IMG/VR virus record: IMGVR_UViG_2778261162_000007
Length of the DNA: 47,425 bases
From: a virus
Taxonomy: Duplodnaviria > Heunggongvirae > Uroviricota > Caudoviricetes
Direction: 5' to 3' (one strand)
Within the stretch, counting starts at the first letter, position 1; every line of letters begins with the position of its first letter. Under the pieces are notes generated by a model. The model did no database searches. It was given only the letters and a program-made list of their open reading frames with translations, and had not been told where the DNA came from. Position numbers and translations under genes: made by a program. Of the stretch, positions 1 through 47,425 are shown piece by piece.

Positions 1-1236
1 CTACGATAACCGCGCATTCAACATGGCTATCTGTTCGTCGTTCATGTCATCAATCCACATACCGTAAATTTCATACACCATCTGCGCAGTTTCATGCCCC
101 ATTTGGCTGGCTATAAATGCCGGGTTCGCTCCTGCCGTCAACAGCCAGCAGGCAAAAGTATGCCGCGTATGGTACGGATTACGGCGGCGAATACCAGCAC
201 GTTTTACTGCTGCATTCCACCTTGCCCCCAAACTGCTTACCGAGTAATAAGGTTTCTGTTTTCCGTTACACACCCTTGGCATGAAAACAAAATGCAGTTT
301 TTGCTTTTCGGTTCTGCCGTACTCCCGATGATAAAAGGTGATTTCGCTTTTGCGATGATGCCCGGTCAGTTTGTATTGCTCCTTCAGTGCTTCAAGAGCA
401 GGCTGCAGTAATGTTACCGTCCGGATCCCGGCATTTGTTTTTGGGGGACCGAACATATCAAGTATCGTCAGGTTTCTTCTGACATTCACAATTCCCTTCT
501 CGAAATCCACATCCTCCCACGCCAGAGCTGCCAGTTCCCCGTGACGAAGCCCGGAGTAAACGGCAAATTTCCACAAGTTTTGGCTCTGTCCTTTTTCACT
601 TTCCATTAATGCATTGAATTCTGTTTTAGATAACGGGTCAGGCTTTATTCTGTTTCGCTGTAATTTTTTTACTCCTTCAAATGGTTTGGTTGATATAAAT
701 CCCGACTGATACGCAAAACGTAACAGCGAACAGAGCAGGGCGATATAGTTATCAACTGTGCGCACGGTTCTTCCTTTTTTGTTGGATCTTGGATTATCCA
801 GGTAAAGCGTTTCTCCATGCAGCAGTTCATTCCGGTAGTTTAAGATATCGCTATAACGAATATATGATATCGGGGTACTTTCACAAATTATTATTCTGAG
901 TGTTTTTAATTGTGATTTCGTTTTCTTCATTGTGTTTGTTGTTAACTCTGTCTCTTTAATTTTTGTCCAGATATCACAAAGCTCCCCGAACGTTTTTATG
1001 ACTCTCGTTGTCACCATTTTTGCCCCAGTGCTGGACTGGGGAAAACGTCTTAAATACTCAAATTCACCGGAGTTTATTTCATGAACTATCAGCGCTCTTA
1101 AATTTCCGGCCTTTTTAATATTACTGTTTGTAATCTCCCAGCCTTTTAATGTTTCCCGACATCGTTTTCCTCGAAACATGAACCAGATGCGAATGTTTCT
1201 ACCTCTAATCTCGACACCTGTTGGTAATTTAGACAT
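1..1236 (-). CDS. intR: Prophage integrase, tyrosine recombinase (Rac IntR-like)
   Basis: 411-aa minus-strand ORF; C-terminal region has tyrosine-recombinase-like R..H..R..Y context (HTRHTFACWLL...YEIYG); N-terminus MSKLPTGVEIRGRNIRIWF matches my recollection of Rac IntR; the window begins exactly at its stop codon. Confidence 0.88.
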   Translation of the reverse strand: MSKLPTGVEIRGRNIRIWFMFRGKRCRETLKGWEITNSNIKKAGNLRALIVHEINSGEFEYLRRFPQSSTGAKMVTTRVIKTFGELCDIWTKIKETELTTNTMKKTKSQLKTLRIIICESTPISYIRYSDILNYRNELLHGETLYLDNPRSNKKGRTVRTVDNYIALLCSLLRFAYQSGFISTKPFEGVKKLQRNRIKPDPLSKTEFNALMESEKGQSQNLWKFAVYSGLRHGELAALAWEDVDFEKGIVNVRRNLTILDMFGPPKTNAGIRTVTLLQPALEALKEQYKLTGHHRKSEITFYHREYGRTEKQKLHFVFMPRVCNGKQKPYYSVSSLGARWNAAVKRAGIRRRNPYHTRHTFACWLLTAGANPAFIASQMGHETAQMVYEIYGMWIDDMNDEQIAMLNARLS

Positions 1237-1237
1237 A

Positions 1238-1453
1238 TCATGAGTCTTTGATAAACTGATTTATCTTTGGATAGTTGTACCAGATAATCCCTCGTTTGCT
1301 GTCTGGCTTACCTAAAGGAGATACTCGTTTGAAGTGGAAGCCCTCCACCCAACAGTTCTGGCGATATGCTTCAATTTGTCTGGCCCCCAGACCAGTGCGA
1401 AGCATCAGGCCGTATTCAACCATCCACTCTTCATTAAAGATTACTTGTGCCAT
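1238..1453 (-). CDS. Excisionase-like protein (YdaQ/XisR-like)
   Basis: Small ORF immediately upstream of and co-oriented with integrase; internal start [11 protein letters not shown] chosen; position and size typical of Xis. Confidence 0.6.
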
Positions 1454-1552
1454 CGCATCACCTCTGGCAGGCGCCAATGTTAGACTGAAATTGACGCCTG
1501 ATGTTGATTATTTATAATCAGCTATGAAGTTTTAATTTGAATACAATGCAAT

Positions 1553-1741
1553 TCACGAGGACTGAAGTTTCTCGCAATTAAAATTTATCAGTTTTACTTT
1601 CTGCTCTCTGGAAACGCCTGCTTCTTTTTTACCTGAGAGCATTTTTTCGCATTCTGATTTCGTTAGTTTAGATTTTGAATATCTTGTCCAGTTAGTAGGA
1701 GTGCCACCTTCCTTTTCAATTGTAGCGGTAATTTTATACAT
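1553..1741 (-). CDS. YdaC-like small prophage protein
   Basis: Start MYKITATIEKEGG preceded by GGAGG Shine-Dalgarno; the ORF track offers a longer form to 1813. Confidence 0.45.
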   Translation of the reverse strand: MYKITATIEKEGGTPTNWTRYSKSKLTKSECEKMLSGKKEAGVSREQKVKLINFNCEKLQSS

Positions 1742-1940
1742 GAACGCCTCCATTAATATTTTCAGTGGTTCGTTTATTCCATCTTTCGAGCGCTTCTTTT
1801 TCACTTCCACCATAGCCAGTTCGGGATTCGCATCCGTTGCATTTTGCCCGGTAATATCCTGAAATGTCTTTCACCGTTACTGATGGACAACCACAAAACG
1901 GACATGGTTTAACATCGTCATATCTCAAAGTTTTTGTCAT
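1734..1940 (-). CDS. ralR: Lar/RalR-family restriction-alleviation protein (Cys-rich)
   Basis: MTKTLRYDDVKPCPFCGCPSVTVK...CNGCESRTG, a four-Cys zinc-ribbon-like motif; position between ydaC-like and recT as in Rac. Confidence 0.65.
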   Translation of the reverse strand: MTKTLRYDDVKPCPFCGCPSVTVKDISGYYRAKCNGCESRTGYGGSEKEALERWNKRTTENINGGVHV

Positions 1941-1984
1941 AAAAACTATCTCACGTTGGCGGTGCATTACACCGCCGGGCTGGA

Positions 1985-2818
1985 TTATTCTTCTGGATTA
2001 TCGATTACACTGTATTCCCCGGCTATAACCGATATGTCGTCTGGATTAATTGTTTCCACCTCTTTTCCATCCATCGATACTGCACGCTGGATTTCAATAG
2101 ATACCGGCAGATACTTGAACAGTTTTCGTATCACTGTCTTTTTGGCCATGTCTTCAAAGTGTTCATCCCAGATGGACGACGCCCCTTTTGACGCTGCGTT
2201 TTTTGCCGCCTTGCTGTGTGTGTCGCGAACTTTTTCTACCTGTTTGCGGGTCATGACTTCAAACTGCACTCCTCCGTCTTTCAGTTTTGCAACAGCATAG
2301 ACATGGGTTATAGGGGCATCTTCGTTTTCACCGGGACGATGAACCAGTTTTTCATCAAGGCCAAGTTCATAGCTGAATTCATCACATTCACGGACAACAC
2401 GAGCTGACAGACTGATGATTTGACCTGATCGACGGGCAAGGTCGATCATGCCGCGATAACCGATGATCAGCTGTACGTTCTTCTTACCGTTTTTTGCTTT
2501 TCCGTTGCCGAACGGTAGCAGATATGCATGACCGAGGGCGCTACCTGGCTCAAGTCCGAGCTGTGAACACTGTACGATGGCACCGATAAAACTCGTCGAG
2601 TCACAGTTTCTTAGTTCCGGTACTTTACGGATTTCTGTTGTAGCAATGCGGATCATGCGTTCCGCTGTCATGTGACGTGGCAGAGCTGCTGCCAGTTGCG
2701 CTTTCATTGCCGGGCTGTTAATCACGCACAGCACATCCTTATCGTTAACTGCTGCTGGTGCACGGTTTCCCTGAGTTTTTTGCAGATCGGCTTTTGCGAT
2801 AGGTGGTTGCTTAGTCAT
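1985..2818 (-). CDS. recT: RecT single-strand annealing recombinase
   Basis: [21 protein letters not shown]... recognised as RecT; start overlaps the recE stop region. Confidence 0.9.
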
Positions 2819-5462
2819 TTGCATACTCCTTAGCCCAGCGGGGCAGTGATAACGTCTTAATAGCTGGCCATTCATCGGTATTTAGGCAGTCAGCCAGGGT
2901 CCGCAGATTGCGGTGATATTCCTGCTGGCCTGCCAGTTTTGCTTCTTCGCCCATCATGAAAATCTCAACCGGATAACGTCCGCATTCAACAGTTGTGCTG
3001 GCAACCAGAAAAACGAAAGTTGGCTGCACACCAAACTGTGCTTCATAACCGTCACTGTAGAATGCATCCTGAACGTGATAGCGGTAGTCGTAATAAGCCG
3101 TTTTGAATCGTTGAATATCCGCTGTGGTTTTCACGTCCATGATCCAGTGAAATTCAGGAATAATTTTGTCCGGACGGCACCGACACAAAATTCCTGTTTC
3201 CGGATCTTCCCAGTAAATTGATGATTCAGCGTGTCCGGCGCTTTCAACAAGCCATTGCCCCAGCGGCAAAGCCATAACGCTTTGATACATGAGTTCAATT
3301 TTCCGGCCTTCTTCCGCAGTGATAACCGTTTTTCCTGTGCTTGCGCATTCCATCAGAAACGCTTTCTCTTCTTCTTTTCCGGCGTTTGTACGGCGGTTAA
3401 ATTCAGGTGCTACGATAAAGCGGTTACTGAATTCTTCCGGTTCAAGTACCCGGCAGTGGAAAGCGGTTCCTAAATCGAGCGTTTTTGTCTTTGTAGTGTC
3501 CACGGGGGCATTTTTACGCCACAAATACAGTGCCGGAGTATCAGCAATGTCATCGAGCTGAGACTTACTGACACCGGGACCCGCGTGGTAATTCTCATTC
3601 GAAATTCCGTAATAAATACCTGGCTCTATGTCTTCTACGATTACGGGATCTGCGACTTCGCCAGTTTCATCACTGCAATCGCGATGCGGATCGCTGCCAG
3701 CATTCTCATTGTGCGGATGTTCAGCGCCTTCCATTTCCTCCGGATCTTTTTCCTTAGCTTCAACCTGATTCTCTTCACCGAATGTTTCCTGGTATGTTGC
3801 GTCGCCCATCACCGCACCACAGTCAGGGCAGTTATCCCCGCCAGTCTGACCGCAGGCATTGCAGACTATTTCCGGTTCCTGTTGCACTACTGGCTCAGGT
3901 TGTTTCGCATCCGGGCTGATTTTTTCCGTTTCTGGCTGGTTCTGGTACACAGAATCGCGAGTCTGGATCCCCTTAACCCATTTCGGATCGTTCGGGTCGC
4001 TAATTCCGTCAACAAATTCACCACGTGATGCAGCAAGCAATTTATCGGCATCGACAGGATTTTTTGATGGAATGTTTTTCCGGGCTTCCTGGAGTTCTGC
4101 CCGCAGTTCCTGATATTTCGCATCAACAGAATTTACCTGTGACTGAGCATCCAGCGGCTGCGTGTTCTGATGATGTTCAGTTGCATTCGGTTCCACTGTT
4201 TCAGCCGTTGCCTGTTCATCTGCCATTGCGCCAGATGGTTGTGGTTTTTCTTCATCGTCCTGTTTTCCTTCTTCTGTTACTCGCTGCGGCATCGGGGCCG
4301 AGGAGCGACCGCAGGCAATATCCACGATTTCCGGATCAGGGTTGGCATGATCGGTTTCAGTCAGTACTTTGTTCAGATATTCAGTGACGTGTGCGGGGAT
4401 GACCTCGATCCCAATTGGTGCTTCTTTTACGGACGCAACCACGATGGCGCGGGAATAATCCAGCCCACCAGGCATGGTGATGAATTTGTCGCGGAAAACA
4501 GAAAAGGGTGGTTTATTTTCAGCGATAATTTCCTCGACACGTTTAGCGTGTGCCGGATGAAGGTTATAAATGTCCACGTCCATTGAACGAGCCAGTACGC
4601 CAGTGGCTACGTCGCGCGCCAGTGACGTCAGATCGTGAACGAAACCTTCGCCGCGATCGGTGAGGTTCCCGCCGCCAGCATTAGCGCCGGAAGCCGTGCG
4701 CGTGATGCGTGAAACACGATTTCCTTTTCGCCATTCTTTTGTCAGAAGACCGCGATCAATGTGTTCGGTATCCAGCCAGGCTGAAATGAAATTCTTAAAT
4801 TCATAGGGCTGATGTTTTTTCGTGATAGAGAACACTGCCTTAATTGCATCAGTCAGGCGGAGCAGGGCGGCATTATCCAGAGTTGTCGGTTCTGCCATGC
4901 TGCGTATGGCCAACAGCAGATTCTGGACATAGCTGTTTTCCTGATCCATCTCAAGAGCAGTAATGTGTTTGCGTTGTTCACGGGTGGCATGATGCAGGTA
5001 TTTCCGATCCCCGGCTGCATACGTAAAAATGTGCAGAAGACGCTGTGTGAACCGCAAAGTGGCTACAGAGACTTCGCAATCCTGGCAATCCTCGTGGGCG
5101 TCTGCCTGCGCGTTTTCTTCCTGGCCTCCCGCCAGTTCTTTGGTTTCTTGAGCATTATCCTGGTGGTGAACGTCGTCTGGCGCTGCTCCCGGTTTTAGTT
5201 CCCAGGTCATTGAGTCTTTGCTGAGTTGATAGCGTTCACTCCAGGTAAAATCGATCTCACCTTCAGGGGGAAGGTCATTAACGACAGGAAAATTCGTGGC
5301 AACAGGTTTAAAATAGCTGCTCAGTTTTTTACCTGACTTAACGAGCAGGTAGTCCAGAGTGGCACAGGTCGATTCAAAATCGTCGCTTGCCCACAGGACG
5401 ACGTCAGGTTCACCGGATGATTTTTTCGCTTTCCGTAACAGGAAGAGTGGTTTTGTGCTCAT
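2811..5462 (-). CDS. recE: RecE exonuclease VIII (YqaJ-like C-terminal nuclease)
   Basis: 883-aa ORF directly upstream of recT; long acidic linker and C-terminal exonuclease region typical of RecE. Confidence 0.88.
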
Positions 5463-5563
5463 TGTTTTTTAACCTCAACTCAGATTAAAATTCGTTTTGT
5501 TCAGTGAATGATCTTGCCGGATACACACTGTTCATAGCCTGCGTATGGCGCAGGCTATTTCTT

Positions 5564-5839
5564 TCAGATTTCACCGCCTAATTTCATTGCAATCAGAGTT
5601 GCCAGAAATCCGGCTTTTTTTTCTGCGGGCAGATTCTTTCCGATGTGAACCAGGCACATTTTTGTGACACCTTCATCAAGTGTTTTTACGTTGCCTGATG
5701 GACCGTCGATATCAACCACAGTGAATGGGGTTTCTTTATTTTCTGTTTTAATCACGTAGCCAATACGCTTTCCTTCCAGATTAACCTCGTGAACAATGTC
5801 ATCGGTAGTTACAACAGTGGCTTCATAATTGGTAATCAT
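5564..5839 (-). CDS. racC: RacC-like protein
   Basis: MITNYEATVVTTDDIVHEVNLEGKRIGYVIK...; AAGGAG RBS upstream of the internal start. Confidence 0.6.
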   Translation of the reverse strand: MITNYEATVVTTDDIVHEVNLEGKRIGYVIKTENKETPFTVVDIDGPSGNVKTLDEGVTKMCLVHIGKNLPAEKKAGFLATLIAMKLGGEI

Positions 5840-5913
5840 GTTTTTCTCCTTAATTAAGGTTGAGCGAATCCCTGCCATTGCTGGCATAAATTCAGTTTCG
5901 AATAGTCAGTTAA

Positions 5914-6084
5914 TTAAAGTTCGTGTGCCATCTGGTCTTTTTCGGCACAACTTTCACTACAATATTTTTTCATTTCCGTCGTTGGGATAACTCCACGCAT
6001 GAAATGAAGTGGTCTTTTAATACTTTTGCTTTCTTCAATTTCTTTATTGCAAAGGTGGTAAGCACATTTTATTTTCTTAGTCAT
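5914..6084 (-). CDS. ydaE: YdaE-like Cys-rich small protein
   Basis: Hand-translated minus-strand [21 protein letters not shown]...KYCSESCAEKDQMAHEL, about 56 aa and absent from the ORF track (below its size cutoff); paired Cys motifs. Confidence 0.5.
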   Translation of the reverse strand: MTKKIKCAYHLCNKEIEESKSIKRPLHFMRGVIPTTEMKKYCSESCAEKDQMAHEL

Positions 6085-6305
6085 CACCATGACTCCGCCT
6101 TTACAGGTAAACCATCACGACCGAGGAAGACTTTAATCATGCAGTCAGTAATGCATGTTTTTGTAGTCAGGTTACGAATATAAAGTTTTCGCTTTTTAAT
6201 ATTGTTTGCCGAGGCAATATATGTCCGGCCTTCATGAAGAATATAGTCACCAGGAGTCACACACTGACGTGGTATTTCATCAGTTCCGAAGTGATGTGCA
6301 ATCAT
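6084..6305 (-). CDS. kilR: Kil-family cell-division (FtsZ) inhibitor, KilR-like
   Basis: [46 protein letters not shown]...; GGAGA RBS; location upstream of recE as in Rac. Confidence 0.7.
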
Positions 6306-6725
6306 AATTATCTCCATTTTTACAAATGAACTTTGTTGATGCGGTGCCTAGTGCCTCCAGGTGACTGCAACCAGTTAACAATTACAGTCGGCTTTCCCAC
6401 CCAAACCAATAAGGACTAACATGACTTTTAACTGTGCCGCGTGCGCTTAGCCGCATTCACCGCATCACAAAATTCACTTTAAAAAGGGCGGACATCAGTC
6501 GAACTTCAAGAAAAAACTGATGCCGCCAAGACTACACACAGCAGTGTTGTTATCCACAACCGGAGGCGCACTCCCACCATTTAAATTTAACAGACAAGAC
6601 CGACTCTTTATGGATATCGGAAATGCGACTTCGTGTTGTGCCCGGTTTTATTTCACCACCTCCGGGCTTTGGTGGTTTCTGCTATACCCCTACAGCGAGA
6701 ATATTGAATTAATCCAAATAATGGA

Positions 6726-6878
6726 TTAGCAAGTATTTCTGGCAAGCCAGCGACGTGCGCCCGTTTCAGTTTTGAATGTCTTGCTTTTGGTATACGTCAT
6801 GGCGGTGAACGTTCCATCCTGGTTGGGGAACACGCCGCACACCAGGGATTCGTTATTGCCGAGGTCGATTTTTTGCAT
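6726..6878 (-). CDS. YdaF-like small protein
   Basis: Hand-translated ORF MQKIDLGNNESLVCGVFPNQDGTFTAMTYTK..., about 50 aa. Confidence 0.4.
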   Translation of the reverse strand: MQKIDLGNNESLVCGVFPNQDGTFTAMTYTKSKTFKTETGARRWLARNTC

Positions 6879-6888
6879 TTTTCGCACC

Positions 6889-7023
6889 TCACATTTTGTT
6901 GTTGCGGATAGAGGCTTCTGCCTGCCAGAGATCCCAGTCGTTGCTGCGTAGAGCCTGTACAGCCTGGCTGTAAGTGATATCGCAACAATCCATCAAATAC
7001 TGAACTACTTCGTAATGCACCAT
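6889..7023 (-). CDS. YdaG-like small protein
   Basis: Hand-translated ORF MVHYEVVQYLMDCCDITYSQAVQALRSNDWDLWQAEASIRNNKM, 44 aa. Confidence 0.4.
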   Translation of the reverse strand: MVHYEVVQYLMDCCDITYSQAVQALRSNDWDLWQAEASIRNNKM

Positions 7024-7215
7024 CTTATCTCTCCCCTTAACGCCGGGTGGCGGAACTAACTGCTGCACTGCAAAATTTGAATCCCGCCGTCATGTTCATA
7101 CGCCTCGGGCTGGCTACTTAACCCCTTACCACTGCCTGGTAACTCGAAGTATTGCCCGGCGTTCTGTGGGGCGGGGTGGGTGGTATGCTGGAACTATAGG
7201 TAATGCCTAATTGAT

Positions 7216-7237
7216 TGTCAATAGGCTATGCCTAATG
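7216..7237. promoter_or_regulatory. 22-bp sequence TGTCAATAGGCTATGCCTAATG, left copy of a perfect inverted repeat flanking racR
   Basis: Exact reverse-complement match to 7859..7880; lies downstream of the racR stop. Confidence 0.5.
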
Positions 7238-7330
7238 TTTTGGGTGTAACCTAATAGGTGATGGCGACAGGAGAAAGTGATGGGGGGTTAAATAACGGAA
7301 TCCAGGAGTTTTCCGTCAGACCATATAAGT

Positions 7331-7807
7331 TTAAGTTCCAGTTTTTGTGATGTTCTGGCTTTTCCGTTCAGATTCTAGAGCTTTCAGATACTTACCCACT
7401 TTCATTTCCATCGCTGCTATGTAGGCGCGAACATCGTGGTCAACCCAATCTGGTTCTGTAGCATTTCCAGATAACAGGAAAGCTACAATCGCTCTTATTT
7501 CATCAGAGGCTGCTTGATAAAGGTTGTTTATATCTAAAAGTTCACTTTTTGTATCTGAATTGGTGGGGGTTGGTATGGGGTATTCGTTAAGCCCCCAATG
7601 CTCTGGACCAACAACATCAGAAAAGAAACGCCATAATTCTGGAAGTTTATCTTTACTTATGGAGCCTTTCTTAATCCAGTCATAAATTGATGGTGGTTGG
7701 ATTTTGAAGTGGCGTGCGACCTCCGCCTTTGATTTGACGGATCCCGATGCGATTTTTTTGTTAATGGCCTGCTCTATCGCTCGGCCTAAGTCTTTACCAC
7801 TAAGCAT
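7331..7807 (-). CDS. racR: Prophage repressor RacR (HTH)
   Basis: 158-aa ORF MLSGKDLGRAIEQAINKKIASGSVKSKAEVARHFKIQPPSIYDWIKKG... with HTH; divergent from a cro-like gene. Confidence 0.85.
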   Translation of the reverse strand: MLSGKDLGRAIEQAINKKIASGSVKSKAEVARHFKIQPPSIYDWIKKGSISKDKLPELWRFFSDVVGPEHWGLNEYPIPTPTNSDTKSELLDINNLYQAASDEIRAIVAFLLSGNATEPDWVDHDVRAYIAAMEMKVGKYLKALESERKSQNITKTGT

Positions 7808-7930
7808 TGCTTAATATTCTCCTATGCTCATTGCATTAGGCAATCCCTACCTTTATCGCATTAGGCATAGCCTATTGACATTTATGTTAGGCGTCGCCTA
7901 ATATTTCTGTGTGTTTTTGGAGTTCATTCG
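7808..7930. promoter_or_regulatory. Divergent racR/ydaS promoter-operator region
   Basis: Contains the right copy of the 22-bp inverted repeat (7859..7880), a 15-bp palindrome TTAGGCGTCGCCTAA (7887..7901), repeated ATTAGGC half-sites, and TTGACA (7875..7880) followed about 18 bp later by TAATAT. Confidence 0.6.
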
Positions 7931-8227
7931 ATGAAAAAAGAGAACTATTCATTCAAGCAAGCTTGTGCTGTTGTCGGTGGGCAATCAGCAATGGCTAGGC
8001 TTTTAGGTGTATCACCTCCAAGCGTAAATCAATGGATCAAAGGGGTACGTCAATTGCCTGCCGAGAGATGTCCAGCAATTGAACGAGCAACAAGAGGTGA
8101 GGTTCTGTGCGAAGAGCTTCGTCCTGATATTGACTGGTCATATTTACGACGTTCGGCATGTTGTTCGCAGAATATGTCAGTGAAGCAACTAAATGACAGT
8201 AACAAATCCTCATTTGATCATACCTGA
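7931..8227 (+). CDS. ydaS: Cro-like HTH regulator YdaS
   Basis: MKKENYSFKQACAVVGGQSAMARLLGVSPPSVNQWIKG... HTH; divergent from the repressor. Confidence 0.85.
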   Translation: MKKENYSFKQACAVVGGQSAMARLLGVSPPSVNQWIKGVRQLPAERCPAIERATRGEVLCEELRPDIDWSYLRRSACCSQNMSVKQLNDSNKSSFDHT

Positions 8228-8249
8228 AACATCAAGAGGCAAATGATTC

Positions 8250-8672
8250 ATGAAAATCAAGCATGAGCACATCGAATCAGTGTTGTTTGCCCTGGCAGCC
8301 GAAAAAGGGCAGGCATGGGTAGCCAATGCAATTACTGAAGAATATCTGCGCCAGGGGGGCGGCGAATTGCCCCTGGTTCCAGGCAAGGACTGGAACAATC
8401 AGCAGAATATCTATCACCGTTGGTTGAAAGGTGAAACGAAAACGCAAAGAGAAAAAATTCAGAAGCTGATCCCAGCAATTCTGGCAATCCTTCCGCGCGA
8501 GTTGCGTCACCGACTCTGCATCTTCGATACCCTGGAACGCCGTGCATTACTGGCGGCGCAGGAAGCGTTAAGTACGGCAATTGATGCGCATGATGATGCA
8601 GTCCAGGCCGTTTACCGGAAAGCGCATTTCAGCGGCGGTGGTTCGTCCGGCGATTCTGTTGTTGTTCATTAA
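8250..8672 (+). CDS. ydaT: YdaT-like protein (putative toxin/CII-like partner of YdaS)
   Basis: 140-aa ORF MKIKHEHIESVLFALAAEKGQAWVANAITEEY... immediately downstream of ydaS. Confidence 0.8.
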   Translation: MKIKHEHIESVLFALAAEKGQAWVANAITEEYLRQGGGELPLVPGKDWNNQQNIYHRWLKGETKTQREKIQKLIPAILAILPRELRHRLCIFDTLERRALLAAQEALSTAIDAHDDAVQAVYRKAHFSGGGSSGDSVVVH

Positions 8673-8684
8673 GGTGATGTGGTG

Positions 8685-8981
8685 ATGGAAAAATATGAAC
8701 TGAAAAAATACCGACTTAAAACACTGGAAGGCGAAACATTGCTTCAGCGTATAGCCCGAAATGTTGCCTGGTATGCCATACGACTCTCTCTGCATCGCCA
8801 TCTTGTTAACGGGTATCCCTCGTCAACGCTGTTGTTCATCAATATCAAAGATAAAGAAAAAGCCGCAGAACACATTCGGTGGATGGAACTGGCGCAGGGA
8901 CAAGCTCTTGATATTGAGTATGGCGATGAGATCGACTACAGCAAAGCTCAACCGCTGCGCCACGTAATTTTTAGGGGGTGA
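8685..8981 (+). CDS. Hypothetical protein
   Basis: ORF downstream of ydaT; the ATG at 8685 follows GTG codons the ORF finder used as start. Confidence 0.4.
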   Translation: MEKYELKKYRLKTLEGETLLQRIARNVAWYAIRLSLHRHLVNGYPSSTLLFINIKDKEKAAEHIRWMELAQGQALDIEYGDEIDYSKAQPLRHVIFRG

Positions 8982-9233
8982 TTATGACATCTTTTCTTTT
9001 AGCTTTTGTAGGGCAACGATCAGTTCATCAATTTGGGTTGCATCCATTATCAACTCTAGTTTGTGATAAGCCCCGTAATTTAGCTCCTGTGTGTGGAATT
9101 CCTGGGCAAGTATTTTTACTCCTCCGCGATTGAGCATTCCTGAGGTGCTAAAAATTTTTGACTCGGTTCCAGTAATACTGTCCACCCAAAATTTTTGGGG
9201 GAATGGAGCAGACTTATCAAATGTAAAAGACAT
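8982..9233 (-). CDS. Hypothetical 83-aa protein, convergent AT-rich insert
   Basis: Minus-strand ORF with strong AGGAGG RBS; stop codon abuts the stop of the plus-strand 8685..8981 gene with zero spacing; visibly AT-rich. Confidence 0.5.
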   Translation of the reverse strand: MSFTFDKSAPFPQKFWVDSITGTESKIFSTSGMLNRGGVKILAQEFHTQELNYGAYHKLELIMDATQIDELIVALQKLKEKMS

Positions 9234-9312
9234 GTCGAACCTCCTTTGGTTCTGTTGATTGGGGAATCACAGATTATATCCGGAGGAAGGTTCGACACCA
9301 GATGAGGCAATT

Positions 9313-10437
9313 ATGGTTAAGGCTAAAAATATGCCAAATCCCATGCCAAAAACTAAGGCAAACAATGAGCCTTATCGCAAGGTAAAAATAACGATATGGG
9401 ATGATCCCAAATTTAGGGCGTTATCTCCTCTGCCTCCAAGTGGACAGAGTTTGTTTATTTATCTGCTGACCAGTCCATTTACCGGGATTATTCCTGGGTT
9501 GTTTAAAGCCGGGCGGGCAGCAATGGCTGAAGAGTTGGGGTGGGATATCGAAGCCTTTGACTTAGCCTTAGGCGAAGCCATGAATCTTGGCATGGTGAAA
9601 GCAGATATCAAAGCCAGAGTTTTTTGGCTCCCGAATGCTGCGAAACACAATCCGCCAAACTCGATAAATGTCATTAAATCCTGGGCAAAGGCATTCGCTT
9701 TAATTCCTGATTGTCCTCTCAAATGGGAGGCCAGGGAATCGCTGAGAGCCGCGTCCTATGGGGTTTCTGAGGCTTTGGGGATGGCATTCGATAAGGCAAT
9801 CCCTTTGCCTGAGGATAAGCCTAAGGATAAGGCTAACGCTTTGTCATGCGGTATCCAGATAACAGATAACAGATATATAAACCCCACACATAACGCGCGC
9901 GTGCGCGAGAGTGCTCCGGCCAGTGAGGCAAATGGCGTGCCGTTGCAGACAGCGGAACCTGATTACCTGGAAGGCCTGAACGAACCCATCGGGAAATTTC
10001 CGATGACTGATGGCTGGCATCCGTCGCTGGATTTTCGACGGCGGGCAGCTCTGTGGGGAGTGGCTCTGCCGGAGCCGGAATTTACACCAGCTGAACTTGC
10101 CGCCTTCCGGGACTACTGGGCAGCGGAGGGGAAAGTTTTCACGCAGGTTCAGTGGGAGCAGAAATTCGCCCGTCACGTAAATCACGTCAGGGCGCAGGTT
10201 AAACCAGTCAGCAAGGGGGTGAACCATGCAGCAGCACCAGGTGGCACCGCATCACGGGCAGTTCAGGAAATTCGGGCAGCACGTGAGCAGTGGGAACGTG
10301 AAAACGGATTTATCAGCGACGGAAACGGCCTGGAAGTTGTGGGAACTCATGGGGGAGGTTTATTCGAACCGCTGGACCCAGAAGAACGGGGCCGCACCTT
10401 CGAAGCTCTGGATTGCACAGATTGGTGCGATGACTGA
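9313..10437 (+). CDS. Putative replication-module protein (possibly YdaU-like)
   Basis: Start [34 protein letters not shown] chosen inside the longer ORF-track form; no Walker motif seen. Confidence 0.4.
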
Positions 10438-10891
10438 GCAGCAAATCCGACAGGTCTGCCGCCAGTGCATGGACCGCTGCCGGACGGGTGAAACATGGCC
10501 TCCGGACCTGGCTGAGTTTGTGGCGCTGATTTCGGAAAGCGGGGCCAATCCATTCGGTCTGACGGTGGATGCTGTGATGGAGGAGTACCGACGCTGGCGC
10601 AACAAGTCCTGGCGATACGACGGAAGCGATAAATACCCGTGGTCTCAGCCTGTGCTGTATCACATTTGCCTCGAGATGCGTTCAAAGGGGATTGAGCGCC
10701 AGATGACCGAAGGGGAGTTAAAACGACTTGCAGAACGGCAACTGGCGAAATGGGCAAAGCATGTTGGTGACGGCTTCAGCGTTCCGCCCGTACGGCGGCA
10801 ACTGGCAGCACCAGAACGCCCGTCGGGGCCAACACCAATTGAGTTGCTGAAACAGGAATATGAACGCCGGAAAGCGGCTGGTTTTGTTTGA
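10430..10891 (+). CDS. Hypothetical replication-module protein
   Basis: ATGACTGA start/stop overlap with the upstream gene (translational coupling); [30 protein letters not shown]... Confidence 0.4.
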
Positions 10892-10924
10892 GTTGATAAG
10901 TAATTTTACCGGGAGCAAATTTTA

Positions 10925-11686
10925 ATGGAGACTGTTTTTGACGCACTGAAAGCAATGGGAAAAGCCACGTCGGTAGAACTCGCTGCGCGACTTGATATCA
11001 GTCGTGAAGAGGTACTGAACGAGCTGTGGGAACTGAAAAAGGCTGGTTTCGTTGATAAAAGCGTATACACCTGGCGTGTGGCTGATAACAACGTTCAGCA
11101 GGAACAGCCAGAGCAGGCAGAACTGCCGGAAGAAACCACCACAGCAACAGTAGCGAAAATCTCAGAGTGCGATTTAACCGCGACGATTGAACAACGCGGA
11201 CCACAAACGGCTGATGAGCTGGCTACATTGTTTGGTACCACATCACGCAAAGTGGCTTCAACGCTGGCAATGGCAATCAGCAAAGGTCGTCTGATTCGCG
11301 TAAATCAGGGCGGTAAATTTCGTTACTGCATACCGGGCGATAATTTACCAGCAGAGCCGAAAGCAGCATCGGTAGCGGAAACTGATGGTAAGGCTTTTCC
11401 TCAGCCCGCAGGTGTTGCGTTACCAGTACAGGAGGCTGCAACACAGGAAGAAATTAAAACAGATACTGTAGCGGACATTGTGCAGTCGTTGCCATCGTTT
11501 ACCGAAACGCGGGCGGATGATTTGATTTTGCCATCGCTGCATCTGGCAAACCGCAAACTGCGTCGGGCGAAAAGCCATGTCCAGAAGTGGGAGCGTGTCT
11601 GCGCCGCGCTGCGGGAGTTGAACAAGCACCGGGATATTGTTCGCCAGATTACTGATTCTTCCCGCTGTGTTGTATCGGAAAAGTGA
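10925..11686 (+). CDS. Hypothetical protein with two winged-helix-like segments
   Basis: 253-aa [33 protein letters not shown] and [32 protein letters not shown] look HTH-like. Confidence 0.4.
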
Positions 11687-12124
11687 TTGCCGGAGGCGCT
11701 TATGGCAAAAGTATTTACACAAGAAGAGCGGGAAAAAATTAAGGGGCAGGTTGTTGAACTCGTGCGCCAGAATGGGCGCGAGACGTTACGACAACTTGAA
11801 GCTAAGACAGGTGCGACAAGATATTTAATGAGCGTTCTCGCCAGAGAGCTGGTTGCCAGTGGCGATGTATATAACTCCGGCTACGGGCTATTTCCCTCTG
11901 AACAGGCTCGTAAGGACTGGCAAAACGCCCGCAAAAAACTATCGAGGGCAAAGGTGAAGAAACCTGCTGTAGTTGATCCGGACCTTATCTGGTCATTACC
12001 AGACGGAGAAATACGCCGCTATGACAGGCGTCTGAATATAATCTGTCGCGAGTGCCGGAAGAGCGAAGTCATGCAGCGTGTACTGGCGTTCTATCAGGGT
12101 AATTTTCAGGATGTGCTGTTGTGA
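11687..12124 (+). CDS. Hypothetical protein
   Basis: 145-aa ORF adjacent to the previous gene's stop. Confidence 0.35.
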   Translation: MPEALMAKVFTQEEREKIKGQVVELVRQNGRETLRQLEAKTGATRYLMSVLARELVASGDVYNSGYGLFPSEQARKDWQNARKKLSRAKVKKPAVVDPDLIWSLPDGEIRRYDRRLNIICRECRKSEVMQRVLAFYQGNFQDVLL

Positions 12125-12284
12125 GCCAAATTAACAATCAGGGAACTGCGTGAACTGAAAGAGAAATCATAATCCAAATCTGAATAATTAAATTTAGCAC
12201 TGTAAATAAAATTTAATCCTTAACCGGAGGGGGGGCTGCACCCTCAAAATATTAGGAGGCGGCCCGAAAGGGCGGTAATGAAAA

Positions 12285-12788
12285 ATGACTGAATTAACCA
12301 AAAAGCAATTAATCGAAGAAGCTAAATTAAAAATAGCGATTGAGAAATGCCACCCCAATTCAGGGATGGCATGGGTAGAGGGCGAATTATTCAAAATTGC
12401 TCTGGCATCTCTGGAAGCAGAGCCAGTTGGTGATTTTTATGAATACAAACCGGATGACTGGTATCAGCGTTCGGCTGGAGATAAAGCGCCAAAAAGGACG
12501 CCATCCTATGCCGTTTTTCCAGCGCCCGTAGTGCCGGAAGAAATGGATTTGCTTACATGCCATCTCGATGGTGTAACTGAAACATATGCTGAGGGATGGA
12601 ACGCTTGCCGCGCTGCCCTGCTTCAGGGCAAAGGGGAGCCCGGGAAACAAGTTCGCGAATTGACAATGCTGGTTAAACAATTGGTTAGTCAACTTAAGAA
12701 AGCGAAACCGGGCTGCAAATTGCCGGATAAAGTGATGGACTACCTGGAGCGAAGCGGACTTATAAGCGTGGAGGATGTTTTACGATGA
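12285..12788 (+). CDS. Hypothetical protein
   Basis: 167-aa ORF preceded by a small GNRA-type hairpin and RBS. Confidence 0.4.
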   Translation: MTELTKKQLIEEAKLKIAIEKCHPNSGMAWVEGELFKIALASLEAEPVGDFYEYKPDDWYQRSAGDKAPKRTPSYAVFPAPVVPEEMDLLTCHLDGVTETYAEGWNACRAALLQGKGEPGKQVRELTMLVKQLVSQLKKAKPGCKLPDKVMDYLERSGLISVEDVLR

Positions 12789-12868
12789 CCTGGTCTGAAG
12801 CATTCACAACGGTAGGAATTGCGATGGCGGTGGCGCTGGTGGTGTATTCGATTTGCCGCTGGGGTTGA
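12785..12868 (+). CDS. Putative small hydrophobic peptide (27 aa)
   Basis: MTWSEAFTTVGIAMAVALVVYSICRWG; start overlaps the upstream stop (ATGA); a single TM-like segment. Confidence 0.25.
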   Translation: MTWSEAFTTVGIAMAVALVVYSICRWG

Positions 12869-12908
12869 TAATACTAAATAACCAGCCCTTATGGGGCTGG
12901 CTAATCAT

Positions 12909-13682
12909 TTAGAACTGTTCATTGCCATCGAGGTTAGGTAGCATAATTTTTTCAATCAAGGCGAGAGCCTTTTTGTCCCGGTCAGCGAAGTATTTCGGGG
13001 CATATTGCGGCAACCAAATATTGTTAAAATGTTCTTTGAAATCTGCTAAATATTCATTTGGGTACAGCCTTGCAGGGTATACGCGACCATCGGGATATTC
13101 ATGGTCATAGGTAGGGAATGTTTTGGGTTCTACGTTTCTATTATCTCTTAACCATTGTGAAAATACTCTTCCTTGTGAAATGTCAGGAACCATTTTTTCT
13201 GGGAGTGTGTACCCTGCTTGTTCAAGAGGTGCAACCAAGTTGAATGTCAGTTCATTAAGAATAGAAAAGTGCGTGTGAGGAATTCTACTACGATTAACCA
13301 TGTACCGTTTTAAATGTACAGGCATTTCTGCTGTAGTTCTTTCCCCTGACATCCATTCACGAACCCATCTTGAAACCTGGACTGCAAATTTGGGCGATAG
13401 CCACTGCGCTAGATTAATAGCGATGTCAGGATGCACCCATGTCCCTTGGTTTTCAGGTCTTCCACCTTTAAATGATTGAATTAACTCCGATATGGGAATT
13501 CCCATATCGCGTGATAATTCGTCAAAAAACTCTTGAGTAGTTTTGAGTCTAGTGTAATCAGAGAGCAGTTTGCCCGCAGTTCTACACATTGATGTGGCGT
13601 TTATGTAACCATCTTTGGCACGTAAATGTATTATTTCGCCGTCAATTTCACGAGAAATCAAAGATAATTGAAAGGATGTCAT
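12909..13682 (-). CDS. KilA-N domain protein
   Basis: N-terminal region ...IHLRAKDGYINATSMCRTAGKLL...GGRPENQGTWVHPDIAINLAQWLSPKFAVQVSRWV matches the KilA-N pattern. Confidence 0.7.
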   Translation of the reverse strand: MTSFQLSLISREIDGEIIHLRAKDGYINATSMCRTAGKLLSDYTRLKTTQEFFDELSRDMGIPISELIQSFKGGRPENQGTWVHPDIAINLAQWLSPKFAVQVSRWVREWMSGERTTAEMPVHLKRYMVNRSRIPHTHFSILNELTFNLVAPLEQAGYTLPEKMVPDISQGRVFSQWLRDNRNVEPKTFPTYDHEYPDGRVYPARLYPNEYLADFKEHFNNIWLPQYAPKYFADRDKKALALIEKIMLPNLDGNEQF

Positions 13683-14204
13683 TGAAAATTCCTCAAGTTG
13701 GAGAGTTCTGGAACATTAAGGCGAGGTGGCCGTAATGCACCATCTGTAATCTTTTGATACTGACGTAATCGGGCCTGATGTGCAACGCCTTGCAAGTATG
13801 TAACTCATTGAAAACGATCATTTTTATCTATTGACATCAAATGGCAAACTGTCATTGTGCGGCTATGGCAAGTGGCAAATGCTTATAAATCATATGGATA
13901 TAAATAGTACAGAAAGAGTTGTTTTCTCTAGGATATGAGTATACGCCCAATGCTGATTGGTTGAATTTTGTTCTTGTTTTAAAGGGTAAGAGTTTAAAGT
14001 GTTGGCAGTGATGTATTGGATAGTTAGAATTGCTGTGGGTGCTTGAGGCTATCTGCCTCGGGCATGATCACCAAAGGTAGATAGAGAAAAGCCCCAGTTA
14101 ACATTACGCGTCCTGCAAGACGTTTAACATTAATCTGAGGCCATATCTATGCGACACATAGAGATTAGCCTCTTACGGACCGAAAGGTCAAGGAGAAGCA
14201 GGCT

Positions 14205-14360
14205 ATGAAGCAGCAAAAGGCGATGTTAATCGCCCTGATCGTCATCTGTTTAACCGTCATAGTGACGGCACTGGTAACGAGGAAAGACCTCTGTGAGGTA
14301 CGAATCCGAACCGGGCAGACGGAGGTCGCTGTCTTCACAGCTTACGAACCTGAGGAGTAA
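14205..14360 (+). CDS. Hok/Gef-family type I toxin (51 aa)
   Basis: MKQQKAMLIALIVICLTVIVTALVTRKDLCEVRIRTGQTEVAVFTAYEPEE closely resembles Gef/Hok; AGGAGAAG RBS; sits in a 1.1-kb AT-rich non-coding island. Confidence 0.85.
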   Translation: MKQQKAMLIALIVICLTVIVTALVTRKDLCEVRIRTGQTEVAVFTAYEPEE

Positions 14361-14826
14361 GAGACCGGGCGAGGGAGAAATCCCTCGCCACCTCTGATGT
14401 ATTATGCATCCTCAACGCACCCACACTTAACCAGCTTTGGCGGGTTTATTTTATCTGTAAATATTTTTATAAAAATAATGCCCACGCACAGCATAAAACA
14501 AAAAGTATTACAGATAAAAAAGGAGCGTAATGTGCAGATTTGTTGTTTTCCATATTTACTCACCTTAATATGATTAATCCTGATAGGGTTGTTATTTCAG
14601 TGGTTTTCAAATGAGATATTATGGTGATCTGGTAGATTTGCATAACATTAAAATTTAATTTGTTTAACCGCTTTTAATAATAAGCGTTGTTTTTATCCCA
14701 GCAATCTGTTGTTTGGTTTTTATTCCATCAATGTGGGGGCTTTACACTGGAGCCAGTTTATTTATACTTCATTCGTCAGCCTGAACAACTGGCATCTGCT
14801 GCACTGCGCCATCGAGAGATTGAGAA

Positions 14827-15426
14827 ATGGCGCATATACAACTGGTCAAACAAACTTCTTCTGGTTTACTTCTCCCGGCGACGCCGGAGAGTTGCGATTT
14901 TCTGCATCAAATCAAAATAGGTGAGTGGATACACGCAGACTTTAAGCGTGTGCGTAACTACGCATTCCACAAGCGTTTTTTCAAACTCCTGCAACTGGGT
15001 TTCGATTACTGGACTCCGGTCGGTGGGGCGATCACGCCTCGCGAACGAAAACTGGTGTCCGGTTTCGTTGATTACCTGTGTGAATCAGTAGGCCGGGAAC
15101 ATACGCCAGCTCTGAGCGAAGCCGCAGAGCAATATCTGAATACAGTTGCGACACACAGAACCCGTGATACGGCATTGCTAAAGTCGTTTGAGGCTTTCCG
15201 CGAGTGGGTAACCATTCAGGCCGGATTTTACACCGAGCATATTTATCCGGACGGTAGTCGTGGGCGTCGGGCGAAATCCATCGCGTTTGCGAATATGGAC
15301 GAAACCGAGTTTCAGCAGGTTTATAAATCTGTACTGAATGTGCTGTGGAACTGGATTCTGTTCCGTAAATTTTCCTCTCCGGAACAAGTCGAAAATGTGG
15401 CCGCGCAGCTACTGGAGTTTGCGTAA
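14827..15426 (+). CDS. Nin-region conserved protein (possibly DUF1367/YbcN-like)
   Basis: 199-aa ORF located before the ybcO-like gene and Q; family assignment from memory only. Confidence 0.4.
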   Translation: MAHIQLVKQTSSGLLLPATPESCDFLHQIKIGEWIHADFKRVRNYAFHKRFFKLLQLGFDYWTPVGGAITPRERKLVSGFVDYLCESVGREHTPALSEAAEQYLNTVATHRTRDTALLKSFEAFREWVTIQAGFYTEHIYPDGSRGRRAKSIAFANMDETEFQQVYKSVLNVLWNWILFRKFSSPEQVENVAAQLLEFA

Positions 15427-15716
15427 TGGTGGATTTACGTAAAGCGGCGCGGGGCCAGATGTGCCAGGTCAGAATCCCTGGCTACTGCAATCACAATCCC
15501 GAAACTTCTGTGCTGGCGCATTACAGGTTGGCGGGAACGTGCGGAACGGCGATAAAGCCACACGATATGCAGGCAGCGATTGCCTGTAGCTCGTGCCACG
15601 ATTTAATCGACGGGCGGGTAAAAACAAGCGATTACACCAAAGAAGAATTACGCCTGATGCATGCAGAAGGTGTTTTTCGCACGCAAGAAATCTGGAGAAA
15701 GGAAGGTTATTTATGA
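15426..15716 (+). CDS. YbcO-like Cys-rich putative nuclease (DUF1364)
   Basis: MVDLRKAARGQMCQVRIPGYCNHNPETSVLAHYRLAGTCGT...ACSSCHD. Confidence 0.65.
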   Translation: MVDLRKAARGQMCQVRIPGYCNHNPETSVLAHYRLAGTCGTAIKPHDMQAAIACSSCHDLIDGRVKTSDYTKEELRLMHAEGVFRTQEIWRKEGYL

Positions 15717-16255
15717 TTTACCCAACAAATACAGGCAAAAGCGGGGAACACCTTCGTCTCACCACGCTGGAAAGTGTCTGGATTCAGGGAAAACTGCGCA
15801 TGTGGGGGCGCTGGTCGTATATTGGCGGCGGTAAGACGGGGAATATGTTCAACCAGTTGTTGGCCTCTAAAAAGCTGACAAAAACGGCAATTAACGAGGC
15901 GCTCCGGAGGATGAAAAAAGCAGGTCTGAACAAGTCTGAACTTGAGGCTTTTTTGCGGGATATGATTAACGGTAAGCAAAAGAGCTGGCTGGCGCATTGT
16001 ACTGATGCAGAGGCGTTATGTATTGATCGGGTCATAAGTGAGGTGCTGGCAGAGCATCCAGGATTGATTAGCGTCCTTCGTCAACGGTATGAGGGGCGGG
16101 GGATGACCAAACGCAAAATGGCTGAATTGCTAAATGATGCACACCCAGAGTGGTGTTTTAGCACATGCGAAAAGCGAATTGCTAATTGGTTGGCCGTTGC
16201 TGAGTATGCGCTATACATTCCTATGCGAGAATCATTCGCTCAAAAAACGGCTTGA
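15713..16255 (+). CDS. Late-gene antiterminator Q-like protein
   Basis: ATGA overlap with the upstream gene; L..WGRW motif (LRMWGRWS) as in Q-family antiterminators; followed by an intrinsic terminator. Confidence 0.55.
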   Translation: MIYPTNTGKSGEHLRLTTLESVWIQGKLRMWGRWSYIGGGKTGNMFNQLLASKKLTKTAINEALRRMKKAGLNKSELEAFLRDMINGKQKSWLAHCTDAEALCIDRVISEVLAEHPGLISVLRQRYEGRGMTKRKMAELLNDAHPEWCFSTCEKRIANWLAVAEYALYIPMRESFAQKTA

Positions 16256-16338
16256 TTTTTTACGCATAAACCGCTTCAATTTTGCTAAGCTTCGCAAAGC
16301 TGTATCGCGAGGTGAACCAAGCGCATGAACTTTGATAC

Positions 16339-16364
16339 AACCCGCCATTGAGCGGGTTTTTTAT
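16339..16364 (+). terminator. Intrinsic terminator (tR'-like) downstream of Q
   Basis: AACCCGC-cattga-GCGGGTT hairpin followed by a T-run. Confidence 0.55.
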
Positions 16365-16484
16365 GTCCGAAAAACGGCAGAGAACATAAAACGTGCTGGT
16401 GGTTGCGAATACTGGTCTTTCGGCTTGTATTTTTGTAAATCGATATATACTTATCTTGTGACCAGTAATGTCAGGGCAATTGAT

Positions 16485-17228
16485 ATGAATGAAGCCTGTT
16501 CTGTTGTTTTTGTTCATTCCCCGTTTGTTGTGCTCTTTGAAGGAAAAGAGCTCTCTCTTGAAAGTGGTAGTGCACTTCTTGTCAGGGGGGGAGCTGGATC
16601 GTTATTGCCCTTTTCGGAATGTTTTCGGCGAATAAGTCTCAGTGAATCGACAATTAGCCGTTACCTGTTGTGTGGAGACGAAAAACAGGATGTAGTTTTA
16701 GTCCGGCAAATACCACGATATCTTTGCGTGAGTTTTCCGAAGGCAGAATTGATGGGCATCCTGATTGATTATCTTTGTGAGGAAAAGATTCATACGGACA
16801 ATTTAGCGGAAATGCTTTCCTTTTCGTGTCTGGCGTTTTTCTCATCAGAGAAGATGTTTTCGTCGTTTCTGACCGCGTGTATTAGCAATATTAGTGACAG
16901 GCTTAGTGCATTGTTTCGTACGGACATTGCAGCAAACTGGACTCTGAGAGATGTGTCTTCGCGGTTATGTATCAGTGAAAGTTTGTTAAAAAAAAGACTG
17001 AAAGAAGAAGGCACCTGTTTCAGTGAGTTGTTGCTTACAGAGAGAATGAGAATGGCAGCAATGCTGTTGAATCAATCTCGTTGCGCCATCAACAGAATCG
17101 CTGCTCAGTGCGGCTATAATTTTACATCTTATTTTATCAGCGTATTCAGGAGTTATTTTGGTGTTACACCGGCAGGTTACAGGATGGCTGCATTCAATGA
17201 GATGAGTTTAAGTGTTACTCAAGAATAA
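16485..17228 (+). CDS. AraC/XylS-family transcriptional regulator (AppY/PatE-like moron)
   Basis: C-terminal double HTH ...WTLRDVSSRLCISESLLKKRLKEEGTCFSELLLTERMRMAAMLLNQSRCAINRIAAQCGYNFTSYFISVFRSYFGVTPAGY; visibly AT-rich; lies between two terminators. Confidence 0.8.
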   Translation: MNEACSVVFVHSPFVVLFEGKELSLESGSALLVRGGAGSLLPFSECFRRISLSESTISRYLLCGDEKQDVVLVRQIPRYLCVSFPKAELMGILIDYLCEEKIHTDNLAEMLSFSCLAFFSSEKMFSSFLTACISNISDRLSALFRTDIAANWTLRDVSSRLCISESLLKKRLKEEGTCFSELLLTERMRMAAMLLNQSRCAINRIAAQCGYNFTSYFISVFRSYFGVTPAGYRMAAFNEMSLSVTQE

Positions 17229-17362
17229 TTGAATTTTGCACTCATTGAAAACAGGCTCGCTGCGGCGGGCCTTTTTCATATCCGCGCCGCGCCCGGCGCA
17301 CATCACATCAGATAACACCACACAAAAGGCATCTGCGGGTGCCTTTGACAGGGTGTTTTTAC

Positions 17363-17386
17363 GGGCCGCTGGAGGCCCTTTTTTAT
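17363..17386 (+). terminator. Intrinsic terminator upstream of the lysis cassette
   Basis: GGGCC-gctgga-GGCCC hairpin followed by TTTTTTATTT. Confidence 0.5.
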
Positions 17387-17403
17387 TTGTGGGAGGAAAA
17401 AGC

Positions 17404-17796
17404 ATGTCTGAACCCTTATCCGGTTCCGGTACGGCTGTGGCGCTCGGTGGGGCGACGGTATTCGGGCTGTTTACCGGAACGGATTTCGGGATTGTGTTTG
17501 GTGCGTTCGCCGGGGCGTTATTTGTGGCAACGATGCCGCAGGCGCTTTCAGCCTGGCGTGTGGCGGCGCATTTTCTGGTGTCGTTCATTATCGGCGTGCT
17601 GGGCGCAGAGGTTCTGGCATCCTGGCTGGTAAAGCATACAGGGTTTGACGGTGCGCCTGTCGACGCACTGTGTGCAGTGCTGGTGTCAGTGGTGTCGGTG
17701 AAGATTCTCTCGTTCATCCACCAGCAGGATATTGCATCACTTGTGTCCGGCCTGTTCTCCCGTCTGCGGGGTGGAGGAGGCGGCAATGTTAAGTAA
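17404..17796 (+). CDS. Putative holin (multi-TM membrane protein)
   Basis: GGGAGGA RBS; several hydrophobic segments; first gene of the lysis cassette. Confidence 0.5.
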   Translation: MSEPLSGSGTAVALGGATVFGLFTGTDFGIVFGAFAGALFVATMPQALSAWRVAAHFLVSFIIGVLGAEVLASWLVKHTGFDGAPVDALCAVLVSVVSVKILSFIHQQDIASLVSGLFSRLRGGGGGNVK

Positions 17797-18061
17797 CCTT
17801 CCCGGATTGCTGAATGTAGCGTTATGCACGGTTATCGTGCTGACGCTCTTTTTTTATCGTCGCCGTGATTCCAGACATAAACCGCTGATGTCATGGCTGG
17901 CGTGGCTGCTGATGCTGCTGTATGCCTTTGCGCCCCTCAGCTATCTGTGTGGTCGCCCGTTAGCAACGGGCTGGCTGGAAGTGTTTTTTAACCTGCTGTT
18001 CTGCGTGCTGGTGATACGCGCACGCGGGAACGTCACAAAAATCTTTCCATTGTTGAGGTGA
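17786..18061 (+). CDS. Second small membrane protein (holin/antiholin-like)
   Basis: Start overlaps the previous stop; three predicted TM segments. Confidence 0.4.
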   Translation: MLSNLPGLLNVALCTVIVLTLFFYRRRDSRHKPLMSWLAWLLMLLYAFAPLSYLCGRPLATGWLEVFFNLLFCVLVIRARGNVTKIFPLLR

Positions 18062-18441
18062 ATATGTCGGGTAAATTCAGATTCAGCCGTCGCAGTGAAA
18101 AAAATCTGGAGGGCGTTAAACCACAGCTGGTTGCTGTCGTTCGCCGTGCGCTGGAGCTGACGGAGGTTGATTTCGGTATTACGGAAGGGCTGCGCACGAA
18201 AGAACGCCAGAAACAGCTGGTCGCGGAAGGGAAAAGCCAGACCATGAACAGCCGCCACCTGACCGGTGATGCGGTGGATGTTGTTGCCTGGGTTGGCAGC
18301 CAGGTGTCATGGGACTGGCCTCTGTACGAGAAAATCGCGCAGGCATTTAAGAAGGCTGCCGCAGAGCTGGGAACTGCCATCGAATGGGGCGGGGACTGGA
18401 AAACACTGAAAGACGGGCCTCACTTTCAGTTGAAACGCTGA
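18058..18441 (+). CDS. Endolysin, L-alanyl-D-glutamate peptidase (peptidase M15 family)
   Basis: ...NSRHLTGDAVDVVAW...GGDW...GPHFQL, an H..D...H-type metallopeptidase pattern typical of M15 endolysins. Confidence 0.75.
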   Translation: MNMSGKFRFSRRSEKNLEGVKPQLVAVVRRALELTEVDFGITEGLRTKERQKQLVAEGKSQTMNSRHLTGDAVDVVAWVGSQVSWDWPLYEKIAQAFKKAAAELGTAIEWGGDWKTLKDGPHFQLKR

Positions 18442-18455
18442 TAACCAGGTGTGTT

Positions 18456-18674
18456 ATGAGCAGAAAACACTGGACACACAGAATGCCGCGAACGGCGGCG
18501 AAATGGGCACTGGTAGCGATACTGGTGCCTTTTTTCCTGGTGGGATGCGTTAGCCTGGATAAGGCGCGCCAGCTTTTCGATACGGCTTCTCAGGTCTGCG
18601 AAATTGTTGACGGTGTTCGGCAGTGTCTGCAGAACTTATCGCCTGTAAGAGCAGAATATTTTGCTGAAAAATGA
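18456..18674 (+). CDS. Putative spanin-like lipoprotein
   Basis: Signal peptide with LVGC lipobox (WALVAILVPFFLVGCVS); location after the endolysin. Confidence 0.45.
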   Translation: MSRKHWTHRMPRTAAKWALVAILVPFFLVGCVSLDKARQLFDTASQVCEIVDGVRQCLQNLSPVRAEYFAEK

Positions 18675-18809
18675 AGGATGCGCCATCGTCTGGAAAGCAC
18701 GAAATTCTGTGTTTGTGGCTACTCAATAAAATAAATTCTTTCTTTCGCTGCGAATACTCAAATGTTGATCAGCGCCCGGTGCGGCGGCGGGCTTCGATAT
18801 CAGGAGACG

Positions 18810-19109
18810 ATGATGGAAAAAACAAAAAACAAACCGATTGTAATTGGTGCTGATGCTGCTCCGTTTAAGTTTGAGTTGTCTCAACTGGTGGAGATGCGCA
18901 TCAGTGATGAATGGGGGGAGGTTAAAGCCCGCGCGCAGTATGCGGATGGCGAAAACCAGTACTTGATCCACTACAAAGCAGCTGATGGTCGCGCCACGAC
19001 GGAGTGGTTTGGTGAGTCAATGCTGGAAGCAACAGAAGATGATTGTCATCCTGGTTGTCCGGTATTTGCCGGTATGAAATTACCGGAAGGCGCAGTTGTT
19101 ACTGAGTAA
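18810..19109 (+). CDS. Hypothetical protein
   Basis: ORF with CAGGAGA RBS; no recognisable motif. Confidence 0.35.
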   Translation: MMEKTKNKPIVIGADAAPFKFELSQLVEMRISDEWGEVKARAQYADGENQYLIHYKAADGRATTEWFGESMLEATEDDCHPGCPVFAGMKLPEGAVVTE

Positions 19110-19232
19110 CAGGCATTACAGCAGCCCTTCAGTGTGAGGGGCTGCGATAATGTCAAAGCTCGTTATCAGCACCCGCCGCGCACCCAGCGCACTGGCCGAT
19201 AGCGGGCTTTTTTATTCATAAAGCGAGGCTGT

Positions 19233-20021
19233 ATGAGCGAGAAATTGAAGATCGTCTATCGCCCGTTGCAAAAACTGTCTCCGTATGCGCACAACGCCAG
19301 GACACACAGCCCTGAGCAGGTGGCACAACTGGTAGAAAGCATTAAGCAATTCGGCTGGACCAATCCGGTGCTGATTGACGAAAAGGGCGAAATTATTGCT
19401 GGTCACGGTCGCGTGATGGCGGCTGAGGTGCTCAAAATGGATTCTGTTCCGGTCATTGTTCTGTCTGGCCTGACGGATGATCAGAAAAAGGCGTACCGCC
19501 TGGCAGATAATCGCCTGCCGCTCAACGCTGGCTGGGATGAAGAACTGTTACGGGTGGAACTGTCGGAGCTAATCAATGCTGATTTTGATATCTCCCTGAC
19601 AGGATTCAGCCCAACAGAAATTGATGAACTGTTGATGGAAGTTTTGCCAGGTACCGGAAATGAGGAGGAGCAGTATACGACGAAAATTGATACGCCTGTT
19701 TATGAGCCGTCGGGCGATAAACCGGATATCAGTGAACTGTACGACGATACGAAAACTCAGGAGCTGATCAGCCGGATACGTTCGGCGTCCCTTGAGCCTG
19801 ATATCGAAAAATTCCTCCTGTGCGCGGCAGAACGCCACACGGTGTTTAATTTCAGCAGAATTGCGGATTATTACGCTCACGCCCCCGCTGAAATTCAGCG
19901 CCTTTTTGAGGAGTCGGCGCTGGTGATCATTGATTATCAGCAGGCTATTGAAAATGGATTTGTCCGGATGACGCAGCACATGGTGGAGAGCATGCATGGC
20001 GGGGAGGAGGAATATGCGTGA
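19233..20021 (+). CDS. ParB-like nuclease domain protein
   Basis: N-terminal ...PNARTHSPEQVAQLVESIKQFGWTNPVLIDEKGEIIAGHGRVMAA..., a ParB N-terminal (ParB/Srx) pattern. Confidence 0.7.
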   Translation: MSEKLKIVYRPLQKLSPYAHNARTHSPEQVAQLVESIKQFGWTNPVLIDEKGEIIAGHGRVMAAEVLKMDSVPVIVLSGLTDDQKKAYRLADNRLPLNAGWDEELLRVELSELINADFDISLTGFSPTEIDELLMEVLPGTGNEEEQYTTKIDTPVYEPSGDKPDISELYDDTKTQELISRIRSASLEPDIEKFLLCAAERHTVFNFSRIADYYAHAPAEIQRLFEESALVIIDYQQAIENGFVRMTQHMVESMHGGEEEYA

Positions 20022-20946
20022 TGATTTTTGCGCCTTTATTCTGACTCACGGGCGACCGGACAAAGTTCTGACTTACCGGACGTTGCGTCGTGCTGGCTAT
20101 ACCGGGAAAATTTTTATCGTTGTTGATGATGAAGATAAGACACGGCATCAGTACATAGTTGAATTTGGTGAACAGGTGCTGGTGTTTTCCAAAGCCGATA
20201 TAGCCAGTCGTTTTGACGAAGCCGATAATTTCGGTGATCGCCGCTCAATTTTTTACGCCCGTAATGCCTGTTTCGACCTGGCAAAACTGGTCGGGTGTAA
20301 ATACTTCATTCAGCTCGATGATGATTATCACGAGTTCCAGTTTCGGGTGGATCGCAACTATGACCAGGCCTATTTCCCGATAAGAAAACTGGATGCGATC
20401 CTTTCTGAAATGCTGGCGTACTACGAATCAATACCTGCGCTTTCCATCGCTATGTCGCAGGGCGGGGATTTTCTTGGTGACAATGGCGGCCATGCTTCGT
20501 GGGTGAAACGCAAGGCAATGAACAGCTTTATCTGTTCGGTTGATCGACCGTTCTCATTCATGGGGCGCATTAACGAGGATGTGAATACGTACACGAATCT
20601 CGGTCGCTGTGGTGAATTGTTTATGACGATCGGTGCTGTCCAGTTAGGGCAGAAACAGACGCAGAAAAACAGCGGCGGAATGACCGAGCTGTATCTGGAT
20701 TCCGGAACCTACGTTAAAAGTTTTTACTCCGTCATGTATGCGCCCTCGTGCGTAAAAATCTCACTGATGGGGGCCAGCCATAAACGCATTCACCATCAGG
20801 TCACTTGGAACAACGCTGCAGTAAAAATCCTTCACGAAAAATACAGGAAGAAGACACCCTGCATATCAATGGGGGTGACAAATGATTCCGTATTCGAAAG
20901 TCGAGTCTCTGGCAGCGTGCCGGATGACTGCACAACAAATCGCTGA
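20014..20946 (+). CDS. Hypothetical GT-A-fold-like protein (putative nucleotide-sugar transferase)
   Basis: ATG overlaps the ParB-like stop; strong GGGGAGGAGG RBS; FILTHGRPD...IFIVVDDEDK and later QLDDDY resemble a GT2 N-terminal strand plus DxD motifs; no methyltransferase motifs and no TM segment. Confidence 0.4.
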   Translation: MRDDFCAFILTHGRPDKVLTYRTLRRAGYTGKIFIVVDDEDKTRHQYIVEFGEQVLVFSKADIASRFDEADNFGDRRSIFYARNACFDLAKLVGCKYFIQLDDDYHEFQFRVDRNYDQAYFPIRKLDAILSEMLAYYESIPALSIAMSQGGDFLGDNGGHASWVKRKAMNSFICSVDRPFSFMGRINEDVNTYTNLGRCGELFMTIGAVQLGQKQTQKNSGGMTELYLDSGTYVKSFYSVMYAPSCVKISLMGASHKRIHHQVTWNNAAVKILHEKYRKKTPCISMGVTNDSVFESRVSGSVPDDCTTNR

Positions 20947-21133
20947 CGTTCTGGATGTTGATCTGAACCGACTGAAAGAAAATCGGGAAGCAATGACAGA
21001 TTTTTACGCATCCATCCGTAAGGGCAGAGCGAAAGGTGAAGCCGAACTACGGGCGGCATTGTTTAAGCTTGCCAGAAAAGGGGATGCCTTTGCCCTGCGT
21101 GAACTACTCAGGGTGGATAAAAATCAGGACTAA
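20882..21133 (+). CDS. Hypothetical small protein upstream of terS
   Basis: 83-aa ORF overlapping the end of the upstream gene; the true start may be the internal MTAQQIADVL. Confidence 0.3.
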   Translation: MIPYSKVESLAACRMTAQQIADVLDVDLNRLKENREAMTDFYASIRKGRAKGEAELRAALFKLARKGDAFALRELLRVDKNQD

Positions 21134-21136
21134 CTA

Positions 21137-22228
21137 ATGAGCAGACCGGACTGGGGGGCGTTGCAGCAGGAATATATTGCTGAATACACCCGCTCCGGTG
21201 TATCTCCGGTGGCATGGTGTGAGGCAAGGGGACTGAATTACGCAACAGCCCGTCGTTACATCAAAAAACCTCCGAAAAATGCGCAGACAGAAATGCGCAA
21301 AACTGCGCAACAAAGTGCGCAGAAAAAATCTGCGCAGACTGCGCAAAAGCGGAACGGAAAATCTCAGAAAAAAAAGCCAGTATCCGATGCGTGCCTGAAT
21401 GAGGGCGACGCGGAGGAATTTTCGTTCTGCCCCGATGAATTCGGCATTTCTGACCAGCAGGCTAAGTTTGCGATGCTTGTTGCTCAGGGGAAAAAGCCGA
21501 CAGAGGCATACCGACTGGCTGGTTATGAGGGGCAAGGTGCGACAGCTAACAGCAACGCCAGCCGTATGCTTAGAAATGCCAGGGTTTATCGTGCTATCAG
21601 CTACTTCCGCAATCAGTATCAGAAACGCTATACCGCAGACCTGGATTTACTGGTGAGTCAGTTGATGGCTATTGTCCAGGCCGACCCCAATCAGTTGGCA
21701 CAATTTCGCCGTGTTAACTGCCGTTATTGCTGGGGCGAGAATCATCTCTACCAGTGGCGTGATATTGCAGAATTCGATAAGGCAGCGGCACAGGCCTCCA
21801 GAGATGGCAAACCCGAGCCGGAATATGGAGGCCTCGGCTTTGTTGATAACGCCATACCCAATCCGGATTGTCCGAAGTGCTGCGGTGAGGGAACGGGACA
21901 GCTTTATATGGCTGATACCACTCTGCTTGATGGGGATGTGCGACAATTATATGCAGGGGCAAAGCTCGGGAAATTTGGTGTTGAGATCCTGCTGGAGGAT
22001 AAGGCTGCCGCCCGGCGCGAACTTATCAAGCTGATAATGGCGACGAAAGGAAGTTCTGCTGGTGGTGCAACTGACAGTCGCAATGATCTGGAGCTTGAAG
22101 GACTGAGGCTTCGCAACGAAAAGCTGCGCACTGAGATTGAAAACCTCAAAAAAGGCGTGGGTGGTGAGAATAACGAAATAATTATCCACAACTCTCTGCC
22201 GATGCCGGGAGTGGATAATGTCGATTGA
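21137..22228 (+). CDS. Terminase small subunit
   Basis: Central ...QQAKFAMLVAQGKKPTEAYRLAGYEGQGATANSNASRMLRNARVYRAI matches the small-terminase HTH pattern; immediately upstream of the large terminase. Confidence 0.7.
   Translation: MSRPDWGALQQEYIAEYTRSGVSPVAWCEARGLNYATARRYIKKPPKNAQTEMRKTAQQSAQKKSAQTAQKRNGKSQKKKPVSDACLNEGDAEEFSFCPDEFGISDQQAKFAMLVAQGKKPTEAYRLAGYEGQGATANSNASRMLRNARVYRAISYFRNQYQKRYTADLDLLVSQLMAIVQADPNQLAQFRRVNCRYCWGENHLYQWRDIAEFDKAAAQASRDGKPEPEYGGLGFVDNAIPNPDCPKCCGEGTGQLYMADTTLLDGDVRQLYAGAKLGKFGVEILLEDKAAARRELIKLIMATKGSSAGGATDSRNDLELEGLRLRNEKLRTEIENLKKGVGGENNEIIIHNSLPMPGVDNVD
21280..21345. repeat. Cluster of six palindromic TGCGCA hexamers inside terS (candidate pac/TerS-binding site)
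   Basis: TGCGCA at about 21280, 21294, 21304, 21316, 21331 and 21340, spaced 9-15 bp. Confidence 0.5.
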
Positions 22229-23546
22229 AATCTACCTCCCAAAACCTCATGAGGGGCAAATAGCTGCATGGACGGCGGCAATAGAGGAACGCTTCCACGC
22301 GGTATGCTGTGGTCGTCGCTGGGGTAAAACGGTGATGCTGGTAAACATCGCTACCAGTTTCGCTACGCGGAAATTTGCCGTTCCTACCACCGGGCAACTT
22401 ATCGCGGGTAGGGTGGGGATTTTTACCGCACAATACCGCCAGTACCAGGAAATCTGGGATGAAATTAGCGCCGTTCTGCAACCGCTGATCCTCAGCCAGT
22501 CAAAAAATGAAAAGCGCATTATTCTCCGTAATGGGGGGCGCATCGACTTTTGGGTAACGGACAATAACAAACTGGCCGGGCGTGGGCGTAAATATCACGC
22601 TGTGCTGATTGATGAGGCAGCATTCACTAAATCGCCGGAAATGCTCGAGGAAATCTGGCCCCGAGCTATACGCCCGACGCTTGTCGATTACCGCGGCTGT
22701 GCGTGGGTATTTTCCACACCAAACGGTATCGACGAGAGCAATTTTTTCTACGCGATATGCCACGATGAATCCCTGGGATTTGTCATGCACCATGCGCCAA
22801 CTTCATCGAATCCGTATATTCCGAAAGAAGAACTGGAGGAAACGGAGAAGAAATCCGATCCGCGCGTCTGGCAGCAGGAATATCTTGCCGAGTTCGTGGA
22901 CTGGTCCAAAGACGCGTTACTCGATGTCGATAAGCTGCTGGTGGACGGTCAGCCGATTGAGATGCCGCCGTACTGCGACATGATTTTCGCAGTGATGGAT
23001 ACGGCGCTGAAAGGCGGGACCGAAAATGATGGTACTGGCGTGTTGTATTTCGCTTATGAGTCAACGTATTCGGAAGAGCCAAAACTGACGATTATTGACT
23101 GGGATGTTACGCAAATTAAAGCGTCATTGCTTCCTGAATATATCCCCGGCGTTTATGACAACCTTGAGCGCCTCGCGAAATTATGCCGTCCGCGTCTGGG
23201 CAGCCAGGGAATTTTTATGGAAGACGCCGCGATGGGGGCAATCCTCAACCAGAAGGCGGAAACCGAAGGCTGGGATATGACGCCGATTAAATCGGCACTA
23301 ACCAGCAAGGGCAAAGACGAACGGGCGGTGATGGCATCCAGCTACCACTATCAGGGGATGTGCAAAATCGTCCGGGAGGCTTACGACAAGACCGTTTCAT
23401 TCAAGCGCACCACCGCAAACCACCTCATAAAACAAATCGCCGGATTCCACCTGGCGGATAAAGACGCGCATAAACGTGCTGATGACCTTTTCGATTGTTA
23501 CACCTATGGATTGATCATCGCGCACGGTAATTACGCGGAGTTGTAA
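22218..23546 (+). CDS. Terminase large subunit
   Basis: Walker A-like CGRRWGKT near the N-terminus; 442 aa; position. Confidence 0.88.
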   Translation: MSIEIYLPKPHEGQIAAWTAAIEERFHAVCCGRRWGKTVMLVNIATSFATRKFAVPTTGQLIAGRVGIFTAQYRQYQEIWDEISAVLQPLILSQSKNEKRIILRNGGRIDFWVTDNNKLAGRGRKYHAVLIDEAAFTKSPEMLEEIWPRAIRPTLVDYRGCAWVFSTPNGIDESNFFYAICHDESLGFVMHHAPTSSNPYIPKEELEETEKKSDPRVWQQEYLAEFVDWSKDALLDVDKLLVDGQPIEMPPYCDMIFAVMDTALKGGTENDGTGVLYFAYESTYSEEPKLTIIDWDVTQIKASLLPEYIPGVYDNLERLAKLCRPRLGSQGIFMEDAAMGAILNQKAETEGWDMTPIKSALTSKGKDERAVMASSYHYQGMCKIVREAYDKTVSFKRTTANHLIKQIAGFHLADKDAHKRADDLFDCYTYGLIIAHGNYAEL

Positions 23547-23560
23547 AAATCAGGATATTT

Positions 23561-25000
23561 TTGATGGCAGAGATCGAGATTACTGGCGGCCTCGGTTCAG
23601 CACTGATGCATATTCTTGAGGCTGAAGAAATTCAGCCGGGAACCGACATTGGCTATGAATTGTGTAAGCAGCTGTGGCAATTCCATCCTCTGGGCGGAAA
23701 ACTTGTCGAAAAACCCATACTTATGGCGATGTGTAAGCCGCGTCAGTACAACGTGGAGACAGACCCTGACGAGCGGGTTGTGCGGCGTTTCCAGGAGGTA
23801 TGGGAACGTATGAAGGTTAACGAGAAGATTAAAAATCTGTTTTTTCTGTCTCGTTGCTACGGTGCCGCAGCGATCGGCGTGGGCACCGACAGTGTTCCAT
23901 GTCGTGAGCCGCTTCCGACATTCGGACTGACAGAAGATGATGTGTATATCAACGCGTGGGACCCGTTGAACGCTTCTGGTTCGATGGTGACTGACCAGAA
24001 CCCAAACAGCCCGTTTTTCCAGGAAGCCAATAAAAAGCTGAAGATTGGCGGAAAAGACTGGCATCCGTCACGCACACTGAAAATTTTCAATGGCACACCG
24101 ATTTATCTGGAGTTTCAGAGTTCATCGTTCGGATTCACCGGGCGAAGCGTGTTTCAGCGCGTTCTTTATTCCCTGAAATCCTATATCAATACGATGGAGG
24201 CGAATGATCTCGTCAGCCAGAAGGCAGGCGTGCTGGTGGCTAAAGTTGTGCAGTATGGTTCGAAACTTGACGGGATCATGGCTGCCGCCACGGGACGAAA
24301 AAGGGAAAATGTCAAAGAGGCAAAAAATAAAGGTGTGCTTAGTATCGGGAAGGATGAGGACGTTACCTCGCTGAATTTACAAAACATCGATGGCGCGCTA
24401 AATGCCGCCCGCGACAACATTATTTCCGATATTGCATCAGGTAGCGATGTTCCCGCGATTCTCATCAAGGAGGAGGCTTTCTCGAATGGTTTCGGTGAAG
24501 GAACCGAGGACTCGAAAGCCATCAGCCAGTATATCGATGGTGTACGCCAGCAGATTGAACCTGTGATGGATTATTTCGAACGCCTGGTGCAGTACATCGC
24601 CTGGAACGAGGAATTTTATCAGTCGCTGAAAAATGATTACCCGGACATCATAACCGAGGACTATAAAACCACGTTTTACCAGTGGCGGCGCGAGTTTACC
24701 GCGACGTGGCAGGAGCTGGTGGAGGAGTCGCCGGACAAACGCCGGGAAAGCGACAGTAAAGTGATTCAACAGGCGATAGCACTTTTCTCTGCCGTGTCGC
24801 TACAGGTTGATCCTGAAAACCGTGCCGCCGTCACTGAATGGCTGGCAAGCCTTGTTAATGCCACGCAGACCTATGGCGAAGCTCCACTCATCATTGATGT
24901 GGACGCCCTGGCGAATTATGAACCACCGAAGCAGGAGACGCCTGATGGCAATTTCCAGCCGGGCGGGGAGGAAGAAGAAACGGATCAGGACGCTGTATGA
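23561..25000 (+). CDS. Portal protein
   Basis: 479-aa ORF directly after the large terminase; acidic C-terminus. Confidence 0.75.
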   Translation: MMAEIEITGGLGSALMHILEAEEIQPGTDIGYELCKQLWQFHPLGGKLVEKPILMAMCKPRQYNVETDPDERVVRRFQEVWERMKVNEKIKNLFFLSRCYGAAAIGVGTDSVPCREPLPTFGLTEDDVYINAWDPLNASGSMVTDQNPNSPFFQEANKKLKIGGKDWHPSRTLKIFNGTPIYLEFQSSSFGFTGRSVFQRVLYSLKSYINTMEANDLVSQKAGVLVAKVVQYGSKLDGIMAAATGRKRENVKEAKNKGVLSIGKDEDVTSLNLQNIDGALNAARDNIISDIASGSDVPAILIKEEAFSNGFGEGTEDSKAISQYIDGVRQQIEPVMDYFERLVQYIAWNEEFYQSLKNDYPDIITEDYKTTFYQWRREFTATWQELVEESPDKRRESDSKVIQQAIALFSAVSLQVDPENRAAVTEWLASLVNATQTYGEAPLIIDVDALANYEPPKQETPDGNFQPGGEEEETDQDAV

Positions 25001-25778
25001 GGTTCTGACGGATGCCGTTAACTACTACGTAAATCACGGGTGGGATAGCGAAAAATCATTGCTCGAATGGTGCCGGAAACTCCGTGTAGCCGCTCAGCGA
25101 GAAACCCCTGATGATACCGTAGCCAGAAAACATCTCACCGCTATCTACAGCCGTCTTGTCATCGACGGCGGGGCATTACGGGATCAGCCTCCTGACGGCC
25201 CTAAAAAAATCACTGTTGAAAAACTGAAACCTGAGTTTCGCAAGGAACTCGACAGGCGAATTTTCGCCAGTGCCAACCTGATAAAACTCAACCGCGAACA
25301 GGCTATCGAGAAAACCATACAGCGTTTTCAGGGATGGGTTACGTCCATTCCGCCTGACGGGGTGAGCGAAATTGATCGCCGGGAAGTGAAGTCCGGTTTT
25401 CAGAAGTCCGTGAAGGATATGGATTTTATCAGTCGCCGGGTGGCAATTGACCAGGGACATAAGCTGGCGAGCAACGTTAAGTATCTGCTGGCTGTTCAGA
25501 GTGGTGCGATTGCTCTGCGCTGGCATTCTAACTGGCGGCGTCCGGGCTACAAATACCGACAGGACCACAAAGAGCGCGACGAGAAAATTTATCTCCTCCG
25601 CGATTCGTGGGCGCTGGAGCAGGGGCTTATTAAGCCCGTATATGGTTTTTATGACGAAATCACTGCTGCCGGGGAGGAGGTTTATTGCAGTTGCGATGCT
25701 CTGCCGATCTACGCCCCTCAGAAACTACCCGACGAATTTTTAACGGAGAAGGGCAAACGTGAGTTTAACCGAGCTTGA
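24945..25778 (+). CDS. Putative head morphogenesis / minor head protein
   Basis: Follows the portal; AGGAGA RBS before the ATG at 24945, which overlaps the portal 3' end. Confidence 0.45.
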   Translation: MAISSRAGRKKKRIRTLYEVLTDAVNYYVNHGWDSEKSLLEWCRKLRVAAQRETPDDTVARKHLTAIYSRLVIDGGALRDQPPDGPKKITVEKLKPEFRKELDRRIFASANLIKLNREQAIEKTIQRFQGWVTSIPPDGVSEIDRREVKSGFQKSVKDMDFISRRVAIDQGHKLASNVKYLLAVQSGAIALRWHSNWRRPGYKYRQDHKERDEKIYLLRDSWALEQGLIKPVYGFYDEITAAGEEVYCSCDALPIYAPQKLPDEFLTEKGKREFNRA

Positions 25779-27081
25779 AGTGGCAGAACGCATCAGGGAC
25801 GGAACCGTACCGTCTCCGGTGAAATTCTCCAACATGTGGTTGGTGAATTTGCGCATAACCGGAACCGGGCTTGCCTATCGCGCCGGGCTGAAAGAGCACG
25901 TCTGGCGTGATCCAAAGCTCTATCTGAACGAGGAGTTTTTAAGGCGATGCAATGGCCTTCCGGTTATCACAAACCATCCTGACGACGCAGTTCTGACGGA
26001 GGAGGATTTTAAATCGCGGATCGTCGGTAGCGTCATGCTGCCGTATATCCGGGGTGATGAGGTATGGGCGGTGTGCCGCGTTTACCTCCAGAGCATTGTT
26101 GAAGAAATCACTGAGGGGGATGTTTCGACAAGTCCGTCGGTGGTGTTCAACAGCACATCAGGAAATGTGGAAGTACAGGAAGGTGACACCAATTTTTTAA
26201 TCGAGGGCGTTCCTTTCCTGGTTGATCATATCGCCCTGGTGACGAAAGCCCACGGCTCGCTGGGTGTGTGGGATAAAGACCGGATCCCCGCAGGGGTTGA
26301 AGTGACAAACACAGGTGAAATCGAGATGGAAAAAGAAGAACTCCAGGCCCTGTTACAGGGGGTTGTGAGCGATGCCCTGCAAGGCATTAATCAGAAAATC
26401 GATGGTGTCGTTACGCGCATGGACTCACTGGAGCAGCGGGACAAAGCGCGGGCGGATGCCGAAGAACAGGCGAAAAAAGAGGCCGAAGAAAAGGCCAAAG
26501 CCGATGAAGCCGCAGAGGAACAACGTAAAGCTGATGAAGCTGCGGCAAAGGAGGCGGAAGAAAAAGCCAAAGCTGACGAGGCGGCAGCTAAAGACGCTGA
26601 GGAGAAAGCAAAGGCTGATTCCGAAGCGGAAGAACAGCGTAAGGCTGCCGAGGAGGCAGAAAAAGAACGCAATGACTCAGCCCTGGCAGAAGCACAGGCA
26701 AAAGCCGACTCCGCATTCAGTGCCTGCGGTAAAAACGCGCCAGCACCGTTTTCTGGTGAAAATGCGCTGGACTACCGCAAGCGTGCGCTAATCGCTATGC
26801 AGAAACACTCTCCGGCACATAAGGACGTCAATATTCGCGCGATTGCGGATTCTGCAACGCTGGCTGTGCTTGAGGACGCAATTTTCAGTGCCGCCCGTCA
26901 GTCCATCGAAAAAGAAATGATGAGTACGCAGGGGCAACTTCATAAACGTATCCGCAACGATGAAGCCGGACGTCGCATTACTGAATATCAGGGCGATCCG
27001 AACGTCTGGCTGAGTGCTTTCAAAATTCCGGGGCGTCGTCTGGCAAAAATTAACACTCAAGGGAGCCTGAACAATGGCTGA
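25759..27081 (+). CDS. Putative scaffolding protein
   Basis: Central Ala/Glu/Lys-rich coiled-coil repeats (KADEAAAKEAEEKAKADEAAAKDAEEKAKAD...); position between portal/morphogenesis and capsid genes. Confidence 0.5.
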   Translation: MSLTELEVAERIRDGTVPSPVKFSNMWLVNLRITGTGLAYRAGLKEHVWRDPKLYLNEEFLRRCNGLPVITNHPDDAVLTEEDFKSRIVGSVMLPYIRGDEVWAVCRVYLQSIVEEITEGDVSTSPSVVFNSTSGNVEVQEGDTNFLIEGVPFLVDHIALVTKAHGSLGVWDKDRIPAGVEVTNTGEIEMEKEELQALLQGVVSDALQGINQKIDGVVTRMDSLEQRDKARADAEEQAKKEAEEKAKADEAAEEQRKADEAAAKEAEEKAKADEAAAKDAEEKAKADSEAEEQRKAAEEAEKERNDSALAEAQAKADSAFSACGKNAPAPFSGENALDYRKRALIAMQKHSPAHKDVNIRAIADSATLAVLEDAIFSAARQSIEKEMMSTQGQLHKRIRNDEAGRRITEYQGDPNVWLSAFKIPGRRLAKINTQGSLNNG

Positions 27082-27691
27082 TATTAACTTTCATCCGTTT
27101 AAAAACCGTGGAGCATTTGGTGGCCTTTTTAACGTCGAATCCCGTGGGCTGATGCAGGGGGATGCGCAGGATGATCCGGCAATTCGTCTGCAACTTTGCT
27201 CCGGTCGACTGGACAGCAAAATCACTGAACCGGTATGGGGTGGCGTTGGAGTTATGGAGTGCATTGCTCCCGCGAAAGACAGCGTTAACGGCGCGGTAAT
27301 TAAACAAGCCACGAAGGACGCCTGTAACGCCTTTACTGTCTTTAATCAGGCATTTCATGGCATTACCACGCCGGATAATCCGGTGCCGTTATATCTCGCG
27401 GGTGGCTTTGTTCACTATTACCGCGTTGGCTCAGGTTCCCGCATTCCTCTCCCTGTCAGTGCAGAAGTTGTTGCGCTGGCTGATGGAAATAACACCGTTG
27501 CTGCCAGTGGTTTTGTGTGGGATCTGACGAAAAACATGGTTGATGTTTATTCGGGATCACCCGGCGCTAATCCGAAAGTGGATATTAAGCTGCTGATGGT
27601 TTCAGTTGACGGAAACCTGACGGTGAAAAAAGAGGATGGCGGTAACGTTGTCTGGGAAATCGGCAAACCGTGCGGCCTGTTTTTAATTTAA
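27074..27691 (+). CDS. Hypothetical head protein
   Basis: ORF between the scaffold and major capsid genes. Confidence 0.35.
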   Translation: MADINFHPFKNRGAFGGLFNVESRGLMQGDAQDDPAIRLQLCSGRLDSKITEPVWGGVGVMECIAPAKDSVNGAVIKQATKDACNAFTVFNQAFHGITTPDNPVPLYLAGGFVHYYRVGSGSRIPLPVSAEVVALADGNNTVAASGFVWDLTKNMVDVYSGSPGANPKVDIKLLMVSVDGNLTVKKEDGGNVVWEIGKPCGLFLI

Positions 27692-27705
27692 GGGGATATT
27701 AATTA

Positions 27706-28734
27706 ATGAGCGCATTTACTCCTGCGACTACTATTGTGTCGCCGTCAATGGTGCTGCCGGAAATGATCGTGCAACAGAGCATGGCTTCCGGGGCGTTTGA
27801 AGTCCTGGCTGGTGGTGCTCCAGCGGTAAAAATCAGTTCCAGTGATTTGATGGTCTATCAGAAATATCTGCGCATGACCTCGCAGGCGCAGGTCAGCCAG
27901 TCTCTGCCGGGTCAGTTACCGTCTTCCAGTATCTCTGGCGGCTATGACGGAATGATGACTTACCGAATTTCTTCCCGCTCGCAATACAGCTATCTCGATA
28001 CTGATGCAGCAGATCGCTGGGGCTATTCTCTGATTGAAGGCCTGCGCCTGGCTAACCGTCAGGGACACGCTCAAATGTTGCGTAATATGCTGCTGTATGG
28101 CGTGAATGCAGCTAATAACGAGGGGATCACCAACTCCCCGAACGCAGTGACGCTGAATCTGGGCAACGACAGCAAAGGGAATGATTCATATACCACCTGG
28201 GATTCCGGTGAGATGGCTAAATTTATGCTTGGCCTGATTGCTGACCAGAAAACCCGCATGTTGCTGCTGGGGCAGCCATTAACGACTGTTATTCTGAGCC
28301 CACAGCGATTCATGAAGGCGCTGGAGTGGACAGGAATTGTTGAGCTGACCAGTTACCAGCGTCCTGGTGGTGGTACCGGAACGGTGGGAACGATGGTTAA
28401 AGACGTCGCCGATAAGGCGACAGGCGACGACATCATTTTCTGCCAGGATGACACGCTGATCGGTAAAGGCGCTGGTGGTAATGACCTGATCATCGTTACG
28501 AACCCGACGATTGAGGTTCCGGAAGCGCGTCACACCATTAACACCAATATTTTCTCCACGCTGGTACCTAACCAGCAGGCCGTCAACGTGATGTTCTGTG
28601 ATATGGCAGCGCCGACGGAAATTCCGTCCCCTATGCCGGATGGCGGCCTGACCACGTTGTATACGATGCGCGCGACGCCGGGCTGGAACTTCCGCCCTGA
28701 GGGGATCACCCTATTGTCTGCCAAATACGCATAA
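27706..28734 (+). CDS. Putative major capsid protein
   Basis: 342-aa ORF followed by a strong intrinsic terminator, the usual arrangement after a major capsid gene. Confidence 0.55.
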   Translation: MSAFTPATTIVSPSMVLPEMIVQQSMASGAFEVLAGGAPAVKISSSDLMVYQKYLRMTSQAQVSQSLPGQLPSSSISGGYDGMMTYRISSRSQYSYLDTDAADRWGYSLIEGLRLANRQGHAQMLRNMLLYGVNAANNEGITNSPNAVTLNLGNDSKGNDSYTTWDSGEMAKFMLGLIADQKTRMLLLGQPLTTVILSPQRFMKALEWTGIVELTSYQRPGGGTGTVGTMVKDVADKATGDDIIFCQDDTLIGKGAGGNDLIIVTNPTIEVPEARHTINTNIFSTLVPNQQAVNVMFCDMAAPTEIPSPMPDGGLTTLYTMRATPGWNFRPEGITLLSAKYA

Positions 28735-28753
28735 ACGTTCAATCTGATAATGC

Positions 28754-28779
28754 GGGGAGCTAAATGCTCCCCTTTTTTG
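28754..28779 (+). terminator. Intrinsic terminator after the capsid gene
   Basis: GGGGAGC-taaat-GCTCCCC hairpin followed by TTTTTTG. Confidence 0.55.
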
Positions 28780-28791
28780 TGGGAAAAATTT

Positions 28792-29262
28792 ATGAAGCTC
28801 TACATCGCTAACTGCTCACGTCAGCCGCACACGTTCAACTACAAACTCCCCGAAAAAACGCAGTCGTTCGGTGTGACAATTCCGTCCGGACGTCAGCATA
28901 TGATCGAAAATCAGTCCGATATTATCGACCACATCATCCGACAGCATGAGCCTTACGGATTCCAGCGTTGTGACAAGGTGGACAAGAATTTTTCCGGTAT
29001 CTGCTATTCCATCGATAAACCTGTGAGCGTCGGTCGCATTGAGGATTGCGCGGAGCAGAAAACGGAAAATCTGGAATCCCTGTCAGAAGAAATTCTCGCA
29101 GCCAGCGCCGTATCGCTGAATAACGCAGTGGATCAGGCAGTGATTCAGAGTGGCGAAAAACCTCAACCGGGTGGTATTGAAATGGAAATCACCGGGGAAG
29201 CGATTAACACTGAACAGGAAAATCCGCCCAGCACAAAGCGAAATATTAAGGTTAAAAAATAA
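28792..29262 (+). CDS. Hypothetical structural protein
   Basis: Start MKLYIANCSRQ chosen downstream of the terminator. Confidence 0.35.
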   Translation: MKLYIANCSRQPHTFNYKLPEKTQSFGVTIPSGRQHMIENQSDIIDHIIRQHEPYGFQRCDKVDKNFSGICYSIDKPVSVGRIEDCAEQKTENLESLSEEILAASAVSLNNAVDQAVIQSGEKPQPGGIEMEITGEAINTEQENPPSTKRNIKVKK

Positions 29263-29702
29263 TGACCTTGCGTCCGTCACTGGAGGGATTTATTCGCTTT
29301 GTTCGTGACGACATGAAAGTACCGGTTCATGCTATTGCTGACGATGATCCGACGCTGGAATGTTGCTTTCAGTCTGCGATGGAGCTAATCCCTCATGATC
29401 AGGGGCTGGAGCGTTTACCCATCATCTATGTGCGAACGGTTTATAACGCTGCCGCCTCATTTCTCCTGAATTTCGCTCCCGGCTCGTGGTTTGCCGACCT
29501 GAGAAAAAAACTCAACCTTGGGAAACTGGCTACCGGGCTTGTCAGCGCGGCAGCAGACCAGGGGACATCTGGTTCGATCACCATCAGCGACGCGCTGAGT
29601 AATCTGTCTTTGCTGGATTTGCAGATGTTACAGGATCCGTATGGACGACAGGTTGTTGCGGTGCTGATGCAGATGGGCACGGTATGGGGTTACACGCCAT
29701 GA
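29262..29702 (+). CDS. Hypothetical head-tail joining protein
   Basis: Position only. Confidence 0.3.
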   Translation: MTLRPSLEGFIRFVRDDMKVPVHAIADDDPTLECCFQSAMELIPHDQGLERLPIIYVRTVYNAAASFLLNFAPGSWFADLRKKLNLGKLATGLVSAAADQGTSGSITISDALSNLSLLDLQMLQDPYGRQVVAVLMQMGTVWGYTP

Positions 29703-30139
29703 AACTTTGTTTTGGGGTTATCGACCAGCCGTATGACTACGGCGACGAACTGGGAAAAACCACGTTTGACGTGGCCTGTGACCTCGAGGAGCGATACGAA
29801 ATTTTTACGCACTTCTGGGAATTGCATAAGGACGAGATTATCCAGGAGGCAGGTACTGAACTGGCGTACCAGTTGGTCAATCACTTCAAGTATAAGGCTC
29901 CGCTACCTGGCGAGCATTTTCTGGAAGGGACCGGGAAGATTTTCCATATATTTCTTGAAACCGAAGAAATGGCCGGAATGACGATCAACGGAAATCAGGT
30001 CCCAACCCAGGCTGCGTTACAGGGTGTTAACTCAAGGCTTAAGGACAAATATACCGGGGAGCGGCGCCCGTCATTCATAGATGGCGGCCTGTTTAAGGGC
30101 AGCTTTATAGCGTGGATAGATAACAATGCCGAGTCTTGA
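29699..30139 (+). CDS. Hypothetical structural protein
   Basis: ATGA overlap with the upstream stop. Confidence 0.3.
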   Translation: MKLCFGVIDQPYDYGDELGKTTFDVACDLEERYEIFTHFWELHKDEIIQEAGTELAYQLVNHFKYKAPLPGEHFLEGTGKIFHIFLETEEMAGMTINGNQVPTQAALQGVNSRLKDKYTGERRPSFIDGGLFKGSFIAWIDNNAES

Positions 30140-31070
30140 AGAATTAGCCGAACAGCACAGTTCGCAGCTCTCGTCCGTTCTTAAATCAGCAGTTGAAACC
30201 ATCTCGTCAGACCAGGAAATCACGTTCAGGCTCTATGTCCGGCAGGTTCTGCCGCTGGATGGCTTTGTCTATTGGGTTAATGCGGAAATCATCAGTTGCG
30301 ATGAACTGTGTCGTCTGAATATTGAGTCACCAACTCGTCTGAAAATCAAAGGCAGCCTGCATCGTCAGGTTATTGCGATTCAGGACGAGTCTGTCTCGAA
30401 GGATGTGAACAACATTATTTTCACGCCTGTTCAGCAGGTTGATGATTTTAATGTGGAAAATCCCGATGCGATCTATCTCGGTGAGTACGGCGGCGTCCAG
30501 TTCGCTTTTTCTCGAATGGAGAGCCGCTATCAGCAGTCGGGTATTTTTCATTATCGCGGCATGGCGATTTTGCCAACCATGCGTTCCCAGATTATCGACT
30601 GCGAGGAGGATATCAGCGACGAGCAGATCATATCCAACAGCATCCCGATCTGGCTGCAAATGAAAGATGCCGCGACCGTGTATCCGTCTTACTTGGTACC
30701 GCAGAACCTTCGCCCTCCGTATATCGCGGTGGATGTTCGCAACAGTATTCCGTTGCAGGTGGCTCCCGTTGTTTTCGGTGGTGAGCGATTCCAGCTCGTC
30801 CAGGATTCGGTTCGCCTGACGCTTTACGGATTCAGCAATAAAATGGCGCTGGATCTTGTCGACTCGGTGGTGAACAGGGCGCTGGAGGAGGAAAAGTTTG
30901 GTGTAACCAATATTCCGGTGGTTCAGGACGCAAAGTCGGGACAGGTTGAAATCAACGCTCTGGCGAAGAAAAAGATTGTCGATTTTGACGTGAATTACTA
31001 CCAGAGCACCGCCCGGGAAATATCCCGGCAGTTGATTGAAAAAGTCATTTGTAAATATGAGGTTAAATAA
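30126..31070 (+). CDS. Hypothetical structural protein
   Basis: Position only. Confidence 0.3.
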   Translation: MPSLEELAEQHSSQLSSVLKSAVETISSDQEITFRLYVRQVLPLDGFVYWVNAEIISCDELCRLNIESPTRLKIKGSLHRQVIAIQDESVSKDVNNIIFTPVQQVDDFNVENPDAIYLGEYGGVQFAFSRMESRYQQSGIFHYRGMAILPTMRSQIIDCEEDISDEQIISNSIPIWLQMKDAATVYPSYLVPQNLRPPYIAVDVRNSIPLQVAPVVFGGERFQLVQDSVRLTLYGFSNKMALDLVDSVVNRALEEEKFGVTNIPVVQDAKSGQVEINALAKKKIVDFDVNYYQSTAREISRQLIEKVICKYEVK

Positions 31071-32407
31071 TGGGGTTTAATATCGTCACGGTGAATGTGT
31101 CCCAGACCATCGGGGCCATTCCCTCGAATTCGCAGCAGATGTCCGCTGTTCTCTCGTTTGGCTCCACGACTCATGAGCCGGGAAAGCCTGTATTACTCAC
31201 CCGTAATCAGGATATTAACGATCTGGTAAGAAATCCGATTGCTGCGTTGTCGGCGGCTGCTGCAGGAAAATCTGCGGCAAACGTCACCGTTACGATGACG
31301 CTTCCGGAAGGGAGCAACATCCGACGCGAAAACAGTTCTGAGGTGAAAATTGTTGTTTCCGGGTGTTCGCCCGACGCGTGGAATGGCGAATATACTGCTA
31401 CCGTCACGGATGAAAAAACACTGACTTGGACGATTGCTGATTCTCAGCTTTCCGGTTCGCCAGTGACACTGGGGCAGTTTTCCATTGTTGGCAGTGAAAA
31501 TCTGGTGACGGCAGTAAACACGTTTTTTGCCCAGGGAAATTCAGTTGGGATTTACCTGCTGGAGCTGGGAGTACAGAAAGGTGGAGTCAGTAAGGAAATC
31601 GCTGCACTGAAAGCTTATATGGAAGATCCGCTCCTGCGTTTTTATGCGTATCTGGTGCCGCAGCCGTGGGATGGTGACGCAGAGTTTATCAGTCTGGCAA
31701 AACTCCACACCGCCAACGAAGCGATGCAGTATTTCTTCGTGCTGACGAAAACGCCGGACGACACGAATTACGTTTCGCCTTATGCCGGTATTAAGTCGGT
31801 TATTGCAACGGCGGATGATACGTACCCGGCGACAAACGCGGCAGCAGCCGTAATGTGGAACTATGTTTCCGCATCACCTTCAGAAATCAACAAGGTGCCG
31901 CCGATGGCATTTCGCTATCTACAGGCGGTAAACGCCCACACGGGCAAAAATTCAATTCTGGTCACGATGACGAAGCAGAATATTAACTACGTCGACACGG
32001 GGGCTGAGGGGGGAATTTCCAACACGATTCTGGTGAAAGGCGTTACCAGTGACGGTAACGATATGACGTACTGGTATTCCGTGGACTGGGTGCAGATTAA
32101 TGTCGATATGCAGCTCGCCAACACGGTGATCAACGGCAGCAATAACTCAATTAACCCGCTTTACTACAACCAGGACGGGATCGACCGTCTACAGCAGGTC
32201 GCACAGGCGGTGTTCAATACGGGCGTATCTTACGGCCTGGTCAACGGTCAGCCTGTCGTCGATGCAGTGCCTTTCCGCCAGTATATCAACACTAATCCCA
32301 ATGATTACGGTATCGGGCGTTATGCAGGCCTTTCGGCCTCCTATACGCCGATGCGCGGATTTGTCGAAATCATTTTTAACATCAATGTGACAATGCAGCT
32401 TTCGTGA
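31070..32407 (+). CDS. Putative tail sheath protein
   Basis: 445-aa ORF followed by a tube-sized gene, a frameshifted chaperone and a tape measure, the myovirus-like order. Confidence 0.5.
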   Translation: MGFNIVTVNVSQTIGAIPSNSQQMSAVLSFGSTTHEPGKPVLLTRNQDINDLVRNPIAALSAAAAGKSAANVTVTMTLPEGSNIRRENSSEVKIVVSGCSPDAWNGEYTATVTDEKTLTWTIADSQLSGSPVTLGQFSIVGSENLVTAVNTFFAQGNSVGIYLLELGVQKGGVSKEIAALKAYMEDPLLRFYAYLVPQPWDGDAEFISLAKLHTANEAMQYFFVLTKTPDDTNYVSPYAGIKSVIATADDTYPATNAAAAVMWNYVSASPSEINKVPPMAFRYLQAVNAHTGKNSILVTMTKQNINYVDTGAEGGISNTILVKGVTSDGNDMTYWYSVDWVQINVDMQLANTVINGSNNSINPLYYNQDGIDRLQQVAQAVFNTGVSYGLVNGQPVVDAVPFRQYINTNPNDYGIGRYAGLSASYTPMRGFVEIIFNINVTMQLS

Positions 32408-32418
32408 GGGACTGAACC

Positions 32419-32862
32419 GTGCCTAATCCAATGATCCCCGTTGGCACCCTTAACCGGGTTCGCGCCAGCGTTAAATTCACCTCCCATTCTGAACTGAATG
32501 TGTCCGCCTCATTTCTGGCAAAAGAAGGCGTCGAATTGTCCTTTCAGGGCAATATCACGGAGTTTTTACCCGCTATGACGGGAGCCGTGCAGTCGCCGCA
32601 GCCATACATGATTTTACAGGCGCGTGTTCATCTGCTGCGTAGCCAGGCGCTGGGAAAACAATTCAAGGCGCAATGGGAAAAGAATGCCACGATCGGCGAC
32701 GCAAAAGTGTATAGCGACAGCACGGTGTTCGGTGACTTCGATATCTATAACACGGCGATCACCAACGTGCAGGATATGACCTTCGCCGGGGGCGAGCCGG
32801 GTGTGGCCATCACCATTACTGGTACGTATTACATCAACTCTGAAATGTGGGATCTGGTATGA
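32419..32862 (+). CDS. Putative tail tube protein
   Basis: 147-aa ORF after the sheath. Confidence 0.45.
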   Translation: MPNPMIPVGTLNRVRASVKFTSHSELNVSASFLAKEGVELSFQGNITEFLPAMTGAVQSPQPYMILQARVHLLRSQALGKQFKAQWEKNATIGDAKVYSDSTVFGDFDIYNTAITNVQDMTFAGGEPGVAITITGTYYINSEMWDLV

Positions 32863-33476
32863 AAATCGCGCGAAATTTAAACCTGATTATTCCTGTCCGG
32901 ACAGAAAAGGGTAATGGCTGGATCCATGCCACGCCGATCAGCAAAGAGGTGTTTAAAGAGCATTTCTTCATTCTGAGTAAAACTTTTTCTGCCATTTTTT
33001 CAGAAGGTCTTGGCGTCGTTGCGGGTCCGCGTATCGCTTTTTTGATGCTGGAGCGGATCTCGCGTGATTCTAATATCTGGGAAGGTGATAAAGGGGTCCG
33101 TAATACACTTGTTAATGAGGTCATTCGCCTGGCAAACCTTGTTTACTCAGTGGAGGGTAAAGGCTACGACACAATCCCTCTCGATATGGCGCTGGAGCGT
33201 GAAATCATTGATTTGGATGAAGTGGCGGGTGAGCTCATTTTTTTTACATGCGTCTCGTCGATAAATTCACCGGAGCAGGCGAAGGGGACTATGGATGTGG
33301 TCAATGGAGTATGGAGCACTCAATGCTCGTTATTGAATCTTACGGAATGGATCGCTTCATTGCCGACATTGAAATCAGCCGCCAGTTCTGGCGCGACGGC
33401 GAACACGTCATCAGCGACATCCTCGACTACTCAGCCGGAGCCGGATTCAGAGACATCTGTGCAGATTCCGGCCTAA
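32859..33476 (+). CDS. Tail assembly chaperone (G-like, 0-frame product)
   Basis: Start overlaps the tube stop (ATGA); contains a T-run slippery site near 33238..33245; acidic/Ser-Thr-rich tail. Confidence 0.45.
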   Translation: MKIARNLNLIIPVRTEKGNGWIHATPISKEVFKEHFFILSKTFSAIFSEGLGVVAGPRIAFLMLERISRDSNIWEGDKGVRNTLVNEVIRLANLVYSVEGKGYDTIPLDMALEREIIDLDEVAGELIFFTCVSSINSPEQAKGTMDVVNGVWSTQCSLLNLTEWIASLPTLKSAASSGATANTSSATSSTTQPEPDSETSVQIPA

Positions 33477-33541
33477 ATGTAAAAACAGCAGCTCAGTTTC
33501 GTGAGCTGCTCAAATTCAAAAATCCCGCAGGAGTATTGTGA
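33248..33541 (+). CDS. Tail assembly chaperone -1 frameshift extension (GT-like)
   Basis: ORF in the -1 frame, overlapping the chaperone and ending at the tape-measure start; entered via a T_TTT_TTT-type slip. Confidence 0.4.
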   Translation: MRLVDKFTGAGEGDYGCGQWSMEHSMLVIESYGMDRFIADIEISRQFWRDGEHVISDILDYSAGAGFRDICADSGLNVKTAAQFRELLKFKNPAGVL

Positions 33542-35616
33542 TGGCTGGTAACCAGATGCCAGTTCTGACGCTGGATGTTAATGAAGAACACCTCAGGCGG
33601 CTTGAGGCGATATTTGAAAAGTATCGCAACGGACTGATGATTGGCCCTGCCGGTACGCCGCTTAAAATACCTTCAAATACCGGTCCGGGAGGTGGCTCTT
33701 GGCAGACAACCACAGGCGGAGAAGCCAATCAGGCTCCCAGGAAACCATCTTCACCCGCGCCAGTTCTGGCTGCTTCCACTGATGGACGTTTAAGGGATGA
33801 AAAATGGCGCTTTGTTGGCAGCGGGAAAACACCTGATTCGCTGGTGAGCAACTATAAAGGTCGCGGCGAAACGATGTTTGATAAGTACCTCAGCGGGCTG
33901 GGGAAAAACGCCAAACAGACGCTGAAAACTTACAAGCAGATCAATTCTACGCTACGGACGACCACTTCGAGATTAAACAACCTGTTTAAAACCACCGTAT
34001 CGTGGGGGACAAAACTTGCGGTTATGGGCGTTACCGGGCCGTTTGGCTTTGGCATGATGGCTCGTAATGTTGTAGAGAAACAGAAAAATGCTGATGAATT
34101 GCAGGCAACTCCAGGAGAGTTAAAGGCGGCAGAAAGCACTTATTCGCCTTATTTTTCCGGTGTTGGTAATTTGCTCAATACACTGGCAGCCGCGCAAAAT
34201 GACACTCAGCATCCTGCTTACAACGGGCTAATTGGATTAGGGATAAATCCTAAAAAAGGGGCAGCAGAAAATCTTCCTGTATTGTTAGAAAGAGTTGCTG
34301 CTCTTGCAAAGGAGTATGAGGGAACCGGACTTACTCAGAGCATGCTCAGAGGTCGTGGCCTTGGATGGGTAAATTTTGGTATTGCTAACCAGTTAGTCAA
34401 ATATCAGGACAAAATACCTGAACTCAACAAAGAGTTTTTATCGCGAGCTTCTCAGAATGACTCGTTGCTCACCTCTGGACATACAAGCCAGTATCAGAAT
34501 CTTACCAGTAACTTAGAAAATAACTGGGATCAACTTACCAGCGGATTTCAGGGGGCAATGTCGGGTAACTCTGTACAGCTAATTAGAATATCTAATGGTG
34601 TAAAGAATGCTGGTCTAAATTTCCTTAACGGTGAGAACTTTAAAAGAATTTTGACTGATGTTGAAACAGGTCTGGATAAACTTGGTAAGTATGTAAATGG
34701 CCCGGATTTTAATAACGACCTGAATAATTTTGCCGAAAATGTTGCAAAGGTTGTTAAGGCACTTAGCGGGTTTGTTGGTTTTGCGGTTGAACATCCCTGG
34801 CTTTTTGGGGCCGCAGTACTTGCTGGACCATCGAGAGTTGGTGCTGTGGCAGCCACAACGACCGGAGTTGCCGCCCGTGTTGTTGGTGGAAGTCTTCTTG
34901 GGGCTACAGCCGGAACAGTAGCTGGATTGGCTATTCCTACAAATGACACACCAACCACCAGTGAGGAAATGAAAGGGCTGGAGGGGCGTTTCAACTTTGA
35001 TTATTTTAACGAAGTGCAGGAGTGGCAAAAAAACAATCCGGGTAAGGTCTGGCCTGGAGGATTGCAGGGATTTTCAAATCAAGTAAACAGATCTGCATAT
35101 TTATCCAGAGGGATCAGGAATAACAATCCCGGAAATCTTAATTTCGCAGGACAAAAAGGGGCTACCTTGGAATCGGGGCCAAATGCCCGTTTTGCCAGCT
35201 TCCCGACGATGCTGGAAGGCATTGCTGCCTTAGATCGGCAGGTAATGCTATACCTGAAACGCGGCAAAAATACGATTGATCAGATTATTGATATTTATGC
35301 CCCTTCATCTGATGGAAATAACACATCGTCCTATAAAAGCTATCTCTCTCAGTACACCGGATTAGGTGTTAAGGAGAAAATCGATGGTTCTAATTTTGAG
35401 ATAATGAGAAAGCTAATTCAGGGCATTATTAACCATGAAAATGGGGACGCCGCTCGTGCAGTAAGTGGCGATGATGTGATGCGGGCGCTGGCAATGAACC
35501 GGGGAAACGTATATTCACCAAATAATACTTCTCAGGTAATCAGGCTCGACGTTCAACAAAAACCAGGTTCCGACATACTGGCACAACTCGCCGGAATGCA
35601 ACAAATACCGGGGTAA
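33541..35616 (+). CDS. Tail tape measure protein
   Basis: 692 aa; Gly/Ala-rich hydrophobic segment (LFGAAVLAGPSRVGAVAATTTGVAARVVGGSLLGATAGTVAGLA); position after the chaperone pair. Confidence 0.6.
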   Translation: MAGNQMPVLTLDVNEEHLRRLEAIFEKYRNGLMIGPAGTPLKIPSNTGPGGGSWQTTTGGEANQAPRKPSSPAPVLAASTDGRLRDEKWRFVGSGKTPDSLVSNYKGRGETMFDKYLSGLGKNAKQTLKTYKQINSTLRTTTSRLNNLFKTTVSWGTKLAVMGVTGPFGFGMMARNVVEKQKNADELQATPGELKAAESTYSPYFSGVGNLLNTLAAAQNDTQHPAYNGLIGLGINPKKGAAENLPVLLERVAALAKEYEGTGLTQSMLRGRGLGWVNFGIANQLVKYQDKIPELNKEFLSRASQNDSLLTSGHTSQYQNLTSNLENNWDQLTSGFQGAMSGNSVQLIRISNGVKNAGLNFLNGENFKRILTDVETGLDKLGKYVNGPDFNNDLNNFAENVAKVVKALSGFVGFAVEHPWLFGAAVLAGPSRVGAVAATTTGVAARVVGGSLLGATAGTVAGLAIPTNDTPTTSEEMKGLEGRFNFDYFNEVQEWQKNNPGKVWPGGLQGFSNQVNRSAYLSRGIRNNNPGNLNFAGQKGATLESGPNARFASFPTMLEGIAALDRQVMLYLKRGKNTIDQIIDIYAPSSDGNNTSSYKSYLSQYTGLGVKEKIDGSNFEIMRKLIQGIINHENGDAARAVSGDDVMRALAMNRGNVYSPNNTSQVIRLDVQQKPGSDILAQLAGMQQIPG

Positions 35617-35619
35617 ACC

Positions 35620-36288
35620 ATGTCACTTAATTACTTTGGACAAGCTTTCAAACTGGCGTTTGAAGTATCGCCCATTCTTTTAGTTGATGGCATAGCGTCG
35701 AAAATTCCCGGCGGGGTGATGCCGATTGCTGTTTTGACCGAAGGCCTAAGCATTGTGAACGGTCTGCTGCATGGCGAGATTCGTACACGCTCGATGGCGG
35801 CATTTACCCCGATGGCGGGGACAACGTTGGTTCAGCAGGATATTTGCAACCTGAATTTCTATAACCAGGTAACGGCAGCGAATGCGACCGTCAAGAAGCC
35901 TAACCGGGTAGTCATGCAGATGATCCGTCCGGCATCAACGGAGGACGGTGGCTACATCACTAAGGGGATGACATTCACGGCGCTGAAAATGGCGCTCGAT
36001 ATGCATAACCAGTATGGCGGTTGTTACACCGTAATGACGCCATCTTTCATCTACACGCGCTGTCTGATGCGGTCGTTTATCGATACATCCGGTTTCTCTG
36101 AGCAGAACAAGCAGGTTCAGCACACCTGGCAGATTGAGTTTGAGCAACCATTGTCGTCTGTCGAACAAACGGTAAAAACGCTGGCGAGCGTTCTGGATAA
36201 ATTTGATAAAGGGATGCCGTCAGACGGGGCGCTATCGTGGTCAGGTATTAAGAACCAGGTCGTGCAGGAGTTTGGTTTTGGCTTATGA
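35620..36288 (+). CDS. Hypothetical tail protein
   Basis: Position only. Confidence 0.3.
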   Translation: MSLNYFGQAFKLAFEVSPILLVDGIASKIPGGVMPIAVLTEGLSIVNGLLHGEIRTRSMAAFTPMAGTTLVQQDICNLNFYNQVTAANATVKKPNRVVMQMIRPASTEDGGYITKGMTFTALKMALDMHNQYGGCYTVMTPSFIYTRCLMRSFIDTSGFSEQNKQVQHTWQIEFEQPLSSVEQTVKTLASVLDKFDKGMPSDGALSWSGIKNQVVQEFGFGL

Positions 36289-36551
36289 CAACGTTAATTC
36301 CTTTCAAACCTGACGGGCGAGGACCATTTCAGTTCACTGCCAGAATCGGAGAATATGAAACATTCGCCCGCGTTCCGTTTAATCTGTATGCAAATCGTTA
36401 CTACCTGGAACTGAAAGACAGTTCAGGCGACGTGATTGTATACATGCCTTTGATCGCGTCACCTGACAGTTACGACATCAATCTGGCGCTGCCTTGCTCT
36501 CCGGGGAAACTTGTTTTTCGCGAAAGTACGAATCAGTTTGAGGTTTCGTAA
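36285..36551 (+). CDS. Hypothetical tail protein
   Basis: Position; overlapping start. Confidence 0.3.
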   Translation: MTTLIPFKPDGRGPFQFTARIGEYETFARVPFNLYANRYYLELKDSSGDVIVYMPLIASPDSYDINLALPCSPGKLVFRESTNQFEVS

Positions 36552-37558
36552 TGCGTTATTACCGACTGGAAATTATTAATCCTAAAACAGGCAAGCCGCC
36601 AGTGGATAGCAATGGAAAACCCATTGGACCTTTTGATACCAATGAAACACCAGGATGTGGGTTGCATGTTGAATTTGACTTTGAAGTAACCGGCCTGGAT
36701 GTAGTCTGTTCGGGTACGATGCTGACGATCTATGGATTACCAATTGACATGCTGAAGCAAAGCGTAAGTTTGCAGGGTTGTCTGGTACGTATGAAAGCAG
36801 GCTTTGTTCAGGGGTTACCACTGGCAAATAAGGATCAACAGGGGGAGGTAATCTATGGTGAAATTTATCTGGCCTATGCCAACTGGATCGGCACGAACCA
36901 GACTTTAAACCTGGTAATAAATCCAAGCATACGCAAAACCGATGACGGTAAACCTTTTTCAATTGAGGGGCAGGGGGAAGCAGGGGAAAGGGTGGGCGAT
37001 GTTTTAGTCCGCGCTTTGCAAAAAGCATATCCCAATAAACTTATTGATTGCACAGTCAGCGACAACCTGGTTTTGCCAGAGCCGTGGACGGGCAAATATA
37101 CGGAGATTGGTTCGCTGGCTATGGTCGTAAAAAACGCCTCTATTGCGATGATGCGTAATGAAAGGTATAGCGGAATCGCCATCAGTATTCTTTCCGACAG
37201 AATACGAATCTACGATAACGCATCGGCAAAGTGGGGTGAGCCAAAAACAATTCATGCCCATGAACTGGTCGGGCAGCCGACATGGATAGCGCCGTTTACC
37301 GTCAGTTTCAAATGCCCTATGAGAGGCGATATCAGATGTGGTGATGTGGTTAAACTGCCGGAGGGGCTATATTCTGGCGCTGCGTCGATTGTGATGGCTA
37401 ATACAACGGTACCCAGCGTTATCGCAAAAAATTCGACCACGTTCACCGGGAAATTTCTTGTGAAATCAGTCAGACACATTGGTTCGTATCTGACAGCCGA
37501 TGGCGATGCCTGGGTGACGGTATTTGAGGCATATGCTGAGAACTGGGCGAGGGTGTAA
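36551..37558 (+). CDS. Putative baseplate hub / tail protein
   Basis: Position between the tape measure and the spike-like gene. Confidence 0.35.
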   Translation: MRYYRLEIINPKTGKPPVDSNGKPIGPFDTNETPGCGLHVEFDFEVTGLDVVCSGTMLTIYGLPIDMLKQSVSLQGCLVRMKAGFVQGLPLANKDQQGEVIYGEIYLAYANWIGTNQTLNLVINPSIRKTDDGKPFSIEGQGEAGERVGDVLVRALQKAYPNKLIDCTVSDNLVLPEPWTGKYTEIGSLAMVVKNASIAMMRNERYSGIAISILSDRIRIYDNASAKWGEPKTIHAHELVGQPTWIAPFTVSFKCPMRGDIRCGDVVKLPEGLYSGAASIVMANTTVPSVIAKNSTTFTGKFLVKSVRHIGSYLTADGDAWVTVFEAYAENWARV

Positions 37559-38271
37559 TGTCAAACGCTCAAAAATTACCGTTTCTCCGAACACTGTCGG
37601 AGATGATGACCAGTTCTGGTAACCAGCAAGCCGAGCTTAAAGGCCGCGAATTGCCCTGCCATGTTGTCGATATCTGCGGGCAAATAGTGACAGTTCAGTT
37701 TGATATGCTGCCGGAGGGGATCAACTTCCCGCAGATAACAATCCCTGTCGCCACATTCCCGTATATCCGTTACCCGATACAGCCGGGCGATCGAGGAGTA
37801 ACAATTGCCGCTGATGTATCACTGCGCGGTGTGTCCGGATTGGGAACCGGTATGGCAACGCTTTCTTACTCGATGTCGCTCACTCCCCTGTTTTTCGTGC
37901 CATTGGCAAACAAGGAGTGGTCCGACGAAGATCCGCAAAAAATCGTTTTGTACGGTCCGGATGGCGCGATCCTCAAAACAGAGGACGGCAGTAGCTCGGT
38001 AATGGTGGCTCTGGAAGAAATCAGGCAAAAGTCGAAAGCTGTTTACCTCGAGGCCGAAGATATTTTCCTGAACGGGAAAATTCACCTCAATGGACCGATC
38101 GTCCAGGACAAAGCCCAGATGAAGGATACAACCGCTTCGCTGATTGGTCCTCTTAATGTCGAGATGGATGCAGTTATCAACGGCGTGAGCGTCAGCGGCC
38201 ACAGCCACGATGTGACTGGTGTTCAAAGCGGCAGCAGCACGATTACGTCGAAGAAACCAAATCCTGGTTAA
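37558..38271 (+). CDS. Baseplate spike protein (gpV/gp45-like)
   Basis: C-terminal ...VINGVSVSGHSHDVTGVQSGSSTITSKKP resembles gpV-type spike C-termini; position. Confidence 0.5.
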   Translation: MSNAQKLPFLRTLSEMMTSSGNQQAELKGRELPCHVVDICGQIVTVQFDMLPEGINFPQITIPVATFPYIRYPIQPGDRGVTIAADVSLRGVSGLGTGMATLSYSMSLTPLFFVPLANKEWSDEDPQKIVLYGPDGAILKTEDGSSSVMVALEEIRQKSKAVYLEAEDIFLNGKIHLNGPIVQDKAQMKDTTASLIGPLNVEMDAVINGVSVSGHSHDVTGVQSGSSTITSKKPNPG

Positions 38272-38313
38272 TACCGGTTCATTTCACTTTAAATTCTGAC
38301 CATAAAACGAAAA

Positions 38314-38343
38314 CCCCGACTGTTGGCCCAGTCGGGGTTTTCT
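38314..38343 (+). terminator. Strong intrinsic terminator
   Basis: CCCCGACTG-ttggcc-CAGTCGGGG hairpin flanked by an A-run and a T-run. Confidence 0.6.
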
Positions 38344-38353
38344 GTTTCTCACC

Positions 38354-38557
38354 TTGAATACGCAAGGGATGATTACGTATGTTTGGAGGTCTTCCGTGAT
38401 TAATTTTAGCGGAGGAGACTGGATTGTGAAAGCCTTAAAATTAGTGGCAAAAAGCAATACCTTACGACGCATGTATTACACCGCTGCACTCGTAGCTTTA
38501 GCATTTGCCTTTTCACCAGTACTGACAGAGTTAGTTAAAGTGATGGGGGCACGATGA
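38354..38557 (+). CDS. Hypothetical small membrane protein
   Basis: Hydrophobic segment YYTAALVALAFAFSPVLTELV; stop overlaps the next start (ATGA); true start uncertain. Confidence 0.25.
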   Translation: MNTQGMITYVWRSSVINFSGGDWIVKALKLVAKSNTLRRMYYTAALVALAFAFSPVLTELVKVMGAR

Positions 38558-38901
38558 GAACATGGGGCCGCGTCACCGACGCGAACGGCAACAAAAAATG
38601 GGTTGCAGTAGAATCTGACGCCAACGGTGATTTCTCCTACGGCTGGCTGACGACGCTCATTCAGACGTTAAAGCTGGGATTGGGGGAGTCGCCGTTTTAC
38701 GCGAATTACGGTATTCCTGCACAGCAGTGCATCGTGCAGCAGATTTACCCAGACTACTATGTGAACATGGTTCAGCAACAGTTTGCTGGGTATTTTGCAT
38801 CACTGGCAATTTCAAAGGTAGATGGAGCAGATAACCCCACCTATAACATCGATGTTGTGTTTTTTAATGGGACCAGTTACCGGACGCAGGTGCCGGTATG
38901 A
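38554..38901 (+). CDS. Baseplate wedge protein (gp25/GPW-like)
   Basis: 115 aa; LGLGESPFYANYGIP resembles the G-S/E-x-P-F...G motif of the gp25 family. Confidence 0.45.
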   Translation: MRTWGRVTDANGNKKWVAVESDANGDFSYGWLTTLIQTLKLGLGESPFYANYGIPAQQCIVQQIYPDYYVNMVQQQFAGYFASLAISKVDGADNPTYNIDVVFFNGTSYRTQVPV

Positions 38902-39050
38902 ATCACAGTTTTATGATAAAACTTTTACCTTGGTTTGGAGTGCTGTAGAGAGATATTTTAGGGGGGCGAGTAATTTTCTAAGCTGGAGCATATTGACATA
39001 TATTATTTCGGATTTGCAAAATACATATTGTTACCATGGAGGAGACAAGC

Positions 39051-47425: not shown

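What the first reader, a model, noticed from the sequence alone, without database searches (positions are those of the whole stretch)
21280..21345. Six palindromic TGCGCA hexamers packed into 66 bp inside terS: candidate pac site
The hexamer TGCGCA, which is its own reverse complement, occurs six times at 9-15 bp spacing within the small-terminase coding sequence, where it encodes an AQ/K-rich low-complexity stretch. pac sites of headful-packaging phages (P22, Sf6, P1, SPP1) lie within or next to terS and consist of short repeated motifs. This density is far above chance for a 6-mer.
Basis: seen in the sequence. Interest (0 to 1): 0.5.

Follow-up and report, generated by a model that had tools for sequence, protein, structure and literature searches.

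The report
P1-style packaging-site repeats inside terS
Six copies of TGCGCA inside a prophage's small-terminase gene are very probably the DNA address that the same protein's own N-terminal DNA-binding domain reads to start genome packaging, a relative of the phage P1 pac site that uses a different six-base word.

Summary
TGCGCA occurs six times in 66 bp at 21280-21345, against 19 in the whole 47-kb window. This is the densest hexamer cluster in the window.

It lies in the disordered-linker codons of terS (21137-22228) of a Rac-like lambdoid E. coli prophage. The signal is in the DNA, not the protein. Synonymous-codon resampling expects 0.7 copies and never reached 6 in 5000 trials. One copy sits in a different reading frame, and across relatives the hexamer is found in all three frames.

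The array always follows a ~45-aa N-terminal helix-turn-helix domain that is homologous to the N-terminus of P1 PacA. P1's pac site is likewise a set of hexamers (TGATCA/G) inside pacA.

In 148 distinct homologous sequences, the recognition helix and the hexamer change together with no exception:
- TARRYIK goes with TGCGCA.
- TAKRYIK goes with TGCGAA.
- TARTRIK (933W Stx phages) goes with [CT]GATCAT.

The module sits on at least three unrelated TerS bodies.

The pac-site reading is therefore well supported by comparison, but no packaging ends were mapped. I rate it a new variant of the P1-type pac: no Dam site, a single cluster, and an unrelated TerL.

The parts
21280..21345 (.). Array of six palindromic TGCGCA hexamers (starts 21280, 21294, 21304, 21316, 21331, 21340). 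Proposed TerS recognition element of pac.
21270..21380 (+). A-rich setting of the array (44% A and 9% T on the coding strand, six A-tracts of 4 or more). Family-wide context is AAAnTGCGCARAA.
21137..21271 (+). Codons 1-45 of terS: PacA-N-like three-helix HTH domain, the proposed reader of the hexamers.
   Evidence: AF2 helices 6-20, 24-30 and 35-38 with pLDDT 72-80. hhalign against P1 PacA N-terminus: probability 92%, E 5.7e-7. PHROG cross-hits phrog_370 and phrog_1711.
21251..21253 (+). Codon for Arg39 (CGT) in the recognition helix ...NYATARRYIK. This residue covaries with hexamer position 5: R goes with C, K goes with A.
21272..21421 (+). Codons 46-95: disordered K/A/Q-rich linker whose DNA carries the array. 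Copy number varies through indels among close homologues.
   Evidence: pLDDT below 50 for residues 49-95. Protein length variants of 351-364 aa all map here. Array variants.
21431..21616 (+). Codons ~99-160: second HTH, of the Terminase_2 (SPP1 G1P-like) type, belonging to the TerS body.
   Evidence: Pfam PF03592 at aa 122-311, E 7e-9. pLDDT 73-84.
21137..22228 (+). terS, small terminase, 363 aa.
   Evidence: phrog_51, E 2e-71.
22218..23546 (+). terL, large terminase (Terminase_6N), which would make the cut. Not related to P1 PacB.
23561..25000 (+). Portal protein.
   Evidence: Pfam PF06381.

Best explanation
The six TGCGCA hexamers are the recognition part of this prophage's pac site. TerS carries an extra N-terminal HTH domain of the P1 PacA type on a flexible linker, and the DNA that encodes that linker holds an array of the HTH's own binding sites. 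After late-gene expression, several HTH domains of a TerS oligomer occupy neighbouring hexamers on concatemeric or in-situ prophage DNA. The hexamers are spaced 9-15 bp apart and set in A-tracts. The resulting nucleoprotein complex recruits TerL, which cuts nearby and starts a series of headful packaging events. Arg39 of the recognition helix most likely contacts the G opposite C5 of TGCGCA.

Shown here: the cluster exists, the selection is at the DNA level, the domain is homologous to PacA, and helix and hexamer change together.

Inferred: physical binding, oligomer wrapping, the site and direction of the cut, and headful packaging by this particular phage.
For: - Local density has P of about 1e-8.
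- Synonymous resampling gives 6 observed against 0.70 expected, 0 of 5000; the known P1 pac behaves the same way, 7 against 2.1.
- In 108 distinct family sequences, 593 TGCGCA copies fall in all three reading frames (462, 111 and 20). Spacings are irregular at 7-16 bp with a mode of 12, and the linker peptides are not conserved.
- Helix and hexamer are coupled without exception: RRY with TGCGCA 92, RRH with TGCGCA 4, HRY with TGCGCA 1, KRY with TGCGAA 11. Forty further distinct sequences agree: RTR with GATCA 13, RRY with TGCGCA 5, KRY with TGCGAA 21, plus one divergent TAKRYIK hit (44% identity) with 2 TGCGAA.
- K-type and R-type domains can be identical over aa 1-35 (L109/L063 and L118/L075). 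On an NJ tree the K state is scattered, with 9 Fitch changes.
- The same module occurs on at least three unrelated TerS bodies, and one body type carries all three specificities.
- Homology to P1 PacA is supported. The P1 record shows hexamers at the equivalent place in pacA, flanking the mapped cleavage sites. P1 pac is 161 bp with seven TGATCA/G repeats, and synonymous mutation of them lowers P1 titre about 9-fold (PMC10028697).
- 933W, which carries the module, is a generalized transducer with a probably terminally redundant chromosome (PMC3752737).
- In the reverse scan, 78 of 120 TGCGCA-triplet viral contigs belong to this family.
Against: - No experimental end-mapping or binding data exist for any TGCGCA-class or TGCGAA-class phage.
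- Residue 39 lies only about 25 bp from the first hexamer, so physical linkage and cassette transfer can produce part of the covariation without any function.
- P1 PacA has the same RRY triplet yet uses TGATCA, so the proposed 'code' is incomplete.
- Among near-identical E. coli prophages, single hexamers are often mutated, leaving 4-6 intact. Purifying selection on each copy is therefore weak, or many of these prophages are decaying.
- The window has a single cluster and no strict IHF consensus within 20900-21900. P1 has two clusters around an IHF site and the cut.
- TerL shows no similarity to PacB.
Confidence: 0.72

Rival explanations
1. The repeats are a by-product of a low-complexity A/Q/K-rich protein linker that grew by replication slippage. 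Under this view the hexamer has no role as DNA.
For: The region encodes a disordered linker. Copy number changes through in-frame indels among close homologues. Unrelated coding tandem repeats (AAQ, GAQ collagen-like, pentapeptide) also produce TGCGCA triplets in some viral contigs.
Against: - Given the same peptide, only 0.70 hexamers are expected, and 0 of 5000 resamples reached 6.
- One copy in the window, and 131 of 593 in the family, lie in other frames and encode different residues such as MRK, KLR and KCA.
- Spacing is irregular, so this is not a tandem unit.
- The hexamer stays constant while the peptide and its length drift, and it switches together with the HTH helix.
Confidence: 0.05
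2. The array is a binding site for the TerS N-terminal HTH, but it serves as an operator that autoregulates terS/terL expression or late transcription rather than marking the start of packaging.
For: The comparative data show only that the HTH and the hexamers belong together, not what the binding achieves. The site lies inside the gene it would regulate.
Against: - In P1, the homologous domain-plus-array is the genetically and biochemically defined pac site.
- The protein is a terminase subunit in every body type.
- An operator of 4-10 sites inside a coding region, downstream of the start codon, is an unusual design for repression.
- The two roles are not mutually exclusive.
Confidence: 0.1
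3. The self-complementary hexamers act in the mRNA, forming hairpins that control translation or stability of terS.
For: RNA of 21255-21375 folds at -37.7 kcal/mol against -20.4 +/- 3.0 for shuffles, z = -5.8.
Against: - This stability is an automatic consequence of repeating a palindrome.
- The TGCGAA class is not self-complementary. The Pmp11 array of 9 copies folds no better than shuffles, z = +0.63, yet keeps the same architecture.
- The number and spacing of copies vary freely, so no pairing scheme is conserved.
Confidence: 0.03
4. The hexamers are targets of a restriction-modification or DNA-modification activity. TGCGCA is the FspI/MstI-type site (from memory), and a ParB-TAGT modification module lies just upstream. 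Under this view the hexamers act as a decoy or control point rather than a terminase site.
For: A TAGT glycosyltransferase and a ParB-like protein lie immediately upstream. In P1, hexamer methylation controls cleavage.
Against: - No DNA methyltransferase, TET or hydroxymethylase was found among the window ORFs that were scanned.
- The array follows the HTH domain into phages that lack the ParB-TAGT genes, such as the Yersinia, Klebsiella, Pasteurella and Stx phages.
- It switches sequence with the HTH helix.
Confidence: 0.03

Closest known systems
Bacteriophage P1 pac site and PacA (pacase small subunit)
   Same: - Hexanucleotide repeats lie inside the small-subunit gene, about 140-230 nt from its start, in codons for a poorly conserved stretch.
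- The N-terminal HTH domain is homologous (hhalign probability 92%, E 5.7e-7; PHROG cross-hits).
- Both hexamers have the form TGnnCA.
- Codon bias creates the hexamers in both.
   Different: - The hexamer is TGCGCA rather than TGATCA/G, so it holds no GATC and cannot be controlled by Dam methylation.
- There is one cluster of six rather than 4 + 3 flanking an IHF site and the cut.
- The rest of TerS is a Terminase_2 body unrelated to PacA.
- TerL is unrelated to PacB.
- The host element is a lambdoid prophage, not a P1-like plasmid prophage.
TerS of 933W-like Stx phages (phrog_370)
   Same: Same N-terminal domain (51% identity; phrog_370 hit at aa 1-85), with an array in the same position. 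933W is a generalized transducer whose chromosome is probably terminally redundant (PMC3752737).
   Different: The recognition helix is TARTRIK. The array is 4-5 copies of [CT]GATCAT at an exact 12-bp period and contains Dam sites. The TerS body is different. I found no paper that describes this array.
SPP1/SF6 G1P-type small terminase and pacL/pacR
   Same: The TerS body belongs to Pfam Terminase_2 and has an HTH at aa ~99-160. A-tract-rich DNA bound by a ring of HTH motifs is the general model for this class (PMC4737164, listed; the rest is from memory).
   Different: As I recall it, SPP1-type recognition relies on multiple weak, largely sequence-independent contacts and DNA bending. Here an additional HTH domain is paired with an exact repeated hexamer.
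P22 and Sf6 pac sites
   Same: They lie inside the terS gene of headful-packaging lambdoid or P22-like phages (PMC11260489).
   Different: P22 uses one asymmetric site of about 22 bp rather than a repeat array. Its TerS fold lacks the PacA-N-type domain. The resemblance is analogy only.

Membership tests
P1-type pac (PacA-N HTH plus intragenic hexamer array) | Repeated hexanucleotide elements located inside the small terminase/pacase gene. | tested here: met
   Six TGCGCA in terS codons 48-70. P1 has seven in pacA codons ~65-117.
P1-type pac (PacA-N HTH plus intragenic hexamer array) | The small subunit carries the PacA-type N-terminal HTH domain. | tested here: met
   hhalign probability 92%, E 5.7e-7 over 39 columns. 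Reciprocal weak PHROG hits between phrog_1711 (PacA) and phrog_370/phrog_51 members. Shared LN-x-x-TARRY(I/L) motif.
P1-type pac (PacA-N HTH plus intragenic hexamer array) | The hexamers contain GATC, and cleavage is controlled by Dam methylation. | tested here: not met
   TGCGCA has no GATC. The only GATC in 20900-21900 is at 20960. No DNA methyltransferase was found in the scanned window ORFs.
P1-type pac (PacA-N HTH plus intragenic hexamer array) | Bipartite layout: two hexamer groups flanking an IHF site and the cleavage site. | tested here: not met
   Single cluster. No exact or one-mismatch group within about 400 bp. No WATCAANNNNTTR match in 20900-21900. Some relatives (KpST846phi9.2, PHB10, PhiR12_3) do have a small second group.
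P1-type pac (PacA-N HTH plus intragenic hexamer array) | The partner large subunit is PacB-like. | tested here: not met
   BLASTP of window TerL against P1 PacB: best E 0.82.
P1-type pac (PacA-N HTH plus intragenic hexamer array) | The terminase cleaves at or next to the array, and packaging proceeds in one direction from it. | not testable with these tools
   This needs virion DNA end mapping. No such data were found in the literature searches.
pac site of a headful-packaging phage (general) | The phage has a headful-type terminase and makes terminally redundant, permuted genomes. | tested here: inconclusive
   TerL matches Terminase_6N (T4-like N-terminal domain) just above threshold, 23.6 against 22 bits. 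A relative's TerL is annotated as T4-like headful. 933W, which has the same TerS module, transduces. Nothing is known for this prophage itself.
pac site of a headful-packaging phage (general) | The sequence is specifically recognised by the cognate TerS. | tested here: inconclusive
   Supported only indirectly, by exception-free helix-hexamer covariation in 148 distinct sequences.
Pfam Terminase_2 small terminase (SPP1 G1P-like) | Match to PF03592 above the gathering threshold. | tested here: met
   36.8 bits against a cutoff of 26.1, aa 122-311.

The most novel reading that the evidence does not exclude
The PacA-N HTH together with the hexamer array encoded in its own linker is a portable, self-addressed packaging cassette with a partly readable recognition code. 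Arg39 pairs with C5 in TGCGCA and TGATCA. Lys39 pairs with A5 in TGCGAA. R-T-R in place of R-R-Y pairs with GATCA. The cassette has been grafted onto at least three unrelated small-terminase bodies in Enterobacterales, Pasteurellaceae and Aeromonas phages, including the 933W Stx phages and prophages in about one in six complete E. coli genomes. If this holds, pac sites and packaging specificities could be read directly from sequence for hundreds of prophages. In the Stx phages, whose arrays carry GATC, packaging could be Dam-gated as it is in P1.
Probability: 0.55. Interest if true: 0.7.

Novelty: new variant of a known kind. Interest (0 to 1): 0.62.

Why it matters
pac sites are known experimentally for only a handful of phages. 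Their absence blocks prediction of generalized and lateral transduction, of satellite or plasmid mobilisation, and of phage genome ends.

If this reading is right:
- A sequence-only rule (find the PacA-N domain, then read the hexamers that follow it) locates the packaging start in a very common class of E. coli and Salmonella prophages. The terS region matches 902 of 5426 complete E. coli genomes.
- The same rule applies to Klebsiella, Yersinia, Pasteurella and Aeromonas phages and to the 933W-type Shiga-toxin phages.
- The R/K to C/A switch offers a natural pair of apparently orthogonal packaging specificities. These could be used for phagemid or cosmid-like delivery systems.
- It gives a simple system for studying how a ring of HTH domains reads a repeat array.
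- It extends the P1 paradigm, known since the late 1980s, beyond P1-like plasmid prophages and separates it from Dam control.

Tried and rejected
- **Pfam on the N-terminal 100 aa:** no family. P1 PacA gives only sub-threshold HTH_23, HTH_28 and HTH_Tnp_1 hits.
- **PDB sequence search:** no useful relative for TerS or TerL.
- **AlphaFold2 of full TerS with a shallow 13-sequence alignment:** mean pLDDT 47.6. Only the two HTH regions are usable. Foldseek against PDB with that model gave nothing significant, best E 2.
- **Literature searches:** TGCGCA + terminase; pac + Stx phage; 933W + headful; PacA + Shiga; PacA + 933W; the Yersinia phage paper; lateral-transduction papers. None describes this array or maps ends for a family member.
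- **LF82 prophage Gally:** it has a mapped pac peak in terS, but its TerS is a different 140-aa type, so it gives no direct support.
- **Identity of the window:** I first took it to be E. coli EC11 because of a 100% match over 819 bp. The EC11 annotation shows a different early region and a truncated ynaK, so the window is a related mosaic prophage and not that record.
- **Clustering on the C-terminal 130 aa:** single-linkage clustering merged the body types. I replaced it with coverage-filtered clustering.
- **Second hexamer group or IHF site, as in P1:** none found in the window.
- **Population-level check:** I looked at whether hexamer positions are more conserved than spacers among near-identical E. 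coli arrays. Both vary, so this gives no clear signal at that depth.

Full report
**1. The observation**

The window has TGCGCA at 21280, 21294, 21304, 21316, 21331 and 21340. The 47,425-base window holds 19 copies in all, which is what dinucleotide-preserving shuffles give (19.45 +/- 4.17). The hexamer is therefore not enriched overall, but nearly a third of its copies sit in 66 bp.

With the window-wide rate, a 66-bp span expects 0.024 copies. P(>=6) is 2.9e-13, or about 1e-8 after allowing for every start position. A scan of all hexamers in all 66-bp spans shows this is the densest cluster in the window; nothing else exceeds 4 copies. Start-to-start spacings are 14, 10, 12, 15 and 9 bp, so this is not a regular tandem repeat.

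**2. Setting**

The array lies in codons 48-70 of a 363-aa ORF at 21137-22228.
- This ORF is a small terminase: Pfam Terminase_2 at aa 122-311, 36.8 bits against a 26.1 cutoff, and phrog_51 at E 2e-71.
- It is followed by TerL (22218-23546, Terminase_6N) and a portal gene (23561-25000).
- The window is a Rac-like lambdoid prophage. An integrase-like ORF lies at the left end. In the closely related EC11 prophage the early region is annotated recE/recT, racR, kilR and ydaS/T, with a ynaK-type ParB gene upstream of terS. Tail and baseplate genes lie to the right.
- The 819 bp around the array match 902 of 5426 complete E. coli genomes. One of them, EC11, is identical over that stretch but differs elsewhere.

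AlphaFold2 with a shallow alignment gives confident structure only for residues 1-45 (three helices, pLDDT 72-80) and about 99-160 (pLDDT 73-84). Residues 49-95, which the array encodes, are predicted to be disordered.

**3. DNA-level or protein-level signal?**

Five hexamers are read as xxT-GCG-CAR (N/T/S-Ala-Gln) and one as A-TGC-GCA-AA (Met-Arg-Lys).

I kept the peptide fixed and redrew synonymous codons from the window's own usage. This gives 0.70 hexamers on average and never more than 4 in 5000 draws, against 6 observed. The same test on relatives and on the experimentally defined P1 pac site gives the same kind of result (P1: 7 observed, 2.1 expected, 0 of 5000).

Across 108 distinct family sequences, 593 TGCGCA copies fall in all three reading frames (462, 111 and 20). 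They encode A-Q, L-R, M-R, C-A and so on. The flanking consensus is AAAnTGCGCARAA. The peptide and its length drift while the hexamer stays exact. The signal is therefore in the DNA.

**4. What travels with the array**

Distant TerS proteins that share only the first ~45 residues with this one all carry a hexamer array just downstream. The shared sequence is M-x-x-P-D-W-G-x-L-Q...G-I-S-P-K-D-W-C-E-A-Q-G-L-N-Y-x-T-A-R/K-R-Y-I-K.

I collected 137 loci from IMG/VR and from one-genome-per-species GTDB contigs using this domain, and 88 more using two divergent versions of it.
- Every intact locus with helix [TS]ARRY[IV]K (or RRH or HRY) has 4-10 TGCGCA and at most one TGCGAA/TTCGCA, except L119 (helix TARRHIK), which has 4 TGCGCA and 3 TGCGAA/TTCGCA.
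- Every locus with [TS]AKRYIK has 4-9 TGCGAA or its complement, and at most one TGCGCA.
- Every TARTRIK locus (933W-type Stx phages) has 4-5 [CT]GATCAT.
- That makes 148 distinct sequences with no exception.

The K and R forms can be identical over residues 1-35 (L109/L063 and L118/L075). The K state is scattered over a neighbour-joining tree of those residues, with 9 parsimony changes, although a 35-residue tree is weak.

The module is attached to at least three unrelated TerS bodies, and one body type carries all three specificities.

In the reverse direction, I scanned IMG/VR for TGCGCA-N3-9-TGCGCA-N3-9-TGCGCA. Of the first 120 contigs returned, 76 have the domain within 600 nt and 2 more are cut at a contig end. 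The rest are coding tandem repeats or high-GC sequence.

**5. Link to P1**

The N-terminus of P1 PacA ([41 protein letters not shown]) aligns with the domain profile at 92% probability, E 5.7e-7. PHROG profiles of PacA (phrog_1711) and of the 933W and window TerS families cross-hit over the same ~90 residues.

In the P1 record the pacA gene contains TGATCA x4, then the mapped cleavage sites and an IHF site, then TGATCG/TGATCA x3. All of this lies 195-350 nt into the gene. A paper on P1 phagemids summarises the classical work: pac is 161 bp inside pacA and holds seven TGATCA/G repeats with Dam sites, which PacA and PacB bind. Recoding the repeats synonymously cut P1 titre about 9-fold (PMC10028697; see also PMC11260489).

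The window's array is thus the counterpart, by homology of its reader domain and by position, of a proven pac site. All Arg39 classes have C at hexamer position 5 (TGCGCA, TGATCA, CGATCA), and the Lys39 class has A (TGCGAA). This fits an Arg-guanine contact, but that is an inference.

**6. Most likely mechanism**

TerS oligomers present several N-terminal HTH domains on flexible linkers. These domains occupy adjacent hexamers, whose modal spacing is 12 bp in A-tract-rich DNA. The complex recruits TerL, which cuts nearby and begins headful packaging.

933W, a carrier of the module, is a generalized transducer whose packaged chromosome appeared terminally redundant (PMC3752737). This is consistent with headful packaging in this group. 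Binding, the cut site and the packaging direction are not shown for this phage.

**7. Differences from P1, and caveats**

- TGCGCA has no GATC, and no DNA methyltransferase was found among the window ORFs I scanned. P1-style Dam gating therefore cannot apply.
- The window has a single cluster, with no second group and no strict IHF consensus nearby.
- TerL is unrelated to PacB, and the TerS body is Terminase_2-type.
- P1 has the same RRY helix triplet but reads TGATCA, so other residues must set positions 3-4.
- Residue 39 is about 25 bp from the array, so linkage and cassette transfer inflate the covariation.
- Among near-identical E. coli prophages, single hexamers are often mutated, leaving 4-6 intact. 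This suggests either redundancy or decay.

**8. Rivals**

- A slippage-generated linker is contradicted by the codon and frame tests.
- An mRNA structure (z = -5.8) is the trivial result of repeating a palindrome. It is absent from the non-palindromic TGCGAA class (z = +0.63).
- A modification or restriction role is not supported, because the array follows the HTH into phages that lack the upstream ParB-TAGT genes.
- An autoregulatory operator cannot be excluded, but it is less likely given the P1 precedent, and it could coexist with pac function.

**9. Novelty and verdict**

I found no paper that describes TGCGCA or TGCGAA arrays, the GATCAT array of 933W-type TerS, or the homology of these TerS N-termini to PacA. 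The library searched is incomplete, so absence there is not proof.

I classify the finding as a new variant of a known kind: a P1-type, HTH-read hexamer pac site with a new word, no Dam control, a single cluster, and a different terminase chassis. Confidence that it is the TerS recognition element of pac is about 0.7. Interest is 0.62.

Noticed in passing
window 19233-20946: A ParB_N-domain protein (phrog_620; it also resembles the N-terminal part of ParB-methyltransferase fusions, phrog_498) overlaps a TET-associated glycosyltransferase (Pfam TAGT E 2e-34; phrog_842 'beta-glucosyl-HMC-alpha-glucosyltransferase' E 2e-102), directly upstream of terS. No TET/JBP, hydroxymethylase or DNA methyltransferase was seen in the ORFs scanned. 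This suggests a possible DNA-glycosylation module in a lambdoid prophage without its usual partners.
   Followed up: partly
window 20882-21133: An 83-aa ORF immediately before terS matches the middle of another small-terminase family (phrog_309 positions 145-218 of 319, E 2e-22) and has no Pfam hit. It may be a remnant or an accessory packaging protein.
   Followed up: partly
L145 (phage 933W) 1620-1670; L271-L309: 933W-type Stx phage TerS has the same N-terminal domain with helix TARTRIK. It has four to five [CT]GATCAT repeats at an exact 12-bp period, encoding IDHEIDHKTDHEIDH. These contain Dam sites, as the P1 pac hexamers do, which suggests Dam-gated packaging in Stx phages. One or two TGCGCA persist about 100 nt further downstream.
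   Followed up: partly
L003 1860-1903, L004 1848-1865, L007 1792-1809: Some relatives (Klebsiella ST846-OXA48phi9.2, E. coli PHB10, PhiR12_3) have a second small group of 2-3 TGCGCA lying 65-200 nt downstream of the main array. This recalls P1's bipartite pac. The window has none.
   Followed up: partly
L247 and L264 (IMG/VR contigs): Two other HTH-containing proteins ('...SEATARGYISKL...' and '...GVSDNTVKKI...') are also followed by TGCGCA triplets in their coding sequence. They may be more distant examples of the same reader-plus-array design.
   Followed up: no
window 39036-40211 and 45695-47179: A protein with a type I restriction HSDR_N domain is embedded in the baseplate module. A YadA-like trimeric autotransporter adhesin gene sits at the right end of the prophage.
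   Followed up: no
L149 (E. coli EC11) 10287-13181 compared with window ~12200-13700: EC11 is identical to the window across terS, but it carries a DNA cytosine methyltransferase and an ATP-dependent nuclease where the window has a KilA-N gene, and its ParB gene (ynaK) is truncated. This shows mosaicism among Rac-like prophages that share one packaging module.
   Followed up: partly

Follow-up and report, generated by a model that had tools for sequence, protein, structure and literature searches.

Probable two-way decoding of a tail assembly chaperone gene through a −1 slip on a run of eight T in a Rac-type prophage

The gene at positions 32859–33476 of the window, the window being the whole analyzed stretch of 47,425 nucleotides (IMG/VR record IMGVR_UViG_2778261162_000007, Caudoviricetes), likely encodes the tail assembly chaperone in a Rac-type prophage of a myovirus and is decoded in two ways through a ribosomal −1 slip on a run of T. 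Comparison with related sequences makes it very likely that a recoding event at this run produces a fusion product (GT), and probable that the event is ribosomal. A preliminary description had proposed a programmed −1 frameshift in a tail assembly chaperone, and that interpretation is supported by the comparative data. What the analysis shows is the anatomy of the sequence, how it is conserved, coding in both frames and the predicted fold; from these we infer that slippage takes place, that the ribosome is responsible, how often it happens and what each part does as a chaperone. The locus very probably represents the well-known tail-chaperone frameshift, which is unannotated here, and its atypical part is a slip in the middle of the gene followed by ~200 nt of dual coding. 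The general picture of tail assembly is unchanged by this reading.

The window is a Rac-type lambdoid prophage with a contractile-tail module. An integrase, RecE and RecT are encoded on the left arm, and the window resembles the phages Rac-SA53 and vB_Apl-pPE4. On the + strand, the tail sheath gene (31070–32407, 445 aa; PHROG 205 ‘tail sheath’, E 4.7e-53), which sits in the same place in all related loci, is followed by a 147-aa gene (32419–32862; PHROG 6566, unknown function) that is putatively assigned as the tail tube from position and size only. This putative tube gene had no match in Pfam or NCBIfam, and a gene of 145–149 aa occurs between sheath and chaperone in nearly all relatives. Downstream of the 205-aa gene, also on the + strand, lies the tape measure (33541–35616, 691 aa), which has a C-terminal lytic transglycosylase and matches PHROG 7694 and 2276 (‘tail length tape measure protein’), and whose homologues in relatives carry SLT or lytic transglycosylase annotations. 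The baseplate hub follows (36551–37558; PHROG 196), and the order of sheath, 147-aa gene, 205-aa gene, tape measure and baseplate hub is kept in relatives. The 205-aa gene is therefore positioned as a G/GT gene would be, between the major tail or tube gene (with the tube identified by position) and the tape measure.

The letters at 33230–33250 of the + strand read tgagctcaTTTTTTTTacatg. The preliminary description had counted about eight T within the ORF at 32859–33476 and had left the length in doubt by one T; a direct read gives exactly 8 T (33238–33245), followed by an invariant A at 33246. The 205-aa ORF extends from an ATG at 32859 to a TAA at 33474–33476, and the ORF listing gives a longer form that starts at a GTG at 32847. 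Across the run, the 0-frame codons are GAG CTC ATT TTT TTT ACA TGC, which places the proposed T_TTT_TTT (33239–33245) in register with the ORF as an X_XXY_YYZ heptamer that suits a tandem −1 slip. Reading after a −1 slip would continue as TAC ATG CGT CTC GTC GAT AAA TTC (Y M R L V D K F), for a protein with ...IFF-YMRLVDK..., and the earlier junction of FFY-MRLVDKF into the overlapping frame at 33248–33541 was correct in both residues and coordinates. The −1 frame is open for 98 codons until a TGA at 33539–33541, which shares its A with the tape-measure ATG at 33541, and the frame thus ends at the tape-measure start as had been claimed. The +1 frame reaches a stop after 5 codons.

The 0-frame product, G (32859–33476, + strand, 205 aa; PHROG 11810, for which PHROG gives no function), would consist of a chaperone body and a G-specific C-terminal module (residues 130–205). 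The −1-frame extension, T (33245–33541, + strand; PHROG 14324), comprises 98 codons and the TGA, with base 33245 read twice. The predicted GT is join(32859..33245,33245..33541), a protein of 227 aa in which residues 1–129 of G are joined to the 98-residue T module. Its predicted junction tryptic peptide is EIIDLDEVAGELIFFYMR, and the counterpart in G is EIIDLDEVAGELIFFTCVSSINSPEQAK. In the overlap (33246–33476, + strand), 76 sense codons of the 0 frame and its TAA stop lie over the −1 frame. The subsequent stretch (33477–33538, + strand) is labelled intergenic in all records and codes in the −1 frame only; it holds the tape-measure ribosome-binding site, AGGAG, at 33529–33533, 7 nt 5′ of the tape-measure ATG.

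Within the window, the site is not exceptional. Four T8/A8 runs occur where 8.0 ± 4.1 are expected, such that T8 alone is not above chance, and the 205-aa ORF has five in-register heptamers, including a P2-like TTTTTTG at 33038. As a T8 is within chance and in-register heptamers are common, the significance of the site is drawn wholly from comparative evidence. The −1 frame is shut by a TGA at 33230–33232 (+ strand), 4 codons before the end of the heptamer, and slips 5′ of this stop are non-productive; the TTTTTTG at 33038 yields only 7 codons.

The 0-frame protein belongs to a family of 684 clusters at 50% identity (HMMER), typically 180–200 aa in length, that spans Rac-type prophages, phages of the proposed Felixvirales, the Yersinia vB_YenM phages and many metagenomic myoviruses. 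DNA of relatives was gathered by tblastn on phage records and by retrieval of contigs encoding homologues, and the resulting comparison set holds 16 sequences from 13 lineages (25–100% identity, G+C 0.46–0.67). The window clade is represented by the window, pPE4, an Escherichia coli ‘DH5alpha’ prophage and a Citrobacter prophage, and the remaining members are the phages Chronis, PdC23, vB_YenM_21.09 and Shewanella QDWS and the metagenomic or genomic loci L017–L024. The pattern xxT TTT TTT A occurs at the same two Phe codons in 15 of the 16 sequences with a run of 7 or 8 T, four lineages having 7. The exception is L020, with C_TTT_TTT and six T, which gives a family range of 6–8. For an x-F-F peptide, local codon usage predicts xxT TTT TTT at only 0.3–14% per lineage, and TTT accounts for 14–31% of Phe codons in the genomes of 59–67% G+C that keep the heptamer. 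Alignments with mean identities of 34% and 47% both show the FF pair at 90% conservation or higher.

The −1 frame is conserved along with the site. The extension is 94–115 codons long and ends from −4 to +10 nt relative to the tape-measure start in 15 of 16 sequences; in Chronis it ends 76 nt beyond the annotated tape-measure start, which was probably mis-called. The +1 frame is shut within 1–29 codons across the set, and the −1 frame is shut 4–14 codons 5′ of the slip in 12 of 16. Outside of the window clade, the extension starts with YG., YC., YL., YV. or YS. and has no Met near its start, with none anywhere in Chronis. The −1 peptide is homologous in all lineages (30–54 bits and 25–44% identity between the window and distant lineages), with invariant residues Y1, Y33, G34, L60, G67 and R86, of which Y1 is the junction residue, and a motif of Y..L...YG..RF.AD.D..R.FWR...L.W.A..GF...FR.R.

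The length of the run was also compared among assemblies. In the window clade, 13 of 15 independent assemblies have 8 T and the other two are drafts with 7 T (L010 and L011). A +1 arrangement in these two drafts was considered and rejected in favor of assembly error or mutation, as both contain other homopolymer indels and fragmented tape-measure genes, and the run is 8 T in a complete Pantoea stewartii genome that shares the flank. Pattern scans of IMG/VR, which used a variable gap in place of the T-run, recovered 8 T in 51 of 52 contigs of the window clade and 25 of 25 of the Chronis clade, or 76 of 77 in total; contig L061 has nine T. Combined with the direct read of the window, these counts settle the earlier doubt over run length, and the heptamer stands. 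The exact predicted Chronis-type GT fusion (235 aa) is a called protein on about 20 contigs, so GT is occasionally encoded without any shift, by rare alleles of 9 T or by assembly errors.

Differences were computed per site among 9 sequences of the window clade at frame-0 positions 1, 2 and 3, where position 3 is the wobble position of the 0 frame and position 2 that of the −1 frame. Upstream of the slip, the differences are.137/.101/.482, and after the 0-frame stop they are.122/.319/.122. The peak at the −1 wobble position after the stop shows that the ‘intergenic’ gap codes in the −1 frame. Within the overlap the values are.133/.229/.213, and because both wobble positions share changes at reduced rates, the overlap is constrained in both frames.

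The slip falls at codon 129 of 205, two-thirds along the gene, and 54–76 conserved 0-frame codons follow it in every lineage. HMMER alignments of hundreds of distant homologues reach residue ~185, and two residues past the slip site, W152 and L168, are invariant in 83 sequences. Past the slip, the 0-frame sequence has a conserved LWGAQ.TSLN.TE..ASL.TST motif and, at the C-terminus, a conserved [IV]P[SV]. An AlphaFold2 model of G, built from the 83-sequence alignment (pLDDT 83.4, pTM 0.77), is folded over residues 4–~171 and disordered over 172–205; a helix at 123–135 spans the FF codons, and a helix at 138–152, a strand at 155–157 and a helix at 161–166 are all past the slip. The equivalent model of the T module, from a shallow alignment, was unusable (pLDDT 42). 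As the slip lies inside the predicted fold of G, ~40 residues at the end of that fold would be missing from GT, as would the disordered Ser/Thr-rich tail and the [IV]P[SV] of G, and on this model the shift would swap C-terminal modules, not add a domain to a complete G. It should be noted that an open 0 frame could arise as a by-product of the −1 peptide with P = 0.05–0.55 per lineage; as this openness is weak alone, the claim of dual coding draws on the HMMER coverage, on W152 and L168, on the fold model and on the codon-position pattern. On balance, these observations lean toward a switch of C-terminal modules at the site, kept throughout a large and uncharacterized chaperone family, with both modules selected on the same ~200 nt. 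If true, the G-specific C-terminus would have its own partner or function that must be absent from GT. Loci of Yersinia similis (L008, L009 and L028) were considered as carriers of a compact 133-aa G and rejected; a holin-like gene, in another frame, has become fused ~45 nt 5′ of the T-run, and the prophage is degraded and uninformative on G.

The putative chaperone assignment draws on gene order and on the recoding architecture, the hallmark by which such genes are recognized. No homology to lambda G or P2 E was detected with hhalign (probability <1%; 0.2% for P2 E), the 0-frame and −1 parts had no sequence or profile match in Pfam, NCBIfam or PDB, and a fold search of PDB with the G model found no match. 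Fold matches in BFVD were weak (E 0.14–2.6, TM 0.2–0.5), though several are labelled tail assembly chaperone. Known chaperone families are also described (PMC5009743) as having no mutual sequence similarity, and homology is thus not a strict criterion for a chaperone. The preliminary description had further recognized the conserved G/GT arrangement of tailed phages, and most of this holds: the gene order, the kept in-register heptamer (T_TTT_TTT in 15 of 16 sequences and C_TTT_TTT with a hairpin in the 16th), and a conserved −1 ORF that overlaps the first, has no start of its own outside the window clade and ends at the tape-measure start. The part that does not hold is the placement of the slip, which in the G/GT arrangement is near the 3′ end such that GT is the whole of G plus T; here, 76 conserved codons of the window gene follow it.

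Among known systems, E/E+E′ of P2 shares with this locus a contractile tail and the order of sheath (FI), tube (FII), E/E+E′ and tape measure (T). Additionally, P2 has a T-homopolymer slippery site (TTTTTTG), no downstream structure and an extension that overlaps the tape-measure start (Christie et al. 2002, as cited in PMC3091744). The slip in P2, however, occurs ~6 codons before the stop of E (E 91 aa, E+E′ 142 aa), and that of the P2-like KS5 and KL3 ~16 codons before the stop (PMC3091744), compared to the 54–76 conserved codons here; G is also about twice as long as E. The G/GT of lambda has the same shared N-terminus and a −1 ORF without its own start that abuts the tape-measure gene, and the presumed division of labor gives the shared part the tape measure as its binding partner and the T part the tube or major tail protein (Levin 1993; Xu, Hendrix & Duda 2004, 2013, 2014; as reviewed in PMC5009743). 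For a chaperone of the G/GT type, both products would be expected at a fixed low GT:G ratio, needed for tail assembly and absent from the virion. Conversely, lambda is a siphovirus with a G_GGA_AAG heptamer, and its shift occurs near the 3′ end of G (G 9711–10133, T from 10115), such that GT holds essentially all of G, where here the last third is replaced. In lambda and P2 only about 3–6 codons of the 0 frame are left after the slip. The predicted fold of G would be incomplete in GT here, and the scheme for lambda, where all of G is present in GT, is therefore not directly transferable.

In the proposed decoding, most ribosomes would read through the run and produce G (205 aa), and a minority would step back one base with tRNA-Phe in the P and A sites on U_UUU_UUU (33239–33245). 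The slipped ribosomes would read Tyr (UAC) and 97 further −1-frame codons and would stop at the UGA over the tape-measure start, resulting in GT (227 aa). Judging by lambda G/GT and P2 E/E+E′, the 129 N-terminal residues common to both products would bind and coat the tape-measure protein, with the T module bringing in the tube protein; a fixed slip frequency would set the G:GT ratio. Heptamers of the form H_HH.U_UU.Y, the class to which U_UUU_UUU belongs, rank with those that shift −1 most efficiently in E. coli, U_UU.U_UU.U shifts at >0.1% without a stimulator, and a U_UUU tetramer needs a strong stimulator (Sharma 2014, PMC4066793). The TTTTTTG of P2, which works in the same gene order with no structure downstream, also speaks for a ribosomal slip. 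The hairpin of L020 lies 5 nt downstream of its site (−24 kcal/mol, z −5.5) and fits a ribosomal slip, in that a weakened site of six T is paired with a strong stimulator as the tetramer requires. A stimulatory RNA structure was not significant in the window (z +0.7), and conserved structure was not found in the clade consensus (−4.65 kcal/mol without covariation) or the family consensus (0 pairs); the slip efficiency may be low as a result.

The same GT would be produced if RNA polymerase added one U on the T8 in a fraction of transcripts, giving U9 mRNAs within a mixed population, in which case the conserved element would be the homopolymer and not the heptamer. Coding analysis cannot discriminate between ribosome and polymerase because the protein product is identical, and ribosomal slippage is favored over polymerase stuttering on other grounds. 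The conserved element is indeed a homopolymer of 7–8 T, unlike the mixed heptamers at most of the known tail-chaperone slip sites, and a tract of this length could plausibly let the polymerase slip at a low level. In E. coli genes, UUUUUUU is depleted in each of the three frames, possibly from slippage, length variants of T8 and T9 occur in nature, and the window, clade and family all returned no conserved ribosome-stimulating structure. Transcriptional slippage sites, such as the T9 of Thermus thermophilus dnaX and those of IS-element and Shigella T3SS genes, likewise have a homopolymeric A/T tract within an ORF that leads to an alternative C-terminus, but runs at those sites are of at least 9 (PMC5009743), as compared to 7–8 here and 6 in one lineage. 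Efficient polymerase slippage is described for runs of 9 A/T (Atkins 2016, PMC5009743), a length never reached in 15 of the 16 sequences, which have 7–8. A shorter run could be productive together with a hairpin in the nascent RNA; the run is 8 in the window and 6–8 in the family, and a test of ~20 nt upstream and ~100 nt downstream of it returned no conserved hairpin. Further, the run always ends at a codon boundary with A as the next base. Such a register is of consequence for a ribosome but not for a polymerase, and L020 offsets its shortened run with a hairpin at a spacing typical of ribosomal stimulators. Slippage by the polymerase is thus considered unlikely as the source of GT.

Explanations that dispense with a fusion fare worse against the comparative data. 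Were the −1 ORF (33248–33541, 97 aa) a separate gene translated from its own ATG without fusion to G, the ATG at 33248 directly after the T-run in the window clade would allow for separate initiation, a GGTGA lies 5′ of it, and the 97-aa protein is called by some gene callers (16 database entries; PHROG 14324). The GGTGA is 15 nt from the ATG, a poor spacing, and encodes a conserved G-E; this Shine–Dalgarno-like element is kept only where it encodes G-E and is absent in most lineages of the set of 16. The ATG itself directly follows the U8 tract, within an ORF that is being translated, the −1 peptide is conserved from the invariant junction residue Y1 onward, which is 5′ of the ATG, and the extensions outside the window clade offer no Met at or near their start. 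Independent initiation is accordingly highly improbable. A reading without any recoding, in which the T-run and open −1 frame are there by accident (or the T were miscounted in sequencing) and the 205-aa protein is the sole product, agrees with the chance expectation for T8 in the window, the frequency of in-register heptamers and the public records examined, all of which annotate only the 205-aa ORF. It conflicts with the retention of exact nucleotides against codon bias, with the −1 ORF reaching the tape-measure start in 15 of 16 sequences, with the conservation of the −1 peptide as protein, with the −1 wobble signature of a supposed intergenic gap and with the consistency of 8 T in the IMG/VR relatives. 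An incidental run is scarcely credible on this evidence and is effectively refuted by the comparative sequence data.

Annotating the proposed shift would correct the records of an entire family. The frameshift is unannotated in every public record examined (GenBank pPE4, Rac-SA53, Chronis, PdC23, vB_YenM and QDWS; RefSeq E. coli genomes), where the 618-nt ORF is a ‘hypothetical protein’ and the 58–145 nt after it are left empty, and the papers on the vB_YenM phages and on the Chronis/Roth/PdC23 group make no mention of a frameshift or a chaperone. A CDS of the type join(32859..33245,33245..33541) would account for a 97-aa ORF or an ‘intergenic’ gap that now stays unexplained. As a family, these genes would indicate that the G/GT principle still works with the slip placed well inside the chaperone and with ~200 nt under sustained dual coding. 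With cultivable phages and an inducible E. coli prophage among its members, the family provides a natural system for the role of a G-only C-terminus and for how much of G is needed by GT. Similarly, the weaker slip site and strong hairpin of L020 may be viewed as a natural compensation experiment.

The 20 nucleotides directly 3' of the T-run (33246-33265; ACATGCGTCTCGTCGATAAA) are invariant or nearly so throughout the clade formed by the window, vB_Apl-pPE4 and the Escherichia coli and Citrobacter prophages, down to 65% protein identity, and this near-invariance also covers the wobble position of each frame. The conservation is due in part to dual coding. A search for RNA structure with covariation in this block across the same clade found none; a +1-frame stop codon, TAA, lies inside it. 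The 0-frame chaperone product G ends in a disordered tail rich in Ser, Thr and Pro, and despite this disorder the family alignment shows its final residues, S-[IV]-P-[SV] (within 33453-33476 in the window), to be conserved family-wide. Such a pattern suggests a short C-terminal docking motif, which the predicted -1 frameshift product GT would lack.

The slip site is weakened in only one of the compared lineages, the metagenomic relative L020 (ENA ERZ25039590 contig_58937, 2899-2945), where it reads GCC TTT TTT with six T. A strong hairpin (GUGGCCUCAGCGAUGCACAAGAAAGCGCAGCUGAGGCCA; -24 kcal/mol, z -5.5) begins 5 nt 3' of the heptamer in this sequence, and looks like a stimulator that compensates for the poorer slippery sequence. 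Alleles with nine T also occur, in the protein cluster P0389-P0397 and in the IMG/VR record IMGVR_UViG_2896595138_000001, the latter being the only one of the 52 window-clade relatives in IMG/VR to have nine T. Through that cluster, about 20 contigs carry, as a called protein of 235 aa, exactly the GT fusion predicted for the type of Klebsiella phage vB_Kpn_Chronis. The nine-T alleles could be assembly errors or could represent a true T8/T9 polymorphism; if the polymorphism is true, they could make GT only and presumably be defective, or could depend on slippage back. The annotated tape-measure start of Chronis itself (MN013086 gp14; L012, position 3131) was probably placed too far upstream, because the -1 extension stops 76 nt 3' of that start, compared to a distance of no more than 10 nt in all other lineages compared.

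In a degraded prophage of Yersinia similis (L008, 2616-3017; L009 and L028), a holin-like gene (PF16931) is fused about 45 nt 5' of the T-run and takes the place of the N-terminal 115 codons of the chaperone. The T8 run, both frames 3' of it and the tape-measure gene are all intact in these three loci. Elsewhere in the window, two A8 runs on the + strand contain slippery heptamers in register, at 21368-21375 in ORF 21137-22228 (CAG AAA AAA AAG, with the highly shifty A_AAA_AAG) and at 16988-16995 in ORF 16332-17228 (TTA AAA AAA AGA, with A_AAA_AAA). The -1 frame closes 9-10 codons after each run, and a slip would therefore merely truncate the protein; both runs are probably incidental.

The window is a Rac-type prophage, with intR, recE, recT and ydaU-like genes on its left arm (region 1-25000), joined to a myovirus structural module, an arrangement shared with phage Rac-SA53. 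The records of close relatives name an Actinobacillus phage (vB_Apl-pPE4, 92.7% identity), an odd host assignment given that the window-type element is present in 92 E. coli genomes. The prophage of E. coli ETEC1732 (NZ_CP122823) is rearranged or mosaic: genes for a NUDIX hydrolase and a DUF2213 protein stand in place of the sheath and tube genes 5' of the chaperone, and the chaperone and tape-measure genes have been retained.
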